IMG/VR virus record: IMGVR_UViG_3300007072_000008
Location: 9,278-73,277 of that record
Direction: 5' to 3' (one strand)
Source of the DNA: a virus
DNA length: 64,000 bases
Part shown: piece by piece, positions 1 to 64,000 of the stretch
Position numbering within the stretch: the first letter of the stretch is position 1
How the letters are laid out: every line of letters starts with the position of its first letter
Translations under genes and position numbers: made by a program
The notes under the pieces: generated by a model
Database searches by the model: none
What the model was told of the DNA's origin: nothing
Seen by the model: only the letters and a program-made list of their open reading frames with translations

Positions 1-19
1 ATATTCTCTTCTTCAGTAA

Positions 20-262
20 TCATTTATAAAATAAATTATATAACTTGTTTACTGTGTTTATAAAATCTGCATGTGTGGGAAATATTTCCCATACATGATA
101 TATGTCATCATATTCGACTGTAGCAATAATTTTACCATCTTCAAATTCAATATCGGCTGTTCCTTCTTGAGAAATTAAACTAATATAATTGTGCGCTTTC
201 ACTATAGTGTAATTGTGCTGCAAAACAAAATGATCCAGGAACATGTTATATATATCATACAT
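20..262 (-). CDS. hypothetical phage protein
   Basis: 80-aa ORF tightly packed with the neighbouring minus-strand ORF; no recognisable motif. Confidence 0.55.
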   Translation of the reverse strand: MYDIYNMFLDHFVLQHNYTIVKAHNYISLISQEGTADIEFEDGKIIATVEYDDIYHVWEIFPTHADFINTVNKLYNLFYK

Positions 263-271
263 AATTGTATC

Positions 272-730
272 TTAATCAGATAAATCTTCACAGTGTTTCA
301 TCACCAATTTTTCATATTCCATCCATTTAGTTACTGCCCCATCCAACCACTCTTCGATGTCGTGATGTGTATTGTTATACTCTGTGTAAGCGTCTATCCA
401 TTCTTTGATAGTAAGAGTACATTCTTTACTTTTACTGTTTTTGAACGTCGATAACTGATCATTAATCACTGTAAGTTTAGCAAACATATCGTTTAATTTC
501 GACCATCGGCTTGTGATGATTGCGAAATCTCTACTAATCTCGTCCATCTTTTCCTGTAGATGATTGGCATGGGTATAACAGAATTGTCGTGTATATTCAT
601 GTGCTTTGCGAGATTCATATATTAATTCTTTTATATTCTCGGTCAATCTATGGTGACATTTATATAAATCACTGAAATGAGTTTGAAACTTTTTGAGTAC
701 GTTGTTTTTCATAGTGGTGAATTGTAGCAA
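272..730 (-). CDS. hypothetical helical protein
   Basis: 152-aa ORF (ATG at 712 is the more likely start); no motif. Confidence 0.55.
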   Translation of the reverse strand: MLQFTTMKNNVLKKFQTHFSDLYKCHHRLTENIKELIYESRKAHEYTRQFCYTHANHLQEKMDEISRDFAIITSRWSKLNDMFAKLTVINDQLSTFKNSKSKECTLTIKEWIDAYTEYNNTHHDIEEWLDGAVTKWMEYEKLVMKHCEDLSD

Positions 731-790
731 AAGTTTTTACACTTGTTGGTAAATTAAAGGTAAATTCAATCTAAATTAGAAAATAAGATT

Positions 791-1354
791 ATGAACTGGT
801 ATAAAAGACATAACACTCCATTGGGGGTTATTCGAGAGGTATTGAAAGATCAGACCGACCTGCAAGCTCAAGATACACACTTTTCTTGTGGAGGAGCAAC
901 CATACAGAATCTTTTTAGACTGTTGCATCGTAAGTTACCTTCAGAAAAAGTTCTAAATCACAAGCTAAATACCCAACCAACCTCTGGCACTGCACCTAAA
1001 GCATTAGAAACATTTTTACAACGCAACAAAGTGCCATATACATACTATACGGATCAAGACGATGTAGAGGACATACTAAAACACGGAAATATTATTATCA
1101 TAGAATATCAGGACTATAATAATAATAAAAACCTCGAAGACCGACTTGCGTACACATCAAGTCATTTTGCAATTCTTGCTGGATATGACAACCGTTTCTT
1201 TTATATAATAGATAGTTATTTACCCAAAAAAATGCCTACTAAAAGTGTAATTAAAAAAGTATTAAAAAACAAATTTTTACAAAATTGGAAAGCCCGATCT
1301 TATGATAAGCACACTTTAATGAAACGTTGGGGTCTTATAATATCAGTCCGTTAA
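791..1354 (+). CDS. peptidase C39-like (papain-fold) protein with MNWYK N-terminal tag
   Basis: Q-x5-SCG (QAQDTHFSCGGA), SSHFAILAGYD and FYIIDS give a Cys-His-Asp triad arrangement typical of C39-like peptidases. Confidence 0.75.
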   Translation: MNWYKRHNTPLGVIREVLKDQTDLQAQDTHFSCGGATIQNLFRLLHRKLPSEKVLNHKLNTQPTSGTAPKALETFLQRNKVPYTYYTDQDDVEDILKHGNIIIIEYQDYNNNKNLEDRLAYTSSHFAILAGYDNRFFYIIDSYLPKKMPTKSVIKKVLKNKFLQNWKARSYDKHTLMKRWGLIISVR

Positions 1355-1656
1355 ATTGCATCATTTACAGCACATATTAATGACTGTTCGTTTAATAGAC
1401 CCGTTAACTTACTAACCATATTCCCATTTTTAAATATAATCACTGTTGGCAGGGAATTAATATTGTATTTACCAGTAATATAAGGATTATTGTCTATATC
1501 TACTTTACCGAAAGTAACATTAGAAATACCAGATGCAACTTTTGATATTGTTTTATCTAATGCTTGGCATGGCTTGCACCAATCTGCGTAGAAGTCTACG
1601 ACTACTGTTCCACTTACTATTTCATTATCAAAATTTAGATCTGTGAAATATTTCAT
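1351..1656 (-). CDS. trxA: thioredoxin
   Basis: VVVDFYADWCKPC active site, KVDID, SLPT cis-Pro motif, 101 aa. Confidence 0.93.
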   Translation of the reverse strand: MKYFTDLNFDNEIVSGTVVVDFYADWCKPCQALDKTISKVASGISNVTFGKVDIDNNPYITGKYNINSLPTVIIFKNGNMVSKLTGLLNEQSLICAVNDAI

Positions 1657-1657
1657 A

Positions 1658-2209
1658 TTAAAACCTCAATTCATATTGATTGTTTAGATGTTTTCTGATT
1701 ATAGAACCATAGCCTTTATCTATTAATACAACCTGTGTACAATTCATAGCATTTAATACCTCTTCAATATATTCTTTAGAATCCCCTTCTATTTCACAAT
1801 AGAAACCTAATTGGGGGATTTCGTCTATTTCTACTAAACACTTATTGAATAAATAACTATGTCGTTTTTTTTCGAATAAAAAAACCTTTTTATACCCCAT
1901 TTCAGAAATCATTTTTTCAAATTTCACGCCATCTGAAACTAAAAATTCTACCTCGTTACGATGCTTTAGCTTATCACCCACTCTTTTTTGTTTTCTTTTA
2001 AATGTAACAATAAACTCTGTTTTATTATCATAAATAGCCTCCCTTAATCGAAGAACTTCATGATTGCTATTATGTAAAGCGTTTTTGTCATAAAAGGAAT
2101 TGATTTCTAATCTTTTGTATTGAAGTGTTGCTTTCTTTGTTAAAAAGCTTATAATTTCACTCTTTTGTTTCTCATTAATTTTAAATTTAGCTTCTAATTC
2201 ACTTTGCAT
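1658..2209 (-). CDS. CYTH-domain protein (class IV adenylate cyclase / triphosphate tunnel enzyme)
   Basis: N-terminal ELEAK, LRLR, TFK, EVEF, EKKR, FYCEIEG motifs. Confidence 0.85.
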   Translation of the reverse strand: MQSELEAKFKINEKQKSEIISFLTKKATLQYKRLEINSFYDKNALHNSNHEVLRLREAIYDNKTEFIVTFKRKQKRVGDKLKHRNEVEFLVSDGVKFEKMISEMGYKKVFLFEKKRHSYLFNKCLVEIDEIPQLGFYCEIEGDSKEYIEEVLNAMNCTQVVLIDKGYGSIIRKHLNNQYELRF

Positions 2210-2444
2210 ATAGATCCTGTTTATATTCCTGTTCTAAGTGATAAGTAATATGCAATGCTAAAGCCAAAGCAGATACAACGCATTTCTGAAATGTATCATC
2301 AGCGTTGATTAATAAGCTTAAAGAACGTTGTGCATTATCCAAAGCACAGACAGCCCCATATAAAACTAATGTTCTTTCATGTTCAGTTAATGATAATTTG
2401 TCTAAAAATTCATTGGTCAATCGAGTTATTTCTTGATCATTCAT
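2199..2444 (-). CDS. hypothetical protein
   Basis: 81-aa ORF overlapping both neighbours in operon fashion. Confidence 0.55.
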   Translation of the reverse strand: MNDQEITRLTNEFLDKLSLTEHERTLVLYGAVCALDNAQRSLSLLINADDTFQKCVVSALALALHITYHLEQEYKQDLYAK

Positions 2445-3115
2445 ATATATATTTTACCCTCCCCTTTACAATATTCGCAAATTTTGATTTTTGCGTTGTC
2501 ATAAATATATCCATTACCGTTGCACAAATGACAACCAGAGCAGTACATAGTAACAATTTCTTTTTTTTCTATATACGTCCGTTCTTGCCCTGAAAGTATC
2601 AAATCTATAGGTTCTGCTCTGTTGTATAAATTTATTTCTTCTATATTAAGAGTATTAATTACTATGTCTGTTATTGTAAAAGTGGCATCTTTGCCATATC
2701 CTGTTTTGATTAAAGTACATAAAATACCGCGCCTATAACTTCCAGGATTTTGCACTCCTAATTTGGTAGCAATTGTTTTTATTTGTTGTATCACTCTATC
2801 AGTGAACTCTACTAATTTAAGCTGCATCTCATTATCGGAATTGGTATATATAAAACACCAAGATATTATTTTATTAAACAGAGATGCTTTTTCTGGTACA
2901 GGCTCACCATCAAACAGAATTTCTACTTCATTTTTTCCATTTTCCTTCTGTAGAAAATATTTTACAACAGGATATAATTCACCTATCAAACGAATCCTAT
3001 GTGATCCTGTAAACATATTATATGTTAAAGAGCGGATCCAATTTTTCCTGTCTGCAACTGTCATATTGTGTGCAGATCGTTCCTTATACCATCCTTGAAT
3101 AGTTAAATTACCCAT
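2441..3115 (-). CDS. hypothetical protein, possibly gp32-like ssDNA-binding fold, with C-terminal DnaJ-type zinc finger
   Basis: HRIRLIG, NPG..G..IKTGYG resemble phage SSB motifs (weak); CHLCNGNG...CEYCKGEG are CxxCxGxG repeats. Confidence 0.45.
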   Translation of the reverse strand: MGNLTIQGWYKERSAHNMTVADRKNWIRSLTYNMFTGSHRIRLIGELYPVVKYFLQKENGKNEVEILFDGEPVPEKASLFNKIISWCFIYTNSDNEMQLKLVEFTDRVIQQIKTIATKLGVQNPGSYRRGILCTLIKTGYGKDATFTITDIVINTLNIEEINLYNRAEPIDLILSGQERTYIEKKEIVTMYCSGCHLCNGNGYIYDNAKIKICEYCKGEGKIYI

Positions 3116-3422
3116 TAATTACCTCTTGTTTTTTTGTTTTATTAATCTCAGCGATTATTTCGTTAAATTTATTTTCAGCCTGTTGTGCAAAATTAGAAAA
3201 AGCATCCTCTATAGAAGATGCTTCAATTAAGAAATCTATTGGGATTCTTCCTATTTGACCATTAGGCATAGGAGTGGTAAAAATGGCTGATCCTTCATAC
3301 ACTGTTATAGGAACCCCTTCTTTTAAGGCTAGCTCTGAATCTATAGCAGTATATTTGCTAACTTTACCTAGATTCTCTACGACATATTCTTCAACGGTTC
3401 TAATAACTAATGGTTTTCCCAT
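3108..3422 (-). CDS. conserved hypothetical protein
   Basis: 104-aa ORF in operon; IPIDFLIEASSIEDAFSNF motif. Confidence 0.6.
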   Translation of the reverse strand: MGKPLVIRTVEEYVVENLGKVSKYTAIDSELALKEGVPITVYEGSAIFTTPMPNGQIGRIPIDFLIEASSIEDAFSNFAQQAENKFNEIIAEINKTKKQEVING

Positions 3423-3431
3423 AAGCTCGTC

Positions 3432-3713
3432 TCAGTTTTCTAATATTTTGTACAAATTCGCACCCAACCACTTTAGTTCAGCATTTAAAGCTTTTTTTCT
3501 CGTAGTAAATGGCCCCAATTTAGGACCATTCACCAACTTTAAATCGGCAAACCATTGCACATCGTCTTTAACAATCACAGGTTCTACATAGCTAACTCTC
3601 TTAATTTTATTTTTACCAATCTTTAATAGTGGTTTTAATTCATCATAATATACAAAACGCAAGTCGCCGTTAGGTAGTATAAAAATATTATATACTTTTG
3701 GCATATTATTCAC
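3432..3713 (-). CDS. small conserved protein of the 'RxSxVEP...WFADL..V.GP.LGPF..R..AL.AE..WL' family
   Basis: Full motif present; recalled from Planctomycetota genomes (not searched). Confidence 0.65.
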   Translation of the reverse strand: MNNMPKVYNIFILPNGDLRFVYYDELKPLLKIGKNKIKRVSYVEPVIVKDDVQWFADLKLVNGPKLGPFTTRKKALNAELKWLGANLYKILEN

Positions 3714-4117
3714 CCAGTAGCTGTTTAACAGCCACGTAATATAAGTTCTTTCCTTCCCGAGAAATGGGAGTGATAGACATAAATTCTGTTGTCTTTTGTT
3801 TTGATTTATAAATGTTTATAATATGGCCAAACCATGTTTTACCAGATTTTAAGACATTCCACATATCTTTATAAAATGCAGAATCATGGCATTCAGATTT
3901 AAATAATCTTGGGTTTTTCCCAATGACCTCTGTTTTTTTTATAACCAGTGTGGTTTTCAAACGCCGGATTGACCCAAATAATGTTAGCATTTTCGTCTGT
4001 AATAATTACTGGATTGGGTACATGTGTAATAGCTTCATATAATATTTCTAATAAAATACACTCATTCGAAATTTGCTCTGACAATTTTACCAATTCTATG
4101 ATTGTGCTTATTTGCAT
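3706..4117 (-). pseudogene. stand-alone PAS-domain protein split by a frameshift
   Basis: VIITDENANIIWVNPAFENHTGY (ORF 3899..4141) continues as EVIGKNPRLFKS...WFGHIIN (ORF 3706..3990); the junction is the A8 run at 3933-3940, one base too long. Confidence 0.75.
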
Positions 4118-4147
4118 AAATTTCCTAAAACCATAACACATATGGTA

Positions 4148-4783
4148 CTATAAAAAATTCCACTTCCTCTGCAAAATTCCCATATACTTTATAAAATCTC
4201 CCCAACAGTGCCCTCGCTCCTGACATGTTACTGCTTTGTGTATTACATAATTCTCTTTATCAATATTTAACCAATAAGACGGATATGCATTCACAAATAT
4301 TGTTCGACATTCTAAACCGTGTTTCCTTCTGATTTGTGTACTATAATCTTCAACATAACAATGATAATTGTTAAAGTTTATATCATCAAATTTTAAGCCG
4401 TGCTTACGGTTTATTACTGCTACACAAGCATCAACAGTTGTTAAAATTTTAGATTCGTTAGCATTTGCCCATTCATATTTAATGAGTTTAAAATTGTTAT
4501 CGTTAATCGCTCCTTCAACCCCTAATATCCCAAAATTGGGGTACTGATAAATTGTGTGTAATAAAAAATCTATAAAATTAGGACAAAAAGAAACATCTTC
4601 ATGTATAAACATAATTATGTCATTTGAAGCATTATCGATAGTTTGATTATAACTAGTAGCTGGCGGGATAGTATCTGATAAGCTAAGGAATTGATAATTA
4701 TGATTATTAGAATTGTTAAGACTAGGTTCTAAGTAATTAGAAAAGGCCACAGGATTATGGCGTATAGAAGCAATAGTTAACAT
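4148..4783 (-). CDS. glycosyltransferase (GT-A fold, family 2-like)
   Basis: SYNQ..., FIHEDV (DxD-like), GILGVEG, TVDAC, HCYVEDY. Confidence 0.75.
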   Translation of the reverse strand: MLTIASIRHNPVAFSNYLEPSLNNSNNHNYQFLSLSDTIPPATSYNQTIDNASNDIIMFIHEDVSFCPNFIDFLLHTIYQYPNFGILGVEGAINDNNFKLIKYEWANANESKILTTVDACVAVINRKHGLKFDDINFNNYHCYVEDYSTQIRRKHGLECRTIFVNAYPSYWLNIDKENYVIHKAVTCQERGHCWGDFIKYMGILQRKWNFL

Positions 4784-4786
4784 AAA

Positions 4787-4876
4787 CGGAAGCGATAGGA
4801 TTCGAACCTATGGTGCATCTTTATGACACACGGGAGTTTAGCAAACTCCTGCATTAAGCCGCTCTGCCACGCTTCC
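4787..4876 (-). tRNA. trnS: tRNA-Ser(GCT)
   Basis: GGAAGCG/CGCTTCC acceptor, anticodon arm GGAGT-TTGCTAA-ACTCC, long variable arm, GGTTCGAATCC T-arm. Confidence 0.92.
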
Positions 4877-4925
4877 CAATGTTGATGTAATCACTGAATT
4901 AATCAGCGACTGCAACCCTCGGGAA

Positions 4926-5001
4926 TGCTCCCGACCGGAATCGAACCGGCGATCTCTTCCTTGAAAGGGAAGCGATGTGAGCCAACCACATCTGCAGGAG
5001 C
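4926..5001 (-). tRNA. trnE: tRNA-Glu(TTC)
   Basis: anticodon arm CTTCC-CTTTCAA-GGAAG, T-arm GCCGGTTCGATTCCGGT, paired acceptor. Confidence 0.9.
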
Positions 5002-5137
5002 TAGATGCACTAGACTTTTAAATCTAAGGTCTCCAGGTTCGTTTCTTCTCCCTAAATACGACGGACAGAATTCGAACCTACAGTGAGTGTTTTTCACTCG
5101 GTCACTTTGGAGGCAAATTATACTATCGCGTAGAATA

Positions 5138-5211
5138 CTGCCCTGCTAGGATTCGAACCTAGAACCTTGGGATCCAAAGTCCCCTGCGCTAACCGATTGC
5201 GCCACAGGGCA
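5138..5211 (-). tRNA. trnQ: tRNA-Gln(TTG)
   Basis: TGCCCTG/CAGGGCA acceptor, anticodon loop CTTTGGA, GGTTCGAATCC. Confidence 0.92.
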
Positions 5212-5215
5212 ATTA

Positions 5216-5303
5216 GAAGAAGTCAGAGTGCATGATCCTCAGACTGTCTATTAATTAGATCCAATTCGTTTCGAACGAACTGCGGGTTTTCTGCCGCCAA
5301 TTC
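5216..5303 (-). pseudogene. degenerate tRNA-Ser(CGA)-like remnant
   Basis: anticodon arm GTTCG-TTCGAAA-CGAAT followed by a long variable region, but non-canonical T-loop and no paired acceptor. Confidence 0.4.
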
Positions 5304-5326
5304 GTATAACCGTTGCACAGCATAAA

Positions 5327-5397
5327 CTACCCCACAAGGAATCGAACCCCGACTAAAACGTTCAGAGCGTTTCGTGCGACCATTACACTATGAGGCA
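5327..5397 (-). tRNA. trnQ: tRNA-Gln(CTG)
   Basis: anticodon arm AAACG-CTCTGAA-CGTTT, GGTTCGATTCC T-arm. Confidence 0.88.
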
Positions 5398-5406
5398 AAA
5401 GGATTA

Positions 5407-6073
5407 TTAGTATAATCCATTAATATGTAGAACTTTATGACTTACAACAACAGAAGGATTTGCATTACCATTCCAATTTGGGATAAAAAATTCTCTACTA
5501 GTAGCTGGTTCTGTAAGTCGTTGCCAACCTGCTCTGTTTAAAATTTCTTGATATATACGGGAACGAGCATTGTTATGTTTTTTATCCTTATTCCTAAATA
5601 TATGAGATCTGGTAGCATAATAACTAATTTTTATAGGCAACCCATTAATGGACTGAAAAAATTCATACAATTTTGCAACAAGTTGCTCATTCTTTTTGTT
5701 AGCTAAATATTTTTTTCCCACACGACTATAATCACTTACACCTTCTTTATTAGACCATTCTTGCTCTTCACAATTGCTTTCCCAGCCAAATGAAACATCG
5801 CATAACGCAAATGCATTAGAATCATCATATAAAGACAATTCAGTATATAATGCTAAATCAATAATACGACATGCATAAGTTGCATATACCCTTCTACGAA
5901 TGGTATAATCCTCATCGTAATTTACTACCTTAGCATTGTTGAATATCTGTTCAAAACTCTTTATGGCTAAATTAATTGCTTGTACAGCATCAACACCTAA
6001 CTGTCTTGTTGGTAACTGTTTTAATCTTGGAGGTAAAAAAGATATTTTTTTTCCATATTTTAGTTTTATACAT
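5407..6073 (-). CDS. hypothetical protein, probably frameshifted near its 5' end
   Basis: The frame of ORF 5407..5838 stays open upstream (YGKKISFLPPRLKQLP...) to about 6080 without an ATG; the ATG at 6073 joins it if one A is removed from an A-run. Confidence 0.45.
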
Positions 6074-6081
6074 ATTGTTAA

Positions 6082-6474
6082 CTATTCCTTTATAATTTGC
6101 GCATATACTTTATTTGGGGCCTGCTTAAAATACTTATTCAGAGCAGGACATAACCATGCTAGGTGACCTGTATTATCTTTGTACCAATACCCTGTCATAT
6201 CAGATACTTTATTATCCACCAATGTTAAAGCAATGGTTGAACCATCAAATGGATTATTGGAAAAAAGTAGCTTTACTTTTTCATGCCCTCCGGCATACTT
6301 ATCTAAAAGATCATCTGTGCCAGAAACAAGACCTTCCATTTTAAGGTCTCTTAACTCGTCATCAAAATACCAGAATCGTTCACCTTGACTATTAACAACT
6401 TTGTAGGGGTAAATCGTGTAAATCATATATGGAATGTGGTTTACTTTTACCGCGAAAATAGCCTTTTTAAACAA
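6082..6474 (-). CDS. DUF6717-like protein
   Basis: PY...WYFDD...E.LV.G.D..LD...FS..PF.G...GYWY...WLCPAL..YF...P..VY motif; true start probably the ATG near 6426. Confidence 0.7.
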   Translation of the reverse strand: MFKKAIFAVKVNHIPYMIYTIYPYKVVNSQGERFWYFDDELRDLKMEGLVSGTDDLLDKYAGGHEKVKLLFSNNPFDGSTIALTLVDNKVSDMTGYWYKDNTGHLAWLCPALNKYFKQAPNKVYAQIIKE

Positions 6475-6503
6475 TATACTTACGGTTCACCACAGTAAGG
6501 GAA

Positions 6504-6576
6504 TGGGCGATAAGGGATTTGAACCCCTGACCTCTCGGATGTAGACCGAATGCTCTAGCCGCTGAGCTAATCGCCC
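6504..6576 (-). tRNA. trnV: tRNA-Val(TAC)
   Basis: GGGCGAT/ATCGCCC acceptor, TAGCTCAG D-arm, loop TCTACAT. Confidence 0.92.
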
Positions 6577-6579
6577 GGA

Positions 6580-6653
6580 TGGAGACGGTGAGAATCGAAC
6601 TCACAACAGATTGGTTGCAAACCATTCTCGCTACCCTTAGCACATGCGTCCCC
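6580..6653 (-). tRNA. trnA: tRNA-Ala(TGC)
   Basis: loop TTTGCAA; acceptor GGGGACG/CGTCTCC with the G3:U70 alanine identity pair. Confidence 0.88.
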
Positions 6654-6686
6654 GAAAATACTATTAACTTTTGATAGAGCAGTCTA

Positions 6687-6760
6687 TAGCGGCTCTGGGA
6701 CTCGAACCCAGCTTGAAAGCTTATGAGGCTTTCCAGACCACCATGGCCTTGCCAGCCGCA
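6687..6760 (-). tRNA. trnM: tRNA-Met(CAT), initiator-like
   Basis: anticodon arm AAAGC-CTCATAA-GCTTT; unpaired 1:72 position as in initiators, but lacks the three G-C anticodon-stem pairs. Confidence 0.82.
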
Positions 6761-6857
6761 ATCAAATAACAGACAAGTTTTGTTGAGTTAACCATCCAAT
6801 ACTGGTCTGTTATATTCTCCACATACTAACACCCTAAAAACCCTTCTTGTTCACGAT

Positions 6858-7052
6858 TTATTTTTTACTGTTTAAGCTTTTAGATTCTAACAACTCTTTG
6901 GCTAGCTCTTCAAGCTCATCTTCCCATTCATTCATAGCTTTATTATAATCTGAATCTACTTCTTCTGATAATTGTTTTATAGGTCTAAATCTCCATAAAA
7001 TTTGCATAGCATTTAACTTGCTAATTATTTCATCAACCATTTTATCATCCAT
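6858..7052 (-). CDS. hypothetical protein
   Basis: 64-aa ORF with GAGG RBS upstream. Confidence 0.55.
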   Translation of the reverse strand: MDDKMVDEIISKLNAMQILWRFRPIKQLSEEVDSDYNKAMNEWEDELEELAKELLESKSLNSKK

Positions 7053-7080
7053 TGATACCTCTGTTCTTTTTTTACCGCAA

Positions 7081-7335
7081 TCACTCTTCTTTAAAAATAT
7101 TCTCAGTTTGTTCTGGTGTATATTTTCGCCTGTTAATAATCTCTTTTATTTTTCTGGCAATAAAAATATGAGTATATGTATGAATCTTAGAATCCTTTTC
7201 AATTGTTTCTAAATATTCTCTTAACTCCGCTTTTTCCTCTTTAGTTAATTTCTTCTCATTTTCTTTTAAGGAAGATAATGTGGTGGATAAAGCATTATAT
7301 ATCTCTGCCTTTAATGCTTTCCAAGTTCTACCCAT
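7081..7335 (-). CDS. hypothetical protein
   Basis: 84-aa basic helical ORF, co-oriented with neighbours. Confidence 0.55.
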   Translation of the reverse strand: MGRTWKALKAEIYNALSTTLSSLKENEKKLTKEEKAELREYLETIEKDSKIHTYTHIFIARKIKEIINRRKYTPEQTENIFKEE

Positions 7336-7363
7336 ATTATTTACCAGTCGGGTTAGAGTTAGT

Positions 7364-7804
7364 TTACCACCATAGATTCAGAAAATGCTCAGAAAATAAT
7401 TTCAAACCACTTTTGACTTCTTCATATTCTTTGTTACTTAAATCCCATGCTCCTCTGCTAACTAATTCAAATGTGCGAATCATCTTATCAAGTTTGGCAT
7501 TCCAGCTTTTTTCAGTTTCTCCATAAGGAAATCCTTTACACAATTCTTTAAATCTAACCAGTCTTGGATATACAAATTTGGCAATTGTATAATCTAAACT
7601 CCAAGTATCTTGGTCAGTCCAGCCACGCTCTTTCATTTGCCTTTTAAATAAGGCTTTTCTATTTTCTGATTGTTTTTTACAACTTTTTTTCATTAATACC
7701 AAAGTCCTATCATCGCTGTTATAAGCAGACTTGATAATACTACTACCTTTATAACACCAACAGTTACACATGAATAAAAAATCCAATTGGGAATATAAAT
7801 ACAC
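7364..7804 (-). CDS. conserved phage protein (TWSLD...PRL..FK family)
   Basis: DTWSLDYTIAKFVYPRLVRFK...W...LDKMI..FE...GLKLF..HF.NLWW motif; start probably the downstream ATG near 7693. Confidence 0.7.
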   Translation of the reverse strand: MYLYSQLDFLFMCNCWCYKGSSIIKSAYNSDDRTLVLMKKSCKKQSENRKALFKRQMKERGWTDQDTWSLDYTIAKFVYPRLVRFKELCKGFPYGETEKSWNAKLDKMIRTFELVSRGAWDLSNKEYEEVKSGLKLFSEHFLNLWW

Positions 7805-7921
7805 TTACATCCGTAACTATCTTTGCAAGCAACACAATTTCTTGATTCCATGTTTTCTCCTTTTGTAAGAATCACGTTCCATCTACTTCATTTAGCTATA
7901 CAAACCCTTATTAAGAATATA

Positions 7922-8113
7922 TTAAGTTTTTTGCAGACTTTTGGTTTTTTTTATAGCTCTGAAATATGAATTTATAGCTGCTTCTGCCGCTTTAAACTGG
8001 CATCTATAGTCTTTTTCAGAAGTATAAATAGGATCAGTTTTTTTATCAGGTACTACATAAGCCCTGAATCTTACACCAAAAGGTTTAACTAATTTTTCTA
8101 ATTTAATATTCAT
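7922..8113 (-). CDS. hypothetical protein
   Basis: GGAG RBS before MNIKLEK; 3' part of the listed ORF 7922..8212. Confidence 0.5.
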   Translation of the reverse strand: MNIKLEKLVKPFGVRFRAYVVPDKKTDPIYTSEKDYRCQFKAAEAAINSYFRAIKKTKSLQKT

Positions 8114-8212
8114 AATTTTCTCCAAATATAATATAAAATGTCCACAGTAGAAATCGAACCGACAATACTTCTGTGATATGCAATTCGCCATGCGGACGTT
8201 ATTTAAATACAC

Positions 8213-8623
8213 CTATAGGGTTGAACACATATGCTTTTTATTTCCCAATGTTGCATGGAAAGTTTTTCTCAAGCCTACGGGCGGCTGAATATAAAGGCTT
8301 TCATTAGGTAATCCTAACTCTTCCCTTATTTCTTCTAGCCGCTTTGACCATATATCTATCCAATAATAAACTTCACTATTCCTTATTTCATTACTGTATA
8401 TAAAATCTACTATTTCCCCCTCATACTTTCCCCAAAACTCCATTTTAGGCTCTACAATTTCTTTTCTTACTACAGAAATGTGAGCGTCATACATTTGTCT
8501 CTGCAAATAATTTGATATTGATTTTGGCAGTAGTTTTCTGTAATAATTAACAAGATCCTGTTCTATGTCCAGAACAACATTAGTCTTGCCATATCGAAGT
8601 TTTCTTTGTGACTGATAAATCAT
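8213..8623 (-). CDS. 2H phosphoesterase superfamily protein
   Basis: two H-x-(S/T) motifs: AHISVV and FHATLG, about 75 aa apart. Confidence 0.75.
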   Translation of the reverse strand: MIYQSQRKLRYGKTNVVLDIEQDLVNYYRKLLPKSISNYLQRQMYDAHISVVRKEIVEPKMEFWGKYEGEIVDFIYSNEIRNSEVYYWIDIWSKRLEEIREELGLPNESLYIQPPVGLRKTFHATLGNKKHMCSTL

Positions 8624-8626
8624 AAC

Positions 8627-8686
8627 ATCGAACCCACTTGTTTCTGTTTAGAAAACAGACGCCTAATCCAGTCTAGCCACAGGAGC
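8627..8686 (-). pseudogene. truncated tRNA-Arg(TCT)
   Basis: intact 5' acceptor strand, D-arm and arm TCTGT-TTTCTAA-ACAGA; the sequence breaks after GGTTCGAT, 3 nt before the ATG of the 2H gene. Confidence 0.75.
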
Positions 8687-8720
8687 AATGTCTTTCTTTT
8701 TTACCGCAACAAACTTGTAA

Positions 8721-8778
8721 AGCCCAATAACGGAATCGATCTTACCACGATTGCGTGATACCCTTTTACCAATCTGTC
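8721..8778 (-). pseudogene. internally deleted tRNA-Thr(GGT) remnant
   Basis: D-arm-like GGTAAAAGGGTATCACG, loop GTGGTAA, then a jump directly to TCGATTCCG...TGGGCT. Confidence 0.5.
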
Positions 8779-8833
8779 TAAACAAGATGCAGACGGAAAA
8801 CACGCAGATCAGGTATGCAATTACGCACTAACG

Positions 8834-8909
8834 GGTGTGCGACGGGATTCGAACCCGCGAATAACATGAACCACAATCATGCGCGTTAACCAACTTCGCC
8901 ACGCACACC
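8834..8909 (-). tRNA. trnH: tRNA-His(GTG)
   Basis: arm CATGA-TTGTGGT-TCATG; G-1:C73 pair. Confidence 0.93.
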
Positions 8910-9178
8910 AATTATACTTCTTCATTATAACTTTACCTGCAAAGGTTGTTACTACACAATATAATAATCAATCGATCTAACTTTTTAGATTTTTTCTCCC
9001 GGTTTTGTATACAACTAATATTGGCCAAGAATATTACAATATCGCCATATTTTAGGGGATGCTATGCTGATTTTTTTTACGGTAAACAACAGCCCTTTCT
9101 TGCGTTCTGATGCCCATTGAGGTTCAAAGACAATTACCTGTCCACCCTGAAACTGTTTCTGTTTTCTGATCAAACATA

Positions 9179-9250
9179 TCGGGGTGACAGGGATCGAACC
9201 TGCGACTTCAAGTTCCCAAAACTTGCGGACTACCTCTGTCCTACACCCCG
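9179..9250 (-). tRNA. trnP: tRNA-Pro(TGG)
   Basis: CGGGGTG/CACCCCG acceptor, loop TTTGGGA. Confidence 0.92.
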
Positions 9251-9304
9251 AACATTGCAAACAATAACAAACACTTTCACCAGATTAGCATCCCATAATT
9301 CAAG

Positions 9305-9376
9305 CTCGCAGAGCAGGATTCGAACCTGCGACCATTCGGTTAACAGCCGAACGCACTACCGCTGTGCTATCTGCGA
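9305..9376 (-). tRNA. trnN: tRNA-Asn(GTT)
   Basis: arm TTCGG-CTGTTAA-CCGAA, canonical D and T arms. Confidence 0.93.
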
Positions 9377-9377
9377 A

Positions 9378-9450
9378 AGCCAGAGGGGGGACTCGAACCC
9401 CCGGTTACGGGTTTACAAAACCCGCGCTGTAGCCGCTGAGCCACTCTGGC
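9378..9450 (-). tRNA. trnT: tRNA-Thr(TGT)
   Basis: GCCAGAG/CTCTGGC acceptor, arm CGGGT-TTTGTAA-ACCCG. Confidence 0.93.
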
Positions 9451-9558
9451 ATTTCACATTCTAGTGCCTCTTTCATGCTATAATATTTCTTTGATTGAGC
9501 AATTATCTTTTCCGACAAGGTAAATTGCAACAATTTTATTCATAGTAGTTTCCAAACA

Positions 9559-9631
9559 AGACCAGGGTGGGATTCGAACCCACGTATAGTGGATTTGCAA
9601 TCCACTTCCTTAGCCACTCGGACACCTGATC
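9559..9631 (-). tRNA. trnC: tRNA-Cys(GCA)
   Basis: arm GTGGA-TTGCAAA-TCCAC, U73 discriminator. Confidence 0.92.
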
Positions 9632-9637
9632 GTACAA

Positions 9638-9709
9638 TAGGCTTAAGTGGAGTCGAACCACTAATTGTTTCTTATCAGGAAACTGGTATAACCGTTTACC
9701 TATAAGCCT
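9638..9709 (-). tRNA. trnI: tRNA-Ile(GAT)
   Basis: arm GTTTC-CTGATAA-GAAAC, AGGCTTA/TAAGCCT acceptor. Confidence 0.9.
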
Positions 9710-9718
9710 ATGGTAACT

Positions 9719-9737
9719 TATTCACTTGTCAAAGATC
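9719..9737 (-). promoter_or_regulatory. boxA-like antitermination element
   Basis: GGATCTTTGACAAGTGAAT just upstream of the first tRNA resembles rrn boxA (CTTTAACA / CTTTGACA); conserved in the second copy at about 10616-10631. Confidence 0.6.
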
Positions 9738-9739
9738 CT

Positions 9740-9773
9740 AACAAAAAACCCAGACATTTTTTTTTGTCTGGGG
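9740..9773 (-). terminator. intrinsic terminator of a putative attenuator
   Basis: CCCAGACA-A8-TGTCTGGG hairpin followed by TTTTTTGTT on the minus strand. Confidence 0.8.
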
Positions 9774-9801
9774 TAAAAAGCACTTTTATTAATAGTACTC
9801 T

Positions 9802-9867
9802 TCACCCAGACGTAAAATCAGTGTGGGGGTTACATGTTGTTAGCATATTATTAATCGACATACGCAT
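9802..9867 (-). CDS. putative attenuator leader peptide MRMSINNMLTTCNPHTDFTSG
   Basis: 21-codon ORF whose last codons and stop (GTCTGGGTGAAGAGTAC) can pair with the 5' arm of the downstream terminator. Confidence 0.65.
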   Translation of the reverse strand: MRMSINNMLTTCNPHTDFTSG

Positions 9868-10309
9868 ACTATATCCGTTTTTTCTACACACCATTAAAAA
9901 CTCCCTCTGTTTTTTTTTTTTACCGCGATTCATTTTGCATTACCAGTTGTTCACTGGTTTTTCATTCTTATAGTTGATACAAGGTTTTTTAATGATATAT
10001 TATATAAATTTAATTTATATAATCTTCCTTTACATTTGTGATAAAATGCACCAAAGATTTGAACATGCCCTTTTATACAGAACATTTATTCTAAAATAAT
10101 GCCTTTACCAGACAACATTTCATGTATCTCTTTCCTAAGTTCAATCAGTATATTTGTTGTTTTTCATCTAATTCGGAATATTTTACTAAATTCCTCAATT
10201 TATTGTCAATGTTATAAACAACGTTTTTCCACAAAGTCCCATCAAGAGCATCCCTATGTTTTTGCTGCTCTTCTAGTAAATTAAATATCAGTGTTACTTG
10301 CATAAATGC

Positions 10310-10546
10310 TTAACCTTTTACTAAGTTACTTAAGTATATTGTTTTTTCTAGTGTTTTTATTAGTTTTCTTAAATATTTTTCTAGCTCGTACACATGATCA
10401 AAATTACTTTTACCGTGCCAAGCTTCTTCTGAAGCCGATGCAATCAGTGGATCAACTAGCATTTTTAACCGCTTTTCCATCTCTACAAGACTATCTATAG
10501 AAGTTTGATAGACTTCTTTTTTACCATATCCCATATCAGTTTCCAA
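10310..10546 (-). CDS. hypothetical protein
   Basis: 78-aa ORF downstream of the second leader copy. Confidence 0.45.
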   Translation of the reverse strand: METDMGYGKKEVYQTSIDSLVEMEKRLKMLVDPLIASASEEAWHGKSNFDHVYELEKYLRKLIKTLEKTIYLSNLVKG

Positions 10547-10614
10547 TTTAACAAATTTCTTCTCGAAGCAATTAGCATCTTCTATTAAGTCAGTTCTGTT
10601 TCAACTTGATGTAT

Positions 10615-10780
10615 ATTCACTTGTCAAAGAATATCCTAACAAAACCAGACATTTGTGGTGAAAAGTACTTTTATTAATAATACTCTTCACACAGACGTAA
10701 AACCAGTATTAATTGATGTGCATACTATATCTGTTCTTTTTACACACCATTGAAAACCACCTACTTTTTTTACCGCGAAA
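10615..10780 (-). repeat. degenerate duplicate of the 9719-9927 leader region
   Basis: shared blocks ttcacttgtcaaaga, cctaacaaaa..ccagacattt, acttttattaata.tactcttcac.cagacgtaaaa, gcatactatatc, tacacaccatt, taccgcga; terminator arm and leader ORF partly deleted. Confidence 0.85.
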
Positions 10781-10832
10781 CTTTTTCGCGGTAACTATTT
10801 TATTCAGCAGGTCTACATGATATTGTTTTTAA

Positions 10833-11015
10833 TTAATTTTTAAGATTGAACAATTCCAACTGTTTTGGATTTTCATTATCTATCAATACAGTATAACCCA
10901 ATGCAGTGAGAACTTTTTTTAAGGCTGTTATAACACAATCATCACGGTCTATATAACATTGTATAGAGCCTGTGTCAATAGCAATAGAAGATAATGTGGG
11001 GTGTATGTAAATCAT
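10833..11015 (-). CDS. hypothetical small protein
   Basis: MIYIHPTL...QLELFNLKN portion of ORF 10833..11072. Confidence 0.4.
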   Translation of the reverse strand: MIYIHPTLSSIAIDTGSIQCYIDRDDCVITALKKVLTALGYTVLIDNENPKQLELFNLKN

Positions 11016-11097
11016 ATTAATATATATCGGACAAATTACTAAAAACAAATTACTAAAAACAAGGATAACCATGCAAACTTTTTAATATACAGCATAT

Positions 11098-11724
11098 ATG
11101 AATTGGTATAAGTATTCAATGCCGCAGATAAAAGATGTAAAATCTTCTGTAGATCAAATTTGTATGAAAATAAAACAAATTCAAGGAGTAAAAGATGTTT
11201 TTTTATTTGGTTCTTATGCAGCAAATATTAATAACCCATCCGCAATAGTAAAGGATGTTGATATCATTGCAGTTACGGAATTTAACACTGGTGATTTATT
11301 AGCAATTGATAACACAGCTTATTCGGCTTTGAAAATCAGTCCAAAAAATCTGGAAGAAGAGGGTTTTTGTAAAGAGGCTGTCAGTTTTACAAAGCAGTTT
11401 TTGTCATATGGGAACTATAATATAGACCACTGGGCATTATCTGCTAGTAAGCAATTGTTACATTGGGGTGATATGCCAGAGACAAAAGAAGAATGGCAAG
11501 AAATACACATTAAAGCAGAGCAAGAAGCTAATGTCTTAACTGGAATTTCAAAAAATGATCTAAAAACAGCAACTAATGCACAAAAAAAGGAATGGAAAGA
11601 AATATTCGACAAATATATTAATAGATATGTGCAAAATAAAAATAGTGGCTGGTGTTTATCAGAAAACAAATTTAATTCTATAAAAAAAGATATTATTAAA
11701 TGGACGATTTGGCAGAACAACTAG
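11098..11724 (+). CDS. nucleotidyltransferase (Pol beta superfamily, MNT-like) with MNWYK tag
   Basis: VFLFGSYA-x10-DVDII motif. Confidence 0.8.
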   Translation: MNWYKYSMPQIKDVKSSVDQICMKIKQIQGVKDVFLFGSYAANINNPSAIVKDVDIIAVTEFNTGDLLAIDNTAYSALKISPKNLEEEGFCKEAVSFTKQFLSYGNYNIDHWALSASKQLLHWGDMPETKEEWQEIHIKAEQEANVLTGISKNDLKTATNAQKKEWKEIFDKYINRYVQNKNSGWCLSENKFNSIKKDIIKWTIWQNN

Positions 11725-11921
11725 TATCTAAACTGCTTACCCCAGATGGTATTTGGGCTAATTACCATTGTCAACTAAGGCAGTGGCAAGCCTATCAAGC
11801 TTTAGTTAATAGTCATCTTATTCCAGATGGTCTAATGCCCAAAATGCCAACATATGATCAATTTAGTACAGATTTAGTGTCAGAAAGAACAGCGTGTAAG
11901 TATCCTAGCTTAGATCCTTAA
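11700..11921 (+). CDS. hypothetical protein
   Basis: 73-aa ORF overlapping the upstream gene's end. Confidence 0.5.
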   Translation: MDDLAEQLVSKLLTPDGIWANYHCQLRQWQAYQALVNSHLIPDGLMPKMPTYDQFSTDLVSERTACKYPSLDP

Positions 11922-12144
11922 AATAATTTTTACAAAATGGCAAAAATTGTGTATAGAAAATCTGGTTTACCGCGTATATATAATAGTATACAGTAGTTAA
12001 TTCTAGCTATAGTAGTTATAGTTGTTTAAAGATAAATAAAAGATATAAAAGATACAATTGTGATAATGAATTTTCAAAATACACACTTTAGTAGAAGGAA
12101 TTGCATAGTTTTATTATAATTAGTGGTTAAACAGAGTGTGCAAT

Positions 12145-14301
12145 ATGAATTGGTATCAATTAGTTAAAATAGCAGAGCAGGTATCTACAGAAGACTTTAC
12201 AGAATTAGTACGTCATCTCAAAACTACAACTAATGCAGGTGAAGGGGAAATTAGACAATATTTAATTAATTTGTTAAACTTCAAAAATAGATATGAAAAT
12301 ATATTAAAACTTGTTTTTGCGTTCTGGAAAATTTCTGATGAAAACGAAAGAATTATTAATTCTTCTTTTGCTGAATTAAAACAATTCAGATTTGAACAGA
12401 TTAAAGCGGCTGTAGTGTCCATAAATAAAATTAACTCAAATTACATTATTACTCAGGCAAAAAAATATGCTGAAGAATTAAACATAGATCAAAATGCTGA
12501 TATTGATAGAATCAAAATTGATATAATTAAGTTTATTTCTTTCAGGGAGACAGGGGTTTTACGAACATTGGCATCAAAACCTATTGAAGAAGTAACAGCC
12601 TATAATGAAGAAATTAGTGGATTACTGGGTAGAGAAATTAGTCCAGATGAAATCGAAATAGTCGTTAATAATACAAAGAATAAAAATGATATAACTACTA
12701 TACCTTATTCAGAACTGAAGGTATTGTTAGCTATATTAACTATGATAAAAATTGAAAAAGATGAGAAGAGTGTCAAGAAAGCTCCTGTTTCTATATTAAA
12801 AAAACCTATATTTGCTAACAACGAAATTGAAATTTATCCTGGTTTAACCCCTGCTGACTGTGCAACCATTAAAGATTCATTTGGCATTCCAAGCAACGAG
12901 GGATGGTGTGTTGGACGTAGAGATAATAATCTCTGGTATCATTATAGAAATAGGACCGAACGCAGAGAACCTACTTTTTATTTTGGAAGGAAATTAAATG
13001 TCCCCTTAACAGAAATTATGAAAACAGAAGATCCTTATACTGTATTTGCTTTACAAATACATCCTGCTCATTGTGGTGGACTGCCTTATACTATAAGCAA
13101 TAAATTTAACGACGGAATTGATAAAGATGTATCATGGGATAATTTAAAAAGATTGATTCCAGAATTAGATTCTATAGATATTAAAACTAATAAGCATTTT
13201 ACAGAAATATTTAATCCAGAAGATCCTAATGTTGCTATACCTTTGTCAAGGCAAGAAAAGCAATTTACACAACAGGTAGTACAAAATCGTAATCCTGAAT
13301 TCTTTTGTAAATTAAATTATCTTAAAAAGAAGCGATATATAGATATAAAAATGTCTTTATCTGATGAGGAGTACAAATGTGCTGACGATTCTATTCAATT
13401 ACACTATATTAATTTAAGAAATGAATTAACACCCGCACAAATTGCAATAACATCTGCACAAAATATAAAAAGATATGAATTCCTTCAGCAGGAAAAAATG
13501 CTGAAAAATACAAAACAGTTGCTGGGATATTTGCAGGTTAAAACATTAAATGGAACACCGCTTAAGCTGGTTGACAGAAGATTAGTCGATCACATTCCTA
13601 ATATTATAAAGGAAATTGCGGGAAGCAGAGAATTAACTAATATGTTAAAGGATACTGTTGTACGCGGAATTCCTTTGGGTGATATAGTGCACCTGCCGCA
13701 TGTCATACAAAGTGCTTTTACAATTTCTTCTGTAGCACAAGCATATCTTAGTGGAGTTGATTTGCCTTTGAATGTTTCATTGCCAAATATACTAATTGAA
13801 ATTATTAAAGAACGACAAAATTCTGTTGTTCTTTTAAGACTTTTATATAGCAGACTTAGAGACATAGGACACCCTGGTGCCGAGGTGTTAGAAAATATAA
13901 TACAGCATAAATTGGAGCTAGAAATAGCTAAAATAATACATAGTCCAGCATTAATATGCACTTATTTATTAAGTCTCCATGTAAAGGGAATAGGTTTAAC
14001 AGGAATACCTGATTATGTCTTTGATGCTTTATCAACTGATGCTGAACAGTGTTGTAGGTATATTCTCGGTGCTCATGTTTATTGCCTACAGGGGGTGATA
14101 CCAAAAAGATCTTTTTATATACATCCGGCTATCGTTCGCGGATTAGCCGCAAAACCTAATCTATTGTTAAAAACCGCTAAAGAACTGTATGCTGGTGGAA
14201 CATTTAATCCCTTATCACTTGTTGAGAAATTAAAGGGACAGGGCTTGGTCGCCTATAATCGTTACATAGTTGATAAACCCATACCAGCTTACAATGTGTA
14301 A
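12145..14301 (+). CDS. large phage protein, paralog of 23568..24791, MNWYQ tag, C-terminal helical repeats
   Basis: ATG at 12145 gives MNWYQLVKIA; WCVGR..NLWYHYR..TFYFG..FALQI..IPEL shared with 23568..24791. Confidence 0.8.
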   Translation: MNWYQLVKIAEQVSTEDFTELVRHLKTTTNAGEGEIRQYLINLLNFKNRYENILKLVFAFWKISDENERIINSSFAELKQFRFEQIKAAVVSINKINSNYIITQAKKYAEELNIDQNADIDRIKIDIIKFISFRETGVLRTLASKPIEEVTAYNEEISGLLGREISPDEIEIVVNNTKNKNDITTIPYSELKVLLAILTMIKIEKDEKSVKKAPVSILKKPIFANNEIEIYPGLTPADCATIKDSFGIPSNEGWCVGRRDNNLWYHYRNRTERREPTFYFGRKLNVPLTEIMKTEDPYTVFALQIHPAHCGGLPYTISNKFNDGIDKDVSWDNLKRLIPELDSIDIKTNKHFTEIFNPEDPNVAIPLSRQEKQFTQQVVQNRNPEFFCKLNYLKKKRYIDIKMSLSDEEYKCADDSIQLHYINLRNELTPAQIAITSAQNIKRYEFLQQEKMLKNTKQLLGYLQVKTLNGTPLKLVDRRLVDHIPNIIKEIAGSRELTNMLKDTVVRGIPLGDIVHLPHVIQSAFTISSVAQAYLSGVDLPLNVSLPNILIEIIKERQNSVVLLRLLYSRLRDIGHPGAEVLENIIQHKLELEIAKIIHSPALICTYLLSLHVKGIGLTGIPDYVFDALSTDAEQCCRYILGAHVYCLQGVIPKRSFYIHPAIVRGLAAKPNLLLKTAKELYAGGTFNPLSLVEKLKGQGLVAYNRYIVDKPIPAYNV

Positions 14302-14550
14302 ATTATAGTATATGCAATATAGTTATTAGCCATATATATAGCAAGATTATAATAAAAAAAGAAAAAACAACCGATCCATGCGGTTTATATATCAAGCCCT
14401 TGCGTTTTTTAAATTTTGTCCCTAACAATTGAAGATGTTCGTTTTTGCAAAACATATATTAATTTGATTTGTAGCACTAGCTCCTGAAACTCTAGATAGT
14501 TTTTCAAATTATTTATATAATTTGCTAATTTATAAGTTTGTTTTTGTTTT

Positions 14551-14826
14551 TTATTCGATATCAATTTCTTCTATATATACGTAATGTCCTGGGCAACTTG
14601 CATAAGTTATAATAGAGCCAGTTTGTTCTGCAAATCGGTTAAAAACCATAGGTGGAGGTTTATCCTTATCTTCGCTATCTGTTGCATTACGCCATTCTTG
14701 TTCAGTATTATCTAAATAGGCGTTAAAAAAAGCTAGAGCATTTTTATAGTTGTAATAAGCCCCTATGGTGTTTACTGAAGGCTCACTCGATAGGTTTTCT
14801 TGGTGTAATATAATATATGCTTTCAT
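14551..14826 (-). CDS. hypothetical protein
   Basis: 91-aa ORF divergent from 14882. Confidence 0.55.
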   Translation of the reverse strand: MKAYIILHQENLSSEPSVNTIGAYYNYKNALAFFNAYLDNTEQEWRNATDSEDKDKPPPMVFNRFAEQTGSIITYASCPGHYVYIEEIDIE

Positions 14827-14881
14827 GTTTTTTTATCGTCTAAAAGGATAAACATTGTTAATGTTGTAAGAAATAAATATT

Positions 14882-15637
14882 ATGATTATAGTCAAAACAA
14901 AAAACACTTTTAGTATCAAGTTAACCAAAAAAGAATGGTTTAAAATCGGTCAGACAGCGGGTTGGATAAAAACAGCTAAGAACCCATGCTGGAAGGGGTA
15001 TAAACAGATAGGGATTAAAAATAATGGGAAAAAGAAAGTTCCTAATTGCGTTCCTAGTAAAAAAGCGCAATTCTCAGGAACAGTTCCAGTAGATCAACTG
15101 GTAAACAGTTGGAATCAGCTTTCTTCTCAATTGGGAGTAGTAAATATTACTGGCTCAAATGTAAACTATTCTGTTAATTTAAAAGGAAAAAGTATTAGTA
15201 TCCGTCCTCTGTTAGATAAGGTGATTAACTTGATAAAACCTAAATTAACAGAAAATGGCGTTAAAGAAATAGATACGTCGCCTCTTCCCGCAGGAATACA
15301 GGGGTTAGCAGTTAGTAGTGAGCCAGGTAAAATTAGAGTGGATATAGAAAAGATATGTAAACAGTTTTTTGACCACTCACAAGCTCCAATCATACAAAAT
15401 GATGGAACAGAGGTAGATCCTGACATGGAAAAACAGCTTACTAACGCTATAGCACATGAATTATTAGCTACCATCGCTCATGAAAGTGCTCACTCAAGAG
15501 ACTATAGCAATGAATTTCAGAAATATGTCAATGATCCACAAAAGATGAGATTCCCAAGGTTTGATAAGGTCCAAGAAGCCCCTGGAGGGCAATTTGAAAA
15601 CCAAATAAGAAATCAATATAAGTCGCAACAATTTTAA
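14882..15637 (+). CDS. HExxH zincin-like protein with N-terminal virion-type tag and PCWKGY motif
   Basis: LTKKEWFKIGQTAGWIKTA, NPCWKGYKQIG...VPNCVP, TIAHESAHS. Confidence 0.7.
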   Translation: MIIVKTKNTFSIKLTKKEWFKIGQTAGWIKTAKNPCWKGYKQIGIKNNGKKKVPNCVPSKKAQFSGTVPVDQLVNSWNQLSSQLGVVNITGSNVNYSVNLKGKSISIRPLLDKVINLIKPKLTENGVKEIDTSPLPAGIQGLAVSSEPGKIRVDIEKICKQFFDHSQAPIIQNDGTEVDPDMEKQLTNAIAHELLATIAHESAHSRDYSNEFQKYVNDPQKMRFPRFDKVQEAPGGQFENQIRNQYKSQQF

Positions 15638-15715
15638 TAAAAATATAAAGGGAAAAAACTTATTCAGACGAAATACTTATATGTCGTAGAGTAAAATCAT
15701 ACAAATGGAGATCAT

Positions 15716-16102
15716 ATGAAAATAGTTAAGAAATCAAATGGGAAAAAAGCTCTTAGAATGACACGCAAAGAATGGGTAAGAATCGGACGGCAATTAGGTG
15801 CTATGGGAGAAGACTTAAATACCGTTACTACTCCCAAAACTGATACAGTGAGTACTTCAGTAAACACAGATCTAAAATCGCTTGTCAATAAGTTTCGTGA
15901 TCTGTTAGCAGAACTTGAAGCTGCTGTGAATGAAAAAGATGTAGGCAATGACAATGACGCATTGGATGATGATGCATTGGACGATGATGCATTGGACGAT
16001 GATGCATTGGACGATGATGCATTGGACGATGATGCATTGGACAATGATGCATTGGACGATGATGCGGGTAGTGAAGATGAAGATCTTTTGCCGCCATCCT
16101 AA
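15716..16102 (+). CDS. acidic protein with (DDDAL)n repeat and N-terminal tag
   Basis: GGAG RBS; MTRKEWVRIGRQLG; followed by a terminator. Confidence 0.75.
   Translation: MKIVKKSNGKKALRMTRKEWVRIGRQLGAMGEDLNTVTTPKTDTVSTSVNTDLKSLVNKFRDLLAELEAAVNEKDVGNDNDALDDDALDDDALDDDALDDDALDDDALDNDALDDDAGSEDEDLLPPS
15955..16063 (+). repeat. 15-bp tandem repeat (GATGCATTGGACGAT), about 7 copies
   Basis: direct inspection. Confidence 0.95.
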
Positions 16103-16120
16103 ACATAATTTATATATCAT

Positions 16121-16165
16121 AAAATAAGGTCTAGTCGCTTACAGTAAGCGACTAGACCTTATTTT
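16121..16165. terminator. bidirectional intrinsic terminator
   Basis: aaaataaggtctagtcgctta-cag-taagcgactagaccttatttt perfect inverted repeat between convergent genes. Confidence 0.9.
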
Positions 16166-16178
16166 ACTACTGATGAGG

Positions 16179-16457
16179 TCATAATTGAATGTCTATTCCT
16201 ATTATGTCTTCATTCTCAATAGAACAGCAAATTTTACATAAAGACGAATGTTTTTCTAAAAATTCAAGACACCCCTCTACACCACTATATTGAGTTAAAA
16301 AATCATTTGCTTTTCTATACTGAATAGCTCTATTTAGTTCAAAAGATAAAAATAATAACATTTCATACCTATGGTCTCCTTGTTTTTTCAAAAACTTCTC
16401 TAACTGCATATAACTGTGTTTCATACTCAAATCCCTCGTTTGACGCGGCGGCGGCAA
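16179..16457 (-). CDS. hypothetical protein
   Basis: 92-aa ORF ending at the terminator; the start is probably a downstream ATG after GAGGG. Confidence 0.45.
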   Translation of the reverse strand: MPPPRQTRDLSMKHSYMQLEKFLKKQGDHRYEMLLFLSFELNRAIQYRKANDFLTQYSGVEGCLEFLEKHSSLCKICCSIENEDIIGIDIQL

Positions 16458-16759
16458 TTGTTAAAGACTTGCAAGTGTCAATTTTCCTAGGTTCTACTTT
16501 GATTCATTGATATTGCTACAGTTGTTATAATTTAACATTACACTTATAACTTTAGAAGGAATGCTGATTAACCATACTGCTAAGCTAAAAATTGCTACTA
16601 TAAATATAAATATTAGTATTCCCACAAAAGTTAACCAATTATATATTTCATATTTCATGTTGTGTTCACAATATGAAGTCTTGTGTGGGTGGAGTGTAGC
16701 ACAAAAAAAAACACAATTTCTTGTGCCCTTTTAATGACTATGTGGGAGGAGGTTTTTTT

Positions 16760-17497
16760 TTACCGCGAACTTAATACTTTTAGCATAGTGCGGTTGTGAA
16801 AACCAATTGACTTCTTTGGCTTAAAAAAACTTTCCTGAAAACGTGTTAATTGATCTTTTCCAGTATTGTTAAGCCAGTTTTGAAAAAGATCTTTGTCCTT
16901 TATAGTGTTTTCAGAATTAATATCATTAACTCCTTGCCATGATAGTAAGGCGTCATCTGGTATTGTGAAACGGAACCATCGTAAGACCTCACTAAGATGA
17001 GAAAGGACTTCATCTGCTTTATAATTATGTCCTATAACAATAATGCCTGCTTTCTTGCCTTCGTAGGGGGGGGGTTCTCCAAAAACCGTGCTAAGGTTAT
17101 CAATAACATTCAAACGCTCTATAATGCGTTGTAGCACGGCTGAATGGCTAAACCATCGCACAGGTGTGGCGAAAATAACTATATCAGAATGTTTAATACC
17201 ATCATATATTAATGGCATTTCGTCTTTACCGCCATATTTTTCTGGTTCTTTTATAGAATTATAATGTGCCCAACACCGGTAAGGTCCGGCATCTTTGCTG
17301 CCACATTTTTTCCCATCCTCAGAATAACATCCTTGATTTTCGACGATATGCAGTTTGTTAGCTTCAATTAAATTTATACTATGTCCATTATTTTTGAATT
17401 GTTCTAGTATCTTTTCTAAAATCAGTAAAGATTTCGACGGAGAATCTGTTCCCGAGGGGGTCCAATGGTTAGATGTTGCAATTCCTAATATTTTCAT
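16760..17497 (-). CDS. flavodoxin / NADPH-dependent FMN reductase (iron-sulfur flavoprotein-like)
   Basis: MKILGIATS, GCYS..C..C, DEMPLIYD..SDIVIFATPVRW, IERL, GKKAGII. Confidence 0.85.
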   Translation of the reverse strand: MKILGIATSNHWTPSGTDSPSKSLLILEKILEQFKNNGHSINLIEANKLHIVENQGCYSEDGKKCGSKDAGPYRCWAHYNSIKEPEKYGGKDEMPLIYDGIKHSDIVIFATPVRWFSHSAVLQRIIERLNVIDNLSTVFGEPPPYEGKKAGIIVIGHNYKADEVLSHLSEVLRWFRFTIPDDALLSWQGVNDINSENTIKDKDLFQNWLNNTGKDQLTRFQESFFKPKKSIGFHNRTMLKVLSSR

Positions 17498-17517
17498 TAT
17501 TAAAGCTTTATATATAA

Positions 17518-18510
17518 CTATGAATTTAGTATTTTTCCGAGTTTAGTTAATAATTTTTTACTGTTACTAACAGAAAGAATTTTGACAGACTTTGGTAATA
17601 CGTCATGCACAATAGAATTAACTTCTGTAGTTTGATTGACCGTTTTTTGCAATCTGTTTAATACATTGTTTAACGGTTCTTTTAGGGCATATACCGCAGT
17701 GACAATTTCAGATAAATCGCCAAAGCTCATTCCGTCTGTTTTCTTAACTAGTTCTTCAATTTCTGCTTCTGATGATAAACCTCTTGACAATAATTTGTTT
17801 TGAAAATAAATCTTACGACCTTCATAAGGAGGATAGGGAACATGTATTTTTTTGTCAAAACGACCAGACCGCAATAGTCTAGGAGGAAAACGATCTAGAT
17901 AATTTGTAGTTGCTAAATAAAGCACCCCATCAACAGTGTCTTGCCCATCTAAGAGGTGTAATAGCTGCTGCTCATTCCACTTAATTAATTCATCAATATC
18001 TTCTAACATAGCTACAACCTGACGAGTAGGTTCGATATTCCTTAATGCTTTAAGACCAGTTTTTAAAGCACCTACGTCACTTGCGTATATAACTATATCT
18101 CCTTTGTTGGTAATTAATTCAGAAACTTGATTTAATATACTTGTTTTACCACCACCAGGAGTCCCGTATAATAGAATCCCACGACTATATACTAAGCCTA
18201 ATTTTTTGTAATCATTACGTAATGACCAAAAACGATCAATTTCACTTAAAACCTCTTTCATAGGACCAGATTCGAATTTATATAATTCAGCAGTTTTTGG
18301 TTTAATACGTTCGAATTGAACGTTTCCTTCCATGTCTAAAAACACCTTATAAGCTGCTTGATTAATAGTAGGGGATAAAGATACGTCGCCTACTGGTCTA
18401 ATTGTATTTTTATCTTTTAACCATCGAAAATAAGTTTTTTCTAAGGGTTCGTCAGAATTAGGGTGTTTTGAAGTTTCGGTTAATATCTGTTGAGCATTAA
18501 TATGTTTCAT
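17518..18510 (-). CDS. AAA+ ATPase
   Basis: GILLYGTPGGGKT (Walker A), LEDID (Walker B), LATTNY, LLRSGRFD (SRH). Confidence 0.92.
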   Translation of the reverse strand: MKHINAQQILTETSKHPNSDEPLEKTYFRWLKDKNTIRPVGDVSLSPTINQAAYKVFLDMEGNVQFERIKPKTAELYKFESGPMKEVLSEIDRFWSLRNDYKKLGLVYSRGILLYGTPGGGKTSILNQVSELITNKGDIVIYASDVGALKTGLKALRNIEPTRQVVAMLEDIDELIKWNEQQLLHLLDGQDTVDGVLYLATTNYLDRFPPRLLRSGRFDKKIHVPYPPYEGRKIYFQNKLLSRGLSSEAEIEELVKKTDGMSFGDLSEIVTAVYALKEPLNNVLNRLQKTVNQTTEVNSIVHDVLPKSVKILSVSNSKKLLTKLGKILNS

Positions 18511-18689
18511 ACATGTCCTTATAAAAGATATGTTTATATATTAAAGAAATAGTAAAATCCCTTTCTTTTTATTAATGAAGCATAGATTAATAATTAACAA
18601 AAATTAATTAACAAAGGAAAACTACTAAGAGAAAATAAATTACCATTATTTAACGACCAAATAGTTTAATAAATATAGGAGAAATAAAT

Positions 18690-19012
18690 ATGGCTCTTAT
18701 TAATATTACAAATACACCTACAACACCTGCAGAAAAAATAAAAGCTCATAATGAACAAGTTCTAAAATCAGCTTATGCGATAATTAAACATGCTTTTAAT
18801 ATAATAAAACGTAATGTTTGGCAAAATAAAGACCTAACACCACAGCAAGTATTTGATTTATATGGAACCGATGCAGCAGTCCTTTGTGTGCTATATCTGA
18901 TAAGGCCAAAGAGATTTTAGCTTTGGTGGGAGAAGACGTGGGACCGGTGTGCCCTGCTGATAAAACACTTACTATAAATCCAGATGGGACGGTTACAGTG
19001 GGAAATGCTTAA
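18690..19012 (+). pseudogene. frameshifted small phage protein
   Basis: GGAG RBS; removing 2 nt from tgtgtg (about 18884) gives ...LCAISDKAKEILALVG...LTINPDGTVTVGNA*. Confidence 0.6.
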
Positions 19013-19148
19013 GGGTTGCGGAACTGTTCTCTAAAACCTACGGAAATCTCGGATAACCTACGAGATGTAAAAGGAGATAAGGCAAACCTTTCAGATACTA
19101 CTGGAACGCCGAGTGTGAATTGTTTATAATTAAAAAAGAGAAGGACGA

Positions 19149-20087
19149 ATGGGTGGTAGTAATATGTCTTTTTTTAGATACCCAGGTGGTAAATCTAAAC
19201 TTCGTGATGAGATTGCAAAGTGTTTGTTTGAACAAGCCGATCATAATGGTTTGCAATACCGTGAGCCGTTCTTTGGTGGTGGCAGCATTGGTCTGAAACT
19301 ACTTCAAGATAATCCAGATATTAAGAACATTTGGATCAATGACAAAGACATAGGCATTGCGTGCCTGTGGACATCTGTAATTAGATACATTGATGATTTC
19401 AAAGACCGTGTTAATGATTTCAAGCCGTCAGTAAAAGCATTCCACGAACTAAAAACGGAATTGCAATCGCTGACAGTGATACCAAAGCAAAAAAGCAAGA
19501 TCGTTGAGATTGGCTTTAAGAAATTAGCGATACATCAGATTTCGTATTCAGGGCTTGGAACTAAATCTGGTGGCCCGCTCGGTGGAGAGAACCAAAAGTC
19601 CAAATACAAAATCGACTGTCGCTGGTCGCCAAAATATATCTGCAAAAAGGTGGATTATCTTCATGCCCAATTTGCTGGCATTTCGGTTCAAGATGAGGCT
19701 TGCACTAATTTGGATTTCGGTGATTTAATCACTGCGAACACCCACGACAGTCTGATTTATTTAGACCCACCTTATTTTGTTAAAGGCAATGACCTTTATC
19801 AGCACGGGTTTACCGAAGCGGATCACCGCCGACTTGCCGATCTATTGAGAAAGTGCAAACACTCTTGGGTGTTGTCGTATGATGATTGCCCAGAGATACG
19901 TGAATTGTATGTTTGGGCTGATTTCCATTCGCTTAATGTGAAATACAGCATTACCGCCAACAAAGATGACGAAACAGGGGAGAGAACTTCAAGAACGAAG
20001 CCAGAGTTGTTGATTTACCCCAAGAAGAAGGAACTTAATGATGTTAGAGATGCAGCAATACACACCGTCGCAGGTTCAACCAGTTAA
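19149..20087 (+). CDS. DNA adenine methyltransferase (Dam/D12 class)
   Basis: FRYPGGKS, YREPFFGGGS, WIND, YLDPPY, LSYDD. Confidence 0.93.
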   Translation: MGGSNMSFFRYPGGKSKLRDEIAKCLFEQADHNGLQYREPFFGGGSIGLKLLQDNPDIKNIWINDKDIGIACLWTSVIRYIDDFKDRVNDFKPSVKAFHELKTELQSLTVIPKQKSKIVEIGFKKLAIHQISYSGLGTKSGGPLGGENQKSKYKIDCRWSPKYICKKVDYLHAQFAGISVQDEACTNLDFGDLITANTHDSLIYLDPPYFVKGNDLYQHGFTEADHRRLADLLRKCKHSWVLSYDDCPEIRELYVWADFHSLNVKYSITANKDDETGERTSRTKPELLIYPKKKELNDVRDAAIHTVAGSTS

Positions 20088-20679
20088 GAAGACCATAGTT
20101 AATGGTGACAAAGAAGTAGAAGTGTTTGAAGTTGTAGTTGAGGGCGAAGAATATGAGAAATGTGAAGCCCAATCGACTAATATGTGGGCTAACTCAAAAA
20201 CTGGCGAGTGGGGCAGTGGATTGATGAACAATAAAGATGATCCACGAAAGACAGAAAGAACAGGCAATTTGGGAGAAATGGCATTTGCTAAAGTATTCAA
20301 CCTGCCTGTGGATTTCTCTTATAAACGTGGTGGCGACGATCAGGACTTTATGCTTTTTGGTAAGCACTCGCTGAATATCAAAAATGCTGCTCGCAATTAT
20401 GGGCAAGCACTTGTTAAAGCCGTCACCGATACAGGTTATCCAGTGCCTCCGAAAAACGACATTTATGTGTTTTCATACATTGCATCCGAAGATCGGGAAA
20501 ACAAGCGAGCCACTGTAATGCTGGTTGGGTATGAGGTCAAAGATGCTATTGTTGCTCGTGAGAAAGTTCCAGCAATTAAGGGAAAGCATTTGAACTATGC
20601 AATCCCTTATAATGAATTGAAGCCAATCAGTCGTCTTTTTGAGGCATATCAGAAACACCAAACAAAGAAAGCAGCATGA
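20038..20679 (+). CDS. putative type II restriction endonuclease (PD-(D/E)xK-like)
   Basis: coupled to the MTase; GNLGEMAF...GGDDQDF...LNIKN pattern. Confidence 0.55.
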   Translation: MMLEMQQYTPSQVQPVKKTIVNGDKEVEVFEVVVEGEEYEKCEAQSTNMWANSKTGEWGSGLMNNKDDPRKTERTGNLGEMAFAKVFNLPVDFSYKRGGDDQDFMLFGKHSLNIKNAARNYGQALVKAVTDTGYPVPPKNDIYVFSYIASEDRENKRATVMLVGYEVKDAIVAREKVPAIKGKHLNYAIPYNELKPISRLFEAYQKHQTKKAA

Positions 20680-20810
20680 CATTCGGAGAGTTCAAAGACC
20701 AGTTAGCCAGTTTTCCAGATGATTGGGAAATCACTTTTGCTGGTGGGATGATTGTTTGTCGTCTCAAGCAACGAGATGTAAAGATGGTAAACGTAGAATT
20801 TGATGCTTAA
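20676..20810 (+). CDS. small hypothetical protein MTFGEFKDQL...
   Basis: ATGA overlap with the upstream stop; 44 aa, below the ORF-track cutoff. Confidence 0.5.
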   Translation: MTFGEFKDQLASFPDDWEITFAGGMIVCRLKQRDVKMVNVEFDA

Positions 20811-21839
20811 ACATCATCCTAACGGTGGTAGTTTGTGTCTGCCGATTGGGGAAGTAATTGGTGATAAAATAGAATGGGACGTAGTGCTATTCAAATACAG
20901 CGATAATGGCAATCAAATTAAACAGGAGATCGAACGTAATCAGAAGCAAATCGAGTCAATGATAGAGATAGCCAACAAGCAGGTATCCCAGATACGGTCG
21001 AAGAGATATAAATTTCATCACATAATGCCATAGTGAAAAAGGGGAAAAAGCAACGGGCTGAAATCATCATTCAGAACGTGCATAATCAATACGTGGAAAT
21101 GCTAATCCAAATCAACAACAATGTAAGTGAAGACGTGAATAATGTAATTTAATCAGCATAACAACAATCTTGGTGGAGATGTTAATAATGCCGTTGCATA
21201 ACGGGGCAATGTGACACAGACGCTTGTGACTGGAAACAGGGTTGCTGTCGATCAACCCAAGGATAACTTCCTGACCATTTTGTGGAAGAAGGCAAAACAG
21301 CTTTTCAAGTGGCTGTTTGGGATGAAATGACCCCAGAAGAAAAGAAACAAACTCTCATTGCAAGCGGTTGGGAACCAGTCATGGAAGGCAATCATCAACT
21401 TTGGCTCGACCCAGAAGACGAGACAAGGGACGATCCAACTACATTCGTTGGATTGAATAATTTGGCTGCGATAACTTCCGACCAACATAACTCAATATTG
21501 GTCAATGGTCGCATCCTCAAGAGCATCAATCAGTGGTATAATAAACATCCGAGCAAAACCAACTCTCGCAAGCGACATTTTCGCTTGGAGAACTACTTTC
21601 ACCACGTTTTCAAGATGATTGTCAAAAACTGTATCAGGCACGGACGGTGAAGGTCAGACGATTGATGGCTCAAACTCTAAAAAGTAAGGAAATCTTGTCA
21701 ATCATAGATTTCCGTAGGTTTTAAGGAACGGTATAAATAGATTGGAGCAATAAACACGGATATAGAAACTTCGGGTAATTAGGATGATTCTGCTACTCTA
21801 ATCTCTCCTGCTTTTACTGAGGAATTTGATACCACAGAG

Positions 21840-22238
21840 TCACATACTATAATTTACCCACAAAATAATATCGCATTCAAAAAAGCATTTTTTCCTCTGT
21901 ATTCCAATAACAGGCAAATAATTCTTATTTCCCTCTTGTTGTTTACGAGCTATGAAAGCTTCGGGTTCTTCTCCGGTTAGCAAAAAGTTATTCATTACTT
22001 CAGCCGCGATTGGTTGTATGTCTGACCCTAGTTCGACACTTTTATTAATTGTGATAGTCCAATCTATAGTCGGCAGATCTGATATGTATATATCTTTGAC
22101 TTCAAAATCTTTTATAACAGGTCCATCTCCCAGTACAGATGAAGTAATTATTTCTTTCATAGAAGGATATTGATGTATGCATTTCTTTACTAAAGATAAA
22201 AAGTCAGCTAAAGGAATGCGGCATAGATCAGCATCCAC
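21840..22238 (-). CDS. hypothetical protein
   Basis: 132-aa ORF abutting the upstream gene. Confidence 0.55.
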   Translation of the reverse strand: MDADLCRIPLADFLSLVKKCIHQYPSMKEIITSSVLGDGPVIKDFEVKDIYISDLPTIDWTITINKSVELGSDIQPIAAEVMNNFLLTGEEPEAFIARKQQEGNKNYLPVIGIQRKKCFFECDIILWVNYSM

Positions 22239-22487
22239 CTACTCGTCTCCTAGTAATTGAACTATATTTTTGCCAAAGTGATTATTTGGAAAATCGAAAC
22301 TAAATGTGGTATTTGCTTTTTTTGCAGAAGCATTGGCCATTACACCTCGATTAATTTTAAAATCGTAATCCAATAGGTGTGGAATGTTGTTATTGTTATT
22401 TGCCCATATGTCAATAGCAAAATTAGCCAAAGCTTCAGCATGTTTTTCATTCAATAGGTTCAGTAGCTGTTTTGTTTTTTCGTTCAT
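22239..22487 (-). CDS. hypothetical protein
   Basis: 82-aa ORF with GAGG RBS. Confidence 0.55.
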   Translation of the reverse strand: MNEKTKQLLNLLNEKHAEALANFAIDIWANNNNNIPHLLDYDFKINRGVMANASAKKANTTFSFDFPNNHFGKNIVQLLGDE

Positions 22488-22494
22488 AAATTCC

Positions 22495-23460
22495 TCAGTT
22501 AATATAATGATCGATACCTAAATCTTGTTTTTTGTAATTTTCTATATCATACAAGCATCGATCCCCATATGTTTGAGCGACATGGGAGATTAATGTTTCA
22601 CTATGAGTGACTATAAAAAATTGTTTATCAGGAAATGTGGTTATCATTTGATCTAATGCTCGGGTTTGTCTTTTATAGTAGATTTCTTTTTCAAAAGAAT
22701 CTATGACAACCACACTGGCTTGATTTATATAATTACTATCACACAAATGGGCTATCATTGTAGCTAATTTTTTTTCTCCACCACTAAATGATTTGTAGTG
22801 GACCTTAACACCATATTTGTTGATCACAAAATCATTATAAAAATCCAAGGTATGTAAATACTCTGCGTCATCCCAAATAGACCTTACTAATTCTTCATTA
22901 TGTTTAACAAAATTACAGTCAAAATTATATATTATTTTGGCTAAAGATAAAAACTTTTCGCCGTCCTGTACCGCTACTTGAAATTTCGAAGTATTAATTG
23001 GATTGTCAGCATCAATATAGTAAGCATATCCGGCACGGTCTAAACAGGTTTGCACCACACCAAAATTATTGTATTCTACTGTGCCTATTTCACCACTAGA
23101 ACGGTTCACTAAGTGGGCCAGTATATTCATGTTGTAAACCGAAGACAAACCTTCTTTTTCTTTGATAAATTGATATGTATCATAGTCTTCGTTAAATACT
23201 AGTTTTTTTAACAACAAGGAATTGTCTCGATCTATTAGCCGCGGAGAATTATATACTAAATTAATAGCTTGCAATAAGGAGGTTTTTCCAGAACCATTAG
23301 GTGCAAATATTAAATACACAGGTTTAAAGGTATCGTCTATGAATGTAAACGTAATATCCCTATAACCCATAAAATTTTGCAAACGAATATCCTTCAAGTA
23401 CCACATGTTACTATATCGGCCTGTTGGTGTAGCTATTGAATTAATTAACGACCGTAACAT
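22495..23460 (-). CDS. ABC/SMC-type ATPase (AAA_21 / AbiEii-like)
   Basis: LQNFMGY, APNGSGKT, FSGGEKK signature, VVIDSFE, VTHS H-loop. Confidence 0.85.
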   Translation of the reverse strand: MLRSLINSIATPTGRYSNMWYLKDIRLQNFMGYRDITFTFIDDTFKPVYLIFAPNGSGKTSLLQAINLVYNSPRLIDRDNSLLLKKLVFNEDYDTYQFIKEKEGLSSVYNMNILAHLVNRSSGEIGTVEYNNFGVVQTCLDRAGYAYYIDADNPINTSKFQVAVQDGEKFLSLAKIIYNFDCNFVKHNEELVRSIWDDAEYLHTLDFYNDFVINKYGVKVHYKSFSGGEKKLATMIAHLCDSNYINQASVVVIDSFEKEIYYKRQTRALDQMITTFPDKQFFIVTHSETLISHVAQTYGDRCLYDIENYKKQDLGIDHYIN

Positions 23461-23567
23461 TACATATAGCTAATTTTATTAATTATATTTTAAGTCTACA
23501 TGTTGAAAGTGTTGAAGTGGTTTTTGTTCTAAGTATGTTTTAAATGATAATTATTTAACTGATCTTA

Positions 23568-24791
23568 TTATTCTATAAGCCAACGTATAATTAAATCGTT
23601 AGATGTAAACTGTGTTGTGTTTGCGTATTGTTTTATTATATCCCATAATTCGGCATTATCTAATAATGACTGTTCCGGTGCTTCTAAAGAAAACCATTCA
23701 GCCTCATTATAATTCTGTAAAAAATAGGCTCTATACTTTGGATCTTCGGTGAATTTTTTTATAGTATTTTTAACAGGTCCAAAGTGAGCATATTCATAGG
23801 TAATATTAGATAGTCGTTTAATTGATTTTATCTGATCTTTGGTAGAACATTTAAGTTTTTCTCTGTTTATAGGTAACTTGTCATTTATATATTTATTTTT
23901 TACTTCTTCTTTTGCTTCGCAATATAGTTTATCTTGTAAGCCATTATGAATCACTATATATAACATTTGTTCTTTCGCAGGTAGTGCTTTAAATTGCTCA
24001 TCAGGCAAAACCTGTAACCTTTTTATGATTTGTTCATCTTCTGGTGAGATGGGTACATATTTTAATTGATTCATAGCATTTTTTAGTTCTGGAATAATTT
24101 TAAACACCTCTTTCCAATTAGATTCCACACTGTCTTGATCGGTATTGTTTTTGCTGGTTAAGATGGGCTTATTATTAACGGTAATTTGTAGCGCAAATAT
24201 TTTATAATCATCTGTATTTGGGGCTTGTTTTCTCAGTCCAAAATAAAAAGTAGATCGCAGTTTGTTGAATCTATATGTATAAAAAAGGTTTTTAGATGCC
24301 TCCGTTCTAGATACGCACCATGTTGTAGGTACGACTTTATTAATTTCACGATCTAATTTATTCCGAATGGCTACACATGCTTGAGGATTGTCTCCTCTGT
24401 ACAAATCAATTTGATTGTCACTATAAACAGGCTCTGGCCCATCTTGTGCTGGTGCTGAATAATTAGTTTTATCTTTTTCTGCTTTGTTTATGGTTTCTAT
24501 AGCAGTGAGCACTTCGTTTTTTAATTCATCAAACGACTGAATTTGTTGAATGTTTTTAACTATTCCTGTTATTTGACGATATCGTTCACGATATTGTTCA
24601 AATAAATCTATATATCTATTAATTTCTTGAGCAAATTGGTGTAAATCGGGTATAGATTCAATAGATTTTTTGCTTTTACATTGTTTATACTGTTCTTCAT
24701 TTATAATGCCTTGATTCCGCATTATCTTTAAAATAATATCTAATTTACGTCCTCTACCAATAGCAAATTTTAATATTTTATACCACTGCAT
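23568..24791 (-). CDS. phage protein, paralog of 12145..14301, MQWYK tag
   Basis: MQWYKILKFA; WCVSR..NLFYTYR..TFYFG..FALQI..IPEL. Confidence 0.8.
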   Translation of the reverse strand: MQWYKILKFAIGRGRKLDIILKIMRNQGIINEEQYKQCKSKKSIESIPDLHQFAQEINRYIDLFEQYRERYRQITGIVKNIQQIQSFDELKNEVLTAIETINKAEKDKTNYSAPAQDGPEPVYSDNQIDLYRGDNPQACVAIRNKLDREINKVVPTTWCVSRTEASKNLFYTYRFNKLRSTFYFGLRKQAPNTDDYKIFALQITVNNKPILTSKNNTDQDSVESNWKEVFKIIPELKNAMNQLKYVPISPEDEQIIKRLQVLPDEQFKALPAKEQMLYIVIHNGLQDKLYCEAKEEVKNKYINDKLPINREKLKCSTKDQIKSIKRLSNITYEYAHFGPVKNTIKKFTEDPKYRAYFLQNYNEAEWFSLEAPEQSLLDNAELWDIIKQYANTTQFTSNDLIIRWLIE

Positions 24792-24899
24792 AAATTAAAC
24801 CTTTTATGGTTTCTAAATATCTTTTTGTATACAATAATCTACAAAATTTTAAAGCATATATGTTCTATTTTAACGTTTATAAACAATTTCCTTGTTTTT

Positions 24900-25100
24900 A
24901 TTGATTTTTTTATCTACTTGCATATAGTCAATATCACTTTGAGTGTCAGCTATTCCGTTTTGTTTTACTGCTTCTAAGACTATTTTTCTAATATGACTAA
25001 AATGCTTGCAATAATTTAGAACTAACCCATTTGTTTTTTACTGCTTCTAAAACAAAATTGGGGACTACTTCTTTGTCTGTTCTAAATATGCCCACGTCCT
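24900..25100 (-). pseudogene. remnant of a DUF4116-like repeat protein
   Basis: broken frames reading FVLEAVK..NGLVL and RKIVLEAVKQNG. Confidence 0.55.
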
Positions 25101-25374
25101 TTAAACTATAGCCATTTAGATTTACTGCTGACAAGGCTCTTGGTTCCACCAGGCACCTTTAAAGAATTTTCTATAATAGTTTAAGGAAGGGGTTTGTTCT
25201 CTGCAAAAAATTCTTACATAGAATAGCTAATTTGCCTAAGAAAACTTTTTCTCGACTTTGTGAACACTTTAAATTAAACATTATTTTTATGGTATTATTA
25301 TTATTATTATTATTTAATTCGGTTTATACAATTCCTTTAAAGGAAAAGCATTATTTTCTGGGAAAGTTAAAGTT

Positions 25375-27453
25375 ATGACTGATATTCGACTAAATATAAA
25401 CAGACCAACTCAATTAGTTTGTGAAGTTTCATTAACATTAGGGTGTTTATCTGAATTGCCCGCAGAAAATACAAACACTACAGTTCCTTTTAGATATAGT
25501 ATTATTGAAGGATCTGGTATTACGGTAATTGATGTGAAGCTATATGCTTTTGCTGATTATTATGAATTGCACATATATCTTAATGATGTCCATGATGGAT
25601 ATTGTCATATAATTTGGTCTGAATCAGATACAATTACGGTATCTGAGTTTTCTAAGACTGGTTGGACGATTGTTGTGGGTAATGGATCTTGGGCAGAAAT
25701 ATGGTTAGATTTAACTACTATTTCACTTTCTTCTAGTTCTACAACTGAATTTTCTGGTAATGTGGTAATTTTATACCGACAAAATGATGTTGACAGTCTA
25801 GAGTTTGCAAATTACTATAAAGATAAGCATAATTTATCTGAAGGATCTTTAATCCCACTCCCCTGTTCGTTAGATGAGATATTAGCTTCTTATCAAGATT
25901 TTTACGATCAAATTGAAAGCCCCTTGATAAATCAATTAGGAGAATTATTATTAGGTTCAGAATATACGAAAAGTATAGTGAAATATATAATAGTGGGATT
26001 TCATGTTCCTGGCGGTTTTATTGATAATGGGGATGTAATTGCTACAACATCTAGGTTGGCTAGAATTAATTTCCCATATGTTAAGAAAACAGACAATCCT
26101 ATATATGCTCCAGCTTTATATGATACTTCGCAAATAGATCTCGATGAGGTCATTATTTGTTCCCGAATTGATGCCCCGACTTTAGCAAATGCTAAATTTA
26201 TAGTAGATAACGCTATCACAATTTCTAAACAAGGGTATGCTAATGGTCAATTCTATTTCGATAAAATAGCCGCTTCTAATGAATATAATGACGCATATGC
26301 ATTAGTATTAGAAGATTTTGAAAACACAGTGCTACCACAGTTAAATATGACCGTTTTTCGTACTTATGCATGGGATGAAAATACTGATGTGCCATTATTT
26401 AGACTAAAAAACGATAGTATAGTATGGGCTTTTGAGGCAGACAGAGCTGGTTATACATATTTTGAACCCACAAAATATTCTCGTTGTTTTTGCTATAATG
26501 CGGATACTGATGGGGCATATACGGTTAGAGATGTTAATGCTGCCCGTTGGCCTATGTTAGCCCTACTGTCTGGATATGCATCCACTGCTGGAGCAATGTC
26601 TGATCCAACGGTAGATGGGTATTTGTCACCCTCTCCGTTCTTTGACGCATTATTACAAGGGTATACAGTCGGAGAAGCTTTCGTTCGTAGTGTCCCTTTT
26701 TTAAATTGGACAGTGGGGTTATTTGGTGATCCTTTATTGACTTTTAGATTTCCGCAGGGGCCAAGTAAAACATACACTATCTCTGAAATTAATACTATTG
26801 AACAAACTGCAGAAAACATAGCTGATAGTATTGCCTTTAATATTGCAAGACAAAACGCACTAACTAGCATAACAAATATTATACTTGGATATACAGATAA
26901 CATAGCAGTAAAAGATAAATTATTTAACGCAGCAGTCACTATGAAAGGCAGAGCAGAATTGATTAATGATTCCTATTATACTAAGCTGATAAATAGTTTC
27001 TTTCAATTTGCACCTAATATAAATAGTTTATTATTAAAACATAACACAAAAATATCCAGTTTATTAAATGAAACTTTAGGTAATAATGTTGTAGATTCTA
27101 ATAATCTATATGTTAATGGACAGTGGCATATAGATCATGTTCTGACTAGATCTTCAGGATTTTTTAGATATCATTTTGTGATAGAGGCTTCAGTGTATAG
27201 TGATTTTTTGAATCCTTTTGCAACAATTGATAGTGAAATATCATTAAACGGATGGTTTTATGAAAAAAATCAAGATGAATTTGTGGCAATTCCTGCCAAT
27301 GGTGTTGCAGCTAATTTTGCCGGAAGAAGAATAAGATATATAGGTTCGTTTCCGATCACACGCGGCACAATGTTTTATGTGAGAATAAGGCAAAGAGATA
27401 ATCTATCTCAATTAACTGAGTGGGTGAATATTAATAAGGTTGGAAATACATAA
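25375..27453 (+). CDS. TIGR03790-like protein, probably virion-associated
   Basis: VVILY..ND.DS..FANYY, SRIDAPT, G..STAGAMSDP, GYTVGEAF...LNWTVGLFGDPL. Confidence 0.7.
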   Translation: MTDIRLNINRPTQLVCEVSLTLGCLSELPAENTNTTVPFRYSIIEGSGITVIDVKLYAFADYYELHIYLNDVHDGYCHIIWSESDTITVSEFSKTGWTIVVGNGSWAEIWLDLTTISLSSSSTTEFSGNVVILYRQNDVDSLEFANYYKDKHNLSEGSLIPLPCSLDEILASYQDFYDQIESPLINQLGELLLGSEYTKSIVKYIIVGFHVPGGFIDNGDVIATTSRLARINFPYVKKTDNPIYAPALYDTSQIDLDEVIICSRIDAPTLANAKFIVDNAITISKQGYANGQFYFDKIAASNEYNDAYALVLEDFENTVLPQLNMTVFRTYAWDENTDVPLFRLKNDSIVWAFEADRAGYTYFEPTKYSRCFCYNADTDGAYTVRDVNAARWPMLALLSGYASTAGAMSDPTVDGYLSPSPFFDALLQGYTVGEAFVRSVPFLNWTVGLFGDPLLTFRFPQGPSKTYTISEINTIEQTAENIADSIAFNIARQNALTSITNIILGYTDNIAVKDKLFNAAVTMKGRAELINDSYYTKLINSFFQFAPNINSLLLKHNTKISSLLNETLGNNVVDSNNLYVNGQWHIDHVLTRSSGFFRYHFVIEASVYSDFLNPFATIDSEISLNGWFYEKNQDEFVAIPANGVAANFAGRRIRYIGSFPITRGTMFYVRIRQRDNLSQLTEWVNINKVGNT

Positions 27454-29300
27454 TGTTGTCAGCAGCTAATTATCAAAATATTGTTTGTGAATTAGAAAAA
27501 GCTATTGTTGCAGGCTCAAACGCTTATTCTAAACTAATATCGGCAATTTCAATTGTTAATAATTCTGGTTTGACTGCATCTCGGACGGGTTCATTGTTAG
27601 ATCAGTTAGATAAAACTATAATACAATTATACAATATAGGTGGAGCATTCCCAGAATTGGTATCGTTTGCCAGAGCATTAAATGCACACATTGTCGAGTA
27701 TTATGGCAATTTTAGTGTTTTTTTGTCTACCTATAAAATATCTATACCGGTCAATACGGCGGTCATGTTTAATAGTATTGGATATTCTGTTCCCGTTGAT
27801 AATATTTATAACTGTTCTTCAATGGTAGTTAATTCTTTTGTGGCTTATGATGCAACAATAGGACCGGATGGTAATAGGTGGGCTATAGAAGTGAGCGGTG
27901 TACCTTGTTATAAAAGAGCTACGTGGATATCACCTAGTCAGATGACAAGTGATGGACATACATTGGATCCACTATATGCTCCCACAGTTGCTAGAGTGAC
28001 AAGAGATGGGGGGACACTATGGGGAGGTGTTGTTATTAGCAGTGCCGAGGCTAAATATTTTGACATACTAGATTTTGAGCCTTGGATGCCAGCACATACA
28101 AAAAACAATGTGCCAGTTTCTTGGGAAGAAGACAAAATTAATTTGCAAACTATATTAGCGTGGATAGATGCTTATAGAAATGAATGGCCAGAAGCAGTTA
28201 TCGGTTTTTATCCAACTTCTTTGTTTATACCTCCTGATGTTCCTTATTATTCAGGGGCATGGCCTAGAATGGGAGATACAAGGGAAGATTTAATTACGTC
28301 TGGTCCATATCGATCAACAGATTTTTCCCAATCGCAACAGTTAGCATATATCGAAAGAATGAAAGAATATAGTACTCCTTTGATAGAAAAATTGGATTAT
28401 TTAGCACCTGATTTTTATTTATTAGGTAGGAAAGAGATTGAAAGGGATTTTGCTTTTTTTGAAAGCTTTGTTAATATCTTTTCTTCTTTCAATAAACCAA
28501 TATACCCGTTTATTTGGGGAATATGGCATAGTGCATTTCCATATCGGACTATAGATATAAATGTTACTGAAATAACTGTTACTATTATGAGTGCTACGCA
28601 AGCTATATGGACGTTCCCACAAACATTTACTCAACGTTTGCCTGATGAGGGTTCTTTAACTGTAGCTGATGTAATTGGACTTAAAATAGGTTCTTTATCT
28701 CCTACTTCTATATCTTCTACTTATTCTCCTGGTATAACAGTTAATTACACTGACACTTCAGCGGGCACTTGGTATTTTGAATCAGCTAATGTAAATCTTG
28801 GTTTTACAGGAGGAGGTTTTCCAGATTCTAGCGGTACTACGGTAGCATTTCCTCAACCAACTACAGAAGAATTAACTCGTTATGTGAATTTTATGCAAGA
28901 ACATTGTGATGGTTGTATAGTTTGGGGAGGTAGTGCGGCTGATAATGTTAATCTTTGGGATATAATAGCCCGAGAAGTTCCCGTGTTTATTGAGTTGTCT
29001 TCTTCCTCTTCTTCATCATTCAATAATGAATCAGTAGTATTAAACGTAAGTAGATTATCATCTACGGATATCGCTTGGACTTTTAATGTTGCTTTTACAA
29101 ATGAGTCGTTTGAAATAGAGGAGCTTGTAACCTTGTTAGTGGGCGAACATGAACCTATAGAAGTTATTTCTGTAGCATCGCCCATAATTATATTAAAATA
29201 CCCAGACAATAATGCCACTACATGGTCTGTGTTAGCTAATTCAAATATAGTTTTTATCGACGGAAGTAATATTACTGAAGACACGGGGACAATTATTTAA
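27453..29300 (+). CDS. putative virion protein with a glycoside-hydrolase-like TIM-barrel and beta-rich inserts
   Basis: ILDFEPW, LDYLAPDFY, KPIYPFIW, DGCIVWG barrel motifs; Ser-rich linker. Confidence 0.5.
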   Translation: MLSAANYQNIVCELEKAIVAGSNAYSKLISAISIVNNSGLTASRTGSLLDQLDKTIIQLYNIGGAFPELVSFARALNAHIVEYYGNFSVFLSTYKISIPVNTAVMFNSIGYSVPVDNIYNCSSMVVNSFVAYDATIGPDGNRWAIEVSGVPCYKRATWISPSQMTSDGHTLDPLYAPTVARVTRDGGTLWGGVVISSAEAKYFDILDFEPWMPAHTKNNVPVSWEEDKINLQTILAWIDAYRNEWPEAVIGFYPTSLFIPPDVPYYSGAWPRMGDTREDLITSGPYRSTDFSQSQQLAYIERMKEYSTPLIEKLDYLAPDFYLLGRKEIERDFAFFESFVNIFSSFNKPIYPFIWGIWHSAFPYRTIDINVTEITVTIMSATQAIWTFPQTFTQRLPDEGSLTVADVIGLKIGSLSPTSISSTYSPGITVNYTDTSAGTWYFESANVNLGFTGGGFPDSSGTTVAFPQPTTEELTRYVNFMQEHCDGCIVWGGSAADNVNLWDIIAREVPVFIELSSSSSSSFNNESVVLNVSRLSSTDIAWTFNVAFTNESFEIEELVTLLVGEHEPIEVISVASPIIILKYPDNNATTWSVLANSNIVFIDGSNITEDTGTII

Positions 29301-29335
29301 AAGGATTTTGCGTGGTTTTTAATTAACTATATTTT

Positions 29336-31195
29336 ATGCCTCGTAAACCCATTGTAACTATTGGATCGCTCTTAAAAAGTACGGAAAAAATAATTGTTCC
29401 GTCACAAACAGACATTCCCTATATTCCCAGCATTACTGAATTTTGCGAAAGTCCTAATTATTTAGCATTGTCATTACCTCTATACCCAATACAAAGGTTA
29501 ATGCTTAGAGCTTTTTACAGAGGCACGGTTGGCAATACTGCACCCGAATGCATAAATTTAACAGAAGAGGAAATGCGATTATGTAAAGAGTGTGGTTTAG
29601 ACAATGAAAAAAATGGCAATGTCATTAAAAAATGGCACAGTGGCGAAACTTTTCGAGAACTGGTATTGGTATGGGGTAGAAGAAGTGGAAAAGATTATTG
29701 TATTAGTATTATTGCTTTATATGAAGCAATGAAATTGTTAGAATGTCCTGGTGGTGATCCTTATGCTTACTATAATATTGGTAACGCTAATCCATTTACT
29801 ATTTTAGCTATAGCTAATAACAAGGCACAAACTCGCATTTTATATACTGAAATATTCGGTAAATTTAAAGAAGCTCCATATTTTAGAGATAAATATTTAC
29901 CTGAAGGTATTACTAATGATCGTATATGTTTGTTAACCCCCAAAAACAAAAAAGATAATGAGCAATTAATCAGCCGTGGGTTGCCCGCACATCCCGGTTC
30001 AGTACAAATAGAAACAGGACATTCTAACTCAAACGGATTAGTCGGAAAAAGCTGTTATGTACTTATGCTAGACGAAGCAGCAACATATAAAAGATCAGGG
30101 GGTCCAGGATCGGATGAACAGCTATATGGGAATTTATCTCCTACTACAAAAACATATGTCCATGTGGAAGAAATTAAAGACGAAAAGGGCAATGTTATAG
30201 ATAAGAAAGTCAGCTATGATGGTAAAATCATAAGCATTTCTTCACCAAGAGGTATGGATGGTGTTTTCTATAGAAGATATAAAGCAGCCGAATCTACACC
30301 TAGTATGCTTATGTGTAGATTGCCTACATGGTTAGTATGCCACATGCACACGGAAGAAAGGCTTCGCAAAGAAGAACAAACTATGACGGATGAAAAATTC
30401 CGCATGGAATATGGGGCAGAATTTAGTGGAACAGAAGGTGAAAACTTCTTTGATCCCGATTTGGTTGAAATATGTTTTAATTCTCATTCATATAAAATGA
30501 AAGAATACGGAGAACCTGGAATAACCTATTTCGCACACCTCGATCCAGCGGTTAGTAGCCATAATTACGCCTTAGCGGTGGTTCATAAACATCCTTTTAT
30601 TAATGTAGAATCCAAAAAAATGGACTATCATATAGTTTTAGATCATATGGCAATTTGGACACCCGAAAAAGGTAAACCTATTAATATTAATGTTGTAGAT
30701 GAGTATGTGATAAATCTTAATAAATTATTTAGGCTAGGATTGGTAACATATGACCACTGGAACAGTCAGTCTAGTATCGAAAAGCTAAAAAAGAATGGTA
30801 TCCCAGCACTTTGTACTCCATATAACAAACGATATAAAATTAGAATATATGATGAATTAGAACAATTAGTGAATACTGGAAGGTTAAAATTACCATTTTT
30901 TAAAACATTAAAATTAGAAATGCTTAATTTGCAAAGGCGTTATTTGCATACAGGCTATCGGATATATCCAAAGACTGATGGTGAAATTCGAACTGACGAT
31001 ACAGTTGATGCTTTGGCAGGTGCTTGCTATAATGCTCTTAATAAAGAGATAAATCGATTGCCACAATCGCGTTTGGCTTATACAGGTTCAGTGCCTTCTA
31101 GTGCTATGCATCATTGGCAATCAATGTCAGGCATGTATTATGGATATGGAACAGGAACGCAAGTTTTAAATAAATTAAACCATTTAAAAGGGTAG
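29336..31195 (+). CDS. terL: terminase large subunit
   Basis: LYPIQ, LVWGRRSGKD (Walker A), LMLDEAA (Walker B), ISSPRG coupling motif, MEYGAEF, HLDPA, TYDHWNS, DDTVDALAG nuclease motifs. Confidence 0.95.
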   Translation: MPRKPIVTIGSLLKSTEKIIVPSQTDIPYIPSITEFCESPNYLALSLPLYPIQRLMLRAFYRGTVGNTAPECINLTEEEMRLCKECGLDNEKNGNVIKKWHSGETFRELVLVWGRRSGKDYCISIIALYEAMKLLECPGGDPYAYYNIGNANPFTILAIANNKAQTRILYTEIFGKFKEAPYFRDKYLPEGITNDRICLLTPKNKKDNEQLISRGLPAHPGSVQIETGHSNSNGLVGKSCYVLMLDEAATYKRSGGPGSDEQLYGNLSPTTKTYVHVEEIKDEKGNVIDKKVSYDGKIISISSPRGMDGVFYRRYKAAESTPSMLMCRLPTWLVCHMHTEERLRKEEQTMTDEKFRMEYGAEFSGTEGENFFDPDLVEICFNSHSYKMKEYGEPGITYFAHLDPAVSSHNYALAVVHKHPFINVESKKMDYHIVLDHMAIWTPEKGKPININVVDEYVINLNKLFRLGLVTYDHWNSQSSIEKLKKNGIPALCTPYNKRYKIRIYDELEQLVNTGRLKLPFFKTLKLEMLNLQRRYLHTGYRIYPKTDGEIRTDDTVDALAGACYNALNKEINRLPQSRLAYTGSVPSSAMHHWQSMSGMYYGYGTGTQVLNKLNHLKG

Positions 31196-31217
31196 TCAAT
31201 GGCAGAAAGGTTATTAT

Positions 31218-31844
31218 ATGGCTAAGGAAAAATTTAATTTGATTCACGAAAAACTAATGGAAAAGCGTAGAAAAACTCAAAAATTAGAAGCACCAGATGA
31301 TATGGTATTTGAAAAACTATTATCTCCCAAAGATGAAAAAGATATAAAAAAAACTATAGAATTTTTGTTAAAAAATAATAGAGACAAAAGCGTAGGACAT
31401 AGTTCAATTGAGACAGCTATAGATAAACTAAAAGGAGATAAAAATACACCAAAACGCACCGGAAAAGATAAATATGATACATTACCTTACAATCTTGTGG
31501 CAGAAGTAAATGATCAAGAGAAAACAAAAGCGTATGATACAAAACAAAAAGATAATGATTCAGTTGTAGATAGCGTGGTGCCTGGTATGTCAAAACCACA
31601 AAGCCAATTGCATAATGATTCAGAAAGGTTTAAAGGGTTTTCAATAGAGGATGTTAGGAACAACAAAGAATTGAGGAAAATGGTCACAGCATCATTACAA
31701 GATGCTGATGCTATGTTATACTATATATATAGACAAGCTCTTAACGAAAAGAGAAGTCTTTCTTCAGATGAAAATACTATTATTAGTCGCATCAATGCTG
31801 ACAAAATGCAACTTATACAAAAACTTTTTAACAATGCCGTATAA
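31218..31844 (+). CDS. head-module hypothetical protein
   Basis: 208-aa ORF in the late operon with short xxEKxL repeats. Confidence 0.7.
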   Translation: MAKEKFNLIHEKLMEKRRKTQKLEAPDDMVFEKLLSPKDEKDIKKTIEFLLKNNRDKSVGHSSIETAIDKLKGDKNTPKRTGKDKYDTLPYNLVAEVNDQEKTKAYDTKQKDNDSVVDSVVPGMSKPQSQLHNDSERFKGFSIEDVRNNKELRKMVTASLQDADAMLYYIYRQALNEKRSLSSDENTIISRINADKMQLIQKLFNNAV

Positions 31845-32313
31845 CTTATCAAAATCTAAACTTGGCAGTGAAAAGCTGCCAAGTTTAACTTTTATCTGTA
31901 CGTTGTGTAACCGGGCTACACACAGACGGGTTTCTGCTTGTCTTTGTGGAAATTCGATGTTTAAAGTGGCACGGTATATGCCGTTGATAAATTACCCTCT
32001 CGATCCTTATAGGAAACAGAATGATGAAAGCGGATACAAATTGAACGCACCAGGGGGGAATGAAAGCAGTGTCGGAGGGGCTGAGAATTATCAGATTCCA
32101 ACAGAGGGGGGCGACGATGATGTTGGAACTCCAAATGCTAATAGCGAAGATTTAACCCAAACAGATGCAATGAAAACTTTCACCAAACCAGCAAGAGATC
32201 ATGCAACAGGACCACATAGTATGAATGCAAATATGCCAACCATGCCCCCTAATCCAAATGTATTTATAAGGACGAAGAATAAATTAAATACCAATTTTAC
32301 AGGGAAATTTTAA
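31834..32313 (+). CDS. hypothetical protein with Zn-ribbon-like CxxC...CxC
   Basis: likely start MPYNLSK at 31834 within ORF 31702..32313. Confidence 0.6.
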   Translation: MPYNLSKSKLGSEKLPSLTFICTLCNRATHRRVSACLCGNSMFKVARYMPLINYPLDPYRKQNDESGYKLNAPGGNESSVGGAENYQIPTEGGDDDVGTPNANSEDLTQTDAMKTFTKPARDHATGPHSMNANMPTMPPNPNVFIRTKNKLNTNFTGKF

Positions 32314-32325
32314 CAAGAGGAAAAT

Positions 32326-32940
32326 ATGTATAAAGGTCAAGTAACATCAAAAAATAAAGGATTATTAATGTTGCCGACGTTAGGTAAGCGAGCTAAAGCA
32401 TCTGGTGAAACATTTGCTATATCAGAAAAAGATTTTTGGAATGATGATATACAAAAAAGCTTGAAACAAGGTTTAATTGTATTCTTAGATAAAACCCCGG
32501 CTTTAAAAAAAGTAAAAATCGTACAAAATATATCTACCAGTAGCATCGCTTTGGGGAAATATGGTATATTAAAGTCGATGGGAACTAAAGAAATAGATGA
32601 AGAAGACCTTAAGCATCCTGATATTAGATTGCATATAGATAATAATAAATTGAAAGAAATTACCACCGCAAAACAAATAGTTAAAGGGGTTAAAGAGGAA
32701 TCCCCTGTAGATAGGCCAATGAAACCGGTTGTATATCAGCCAAAATCAGATTTGCAAGAAAAACCAAAAAAGAAAAAAGGTAAAACTGTAAAAAAGGTAA
32801 ATACTGATAATCTTTTAATAGAAAATGGGATAGAAGCTGAGGAAAACACAGAAGATATCAAATTTGTAGATATAGAACAGGCAGAAGAACGCATATCGCA
32901 GCATCCTATATTGAGTAAAATAAAGACCAATAAGGAATAG
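32326..32940 (+). CDS. head-module hypothetical protein
   Basis: GAGG RBS, 204 aa. Confidence 0.7.
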   Translation: MYKGQVTSKNKGLLMLPTLGKRAKASGETFAISEKDFWNDDIQKSLKQGLIVFLDKTPALKKVKIVQNISTSSIALGKYGILKSMGTKEIDEEDLKHPDIRLHIDNNKLKEITTAKQIVKGVKEESPVDRPMKPVVYQPKSDLQEKPKKKKGKTVKKVNTDNLLIENGIEAEENTEDIKFVDIEQAEERISQHPILSKIKTNKE

Positions 32941-32956
32941 AGGGGTGCGTAACCAA

Positions 32957-33112
32957 ATGGTTAAAATAGTTACAAAAAAAGCAGCTAAAAGAAAAAAAGA
33001 ACATAAGCTAAAAACCAAAAATAAAAAACTATTAAAACAATACTGGAGTCTGCTATACCCACTAGAAATGGTGGAAAGAATAACTATTGACAGGCCACAA
33101 TATGACAAATAA
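32957..33112 (+). CDS. small protein (51 aa) with an L..YW..LYP motif
   Basis: GAGGGG RBS; MVKIVTKKAA...KLLKQYWSLLYPLEMVERI; resembles the C-terminus of 36771..37202. Confidence 0.6.
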   Translation: MVKIVTKKAAKRKKEHKLKTKNKKLLKQYWSLLYPLEMVERITIDRPQYDK

Positions 33113-33839
33113 GGAAACACTGATATCGGATTTAGCTATGTTTAATGTCCATTTAGATAAGATGGACATTTGCCATTTTGTACTGAATGGAAAACAATAT
33201 AACGAGTCAGTAACTACAGCACAAAATATATTTCAACAAAGAATAGACCAAAATCGAACAATTTTTTTTGAATTGTGGCACGAAATTATCAATCTTATAA
33301 GAGATCATATTCCCTCTGTTTATCTATCAAATGATAGTACGCAGCACCTGTTTATTAATGCTATAAAAAATATATACTTACTAAGCAAAAGATTCTCCCT
33401 TAAAGGTAAAAAGCATATTGTAAGTATATTAAACAAGGATTGTGATGAATTTTCAGAAGATTTTATGATTGAATGTATTGATCGATCAATTTGTGTATTT
33501 TGGGTATATCAACTTATAAGAATAGATTTGCTAATTATTAAAATGCTAGAACAGTTGTCGGTAACTAAAGAAGCTTCTGGATCAGTGGGACATATTGATT
33601 TAACTATGCAAGAACGGGTGTATCCTATGGGTGATTACCCCCCTGAAACAGAGCCAGATGTATCATATCTGCACCCACTATGGACACGTAAGTTTTTACA
33701 ATATGATATACAGCATGGAAAAACAACTTATAATATAGAAGACGAAGTTTATCGTAATATGAATGAACCTTATGGGTATAAGCTTCGAGAAGAAAGACAG
33801 CCCAATAGAGAATTATCTAGAGTTACTACAGGTCCATAA
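33102..33839 (+). CDS. head-module hypothetical protein
   Basis: ATG at 33102 within ORF 33087..33839; TKEASG motif. Confidence 0.7.
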   Translation: MTNKETLISDLAMFNVHLDKMDICHFVLNGKQYNESVTTAQNIFQQRIDQNRTIFFELWHEIINLIRDHIPSVYLSNDSTQHLFINAIKNIYLLSKRFSLKGKKHIVSILNKDCDEFSEDFMIECIDRSICVFWVYQLIRIDLLIIKMLEQLSVTKEASGSVGHIDLTMQERVYPMGDYPPETEPDVSYLHPLWTRKFLQYDIQHGKTTYNIEDEVYRNMNEPYGYKLREERQPNRELSRVTTGP

Positions 33840-33840
33840 T

Positions 33841-34245
33841 ATGTTTAAAGAGTTTAAAACATCGCAATCTTTAATGGATTATCTATACACACTTATGCCA
33901 GAGGTGACTCAATTTCATACAATAAAGATAAGGCCATCAGTGAACAATAAAGCCGCTCAATCATTATATACGATGTGGAAAAATAATGGTATAGATGCAT
34001 TTGCAATTAAAAAACCCAATTTTATAACTAGAGATGAAGTTGAATTGCTTGAAAGAGAAGGTTTGGCTAAGGAAAACGGGGATCGGTTTATAATAACCGA
34101 TAAAGGAAAAACTGTTATAAAAACCATGATATTAGGAGATAATCGATCCGCATTTGATAAAAACCAAGAAGCTATTGACTTCAGTACTGCACAAGCAAAT
34201 ATCCAACGTAAAAACAAAACTATTAAAATAGCACGTAAAAAATGA
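33841..34245 (+). CDS. hypothetical protein, winged-helix-like
   Basis: LEREGL...ITDKGKTVIK pattern; likely start at 33841 just after the upstream stop. Confidence 0.65.
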   Translation: MFKEFKTSQSLMDYLYTLMPEVTQFHTIKIRPSVNNKAAQSLYTMWKNNGIDAFAIKKPNFITRDEVELLEREGLAKENGDRFIITDKGKTVIKTMILGDNRSAFDKNQEAIDFSTAQANIQRKNKTIKIARKK

Positions 34246-34619
34246 TTATTGCAATAGATATAATACCTATATATAAAGATATAAAAGAGGAAATAGTAAA
34301 TGACCTCTTTTGGTATGATACCAATTCTCATATTTTACATCGATGGAAAGGATCAAAATTAGGATTTAAATACCAAAATGGGCAAACTATAGCATATCCA
34401 ATAAAAGAATACAAAGTAGCACATAAAATAGATACCAATGAAAAAGATATATTAGATTGGATAGAAAATACAGAAGACATATCTATTATAGGTCAAGATA
34501 ATAAAGAAATAGTTATTTCATTTCCAGATAATAAACAAAATGAAATAGAAGACGAATTGTATGAAAAACGCTTTAGATACGAAATAATTAATTATGCTGA
34601 AAGTCAAAATAGCAGATAA
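34242..34619 (+). CDS. hypothetical protein
   Basis: ATGA overlap with the upstream gene. Confidence 0.65.
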   Translation: MIIAIDIIPIYKDIKEEIVNDLFWYDTNSHILHRWKGSKLGFKYQNGQTIAYPIKEYKVAHKIDTNEKDILDWIENTEDISIIGQDNKEIVISFPDNKQNEIEDELYEKRFRYEIINYAESQNSR

Positions 34620-35508
34620 TCCTTATACTCTTGAAAAAGGATTGATGTTTGTTGAACACTTGCCCGAAGACGAGGGGATGCTGTTTGTGTTTGGTTCTAG
34701 TAGAATTCTTAATTTTTGGGGTAAAAACACCCTCATCCCGTTAGATATAGCTTTTATTGAAAACAATAAAATAGTAAAAATAAAACATATAAAAACTCTA
34801 GATTTAAACAATGTGTCTAGTGAAGTAAAGTGTTCAATGGCTTTAGAGGTAAACAAAGGATATTTTAGTAAAAATAAAATTTATGTAGGTAGTAGTATAA
34901 CCATAGATAAACCTGTTAAAATGGGATTACCGTTCGATGAAGCAGTAATTTATTTCAATAAAGGAGAAAATTTAGAGGAATTTACCAACACTTTAAAGAA
35001 AACAAGCCAGGATACGTCTAATAATAAAATTGGACGACCAGATGATGTGGTGGGTGTGCCCATAAACACAGAAGAACAAACGTTGCCGGTAGTTGATTCG
35101 GAAAATATAGGAGAAATATTAGAAGATGATATTATTGAAGAGGAGACGGGAACAGAACAGCATTTAGGAACAGAAGTCACACAGTTGGAAACAGCAAAGC
35201 CAGAAGAACCCAAAATTGTCGAACCTACAGTTAAAGAATATCCTCTTTTTGATACAGCATATGCGGCAACAGAATGGGCAGAAAAGAATGGAGAAGTGAT
35301 TCGTATATCATATGTAACCAAGCATGGTAAAAAGATTACTAGAGATATTGAACCACACGGTAAATTCCATTCTGACTCTACTTATAGGCAAATTTTAGTA
35401 GCTTGGGACCAAACAATAGGAAATATAAGAGCTTTTATAGTGACTAATATATATGAATGGGCATTTGTTGGTAAGAAGTTTAACAAAAAGTTTATGGTTA
35501 GAGCATAG
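34594..35508 (+). CDS. DUF192 domain fused to a C-terminal WYL-like domain
   Basis: GLMF..LP.DEGMLFVF...FW.KNTLIPLDIAFI...ALEVN.G; C-terminal IRISY..K.GKKITRDIEP...LVAWD...IRAF. Confidence 0.8.
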   Translation: MLKVKIADNPYTLEKGLMFVEHLPEDEGMLFVFGSSRILNFWGKNTLIPLDIAFIENNKIVKIKHIKTLDLNNVSSEVKCSMALEVNKGYFSKNKIYVGSSITIDKPVKMGLPFDEAVIYFNKGENLEEFTNTLKKTSQDTSNNKIGRPDDVVGVPINTEEQTLPVVDSENIGEILEDDIIEEETGTEQHLGTEVTQLETAKPEEPKIVEPTVKEYPLFDTAYAATEWAEKNGEVIRISYVTKHGKKITRDIEPHGKFHSDSTYRQILVAWDQTIGNIRAFIVTNIYEWAFVGKKFNKKFMVRA

Positions 35509-35517
35509 GGAGTAAAT

Positions 35518-36759
35518 ATGAGAATTATACAGGATATTGTTAAATTAGCTAATAAATTGGATGCAAATCCTTCTACCAAACAAATGGCTTATGAGCTTGA
35601 TGATATCGCTACTTGCTTGCTAAAAACCGCACAATATATTGGATCTCAAGGGTATTGGGTTAGAAATAGTAGATGTTGGTCCAATTGTTATAGGTATAAA
35701 CGATACAGTTCGCCCACTAAGCCATCTCAAGATATTTGGTTCGAATGCCAAAAAGAATTTCAAGAATCAATAAATAAAGATGGTGGCCAATGGGATAAAT
35801 ATGCGCATATGACTGGCCATACCAAATTGGCATCTGTTGATAATAGTTTAGAAGTAGTTAATAGGATGGAAAACAGTATTCAAACGCATTATGCAATAAT
35901 ACAAAAAGTTGCGGCAGAGAATGTGGCAAAGGTGGCTGACAGTTTAAATGGTTCTTTAAAGACAGAAGCAGAAGAACTGTCTAAAAAAATAGTAGAAGCC
36001 GCTTGGGGGCAGAATAAGTGGTGGAATCCTTCTACTTGGTTTGGAAAAAATAAGAGATTAAAACAATTAGAGCAGTATTTATTAAACCTTGATGCTTTAG
36101 GAAGGCAGAGGCGGTCAGATAAAAACGGTTATGCTATATACTCCCCAGAGTACGAAAAAGCTTGGCAAGATTTTAATTATTATTACTATAAAAATATTAG
36201 AGACATACCACCTGAATTGCGAAATGTAATGGATCAGTTAAAGGAGACGCAAGCAGGACAACGTTTACCCGCTATACAGAAAGCATTACAGTCTGTGAAA
36301 CAATATAATTTACAACAAGCTAGAGGCACAAAAACAGAAACCAACACCAACACCAACACCAACACCAACACCAACACCAACGCCAACGCCAACACCAATA
36401 CCAATACCAACACAACAACAACAGACACAACAGACATAAATTCGTTTATAAAAGTATTTGAACAGTACAAACATGATCCACAATTTCAAAAAGCGATGAA
36501 AAAATTGATTCAATATCAACCAAAAGCGAAGCTGGGGCCATCGAGGACTAATGCTCCAAAGGTTAATTTATTAAGGGATAAACCAACAAAGACCAACAGA
36601 AAAAACAATCGTACACAAAAAAATCCACAGGTTGTTCCAGAAGCAGGGAATTATACAGGTTTCTCAGGTGACTTATCTAATTATCAGAATGTTAAAGCTA
36701 TAGGTACACCAGTAACCCTAGCCAGTAATAGTAAAAAGACAATTTTTAAACTATCATAA
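35518..36759 (+). CDS. head-module protein with (NT)n tract
   Basis: GGAG RBS; IVKLANKLD...LLKTAQY; multiple K-x-A motifs. Confidence 0.75.
   Translation: MRIIQDIVKLANKLDANPSTKQMAYELDDIATCLLKTAQYIGSQGYWVRNSRCWSNCYRYKRYSSPTKPSQDIWFECQKEFQESINKDGGQWDKYAHMTGHTKLASVDNSLEVVNRMENSIQTHYAIIQKVAAENVAKVADSLNGSLKTEAEELSKKIVEAAWGQNKWWNPSTWFGKNKRLKQLEQYLLNLDALGRQRRSDKNGYAIYSPEYEKAWQDFNYYYYKNIRDIPPELRNVMDQLKETQAGQRLPAIQKALQSVKQYNLQQARGTKTETNTNTNTNTNTNTNANANTNTNTNTTTTDTTDINSFIKVFEQYKHDPQFQKAMKKLIQYQPKAKLGPSRTNAPKVNLLRDKPTKTNRKNNRTQKNPQVVPEAGNYTGFSGDLSNYQNVKAIGTPVTLASNSKKTIFKLS
36340..36411 (+). repeat. (ACCAAC)n hexanucleotide microsatellite
   Basis: direct inspection; encodes TNTNTN. Confidence 0.9.
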
Positions 36760-36770
36760 GGAGAAATTAT

Positions 36771-37202
36771 ATGAAGTTTGTTAGCAATTTTATTTCCACT
36801 CAAAGCAATCCGCCTACATTGTCTGATATAATCAAGGCAGCGCAAACGAAGGTTGCTATGTCAAACAAGGTGGTTAAAACAGCCGCTGGGTTAGATAACT
36901 TTGGCGACAAGAAAGCCCCTCCTTTCAAAAAGAAAAAGAAAAAGAAAGAAGAAGAAGAATACATAGAGGTTGAGTGCGAAGAAGAAGAAGAAGAAGAAGA
37001 AGAAGAAGAAGAAGATAAAAAGGAAGCTTGTGGGCGCAAAGGTAAGTCTAAGTGTAAGAAGTCAAAGACTTCAAAACGAGCCAGCAATCGCAAGTGGGTT
37101 GTATTAGCCAATTTAACCAAAGAACAAAAGAACTTCTTGCGCGAAGAATTAGAAAAATTCTGGACTAAGAAGTTTGTTGATGCTTTGTTAGCTGATCAGT
37201 AA
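36771..37202 (+). CDS. head-module protein with poly-K/poly-E tracts
   Basis: AGGAG RBS; NFGDKKAPPFKK; (GAA)n. Confidence 0.75.
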   Translation: MKFVSNFISTQSNPPTLSDIIKAAQTKVAMSNKVVKTAAGLDNFGDKKAPPFKKKKKKKEEEEYIEVECEEEEEEEEEEEEDKKEACGRKGKSKCKKSKTSKRASNRKWVVLANLTKEQKNFLREELEKFWTKKFVDALLADQ

Positions 37203-37254
37203 TTGTATACTGATGTATATATTAACTGTTAATACCCAGAAAGGGATAGAATAA

Positions 37255-38100
37255 ATGTCTATTATACCAACTGGTAAGCGTAAAGACATGGTTGGACAAA
37301 CATTCAAGAATGGCAACGATATATTGCCTATAGGTTTGTACGCGCAAACCAGAGAGCCAATAATCCCGGTAGAGCGTGATTTGGTTCAACAAACACCAGT
37401 TGCCCCATCTCTTGCAAACCTACTTACCACATCGGTTTCTCCACCACTAAAACAATCCGTTGATAAAGAAGATATAACAAATAACCCTTCCGTAGATACA
37501 AGTTTTAAAGATAATACAGATGCTAAAGATAATACAGATGCTAAAGATAATACAGATGCTAAAGATAATACAGATGCTAAAGATAATGCTAACGAGGGGG
37601 TACGTAAAAATTTAGATGATACAGAAGAATCTGATGAGAACGATATATCTAAATTAGTTATTAAGTCTCTTACAGAGTGGGGTTGGCCTCTGAGACATGT
37701 TGTTAAATATAGAAAAAATATGGTTAAAGAAAAGCTTACTCCAGATGGATATGGCGGCATAAAAAAAGATATTACTATTACAGCCCCAAATAACTATTAT
37801 GGTAAAAATAAATTAATTAGTGATAAGGATTATAGTTCATTAGTTAATCAGATACGAAGTAAAGCAAAATTGCGATGGACAGGTGGAAATCGCAGCGGTG
37901 AAGTAATGACTATACAATTTTCATCTGAATCTGTTAATGAAATGCAAGATCCTGTAGATGAAAAGTTAAATCGCATATATGGTAAGCCAGGAAAACAGGT
38001 TACTGGCGAAAAAGAAGCTACTTTGAGTGAAATGATTAAATCTCGCAGAAACGATTTATTTAACATTATGAGGAAAATTGCACAAGGAGATAGAAAATGA
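37255..38100 (+). CDS. head-module hypothetical protein
   Basis: 281 aa; contains the 18-bp repeat (AAAGATAATACAGATGCT)x4 encoding KDNTDA. Confidence 0.7.
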   Translation: MSIIPTGKRKDMVGQTFKNGNDILPIGLYAQTREPIIPVERDLVQQTPVAPSLANLLTTSVSPPLKQSVDKEDITNNPSVDTSFKDNTDAKDNTDAKDNTDAKDNTDAKDNANEGVRKNLDDTEESDENDISKLVIKSLTEWGWPLRHVVKYRKNMVKEKLTPDGYGGIKKDITITAPNNYYGKNKLISDKDYSSLVNQIRSKAKLRWTGGNRSGEVMTIQFSSESVNEMQDPVDEKLNRIYGKPGKQVTGEKEATLSEMIKSRRNDLFNIMRKIAQGDRK

Positions 38101-38945
38101 TTATAAAAGTATCTAGCCATATTGATTGGCTTGAGAGTTCGGAGAGTAGTGATATTAATAGACCAAGTATTAGCAAATCTGCTATGGATGCTTTTGAAGC
38201 GGTGGTACACAAGAGAGCCGCTAACCTAAGAGCATTAGGCATGTCTGATGACCAAATTGCTGTTAAATTTAATCTACAGAAAGATTACATATCTAATTTA
38301 CTTAAACCAGTCACTAAAGTAGCTTGTGCTTGTGAATCAAGACCTGAACCAACACCCAAAGACAATTATGCTGATGGTGCGTTACAGGCGTATAATGCAC
38401 TTCATAATATCAAAAACTCTAAAGAATTTAATAATAAGCCTATATTGGCACACAAAATATTAGCGTCTAGAAAAGGCGATATTACTGATATAGGGGGTCC
38501 GCGTAGACAGATAAAATTTGATTCGTCTAATAGTATTTGGGACAGCGAGGTTTTAAGCCGGCAGTCAAAAATTAAAGGTAACGATGAAAAACTGAAAACC
38601 AAGAAAGAGAAAATAGCGCAGCAAAGAGAGGAAATGAAAGAAATATCTAGATACCAAACTATAGACGGCAAATCATTAAAAGAGTATATAGAAAATAATG
38701 ATTTGACAAAAGGAAATAGTATACAAAGTTTGTCTGGCAAAGAAAGTTATTCGTATGATAAAAAAATTCCTATTAATGGGATAAGCATTTTTGAAAATAG
38801 TTTCGATAAAATCCCTGAAAAAACAGAAGGTGAAAAGCTAGCAAATAAGGTGTCGAAAAATGATCGTAGCTGGTTAAATAATACTAAATCTTTAACTACT
38901 AAAGATATATTTAATAAAATGGTAGACAGCTTAACTGGGAAATAA
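38097..38945 (+). CDS. head-module hypothetical protein
   Basis: GGAG RBS, ATGA overlap, 282 aa. Confidence 0.7.
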   Translation: MIIKVSSHIDWLESSESSDINRPSISKSAMDAFEAVVHKRAANLRALGMSDDQIAVKFNLQKDYISNLLKPVTKVACACESRPEPTPKDNYADGALQAYNALHNIKNSKEFNNKPILAHKILASRKGDITDIGGPRRQIKFDSSNSIWDSEVLSRQSKIKGNDEKLKTKKEKIAQQREEMKEISRYQTIDGKSLKEYIENNDLTKGNSIQSLSGKESYSYDKKIPINGISIFENSFDKIPEKTEGEKLANKVSKNDRSWLNNTKSLTTKDIFNKMVDSLTGK

Positions 38946-38946
38946 C

Positions 38947-40941
38947 ATGCCTAATAAAACAATTGATACTTTAACTGGTTTAGAAGAGCAAATGGAAGAA
39001 GCAGTAGATATTGCGATTGGTGGGCAACCTTTAAAACCAGATGGGACTCCTATAACCGATCCTGCTGAATTAAAACAATATAACGCAGAAACCCAACAAA
39101 TGGGTGATAAAATTAAGGGATTAGGAGATGTTATTAAAGAAATTGGTAATCAAAAGAAAGACATGAGTGAAGAATTAACAGAAACACTAGCTTCTACATA
39201 TTTTTCTATCAAAGATGCTCAACTAAATAATTTGCCAGATGTTGCTAGAAATGAATTTACTAGCACCACTCAGGGTGGGGTGTCCTCGCAGGGAGGTGCT
39301 GGAGATTTAGAAGAAGATATATTATTAGAAAATTCTAATTCGGAATTTTCTATTGAAAATATGCATTTTTCTAGTGCTTCTGATGTGATTGATGCTTTAG
39401 AAGCAATAGGCAACCCAGAAGAAGCGTCTCAACAGTTTTTTAGACGTTTTGGTAAAGATAACGGATTTACAGAAGACCCCGATATGCCTGGTCGTATTAG
39501 CGCAGACGATGATACGATTCGAGATCCGATCAATGAATTTTTTAGTACCAATGATAAAGATGTGAAAGAAAAAATAGCTGAATTTTTATACACAACTGTA
39601 ATATCAGAAGATGCAAAAGAAGAGGACACCGTGCCCCCAAAAGAAGAAGGGGCTAATGATAATTCTTTAAACAACACACTGTCCTATATACATCCCGCAA
39701 TCATAAAAATTGTTAAGTATACTGAAAATTACATCAAAAAAATAGCAGAAGAACATCATAAAAATGTACCCTACAATTCTTCTTTTAATTTGGTAAAAGA
39801 AGCTCAGCATAAGAGTTTTGAAAACGTTATTATGTATGGTCCTAGTGATAAGGTAGATGCGTTTACTGGAATGCCTATTTCAGATTGGCATTTAGTAGAA
39901 CGTAATAAAGGTTTTGGGCTAAAAATTGAAGAAATTTGGAATATAGACTGGGAAGTATTGTGGCGCGGTTATGTGATGGATAAATATTCGGCTCCACATA
40001 AGGATAAAGATGGGAATTGGGTTGGTGGCTATATTCAAGATCGTTTTGAGGTCGATAAATATATTCCGTCTTATAATAATATGCAATTGGCTCCTGGCGA
40101 GCGTCGTCGGGCTACACCTCCAGAATATAGTCATACTGAAGCTCGTTTAGAAGCTGCCCGTGAAAAAGGCAAACCTTTTAATTGGGCCAAAGAAGCATCT
40201 TCTGTGCAAACAGTCAACAAGTATGCTAAAAATAAGAGAGGGCAAACAGCTTCTATAAATATATATGCTTCTGATAATGATTTATATGAGAAGGGCTATA
40301 AAGACGGAAAAGATGGCGAAGAGATGGGTTTCCCGGATAACGATATATATATGTGTGGCTATTCAGAAGGGGTTAAAAGTAATAGAGAAATGTACAGGGA
40401 ACATAAAGAAACAGATGAAGATATAGTTGAAAATCTATCAAAAAAAAAAGTAATCCAGTCTAATAATTCTGGCATTTTTTCTGTCAAGGTAAAGCAACCG
40501 CAAAGATGGTGTCCTTATTGTGGTTCTAAAATGCGCAATGCTCTTACACCTACGGACCCGACGGGGGCTACAGGTCGTACTAAAAAATTTAAAGGCAATC
40601 CTGATGAATGTCCTAATTGTCATAGAATAGTTATCAACCCACTTACTAGCGATCCACAAATGAACCGTTCTAATCCCGGTCAATCAGGAAGTCCAGTAAA
40701 CATTCAAAATAATCAATATATACAACAGGGTGTGCCATTAAAGGCTACTAGTGGCATCTTTTTTGATGGTAAACAATTTGTATGTTACAAGGAAGGACAA
40801 AAGACTTTGTTTGATACTTTTGAGGATGCAGAAAATTATAATAAAGACGATGAAGAATTGTGGGAAAAGCCTGTAGATATGATAAATGAGGAACAAGAGG
40901 AAATATTATCTACAATGGATAATCTCGCTATAGATGGATAA
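38947..40941 (+). CDS. head-module protein with Zn ribbon
   Basis: 664 aa directly upstream of the portal; CPYCG...CPNCH; many K-x-A motifs. Confidence 0.75.
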   Translation: MPNKTIDTLTGLEEQMEEAVDIAIGGQPLKPDGTPITDPAELKQYNAETQQMGDKIKGLGDVIKEIGNQKKDMSEELTETLASTYFSIKDAQLNNLPDVARNEFTSTTQGGVSSQGGAGDLEEDILLENSNSEFSIENMHFSSASDVIDALEAIGNPEEASQQFFRRFGKDNGFTEDPDMPGRISADDDTIRDPINEFFSTNDKDVKEKIAEFLYTTVISEDAKEEDTVPPKEEGANDNSLNNTLSYIHPAIIKIVKYTENYIKKIAEEHHKNVPYNSSFNLVKEAQHKSFENVIMYGPSDKVDAFTGMPISDWHLVERNKGFGLKIEEIWNIDWEVLWRGYVMDKYSAPHKDKDGNWVGGYIQDRFEVDKYIPSYNNMQLAPGERRRATPPEYSHTEARLEAAREKGKPFNWAKEASSVQTVNKYAKNKRGQTASINIYASDNDLYEKGYKDGKDGEEMGFPDNDIYMCGYSEGVKSNREMYREHKETDEDIVENLSKKKVIQSNNSGIFSVKVKQPQRWCPYCGSKMRNALTPTDPTGATGRTKKFKGNPDECPNCHRIVINPLTSDPQMNRSNPGQSGSPVNIQNNQYIQQGVPLKATSGIFFDGKQFVCYKEGQKTLFDTFEDAENYNKDDEELWEKPVDMINEEQEEILSTMDNLAIDG

Positions 40942-40953
40942 TGAGGTAAAAAA

Positions 40954-43900
40954 ATGCCAATTAAATTTTCAATGCCTGATAGTAGTCCTTCTGGAAAACG
41001 TAAGATATCTAATGCTAAAGGTTTACAACCGGATACACCTTTAACATCAAAAAGTTACGTCACTTCTGGTAGTGCTTATTTACCTATTACAAGAACATCG
41101 CAGTTTTCTGGGTATGGCGCAAATGTAGCTATATCTCAGCCAATGTTTTTTTCGCCTATGTTTACTCCGCAATCTTGGCAGATTGCTAGTAGGCGCAAAG
41201 AGATTTATCAATGGCTGTTTATAAATCCTTGTGATGTAATGACTGAAGATTATACTTATTCAGGATTAACCGACATCTCGTTTGATTATAAAAAGGTTGT
41301 ACAAGATACTTTAACTGGTGGGGTTTTATTTGAAGGTATTGATTATCCACCAATTATGGACAGTGAAGGCAATTTTAGAAAACCGCCACGATATTCAGAG
41401 AGAGAGTGTATAAATAAAAGAATATTTAAGTTTTATGCCATAGGCTATTGGAGAACAGTATCTATTTCTGAAGAGCATTATATTTTTGTGCTTGATGGTA
41501 GTGAGGGATTGATTAAACGCACTATGTCATGTAATGTGAGTTCTAATGACTATTTATTAACACCAGTTCCTCATGTCGGTAATAAGTCTGTAGATAAAGA
41601 TATGGCATGGCTTATTGGGCTATTAGCTACAGATGGTTGTTTGTCAAAATCAGCTAGTGGCTCATATGCTGTACGCATTCCAGAACATTTACAAAAAGTT
41701 GTTGATGCTATATGGGGGCAACAGTGTGGAAATAACAATGTTTGGAGAGTAGATAGTGGACATGTGTGGGAAACAATTAAAGATTTTATTGTTTTAAATA
41801 ATAAACACAGTTCAAAGAAATTTACTAATTTTATTGCTCAGTTAGACAGAGAAAGTAGGTTGCATTTAATTGCAGGGTATTTAGATGGGGTTGGAAGTTT
41901 TGATGAAACAGGTGACATAGTAGTTAACATCAGTTCTTGTGATTTGTCGGATCAGTTATATGCATTGTTGTTATCAACTGATATTGTATGTAGTTTAAAT
42001 AAAGTTCCTCTGCATGGGGGAAATTATGCTTGTGCTACAAATTCGGAATGGTTTTATCGTATATGTATCCATAATTCCGAAGTGCATAAGATTGCTCCTT
42101 ATATAAAGGGAGATAAAACGCCTTTTAATCAGCCAGCAAATTTAAAAAGAGGGCTAAGATTTTTTTATGAAAATAGTGGTATTAAGTACCTTTGTTCTCC
42201 TATCGCTAAGATAGAACAATTTTATTATAATGGTAAGGGTTTTGATATTGAAATGACCAATGAGCGACATGCATTGGTTGCCGGTGGATACATTTGTTCT
42301 AATTCTAGGTTTTACTATGAGAATGAACCCAAAGTAGCCGCTGGTGTAGATTTCTATAGTCAATTCCCGCTTTCGGGTTTTGTATTAGAGTGTAAAGATA
42401 AAAAGGTTTTATCCTATTTTGAACAGATGGTTGAAGAATTAAGACTAGCCAATTGGTTACGTCTAATAAGTCATGAATATTTTTTATTAGGTGATGTATT
42501 CCCATTTTTAAGTATAGAGTGTCCACATTGTTCTGGTACTGGTATCAAACCCAATGGTAAGCCCTGTAATCATCCAGATGGTAAATTTAAGAGCATAACG
42601 GTACTAAATCCTGATTTTATAGAAGTTACAGATTCTCCGTTTCCTGATCAAAGACAAATATATTTAATACCTGATGAACAATTGCGCAAAACGGTATTAA
42701 GTAAAGAACCAAAGAATATATATGATCGTATTCCTGATCAATTAAAGAAACTGATTGCATCTGGCCAAAACATTTTATTATCTCCACGTTCAGTCAGCCA
42801 TATTAAGCATAGTGAATGTCCCTATGGTAAATATGGCGTTTCTATGTTGCGCAGACTGTTTCATCCATTAGCTTATAAAACCAAGTTAATGACTGCAAAT
42901 TGGATTGTGGCTGAAAGGTTAATATTACCAGTAAGAGTTATAAAGATTGGGGATAAAGATCGTCCTGCGGGTCCAGATGATATTGCGGATATGCAGCAGC
43001 AAATATCAGCATTGGCTAATGATCCCAATTTAACTATAGTTACTCATCACGCTTTTGAGTATGATTATATTGGGGCTACTGGCAAAATACATAATATCAC
43101 TTCTGAGTTAGAATATATTGGTAAAGAATTGTTAGATGGCTTAATGTTAAATCAAGCATTGTTGAATGGTGAAATGAGCGGATATGCATCTGCACAAGTA
43201 GGTATTGAAACATTAATTAAAAGACTGGAGACCTGGCGTGCTACTTTATCAGATTGGATATATGAACATTTATTTAAACCTACAGCAATGATGCAGGGCT
43301 TTATAGATGAGGAAGCGACTAAAGAATTGGGTAAAACCAAATATTTATATCCAACTATTAAGTTTAATGATATGCAACTTAGAGATAAGACTAATAGGTT
43401 GCAAATGTTTATGCAATTGCACGATAAGGGCTTAATTTCTACTGAAAAGTTATTAGAAGAATTTGATATCGACTATGATCAAGAAATGATTAGGATACGT
43501 AGACAACAGGTAATGTCATCGCCCGGTGGTCCTAGCGTAGGGGGCACTGGAGGAATAGCTGGCGGTGCTGGTGGCGGTATGCCTGTTATGGGTGGTATGG
43601 ATATGATGGGTGGGCCACCGCCTGGTGGTGATATAGGCGGAATGCCTGGTGGGGATATGGGTGGCGGGGCTGGTGGTGCATCACCTCCTATGGGGGCGGC
43701 GGCGAGTTCCCAAAAAGTTTATAAGAAGGGGAAAGCTCCTAAAGCTAAAGACCATGAAATTAAAATGGTTGCTCCCTCTTTCGTGAAGCTTACTAGATTA
43801 GAACAGAAAACTTTAGGGATTATACAAGAATTACAGTTACCGTTTAAGTTGTATGGGCAATTTCAAAAGAAATTACCAGGAGAGCCTCAACCATTTGTTA

Positions 43901-45306
43901 TGGATTTTGCTATGCCAGAAATAATGGTTAATATCGAATGTTTACATCCAGATCAATTGGTTTCAACTGTTAATGGATCATTACCGGCATGTACCATTCA
44001 AGAAGGGGATAAATTAATAGGACAAAACGGGGATGAAGTTGTTGTAGAAAGAAAAATAATTAATTTATGTACACATAACTTATTAAGTATAAAAGTTCTC
44101 GGGCATTTGCCTATTCATGTAACAAAAAATCATCCTATGTTGGTAGCGAAGCCTAAAAAAGTGTCTAGATTGTCTGTTGAGCCAAATACAACCAGATATA
44201 GAACATATGTTGAACCAGGGGATATTTCTTTTATAAATGCTGATGAAATAAAAGTTGGCGATTTTTTGATGATGCCAAAATTTAAAACCGACACAATCGT
44301 AGAGCAAATAGATTTATCAGATTGTAACAAAATCGCCCCGAAAGGTAGTAAAATTTTACCCGATTCAATTGAAGCCACAGAAGAATTAGGCTGGCTTTTA
44401 GGGGTATATTTAGCAGAGGGTTGTTCCGATACAAATGGTTCTAATGTTGTATTTTCTTTTAATATTAATGAAATTGAATATGTAGAAAAAGTGCAGCTAT
44501 TATTGAAAAATATATTTAATTTAGATTCAAAACTATATCATAATTTAACTGATCATTGCGCCAGAGTTAGTGTATCGAGCCATATTTTAGCTAGTTTTTT
44601 GCATAATTCATTTGGTCAGCATACACATCTTAAAAAGCTTCCAAAATGGATATATCAAATGCCTGATATATTTATTGTTGGATTTGTGAGGGGATTTTTG
44701 GGAAGTGATGGTTGTGAAAATTTAAATATTATTCAAAGATATATATCATCTTCAGTGGCTTTATTGATGGATCTGCAAAGGCTTTTGACCAGATTGAACA
44801 TTTTTGCCAATTTATGCCAATCTAGGTCACAAGGGACAGTCAATGGTTTGTGGGAATTAACCATATATTCGAATGTGCAGGAAAAGCAATTCTATGAAGA
44901 TAATAATTATTTTTATATGCCAGTAAAAACGATTATTGAAATTCCATACACAGGCGATGTTATTAATTTTACTACTTCTGGTGTCAAGGAATCTAATCAT
45001 ACTTATTGCGTTGGCAATTTAATTTCTCACAACTGCGACGGGGCCATATGGCATGAGCAGGAGGGTGCTAAAGAGCGTGATGCTGAACGTGATCGGAAAT
45101 TAGCTTCTTATGGTTGGAGAGTGTTACGATTTACCGAACAGGCAATTAATCAAAATGCAGATCAAGTGAAGCAATTAATATATGAAAATGTGAAAGAGGC
45201 CGCTGAAGAACATTTTCATAGAAGGAAAACCGCAAGTTCTGTTGAAAAAATTACTAAACATGCTAGTGAGATAGATCACAACACAGATTTAGATGATAAA
45301 TCGTGA
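40954..45306 (+). CDS. portal protein with two inteins and a C-terminal DUF559/Vsr-like nuclease domain
   Basis: position between terminase and protease/MCP; RFYYENEPKVAAGVDFYSQFP, EYFLLGDVFP, LNPDFIEV, YGVSMLRRLF, P.IKF.DM.LRD; C-terminal DF...IE[CDG]..WH...RD..RD..L...GWRVLRF. Confidence 0.88.
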   Translation: MPIKFSMPDSSPSGKRKISNAKGLQPDTPLTSKSYVTSGSAYLPITRTSQFSGYGANVAISQPMFFSPMFTPQSWQIASRRKEIYQWLFINPCDVMTEDYTYSGLTDISFDYKKVVQDTLTGGVLFEGIDYPPIMDSEGNFRKPPRYSERECINKRIFKFYAIGYWRTVSISEEHYIFVLDGSEGLIKRTMSCNVSSNDYLLTPVPHVGNKSVDKDMAWLIGLLATDGCLSKSASGSYAVRIPEHLQKVVDAIWGQQCGNNNVWRVDSGHVWETIKDFIVLNNKHSSKKFTNFIAQLDRESRLHLIAGYLDGVGSFDETGDIVVNISSCDLSDQLYALLLSTDIVCSLNKVPLHGGNYACATNSEWFYRICIHNSEVHKIAPYIKGDKTPFNQPANLKRGLRFFYENSGIKYLCSPIAKIEQFYYNGKGFDIEMTNERHALVAGGYICSNSRFYYENEPKVAAGVDFYSQFPLSGFVLECKDKKVLSYFEQMVEELRLANWLRLISHEYFLLGDVFPFLSIECPHCSGTGIKPNGKPCNHPDGKFKSITVLNPDFIEVTDSPFPDQRQIYLIPDEQLRKTVLSKEPKNIYDRIPDQLKKLIASGQNILLSPRSVSHIKHSECPYGKYGVSMLRRLFHPLAYKTKLMTANWIVAERLILPVRVIKIGDKDRPAGPDDIADMQQQISALANDPNLTIVTHHAFEYDYIGATGKIHNITSELEYIGKELLDGLMLNQALLNGEMSGYASAQVGIETLIKRLETWRATLSDWIYEHLFKPTAMMQGFIDEEATKELGKTKYLYPTIKFNDMQLRDKTNRLQMFMQLHDKGLISTEKLLEEFDIDYDQEMIRIRRQQVMSSPGGPSVGGTGGIAGGAGGGMPVMGGMDMMGGPPPGGDIGGMPGGDMGGGAGGASPPMGAAASSQKVYKKGKAPKAKDHEIKMVAPSFVKLTRLEQKTLGIIQELQLPFKLYGQFQKKLPGEPQPFVMDFAMPEIMVNIECLHPDQLVSTVNGSLPACTIQEGDKLIGQNGDEVVVERKIINLCTHNLLSIKVLGHLPIHVTKNHPMLVAKPKKVSRLSVEPNTTRYRTYVEPGDISFINADEIKVGDFLMMPKFKTDTIVEQIDLSDCNKIAPKGSKILPDSIEATEELGWLLGVYLAEGCSDTNGSNVVFSFNINEIEYVEKVQLLLKNIFNLDSKLYHNLTDHCARVSVSSHILASFLHNSFGQHTHLKKLPKWIYQMPDIFIVGFVRGFLGSDGCENLNIIQRYISSSVALLMDLQRLLTRLNIFANLCQSRSQGTVNGLWELTIYSNVQEKQFYEDNNYFYMPVKTIIEIPYTGDVINFTTSGVKESNHTYCVGNLISHNCDGAIWHEQEGAKERDAERDRKLASYGWRVLRFTEQAINQNADQVKQLIYENVKEAAEEHFHRRKTASSVEKITKHASEIDHNTDLDDKS
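41215..42303 (+). mobile_element. intein 1 (LAGLIDADG-containing) with atypical N-terminal Leu
   Basis: block B SEEHYIFV, LLATDG and YLDGVG endonuclease motifs, block F/G FDIEM...GGYICSN|S. Confidence 0.8.
43939..45033 (+). mobile_element. intein 2 (canonical, LAGLIDADG-containing)
   Basis: CLHPDQLV start, VTKNHPML, YLAEG and FLGSDG, ends ISHN|C. Confidence 0.92.
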
Positions 45307-45321
45307 AGATTAGATCTATTA

Positions 45322-45756
45322 GTGGAGTGGATAATGGAACCATTCAATTTAACAAAAATATCTGGTCGAAAAAGAATTAAGGATCGTGGGATTAATTGGA
45401 AAGAGAGATATCGAGAAAAATCATTGACGTTAAAGAAACGTTATGATAAACAGATTGGACAGGGAGCTTATAGGCGATGGGAGGGGCATGATTATACAAC
45501 GAATTCGGACTATTATGTAGTAGTTGGCCCGACTGTACAAAGCGATTTTGGTAAGTGTTTTTTTGCTGGAATTAAGAAGTTGCCAAAAGACCCTCATAAA
45601 AAAGTATATAGTCCTAGTGGGGAATATTTTATTAATATTATAGCTGCATATTCACATGCTAGTAATAAGTGGGGGGTCCCATTTCCTACCGGTCAAATAG
45701 CTTATACACAGGCACATTTGGTTGATGTAAAAATTCCTGAACATATTAAAGGATAA
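45322..45756 (+). CDS. conserved head-module protein
   Basis: 144-aa basic ORF after the portal; FNLTKIS start motif. Confidence 0.7.
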   Translation: MEWIMEPFNLTKISGRKRIKDRGINWKERYREKSLTLKKRYDKQIGQGAYRRWEGHDYTTNSDYYVVVGPTVQSDFGKCFFAGIKKLPKDPHKKVYSPSGEYFINIIAAYSHASNKWGVPFPTGQIAYTQAHLVDVKIPEHIKG

Positions 45757-45761
45757 AAGAC

Positions 45762-47704
45762 ATGAATGAGTATACTCTTAAACAATTAATTAGTAAATTA
45801 ACCGGCGTAGAGCTAGTACGTACAGGAATGGCTCGTCATATGCAGGGAGTAAATATAAAAAATCGTATGTTAGAGTGGAAACCTTGGAGCATGAGTGGTG
45901 AACTTCCTAATTATGTAAAGCAATATATAGACAAACGACTGTTGGATTGGGAAACAACATTTGGAGATAGTGTAGCATTTGCTTTATTTGCTATAGATCC
46001 TTCTGTTACTGATGAAGATTTGGCACGTTTAGATGAGTCAAATCATCCTAGGAAAGACGAGATTAGAGAGGTGGTTGATCGGATAGTAATAGAGAGTGGT
46101 ATTCCTCTTTTGCAGAGCAAAACTGAGGCTTCCATGAGAAGGCCAGGTATACAGGTGGGCGGTGATTTTAACGGAAGTGAATCACATGCACAGGCATACG
46201 GTTGGGCTTGGGGAGCAGAAAAGGCATATCCAGACGAAGATACTCGTCAGGTGAAGCATTTGACTCAAGTGGAGCAGTCAAGGCACTTACGTAAAGCTGA
46301 AAATTATAAGAGGCTACGAGAGGATGGTCAATTACCGAACTGGTATGCAACTCCTAAAGTATTTACACCAGTGGTAGCTCCAGTTGGAGGTGGTTTTGGT
46401 TTATTTTTAAAGAATATATATGATGATACTTTAATGAATATTATTTCGCCTAGCATATTAGCTTTACAGGCTAAGTTGTTAGATAAAGAAGTTGATGATT
46501 TAGATTCGAATATGGATTTATCGGTGAAAGTATTAAGGCACACCAGTACTATTAATACATTTTTTGCCAACACAGTACAACAGGGAAAACAGACTATTAG
46601 AAGCAATTTCGCCCCTGGTAGGCGAATGTTTTTATTAGATAGTCCGAACGATCCAAATCCAAAACCCATATATCCTAAAAGGTCGGACACACCGGATAAA
46701 ATAGATCCTGTGTTTCAGGGGAGAACTATATCTGATTTTGCTACTGCAAAGCAGTATAAAAATCAGATTAAATATACTAAATTTGATGATCGTTTATATA
46801 TTTTAAAATTAAAGCTAAATGGTTTATTATTTTGGGAAAATGTTCAAGATCCTAGCAAAGTTTTTAACGCTACAGAAGAACAAATTAATACATTTAATTG
46901 CTATAAAGGACGGATATTTCAAATTTCCAATTTTGTAAGAAATAAATATAAATTTACAACATATGCACAAAAAGCACAATATGAGAAAGACTGTAATTTA
47001 TTGAATGAATTTCGTGATTTTATTAGAACTTTGCCAGAGTCACAGAAAAAAAACGATTTAGGGGAATTGTTATATATTGGACCTGATGGGAACCCTACAA
47101 CAGAAGATACTGGACAACCTCTTTATAATCGTCGTAGGACAGATGTTCCTACAAATAATATTATAGTATTATTAATATCTCCTAGATTTAGCATATCTAG
47201 AATGGTAGGCAAAAATCAGGCTGAAGGAAGACTCCTTAATCCTAACTATGAATCTGACAAACCTTCTTTGGTGTGGCATAGAGGCCGATTCACAGCTAAA
47301 CGGGAAGTGTGGTCGGTATGTGAACGTCAGTATTCTATATCTCGTTTAAAACAACAGCGAATGCAGTTTACCCCCATGAACACTGTTATAGAAAAACCAA
47401 CTTGTAAAGAAGCAGTTGAAGAAGCGAAAATCCGATTTAGAATACCAGATACAGCCTTGCCTACTGAAGCTCAAATCCAAGCTGCTCAAACATTATATGA
47501 TAAAAAACAGGCGGCTCTGCAAGCACTGGGTGAGGAGAGGGGGGTATATGATTCAGAGGTAGCCCAAGAGACATCCGCAGTACCAGAAGAAGGCATGGTG
47601 GCTGACAATAACGTTGACAATAATGATGTAAATGATGTAGATGATGTAGATGATGTAGATAATAACATACTAGCTCGTGTTAAACAACATTACTATAAAA
47701 TAAT

Positions 47705-47708
<4 letters not shown>
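45762..47708 (+). CDS. head-module hypothetical protein
   Basis: 648-aa ORF coupled to the protease gene. Confidence 0.75.
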
Positions 47709-53647
<5,939 letters not shown>

Positions 53648-53688
53648 GTTGATTGCTTCCTTAGAAGCAACAACAGGAGAAAATATAT

Positions 53689-54276
53689 ATGGCTTTAATT
53701 GTATTACATCACACAGTGGTTGACGCCTTCGATGTCAACCCGAACACGGCATGGTCTTCTTCTAATCGTATCGTACAGGGATCGGTCGTTGGTGTAGATA
53801 ATTCAACTGGTTATTTGTCGTTACCGTCTTCAACTGCATTCCCCTTGGGTATCGCAGGCGACAATGCTACTGATGAATATAAAACTACAGCTTATGCTGC
53901 TCAGTTGGTTGTCTCCCCAAGCGGAAAAACCCGCTGGACTAGCAATCGTGTTTCAGATATGTTTAATGAAACCATGGCTTCTGGTAAAATGACCGTATAC
54001 GTAGGATCTGGTGTGTTTGCTACCGATCAGTATCTAACACATAACACTTTCACGGTCGGTCAACCAGTTTATGCAACCTCTAATGGTGTGTTAACATCTA
54101 CTGCGGGTAATGCTGGTACCTTTGGAGCACGAGTAGTGGGATATGTAACTAAAACCCCAACCTCGTACCCAAGCGGTGTTCCCGGTGCTGATACTGATGC
54201 AACACTTGGTGCTGCCGCACAAGGTGGTACAACTATGTCGTTGGGTCAGTTCTTAACTTTCCACTTAAGCATTTAA
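53689..54276 (+). CDS. capsid decoration / cement protein
   Basis: between protease and MCP; PLGIAGD, ASGKMTVY.G.GVFATDQY, VG.PVY....GVLT motifs; AGGAG RBS. Confidence 0.75.
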   Translation: MALIVLHHTVVDAFDVNPNTAWSSSNRIVQGSVVGVDNSTGYLSLPSSTAFPLGIAGDNATDEYKTTAYAAQLVVSPSGKTRWTSNRVSDMFNETMASGKMTVYVGSGVFATDQYLTHNTFTVGQPVYATSNGVLTSTAGNAGTFGARVVGYVTKTPTSYPSGVPGADTDATLGAAAQGGTTMSLGQFLTFHLSI

Positions 54277-54330
54277 TAGTTGTCTAATAAGTTCTATTGA
54301 ACTGTTTTAGAAACTATAAGGAGAAAATAT

Positions 54331-55191
54331 ATGGCTTACAAAAATTCTAATTCTGACGCACAAAAAGAAGCTGTAATTGCACAGGCTCTAGAGACTGATG
54401 AAGGGCGCGTCGCCTTAGCTCAGTCAATGGTTGAACCAATTCGTCGTTCTCTTGAATATCAGGCGGTTGGTCGCAAACTGCTCATGGTAGATGAGCTTCC
54501 ACAGGGCGCACTCGCTCGTTATGAAAGAGATGTTGCTTCTGTTGCTCACGTAATACCACGTCGAGGAGCAGTCCCTGATATGATTACCGAAGGCGAAGAA
54601 ATATTGGTTCCAACCTTTGAAATTGCTGCTTATCCAACTATTCGTTTGTCTGAAATTAAAGCACGTAGATTCTACATTGTAGATCGTGCTCAAATTAAGG
54701 CAAAAGAAGCTATCCAAAAAGAAGAAGATCTTAATATCTTCAATGCTCTTGATGCGGCTGTAACTAATCGTGGTCAATCGGTTACTGCACCCGGTTCTGG
54801 CTTAGATCCGGCATCACTTAATGAAGCATTCCGTATGGTTGAACAGCACGACTTAGTTGCTACCAAAATAGTGTTACATGCTAATCAGTATGCATCAGTT
54901 CGTACCTTTGGTAAAGATTTCTTTGATGAAGCGACCACAAGAGAAATCCTTACAACTGGGTTGTATGGACACTTGTGGACCGCAGATATTCACGTATCCT
55001 CTCGTATGAATCCTGCGAAAGTACTAGTTGTAGCTTCGCCTGATACTGTTGGTGCTTTCCCGATTCGTCAAGATATAACAGTGTTGCCTGCTGATGATCC
55101 CAAGAAATTGAGATTAGGCTGGGTTATATATGAAGAAGTCGGTGTGGTAGTAGTTAACGATTATGCAGTTAGTAGTGTTATCATCAGCTAA
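54331..55191 (+). CDS. major capsid protein (HK97 fold)
   Basis: GRVALAQSMVEPIRRSLEYQAVGRKLLMVDELPQGALARYERD, VPTFEIA..P.I.L.EIK.RRF.IVDR, GWVIYEEVG; followed by a strong terminator. Confidence 0.92.
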   Translation: MAYKNSNSDAQKEAVIAQALETDEGRVALAQSMVEPIRRSLEYQAVGRKLLMVDELPQGALARYERDVASVAHVIPRRGAVPDMITEGEEILVPTFEIAAYPTIRLSEIKARRFYIVDRAQIKAKEAIQKEEDLNIFNALDAAVTNRGQSVTAPGSGLDPASLNEAFRMVEQHDLVATKIVLHANQYASVRTFGKDFFDEATTREILTTGLYGHLWTADIHVSSRMNPAKVLVVASPDTVGAFPIRQDITVLPADDPKKLRLGWVIYEEVGVVVVNDYAVSSVIIS

Positions 55192-55214
55192 TGTAAAAAC
55201 GCTGTTTTTACTCT

Positions 55215-55252
55215 AAAAAAGAGTTGGCCTTAAAAAGCCAACTCTTTTTTTT
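55215..55252 (+). terminator. intrinsic terminator after the MCP gene
   Basis: aaaaaagagttggc-cttaaaaa-gccaactctttttttt. Confidence 0.9.
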
Positions 55253-55371
55253 GCATACAAAATTCTCGCATATAAGAGGTCTTGCGATATTTGTATATAC
55301 ATCTGTAGTGTTTATTTAAACTTACTTTGTGCAGATTTTCGATATATTGCCTATATTAATCGAAGGTTATT

Positions 55372-56322
55372 GTGTGGAAGAGTAAATTATATGATTTATA
55401 TATCAATAAAAAATATAGTATATCAAGAATTGCAATAGAATATAATATTAGTGTAGGTGCTGTTTATAATGAAATGTTAAAGCAGAAAATAGAATCTCGT
55501 AGTTCTAGTGAGGCTGCTTTGATTAGAACTGGAAGTAAATTAGATTATAATATATCATATTTGAATGAAAAAATTATAGAATGGGTTGATGGATTTTTAT
55601 TAGGTGATGGGTCAATTAATGTAAATAAACATGTAGGGAGGTTTACTTGTAGTACAAAACAGTTAGAATTTTGTCAATATTTAATGTCTGGATTAAGTAT
55701 TTATGATCCAAGTGAGCCGAAATTTTATAAATATAAATATAAAACATTAAATGGAAATGAGGGTTGTTGGCAGTCTTCATCCAGGTTTCACCCGGATATT
55801 TTTGATCAATATAAAAGGTGGTATCCCGGTGGAATAAAGTTAATTCCAACTGATATAAGAATTACTCCTGTTTCTATGATGTTATTTTATTTGGGGGATG
55901 GAACATTGGTTAAATCAAAGAATAATTCTATTGCTTTGCGACTGTCTTCTGATTGTTTTAAAAGAGATAATATAGAAAACACTTTAATAAACAAGATGCT
56001 TCAATTAGGGATTGAATGCAAAATAAATAATGAGGGAAGAATAAACATTCAATCAAATGGTATAAAGAATTGGTTTAATTTTATTGGGTGCAAATCTCCT
56101 ATAAGTTGTTTTGACTATAAGTTTGACTTACCTACCTGGCGTTTTACATCAATGAGAGCAAGTCAGGTTGCATCGATGCTATCTGTTAATCTGTCTAGGC
56201 TTCATTATTTGATTAAGATTGGCAAAGTGCCTTGTATCAGGGCTTCAAAAAACGGACGCCCTAGATTGGAAGAAAATTCTATCAATATTTGTAAGAAATT
56301 AATTCAACAGGGTGAACTGTGA
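55372..56322 (+). CDS. LAGLIDADG homing endonuclease with N- and C-terminal HTH motifs
   Basis: DGFLLGDGSI and LFYLGDGT; SISRIAIEYNIS HTH; ASQVASMLSV...KIGKVP HTH. Confidence 0.85.
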   Translation: MWKSKLYDLYINKKYSISRIAIEYNISVGAVYNEMLKQKIESRSSSEAALIRTGSKLDYNISYLNEKIIEWVDGFLLGDGSINVNKHVGRFTCSTKQLEFCQYLMSGLSIYDPSEPKFYKYKYKTLNGNEGCWQSSSRFHPDIFDQYKRWYPGGIKLIPTDIRITPVSMMLFYLGDGTLVKSKNNSIALRLSSDCFKRDNIENTLINKMLQLGIECKINNEGRINIQSNGIKNWFNFIGCKSPISCFDYKFDLPTWRFTSMRASQVASMLSVNLSRLHYLIKIGKVPCIRASKNGRPRLEENSINICKKLIQQGEL

Positions 56323-57473
56323 ACAAAGTCAAATCGATTATTTTCAGAACTACTGAACAAGACAACATAGAGCTTGATTTTAAATCAAGCTTGTTTGGTA
56401 TGTCAAAATCTAATTTGATTCGCCAGTCTGTGTCACACTTTTGGACTACTGACAGCGAAAAGCTGAAAAAATTATTTGTTATTTATCAAAATGAGCCTGA
56501 TAAAAGGAAAGATATAGTTTACATTTTATTTAAGCATTATAGAATAAGAGGGTTTCCTTACATTCAATTAAGTGATGAGAAACAACTTCAAATTATGGAA
56601 TCTCTTATTAACGGTTCTTCTCCATTGTTAGATAATGATACTTTGCAATCTACAACTTTTGGATTAAATTTGGCAAATTATTATCATCCCCATATGAATG
56701 AGGTCAAATATAGTAACTCCAAACATAAATCACCAGTGGAGATGTTTAATAGTGATGATGGTTTAAAAGATTGTATAAACAGGATGATGGAAATAGGTGA
56801 TTATCCGAGTTCATCTAATTTGCGTAAGATTCTGAAGAATAGGAATGGTGTTCGTAGTGTTTCTAATTTTAAGCCAGCTATTGCAAAATTTATTTACAAA
56901 AATTATGCCAATGATGGTATGGTTTTAGATCCATGCTCTGGATATTCTGGTAGATTAATAGGGGCAATAGCTACAAATATGGGTATACAGTATGACGGTA
57001 TTGATCCAGATGGTAGGACAGCAGTTGGTAATATGAAATGCGCTGCATTTTTTACTAAATATTATAATTTTAAATATACATTTCATTTAGGATGTGCAGA
57101 AGATATAATGAAAGGAATTACTACAAGATACAATTTAGTGTTTACTTCGCCGCCATATTTTAACATTGAAAGATATTCTGAAGAAGATAATCAAAGTTTT
57201 AAGCGATGGCCTGATTATAACAGTTGGTTAAACAATTTCTTATTTGAAATAGTAAGACAGTCGCTTAGGTTACTATTAAATTCTGGTTATTTAGTAATAA
57301 ATGTAAAAAATTATAAAAAATATCCTATTGCTGACGATTTATTAAAATATTGTATGCATAGCGGTTTCTTATTAGAGAAGACATATTATATGAAACTTAT
57401 GAATAGAGAGTTTAATTTGTCTAAAGGAAATTCATTTCACACGGAACCAATATTTGTATTTAAAAAGATATAA
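56319..57473 (+). CDS. amino-DNA methyltransferase (N4-C/N6-A) with an RHH-like N-terminus
   Basis: NFKPAIAK, VLDPCSGYSGRLIG, VFTSPPYFNIERY; N-terminal IIFR...MSKSNLIRQ. Confidence 0.88.
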   Translation: MNKVKSIIFRTTEQDNIELDFKSSLFGMSKSNLIRQSVSHFWTTDSEKLKKLFVIYQNEPDKRKDIVYILFKHYRIRGFPYIQLSDEKQLQIMESLINGSSPLLDNDTLQSTTFGLNLANYYHPHMNEVKYSNSKHKSPVEMFNSDDGLKDCINRMMEIGDYPSSSNLRKILKNRNGVRSVSNFKPAIAKFIYKNYANDGMVLDPCSGYSGRLIGAIATNMGIQYDGIDPDGRTAVGNMKCAAFFTKYYNFKYTFHLGCAEDIMKGITTRYNLVFTSPPYFNIERYSEEDNQSFKRWPDYNSWLNNFLFEIVRQSLRLLLNSGYLVINVKNYKKYPIADDLLKYCMHSGFLLEKTYYMKLMNREFNLSKGNSFHTEPIFVFKKI

Positions 57474-57475
57474 TT

Positions 57476-58984
57476 ATGCTAAATAAGGTATATAATTATG
57501 AATCTATTATATTAATTGAATTAACATTAGAGAAGGAAAAATTATCTATTCCATATCGTTCTAAAGATTATATTTGGGCCACATGTCGTTATTGTGGTAT
57601 GCCTCACCGCTTAAGTTTTGAAAAATACAAATCTGCGGGATCGGCATGTCACAAAGAGTGCAGTAAGAAGGAAAAACAACAGACATCTCCATTTAAGAAT
57701 GTCTCTATTTTACATAAATGTAAAGACACACTGCAAAGGAAATATGGTGTCGATAATCCTCAAAAAAGTTTAATAATAAGAAAGAAAACGGCTGTTACTA
57801 ATAAATATAAATATGGTTGTGAAAACGTATTTTCTTCTAATGATATAAAGGAAAAAATTAAAGCAACTCATATTAAGAAATATGGAGTAGACAATCCAGC
57901 CAAATCTTCAGATATAAAAGACAAACAAAGACAAAGTTTTTTAACTACTATAACCGGCAACGATATTTATTGTGTTCATAATTTACTGCAAAATCCCCTA
58001 TTTTGGGAACAGTTAAAAAATCAAACATTATATGAAATTTCAATAATACACGGAATAAAATATGGTAGCTTATTATCTGCTTTAAATGAGCCAAAATATA
58101 AAGAAAGATATAATTTAATATATACATATCCTAAATATCAGCAGCAAAAAGAGTTATATAACCATTTAAGTAAGTTTATTGATTGTACAATAAATGACAG
58201 AACAGTTATTGCACCTTATGAATTAGATATTTATATACCTATTAAAAAGTTTGCTATTGAATATAACGGTAATTACTGGCATTCAGAGGCTATATTAACT
58301 CCTGAACTCGCAAAAAATAAGCATATTATAAAAACTAATTTATGTTTGGATAAGGGGATAAGATTGTTTCACATATTTGAATCACATTGGTTACATAAGA
58401 AAGAGAAATTAATTTCATGCATAAAAGCAGCTTTGAATTGCAACCAACATAATATATATGCAAGAGAATGCAAGGTGGATGATTTCATTAATGTAAAGTC
58501 TTTTTTAGACGAATTCCATTTACAAGGTAGTTGTAATTATTTGAAGTCTTTTAGTTTATGCTATGCTGGTGAGATTGTTGGTTGTCTCACATTAGGTCGT
58601 CACCATCGGCAAAATACAGATCAGAATTCCGTTGTGTTAAATAGGTTATGCTACAGGTCTGATTATTCTGTTGTGGGTGGATCTGAAAGATTGTTCTCAT
58701 ATGCGATTAAATGGGCTAAAGACAATGGTTATAGTCGTATAATATCCTGGTCTGATAATGCTACTTCATCTGGGAACATTTATAAACGATTAGGTTTTAT
58801 TGAAACTAGCTTATACCCGCCTGATTATTTTTATTGGATAAAAAACAGCAATAGTTATCGCAGTAAACAAAATAGCAAGAAACCTAAAGGGTGCATGATG
58901 TCTGAGAGAGATTTTAATATAAGTAATGGTTTATATCGCATTTGGGACTGTGGAAAGAAGCGTTGGGTATATAATATTAATTGA
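57476..58984 (+). CDS. phage endonuclease (Vsr/Hef-like) with KYGVDNP repeats and a C-terminal GNAT/Mom-like domain
   Basis: KYGVDNP/KYGCENV repeats, ELDIYIP..AIEYNGNYWH, LNRLC..VVGG..RL, SGNIYKRLGF, RIWDCG. Confidence 0.8.
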   Translation: MLNKVYNYESIILIELTLEKEKLSIPYRSKDYIWATCRYCGMPHRLSFEKYKSAGSACHKECSKKEKQQTSPFKNVSILHKCKDTLQRKYGVDNPQKSLIIRKKTAVTNKYKYGCENVFSSNDIKEKIKATHIKKYGVDNPAKSSDIKDKQRQSFLTTITGNDIYCVHNLLQNPLFWEQLKNQTLYEISIIHGIKYGSLLSALNEPKYKERYNLIYTYPKYQQQKELYNHLSKFIDCTINDRTVIAPYELDIYIPIKKFAIEYNGNYWHSEAILTPELAKNKHIIKTNLCLDKGIRLFHIFESHWLHKKEKLISCIKAALNCNQHNIYARECKVDDFINVKSFLDEFHLQGSCNYLKSFSLCYAGEIVGCLTLGRHHRQNTDQNSVVLNRLCYRSDYSVVGGSERLFSYAIKWAKDNGYSRIISWSDNATSSGNIYKRLGFIETSLYPPDYFYWIKNSNSYRSKQNSKKPKGCMMSERDFNISNGLYRIWDCGKKRWVYNIN

Positions 58985-59185
58985 GAGCACACCGTCGTCA
59001 CTTCCCTGCAGGTGGATCACTAGATCGCCAAAATAAATTAAGCGGTGAATCTTTTTTGTGATTAATTTATTTGGTCGAAACAATGCTGTCTAGCCAAGTT
59101 CTGGTTGCAGGATATATTCTTAGGATGGGTTTCCTCAAGAAATTCTCAACATAAAGAGCTTCGGCATTAATTATAAGAGGTTTTT

Positions 59186-60537
59186 ATGACCAAGAGTATT
59201 ATTTTTTTGTATTGATCGAGATTTTGTTCGTAAGATTAAATTTTCATATACAGATGAATTAGGAAGAAAAACAGAATATACCATATATCATGCCTATCCT
59301 ACCTTGGCCCATTTTGTGGCAGGACTTATTCCTGACAATGTTAATCCTTGCTCTCATGGGGAAAGATCAATAAGGGGCAAAATCCCTAATGATATACGTG
59401 AGACAGTAGAAACTGAGCCTCAAAACTTTGTATTGGTTAATCGTGGCAGCACGATACTGAGTTCAAGAGTTCACTTTAATGAATAAAGTGGAAAATGGTT
59501 TTATATTTTGATCAGTTTGAAAAGCCTGATCCTATTCATGGTATAGTTGATGGTGCTACAACTGATGCTGTTATAAAAGATATCCAAAACGATATTGCCA
59601 AGTCTTTATTAGGTGAAAACGGTCAATTTTCTGATTTAATTACACAGGACCTATTTTCTCCAACAGATGAAAATGGTGAATTATATCAGTTAGCAAAGGC
59701 TCGTGTGCATTTGGAAATTATATCAGGCATTAAAGACAAAAGTGTTATTGCTAAATTAAGTCAAGGAAGGAACACCAGCACACAGGTTAAGAAAGAAACC
59801 ATGGCTCATTTTAATGGACATTTTGATTGGATAAAGGAAATTTTAGATAAACAAAAGTATGGTGTTAATATAGGATATGAAGAAAATGCAGATTCAGACA
59901 TTGATAAGTGTTAGCTATTGTTAATTTATTTCATGAAGAATATCAGGATGGGGAAAAATCTCTTTATATTTCTTATGTTAATAGATCTCAATTATTAAAT
60001 GAACGAATAATTCCCAATTCTAATAATGCTAATGTAATAGAAGGATTTAAGAAATTGAAGAATATTATTCCAGACATTTTAGAATTGAGAGATATAATTA
60101 TATCTGCTTTGCCTAAGATTTATAACAGTACAGGTGGAAAGTTTGGGGGGCTTGGAGGACCTAGTAAACCGATTTTTCGTAAATACAGGAAGAAAGAAGT
60201 TCTAGAATTTACGAATTTAGAACATGAATATCGTGTGCCGAATGGTGTTTTATATCCTTTATTGGCCTCTATGAGGGTATGAATAGGTTATAAGAATAAT
60301 TTAGCATATTGGAAATACGATCCGAAAGCTTTTTGGCAAAAATGTTCAACATCTTTAGTGAAACAAATGTTTGATGAATTTGTTTCAAACAATTATGCTG
60401 GAAATCATAATGCTTATGGACGTTCCCCCGCGGCATATTTATTTACAAAAGCTGAAAACCTGTTGTTAAAAACACTAGATTTTGACGCTTCAAAAGCAAC
60501 ATCTTTCCATAAACATGCTAAACAATTAGTTAGTTAA
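59186..60537 (+). pseudogene. AIPR family (abortive infection phage resistance) pseudogene
   Basis: fragments EPQNFVLVNRGSTI, GIVDGATT, GRNTSTQVK, YPLLASMR, W..DP..FW, NAYGR in several frames with stops and frameshifts. Confidence 0.7.
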
Positions 60538-60564
60538 TTGTAAACAATTAGTTATTTAATTGCA

Positions 60565-60603
60565 TAATAATACAGGTAGTTTCTTACCTGTATTATTTTT
60601 TTA
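60565..60603. terminator. intrinsic terminator between convergent units
   Basis: ataatacaggta-gtttct-tacctgtattat followed by a T-run. Confidence 0.8.
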
Positions 60604-60686
60604 TTAAAGCTTGAAATATTCTTTTGATATAACAATAGCAGTAGTACTGTTGTTTGTTAGCGATGCAGACACCTATTAGGATCATG

Positions 60687-61319
60687 TTATGCTGGTGTTT
60701 GGGTGTCTTGTTTCGGGGAATTGGATGGGATCCAAGCTTCTCTTTTGACTTGAATTATATCACCATTAGAACAGTAAATATGTATATTGCCCCAATCTTC
60801 AACTTTTATAACATCTATTCATTTACCGTCTATTTTGACTTTTAAATTAGACTTTCTATCTTTGTACTTTCGGATATCTTTTGCTTGAATGGTTTCTTCA
60901 TTTGCTTTTGTCGGTAGTTTATCTTGCCAGGCATCATATACTGCTTGCGAACAATGTACTGTTGGATTCCAATCTTCTGGTATTTTAAAATTTGTTTCAA
61001 ATATAAAATTTACTGCACTATCTAAAACCTCAGTTGGATAACCATATTCATTATGAAACAGATTCCTTAGATGTTTTTGTGCTCTCCAGGGTTGAAATTT
61101 GTTTTTTGCTAAACTATATTTTAATTGTGGAAGTAATGGATATTCGCATTTTATATGGTTAGTACTATATCTACTAATTTTCCAACCTAATATTTTAAGC
61201 CTTTCTATTATTGTAGAAAGGTTTAGACCTGCATCAGAAGCAGTTTTTATCCATCCTGCTTGATATCCAATTTTATACTAATCTGACTTGGATATCTTGA
61301 TCTTTTTCATTTTTTTCAT
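60687..61319 (-). pseudogene. tagged protein with a HicA-like segment, interrupted by TAG and TGA
   Basis: single frame MKKMKKIKISKSD*YKIGYQAGWIKTA...ERLKILGWKISRYSTNHIKCEYP...VKIDGK*IDVIKVED. Confidence 0.6.
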
Positions 61320-61520
61320 ATTTTTAGCGTCCTTCAGCCAAGACTTCTCTTTTCTTTGTTTTCTCGGATCATTCTGCTTTTCTTTGTCAGAACGTATTGT
61401 CTGTGTGTTAGTTGGTCGTGCCCCTGTCTCCTGACGCTGTAACCACTCAAAATGCCTTCTTCTTTTAAGCTCATCGAGAATAGCTGGTTTTTTATGCTTC
61501 TTAGCTGATTTTGATTTCAT
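61278..61520 (-). CDS. small basic hypothetical protein (in frame with the downstream tagged gene)
   Basis: 80-aa ORF; its last 13 codons are the start of the next gene. Confidence 0.5.
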   Translation of the reverse strand: MKSKSAKKHKKPAILDELKRRRHFEWLQRQETGARPTNTQTIRSDKEKQNDPRKQRKEKSWLKDAKNMKKMKKIKISKSD

Positions 61521-62139
61521 ATGTATATTATAGTTTGATCTAAAATATTGTTTTAATTTTATTAAAAAAATTCCTTTATAAAATAAGCTATGGATTTTTA
61601 TCCATAGATTATTATGGTTTACATTTTCTAAATCCCTGTAAACTCTAAAATTCGCAGTAAAGTTCGCGGCAAACCAGTGCTAGAAAGGAAACCATAAACG
61701 TCTTTGCAGAACAAGAATATCTTTCTCAGATTCTACAAATTATTGTTGAGTTGTGGAATGCATCTGGTAAAACAATGGTTATAATAAAATCATTACTGCA
61801 GTGGTTCTGGAAATATAAATTTCCACCAAATACAGACTTGCGTAGGGCTAACGAAGAAAAACCTTATTACTAATGGGCAAAAAACAAGGATTGAAAAAAG
61901 AAATTCTAACGGTTATGGTTGAAACAAAATTGGGTAACGTCTGTTATGAATGGAAATTATTCGTAATGATAATAATGCCACATTAGGTGAAATGTTAATT
62001 TTTGAAAATTAATGTAATAATGGTATCTATACTAATTTGCTAGCGTGTCAAAAATCAATGAATTGAAACCAGATAGTCCACAAACAGAGGTTGGAACTGA
62101 TTATTAATTAAATAAGTTATAAATCTATGTCAATAAAGA

Positions 62140-62400
62140 CCAAGGCTATTAGGAACATTTTTAAACCCTAAAGCCTTTGCAAATTGATAAGACCACCCTG
62201 CATCTGTAGCAATTTCTTCAATAATAGCATGAGGAACATTTTGGACCCCTAATCTTTTAGCAAAATAAACAGAATATATTTTGGAACTCTAAGTATTCTG
62301 CAAAGTCATAAGACCATTTTGGATATGTATTAATTTTGTTAATAACTATAGCAGAAAGATTTTTAAATTTGGTGTCTTTAGTAAACTTATAAAATATTGT
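62140..62400 (-). pseudogene. decayed helical-repeat protein
   Basis: broken repeats PKWSYDFAEYL / NVPHAIIEEIATDAGWSYQFAKALGFKNVP. Confidence 0.5.
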
Positions 62401-62572
62401 ATTCCTTTGTCGTTTAGCATTGCTGTTAACATTGGATTTAAAATTGGATTTAAAATTGCTACTGTTCCAGGTACTTTTTTGTCTAATATTTTTTCTATTT
62501 GCTATATTGGTAGAGTGCTTTCTTTATTTACTTGTGAATATTTTAACACTTTATATCGTTGCATAAATACCT

Positions 62573-64000
62573 TTATATTATTCCCGTAGTTGTTTTATGT
62601 ATTTCAGATTTTACTATATTATATATATCAGTATAAATTATTCCAAAAGACATATCTAATTTGTTAATAAAATTCTTGATATGATTATATTGTTGAAGTT
62701 TCATATAACGAGGGGTATAGATATATAGGTCCACATCAACGTTGTATAGTACTGGTGATTTAATTTCATGCATATTTCTTGCTACTTGACCTTCTTTAAT
62801 TATGATTTCATAGGTAAACATTTCTCCACTATTATTGTTAGTAAAAGGTTGTAATAAGAAAGTGTCTTCTCCAAAAAGTGTTTGTTCTTTATGCTCTTTA
62901 GTTTTCGAAATAGGCAATAAAATATTTTCTATATATGAAGTAATTTTATCTTTTATGTTTGCATTTTGTGTCTGTATCGTAACTCCAAAAATTTTACCAT
63001 GAGGTCCATGAATGTTCTCGGTATATGGCCGCATCGGTACTTCTATATGCCAACATGTATTGAACCTTACATTTGTGTGTTCATCAAAAACTTTAAAATT
63101 TGATAGCATATCTTCTAAAGGAAGAATGTCTTCATATACTTTTTGGAGAGGTTTGCAATTAATTAAAATATTTCTACAATTGTGTGCAATTTTTAATATA
63201 TTCTCATCGAATTCTTGCAATATTGCAGACAACCCTTTTAAATCATCTGGATTGTCAACAGAATATTCAAATTGCACTTGTATCCCCCGTTCATTTAATC
63301 TTGTGTCTTGAATGTACAAACCATCAAAACATTTTTGTGATAATAAACGGTTGATGTCTTGTATAGTGTCCTCATTGTTCCACAATGGTAAAACATCTGA
63401 TTTTTCTAAATTGAGTAAAATCCAAGGGATATAAATACCGCACGTCGTATAAATAAAGACATTTTCTTCTTCTTCTTCTGCTGTTGCGTATAAATATCCA
63501 TAACGTAATTTTATATCTAAAATATCATCAATCTCTGCTTGCCAAATAGCAGCATGATTGTGATTTTCTGCATTACGTAAATTTTTTGTATCTTGTTGAT
63601 CTTTAAAAAAGATATTTGTTAATTTAGAGGTGTTTGTATCTGTATATCCACCACCATATAATATAAAATGTTCATATCTAGGTGCTCCTCTGTATTTTTT
63701 AAACAAATCAGCTTGTTTTTTTCTTGCTATATCTATTACACTTTCTAAGAAATTGCTTATTTTGTTACCATACATTTTTTGTTCAGGAATTGCTAATTCT
63801 TCTCCAGTTTTTGTATTACATAATCTTCTTAGACGAACTCTAGAAATAGGTCTAATACCTTTTACATTACGAGTTTGATCTTCAAAAATCTCTGGATCAT
63901 CTAAATTGACTTTTTGTAAATCTTCCGTCTTAACTAGATATGCAACTGCTCCACCGTTAATGGCTTCATTTATAGCACAGTAGAAATAGCTACCCCCAGG
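62573..64000 (-). CDS. large conserved phage protein, 5' end outside the window
   Basis: the frame of ORF 62573..63775 stays open to the window edge (PGGSYFYCAINEA..GGAVAY...EIFED..R...RVRLRR...LAIPEQKMYG). Confidence 0.75.
   Translation of the reverse strand, partial: PGGSYFYCAINEAINGGAVAYLVKTEDLQKVNLDDPEIFEDQTRNVKGIRPISRVRLRRLCNTKTGEELAIPEQKMYGNKISNFLESVIDIARKKQADLFKKYRGAPRYEHFILYGGGYTDTNTSKLTNIFFKDQQDTKNLRNAENHNHAAIWQAEIDDILDIKLRYGYLYATAEEEEENVFIYTTCGIYIPWILLNLEKSDVLPLWNNEDTIQDINRLLSQKCFDGLYIQDTRLNERGIQVQFEYSVDNPDDLKGLSAILQEFDENILKIAHNCRNILINCKPLQKVYEDILPLEDMLSNFKVFDEHTNVRFNTCWHIEVPMRPYTENIHGPHGKIFGVTIQTQNANIKDKITSYIENILLPISKTKEHKEQTLFGEDTFLLQPFTNNNSGEMFTYEIIIKEGQVARNMHEIKSPVLYNVDVDLYIYTPRYMKLQQYNHIKNFINKLDMSFGIIYTDIYNIVKSEIHKTTTGII

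What the first reader, a model, noticed from the sequence alone, without database searches (positions are those of the whole stretch)
9638..9927. Leader-peptide attenuator controlling a phage tRNA array, with codons mirroring the tRNA gene order
Seen (minus strand): a 21-codon ORF (9867-9802, MRMSINNMLTTCNPHTDFTSG*) whose last codons and stop (GTCTGGGTGAAGAGTAC) can pair over about 17 bp, including G-U pairs, with GTGCTTTTTACCCCAGAC. That segment overlaps the 5' arm of an intrinsic terminator (CCCAGACA-A8-TGTCTGGG-T6). A boxA-like GATCTTTGACAAGT follows, then tRNA-Ile. The leader core ACA ACA TGT AAC CCC CAC ACT (T T C N P H T), with Ile earlier, nearly matches the first genes of the array in order: Ile, Cys, Thr(TGT), Asn, Pro, His, decayed Thr(GGT). 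ACA and ACT even match the two Thr isoacceptors; CCC would need superwobble by Pro(TGG). Known: in ribosome-mediated attenuation the ribosome position chooses terminator versus antiterminator. Inference: a ribosome reaching the stop codon blocks the antiterminator so transcription stops, while stalling earlier (e.g. host anticodon nucleases or uncharged tRNAs) allows read-through. The phage would then switch on its tRNAs only when translation fails.
Basis: partly seen in the sequence, partly recalled or inferred. Interest (0 to 1): 0.88.

Follow-up and report, generated by a model that had tools for sequence, protein, structure and literature searches.

The report
Leader-peptide switch gating phage tRNA genes
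A giant phage places a tiny test gene, spelled largely in the codons its own tRNA genes read, plus a transcription stop signal and a copy of the bacterial ribosomal-RNA "keep going" signal in front of its tRNA genes, so it probably makes these tRNAs only when ribosomes read those codons slowly.

Summary
The sequence features are real: a short ORF with a Shine-Dalgarno site, a 17-18 bp hairpin covering its stop codon, an overlapping intrinsic terminator, a boxA, then tRNA-Ile heading 13 tRNA genes. Corrections: the ORF more likely starts 27 nt upstream (30 codons); no decayed or second Thr tRNA was found; gene-order colinearity is not significant, only composition is.

The core reading, a ribosome-mediated attenuator sensing the tRNAs the array supplies, is my best explanation (0.62). 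The instance alone is modest (p 0.002-0.05). The support comes from unrelated huge phages reached through the boxA motif, not through leaders. Their arrays also sit behind promoter, short ORF and terminator, with ORF codons matching the downstream tRNAs (27 heads, diagonal above all 100,000 permutations). One homologous pair keeps both alternative helices by compensating changes, and a predicted Leu-rich leader was found before a Leu array.

A paralogous copy upstream of protein genes lacks exactly the 9-codon block and the switch arm. No homologue of this element exists in the collections, and there is no RNA data.

The boxA 17-mer is identical to rrn leader and spacer boxA of many bacteria.

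This scan has noted the same class and boxA-headed arrays before on other DNA. My literature searches found no published account.

The parts
9915..9927 (-). CGCGGTAAAAAAA motif, about 20 nt upstream of the leader start; candidate phage promoter-associated signal
   Evidence: 9 matches (<=2 mismatches) in the window against 2.2 expected; 0 of 100 shuffles reach 9. Six lie on the minus strand upstream of ORF starts. Also present in copy B at 10777-10765. Function is inferred.
9901..9907 (-). Shine-Dalgarno-like GAGGGAG, 6 nt before ATG 9894
   Evidence: Direct reading. The equivalent GTAGGTGG precedes the ATG of copy B.
9802..9894 (-). Leader ORF, 30 codons plus TGA (MVCRKNGYSMRMSINNMLTTCNPHTDFTSG).
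   Evidence: Codons cognate to the six downstream tRNAs: 11 of 29, p=0.013 (30-codon); 9 of 20, p=0.0067 (21-codon).
9820..9855 (-). Regulatory codon block (I N N M L T T C N P H T). 9849-9823 is the 27-nt (9-codon) block present in copy A and absent from copy B.
   Evidence: Alignment A1. The 9 A-specific codons hold 6 cognate to Ile/Cys/Thr/Asn/Pro/His tRNAs under strict wobble (background 0.188, p=0.0022). All 6 isotypes of the first block occur in the leader (P=0.057).
9795..9811 (-). Segment 1: 5' arm of the long hairpin (antiterminator). It spans the last codons, the stop codon and 7 nt (9801-9795) beyond it.
9766..9783 (-). Segment 2: 3' arm of the long hairpin. Its last 7 nt (9772-9766) belong to the 8-nt 5' arm of the terminator (9772-9765).
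   Evidence: The inner 12 pairs are conserved in copy B: 9 identical, 3 kept through one-sided changes, 0 broken. The outer 6 pairs exist only in copy A.
9743..9772 (-). Intrinsic terminator: CCCAGACA, A8 loop, TGTCTGGG, T6
   Evidence: Terminator scan; -12.9 kcal/mol. At equilibrium its stem pairs form with probability 0.84-0.88 even with segment 1 free.
9719..9735 (-). rrn-type boxA, TCTTTGACAAGTGAATA
   Evidence: Exact 17-mer. Of 120 bacterial loci holding it, 28 have a 16S and 11 a 23S 5' end within 700 nt downstream on the same strand (also Rfam). 13 of 77 IMG/VR sites have a same-strand tRNA within 300 nt downstream.
4787..9710 (-). Regulated unit: 13 tRNA genes with interspersed small ORFs. 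Order: Ile, Cys, Thr, Asn, Pro, His, then Met, Ala, Val, then Gln, Gln, Glu, Ser.
   Evidence: ARAGORN, Rfam, ORFs.
10600..10794 (-). Paralogous copy B of the module, upstream of protein ORFs (10546-10310 and 10303-10145). Order: hairpin, CGCGGTAAAAAAA, SD, 13-codon ORF (10750-10709), conserved hairpin, weak U-run, boxA (10630-10614). It lacks the 9-codon block and the duplicated stem arm.
   Evidence: families D9, D10, D13; 68% identity, E 6e-23.

Best explanation
The stretch 9927-9711 (minus strand) is the leader of the phage's tRNA operon. It appears to combine two controls in series.

(1) A ribosome-mediated attenuator. A short ORF (most likely 30 codons from ATG 9894) carries a block of codons (I N N M L T T C N P H T) read by the tRNAs encoded just downstream.
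- If a ribosome runs through to the UGA, it covers segment 1 (9811-9795). Segment 2 is then free to form the terminator with 9756-9749, and transcription stops at the T-run.
- If the ribosome stalls in the codon block because one of those tRNAs is scarce or damaged, segment 1 pairs with segment 2. The terminator's 5' arm is sequestered and RNA polymerase reads on into tRNA-Ile.

(2) Eight nucleotides after the T-run the transcript carries an rrn-type boxA. This would load the host NusB/NusE-NusA-NusG complex, so that polymerases which pass the attenuator transcribe the long, largely untranslated 5-kb array without Rho-dependent loss.

The net effect would be supply-on-demand for the phage's own tRNAs: feedback, or a response to host tRNA depletion.

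Shown: the sequence parts, the alternative pairings, the codon enrichment, the boxA identity and the recurrence of the design in other phages. Inferred: translation of the leader, kinetic switching and Nus loading.
For: Instance.
- The geometry fits. There is a strong SD; the regulatory codons end 8 nt before segment 1 (9820 against 9811); the stop codon lies inside segment 1; and the 5' arm of the terminator is wholly contained in the long hairpin's 3' arm region.
- tRNA-Ile starts 32 nt after the T-run, with no room for a sigma-70-type promoter, so array expression needs terminator read-through.
- Codon match to the six downstream tRNAs: 9 of 20, p=0.0067 (21-codon ORF); 11 of 29, p=0.013 (30-codon ORF). 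This head ranks 5th of 52 array heads that have an ORF, 64 heads examined (p=2.8e-3).
- Natural control. Paralog B sits before protein genes and shares the SD, the start, the inner hairpin (12 pairs: 9 same, 3 compensated on one side, 0 broken) and boxA. It lacks exactly a 27-nt in-frame block of 9 codons, 6 of them cognate (p=0.0022), and the 10 nt that create the segment 2 / segment 3 competition.

Class. The loci were ascertained by boxA, not by leaders.
- 4 of 52 heads have p<1e-3. Swapped-array controls average 0.41, and 0 of 300 replicates reach 4. Antisense controls give 0 of 48 at p<1e-2.
- With 27 objectively chosen heads, the own-array diagonal is 36.6. Permutations average 16.0 (sd 3.1, maximum 33.4), and 0 of 100,000 reach it.
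- Examples: L078 MKQNLSSSLSCLYLSLSNRALTLQG before Cys, Leu x4, Tyr, Ser x4. L013 is an Ala/Thr/Asp-rich leader before Ala x3, Cys, Asp x2, Thr x3 (p=4e-7; 5.7e-7 with nested starts). L048 is a Thr/Gly-rich leader before Gly x2, Thr (p=5e-6).
- A canonical terminator follows the leader in 8 of 9 cases. In those 8, its 5' arm pairs with the 3' part of the ORF before the 3' arm is made.
- L050 and L082 are homologous leaders (78% identity). They keep both helices through matched changes in segments 1, 2 and 3.
- Prospective check: the 7-tRNA Leu array of L207 has a promoter, the leader MKNASLLSLSLLLLS and a terminator.

boxA.
- Exact identity to the motif upstream of 16S (28) or 23S (11) in 120 bacterial loci (Rfam).
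- 13 of 77 viral sites have a same-strand tRNA within 300 nt downstream.
- The order terminator, about 8 nt, boxA, first tRNA is also seen in L050 and L078.
Against: - No homologue of this element was found, so there is no conservation or covariation test for this instance. Searches: phage records; IMG/VR patterns; neighbouring proteins; metagenomes (whose only hits were the L050 phage).
- The one paralog (B) does not keep the ORF beyond about 10 codons. It has a 2-nt frame change and stops early, and its stop-to-hairpin geometry differs. B could equally mean that the scaffold works without a leader peptide.
- Instance-level statistics are modest and partly post hoc. The 43-codon ORF gives p=0.085. 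All 13 tRNAs give p=0.05-0.1. Isotype roster 6 of 6 has P=0.057. 10 of 328 short ORFs of the contig match the order statistic as well.
- CCC, ACT and CTA are not cognate under strict wobble.
- At equilibrium the terminator forms at 0.84-0.88 probability even with segment 1 free. The hairpin can shed its outer pairs and stack beside a 6-7 bp terminator, so any switch must be kinetic.
- The start codon is ambiguous: 9933, 9894, 9867 or 9861.
- The boxA of copy B lies 870 nt upstream on the same strand. It could already modify polymerases that then ignore this terminator.
- The class is not universal. 0 of 13 heads in the cultured phages S-CRM01 and Breeniome reach p<0.01.
Confidence: 0.62

Rival explanations
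1. Plain punctuation. The hairpin plus T-run is a leaky, unregulated intrinsic terminator ending an upstream transcription unit, and the short ORF is incidental or an ordinary micro-gene. tRNA expression comes from constitutive partial read-through, made processive by boxA. No ribosome sensing is involved.
For: - The terminator forms at equilibrium regardless of segment 1.
- Copy B shares the scaffold without the codon block and sits before protein genes.
- Instance statistics are only p about 0.002-0.09.
- Short ORFs are abundant in this AT-rich DNA: 134 ORFs of 20 aa or more in 9 kb.
Against: - It does not explain why the A-specific 27-nt insertion is in frame and made of 6 of 9 cognate codons.
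- It does not explain why the stop codon sits inside the arm that competes with the terminator.
- It does not explain why unrelated phages show the same ORF-terminator design with array-matched codons.
Confidence: 0.2
2. The duplicated 200-nt module is a phage regulatory cassette with another primary function. It could be a promoter-proximal pause or processing hairpin, or a small non-coding RNA that ends at the terminator. It would have been copied to two places, with the ORF untranslated in both.
For: - Two copies share nucleotide-level conservation of 80-89% in blocks.
- The hairpin is conserved with one-sided compensations.
- Both copies fold better than shuffles (z -2.9 and -4.4).
- The CGCGGTAAAAAAA motif is shared with other gene starts.
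Against: - No Rfam family matches: best non-tRNA hits have E>=0.0025 and lie far below gathering scores.
- The SD and ATG are conserved in both copies.
- This reading gives no role to the A-specific codon block or to the duplicated stem arm.
Confidence: 0.1
3. The ORF encodes a functional 30-43-aa micro-protein with its own terminator, unrelated to tRNA control.
For: A strong SD and a terminator directly after the ORF. Phage tRNA regions often hold small ORFs (recalled for T5-like phages).
Against: - The paralog is frameshifted after 10 codons.
- The peptide has no hydrophobic or other recognisable pattern.
- The stop codon lies within a conserved hairpin.
Confidence: 0.05

Closest known systems
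Multivalent leader-peptide attenuators of amino-acid operons (thr leader with Thr+Ile codons; ilvGMEDA leader with Ile/Leu/Val; also trp, his, leu, pheA). Recalled textbook knowledge; related papers seen only as search listings.
   Same: A short translated ORF whose codons report the supply of the operon's end product. An intrinsic terminator with a competing antiterminator whose formation depends on where the ribosome sits. More than one kind of codon is sensed in one leader.
   Different: The regulated genes are tRNA genes, not biosynthetic enzymes, so the sensor reads the product itself (the decoding capacity of specific isoacceptors). The roster is up to 6-10 different isotypes. The element is viral. 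Here only three segments are evident, so an untranslated leader would favour read-through rather than termination.
rrn operon boxA and the Nus-factor antitermination complex (NusB, NusE/S10, NusA, NusG, SuhB). Abstract starts seen for PMC10250234, PMC4807359 and PMC6614797.
   Same: The 17-mer is identical to the motif 54-487 nt upstream of 16S and 102-324 nt upstream of 23S in bacterial genomes. It lies on the sense strand ahead of a long, largely untranslated RNA operon, preceded by a hairpin.
   Different: It is in a phage, ahead of tRNA genes, and placed immediately after a terminator rather than after a promoter. The host and its own boxA are unknown, and no binding was tested.
T-box riboswitches (recalled)
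   Same: A leader RNA senses tRNA status and switches terminator against antiterminator.
   Different: A T-box binds uncharged tRNA directly, has no ORF, and controls aminoacyl-tRNA synthetase and amino-acid genes. No T-box or other Rfam cis-regulator matched here.
Anabaena sp. PCC 7120 trn operon, a long tRNA array induced under translational stress (PMC8421152, passages read; PMC10272220, abstract start only)
   Same: An accessory tRNA array that is silent by default and switched on when translation is impaired.
   Different: Control there is at the promoter, through direct repeats over the -10 box and start site and a repressor (TrcR). The paper's text has no occurrence of 'attenuat' or 'terminator'. 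It is bacterial, not phage.

Membership tests
Ribosome-mediated (leader-peptide) transcription attenuator | Short ORF with a ribosome-binding site in the leader of the regulated operon | tested here: met
   ATG 9894 preceded by GAGGGAG at 6 nt; ORF 9894-9802. The start is ambiguous (also 9933, 9867, 9861).
Ribosome-mediated (leader-peptide) transcription attenuator | Regulatory codons that correspond to the operon's product | tested here: met
   9 of 20 (p=0.0067) or 11 of 29 (p=0.013) codons cognate to the six downstream tRNAs. The A-specific block gives 6 of 9 (p=0.0022). 6 of 6 isotypes are present (P=0.057). Modest for the instance, strong for the class.
Ribosome-mediated (leader-peptide) transcription attenuator | Intrinsic terminator between the leader ORF and the first structural gene | tested here: met
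   8-bp G+C-rich stem plus T6 at 9772-9743, -12.9 kcal/mol; 32 nt before tRNA-Ile.
Ribosome-mediated (leader-peptide) transcription attenuator | Mutually exclusive antiterminator whose formation depends on ribosome position | tested here: inconclusive
   The pairing 9811-9795 / 9783-9766 covers the terminator's 5' arm and includes the stop codon. At equilibrium, however, a shortened hairpin coexists with a 6-7 bp terminator (probability 0.84-0.88). Kinetic behaviour cannot be computed here.
Ribosome-mediated (leader-peptide) transcription attenuator | Conservation of the ORF and compensatory changes of both helices in homologues | tested here: inconclusive
   No homologue of this element was found. 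Paralog B keeps the inner hairpin but not the ORF or the switch. Met for the analogous pair L050/L082.
Ribosome-mediated (leader-peptide) transcription attenuator | Read-through depends on leader translation and on supply of the cognate tRNA | not testable with these tools
   No RNA run lists this DNA, and the phage is uncultured.
rrn-type boxA (Nus-factor antitermination site) | Sequence match to boxA as found in rrn leaders and spacers | tested here: met
   The exact 17-mer lies upstream of 16S in 28 and of 23S in 11 of 120 bacterial loci; 31 sites are not judgeable. Rfam confirms rRNA in 3 of 10 loci checked.
rrn-type boxA (Nus-factor antitermination site) | Sense-strand position early in a long non-coding transcription unit | tested here: met
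   9735-9719, 8 nt before tRNA-Ile (9710), heading a 5-kb array. The same motif lies within 300 nt upstream of a same-strand tRNA at 13 of 77 viral sites.
rrn-type boxA (Nus-factor antitermination site) | Binding of NusB/NusE and Nus-dependent read-through; match to the host's own rrn boxA | not testable with these tools
   The host is unknown and there is no biochemical test. A leader-trailer helix like that of pre-rRNA was sought and not found beyond shuffles (6 of 12 shuffles as good).
T-box riboswitch or other curated cis-regulatory RNA | Match to an Rfam covariance model | tested here: not met
   cmscan of 9500-11100 at E<=10 gives only the two tRNAs above gathering score. Other hits are far below threshold.

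The most novel reading that the evidence does not exclude
This locus belongs to a widespread, unpublished class of viral 'tRNA supply sensors'. Roster-type leader peptides sample the very isoacceptors encoded downstream and gate each tRNA block by attenuation. Here the sensor is wired in series with a host-mimicking rrn boxA, so polymerases that pass it become Nus-modified and termination-resistant. The paralogous copy B would show how such a sensor is built: a 9-codon roster block is inserted and one stem arm is duplicated in a generic hairpin-boxA leader. Functionally, the phage would detect tRNA depletion or cleavage by host defences and answer with its own tRNAs.
Probability: 0.5. Interest if true: 0.85.

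Novelty: new variant of a known kind. Interest (0 to 1): 0.78.

Why it matters
Why phages carry tRNA genes, and when they express them, is an old open question. It is now tied to host defences that cleave or deplete tRNAs (listings: PMC10264068, PMC11555353, PMC11464382).

A leader peptide written in the codons of the downstream tRNAs would be a direct, codon-specific gauge of decoding capacity. It would turn the array into a demand-driven system. That gives a concrete, testable mechanism through start-codon, codon-swap and stem mutants under tRNA depletion.

The exact rrn boxA behind the terminator further suggests that phages borrow the host's rRNA transcription machinery for tRNA arrays.

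Both features are simple sequence signatures. They could be used to annotate array operons and to infer which tRNAs a phage 'worries' about. My searches found no published description. This scan's own notes report the same class on other genomes.

Tried and rejected
1. Homologues of the element.
- blastn against phage records found nothing.
- Two IUPAC patterns built from copies A and B found nothing in IMG/VR.
- Two neighbouring proteins used as probes found no relatives.
- Two metagenome scans gave 0 hits and 2 hits. Both hits are the L050 phage again.
- So there is no comparative test for this instance.

2. Expression. The run search listed one DNA run (a sediment metagenome, possibly the source) and no RNA holder.

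3. Order colinearity of codons and tRNA genes was rejected as not significant.

4. 'Decayed Thr(GGT)' was not found.

5. TTGACA inside boxA as a -35 box for the array was rejected. The -10 would fall inside tRNA-Ile, and no hexamer fits at 16-18 nt (reading). In some other phages the same 17-mer does look like a -35 box (TTGACA, 17 nt, TATGAT), so the 76 viral hits are a mixture.

6. My first reading was that the equilibrium dominance of the terminator and the ORF-less paralog B argue against attenuation. I dropped it as decisive. In all 8 of the 9 leaders for which a terminator was found (WIN included; L013 had none), the MFE through the end of the terminator stem also contains the terminator. 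B also lacks exactly the sensor parts.

7. A leader-trailer helix, a lead from the scan's notes, was tested. The best duplex of 9742-9711 with downstream RNA (9636-3000) is -20.6 kcal/mol, and 6 of 12 shuffled leaders do as well. Not supported here.

8. Cultured phages S-CRM01 and Breeniome have no significant leaders: 0 of 13 heads at p<0.01. T5 and T4 were not examined.

9. The first cross-matrix was biased, because leaders were chosen against their own array. It was replaced by the unbiased version.

10. Protein-level tools (homology search, structure, complex prediction) were not used on the 30-aa peptide, which is too short to be informative.

11. Paper supplements are closed and none was needed.
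Full report
SETTING. The window is bases 9278-73277 of a 73.3-kb IMG/VR virus record that CheckV rates 17% complete. It is therefore a fragment of a phage of several hundred kb. On the minus strand it carries 13 tRNA genes. They run Ile(gat) 9710-9637, Cys, Thr(tgt), Asn, Pro(tgg), His(gtg) down to 8833. After protein ORFs come Met, Ala, Val, and then Gln, Gln, Glu, Ser down to 4787. One public run holds the DNA, a sediment metagenome that is possibly its source, and no RNA run is listed.

THE OBSERVATION.
- The ORF runs from 9867 to 9802.
- The 17-nt arm at 9811-9795 spans the last codons and the UGA.
- Its partner lies at 9783-9766.
- The terminator is CCCAGACA, A8, TGTCTGGG, T6 at 9772-9743.
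- The boxA-like TCTTTGACAAGTGAATA lies at 9735-9719.
- tRNA-Ile begins at 9710.
The long hairpin is worth -24.4 and the terminator -12.9 kcal/mol. The region folds better than shuffles (z -2.9).

Three details needed correction.
- An in-frame ATG at 9894 has a far better Shine-Dalgarno site (GAGGGAG, 6 nt upstream) and gives a 30-codon ORF. This start is the one conserved in the paralog described below.
- ARAGORN and an Rfam search at E<=1 find no decayed or second Thr tRNA.
- The claimed colinearity of codon order with gene order is not significant once composition is fixed. P is 0.14-0.21 for the longest common subsequence and about 0.065 for the contiguous N-P-H.

A PARALOG IN THE SAME GENOME. 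The whole module of about 200 nt occurs twice (families D9, D10, D13, 68% identity, E 6e-23). Copy B (10794-10600) lies upstream of two small protein ORFs, not of tRNAs.

The alignment shows several shared parts:
- a shared CGCGGTAAAAAAA motif;
- a shared SD and ATG with the first 10 codons;
- a shared inner hairpin;
- a shared boxA 17-mer.
In the inner hairpin 12 pairs align: 9 are identical, 3 are kept through one-sided changes and none is broken.

Copy B lacks two things.
- It lacks a 27-nt in-frame block, the nine codons N M L T T C N P H.
- It lacks 10 nt that in copy A supply the outer 3' arm of the hairpin, which is also the terminator's 5' arm (its 3' arm, TGTCTGG, is present in B).
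B also has a 2-nt frame change, so its ORF stops after 13 codons.

This cuts both ways. The ORF is not conserved in the only relative available. Yet what A has and B lacks is precisely the proposed sensor. Of the nine A-specific codons, six are cognate under strict wobble to the six tRNAs that follow (background 0.188, p=0.0022). Eight of the nine amino acids have a tRNA in the array.

boxA. The 17-mer turned out to be much more than 'boxA-like'.
- In 28 of the 120 a 16S rRNA 5' end, and in 11 a 23S 5' end, follows within 700 nt on the same strand. 31 sites have too little sequence stored to judge. Rfam confirmed the rRNAs in 3 of 10 loci checked.
- In IMG/VR the 17-mer occurs at 77 sites in 76 loci. 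13 of 77 have a same-strand tRNA within 300 nt downstream and 8 within 60 nt, several in phages of 370-500 kb.
- In the window, L050 and L078 the order is terminator, about 8 nt, boxA, first tRNA.
- Some other viral hits look like ordinary -35 boxes, so the viral set is mixed.
The inference is that the RNA recruits host Nus factors, so that the largely untranslated array is transcribed processively. Nus biology is recalled, with abstract starts seen. A pre-rRNA-like leader-trailer helix, suggested by earlier notes of this scan, was not found here.

THE TURN: ANALOGOUS LEADERS IN UNRELATED PHAGES. The loci fetched by boxA gave an unplanned test, because they were not chosen for their leaders. 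Upstream of the first tRNA of several arrays sits a promoter-like site, a short ORF and a canonical terminator, and the ORF is written in the amino acids of the array.
- L078: MKQNLSSSLSCLYLSLSNRALTLQG precedes Cys, Leu(caa), Tyr, Leu(tag), Leu(taa), Leu(aag), Ser(gct), Ser(cga), Ser(tga), Ser(gga). The 13 consecutive L/S/C/Y codons between them touch every isoacceptor.
- L050: MNNKIVHQVIWHVITFRGKGC precedes Trp x2, Val, His, Ile x2, Val, Met.
- L039: MLRYQWKSNNSFAPPVREVASM precedes Asn, Phe, Trp, Tyr, Asn, Gln, Asn and more.
- L013: an Ala/Thr/Asp-rich 40-mer precedes Ala x3, Cys, Asp x2, Thr x3.
- L048: a Thr/Gly-rich leader precedes Gly x2, Thr.

STATISTICS. I defined 64 array heads in 11 sources. 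A head is a tRNA with no same-strand tRNA within 140 nt upstream. For each head I scored every ATG ORF of 12-60 codons in the 300 nt upstream. The score is a binomial test on codons cognate to tRNAs within 2.5 kb downstream, against the codon usage of long ORFs of the same locus.
- Of 52 heads with an ORF, 4 reach p<1e-3 and 2 reach p<1e-4.
- With arrays swapped between loci, the mean is 0.41 heads at p<1e-3 (maximum 3). None of 300 replicates reaches 4.
- The antisense strand of the same upstream regions gives 0 of 48 at p<1e-2.
- For 27 heads chosen by an objective rule, ORF selection was identical for own and foreign arrays. The own-array diagonal sums to 36.6. Permutations average 16.0 (sd 3.1, maximum 33.4 in 100,000).
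- The window's head ranks 5th of 52 (p=2.8e-3).

STRUCTURE AND OTHER CHECKS ON THE CLASS.
- A canonical terminator follows the leader in 8 of 9 cases.
- In those 8, the fold of the RNA made before the terminator's 3' arm pairs the terminator's 5' arm with the 3' part of the ORF.
- L050 and L082 carry homologous leaders (78% identity). Thirty nucleotides encoding VHQVIWHVIT are identical. Matched changes in all three segments preserve both the antiterminator and the terminator.
- As a prospective check, I predicted a Leu-rich leader before the seven-Leu array that appeared in L207. I found a TTGACA, 17 nt, TAGAGT promoter, the leader MKNASLLSLSLLLLS using TTG, TTA, CTA and CTC, and a terminator.
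- The design is not universal. S-CRM01 and Breeniome show nothing: 0 of 13 heads at p<0.01.

BACK TO THE WINDOW. With the class established, the local anatomy reads as a three-segment attenuator.
- The codon block 9855-9820 ends 8 nt before segment 1. A ribosome stalled there should therefore leave segment 1 free (footprint sizes recalled).
- A ribosome at the UGA (9804-9802) would cover segment 1.
- Only 32 nt separate the T-run from tRNA-Ile, and no sigma-70-type promoter fits there. The array must be reached through the terminator.

The weak points are real.
- Equilibrium folding lets a shortened hairpin coexist with a 6-7 bp terminator at 0.84-0.88 probability, so switching would have to be kinetic. 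The other class members behave alike in MFE folds.
- The instance statistics are modest: p 0.0067-0.085 depending on the start, 6 of 6 isotypes at P=0.057.
- CCC, ACT and CTA need expanded wobble or a tRNA not on this fragment.
- The boxA of copy B, 870 nt upstream, might let some polymerases ignore this terminator.
I put the attenuator-plus-boxA reading at 0.62. Plain leaky punctuation gets 0.2, another function of the duplicated cassette 0.1, and a micro-protein 0.05.

WHAT IS KNOWN.
- Eight full-text searches (listings and abstract starts only) returned no paper describing leader-peptide attenuation of tRNA genes, or boxA in huge-phage tRNA arrays.
- The nearest printed case is the stress-induced trn array of Anabaena. 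It is controlled by promoter repeats and a repressor. Its text holds no 'attenuat' or 'terminator' (passages read; PMC10272220 seen as an abstract start only).
- The closest mechanistic relatives are the multivalent attenuators of thr and ilvGMEDA (recalled).
- This scan's own notes, read only after my analysis, report the same class and boxA-headed arrays on other genomes. They are unchecked AI notes and I did not count them as evidence.

VERDICT. The core interpretation is supported as the best explanation, and its embellishments (gene order, second Thr tRNA) are not. Relative to print this is a new variant of a known kind. This instance is statistically weaker than its analogues. It is nonetheless informative, because it carries a natural internal control (copy B) and the serial terminator-boxA arrangement.

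Noticed in passing
window 6442-6454, 7067-7079, 8696-8708, 9915-9927, 10765-10777, 16755-16767 (minus strand): A recurrent motif, (C/T)GCGGTAAAAAA, lies 15-25 nt upstream of the SD/ATG of minus-strand ORFs. There are 9 matches against 2.2 expected, and 0 of 100 shuffles reach 9. At 10794-10770 it is the 3' half of a perfect hairpin.
   Followed up: partly
window 8213-8623 (minus strand): A 136-aa ORF inside the tRNA array matches Pfam 2H-SAK (2H phosphoesterase, RNA-repair type) at 26.9 bits, just under the 27-bit cut-off. An RNA-end-healing enzyme beside the tRNAs would fit a response to tRNA damage.
   Followed up: partly
window 6082-6474 and 4148-4783 (minus strand): Other ORFs interspersed in or next to the array: a DUF6717 protein (62.8 bits) and a family-2-like glycosyltransferase (36.3 bits).
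   Followed up: no
L207 (oriented) about 3400-3610; same phage as L050/L206: A seven-gene Leu tRNA array has its own promoter (TTGACA, 17 nt, TAGAGT), the leader MKNASLLSLSLLLLS and a terminator. One phage thus carries several isotype-sorted arrays, each with a matched leader.
   Followed up: partly
L124 6863-6879 and L136 4302-4318 (Firmicutes genomes): The same 17-mer lies about 140 nt upstream of a pemK RNA motif (RF02913, 36.6 bits) in Eubacterium album and Faecalibacillus faecis. In Tagaea and Azospirillum genomes it follows TTGACA-type promoters away from rRNA. boxA therefore seems to be used in non-rRNA operons too.
   Followed up: no
L039 6192-6266; L059 8776-8846; L078 4718-4789; L205 13362-13434: Phage arrays hold tRNAs with 8-nt anticodon loops (anticodons tttt and ttca) and amber-reading tRNAs (cta, called Pyl or 'other'). 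These are possible frameshift or stop-codon suppressors.
   Followed up: no
window 9478-9540 (minus strand), between tRNA-Cys and tRNA-Thr: A 21-codon ORF (MNKIVAIYLVGKDNCSIKEIL) fills most of the 108-nt spacer between two tRNA genes. Its significance is unknown.
   Followed up: no
window 50269-50551, 52297-52594, 15935-16080, 36315-36428, 36927-37033: Long in-frame low-complexity repeats (runs of GAT/GAA/AAT codons, and CCAACA repeats) lie in large ORFs of the structural region.
   Followed up: no
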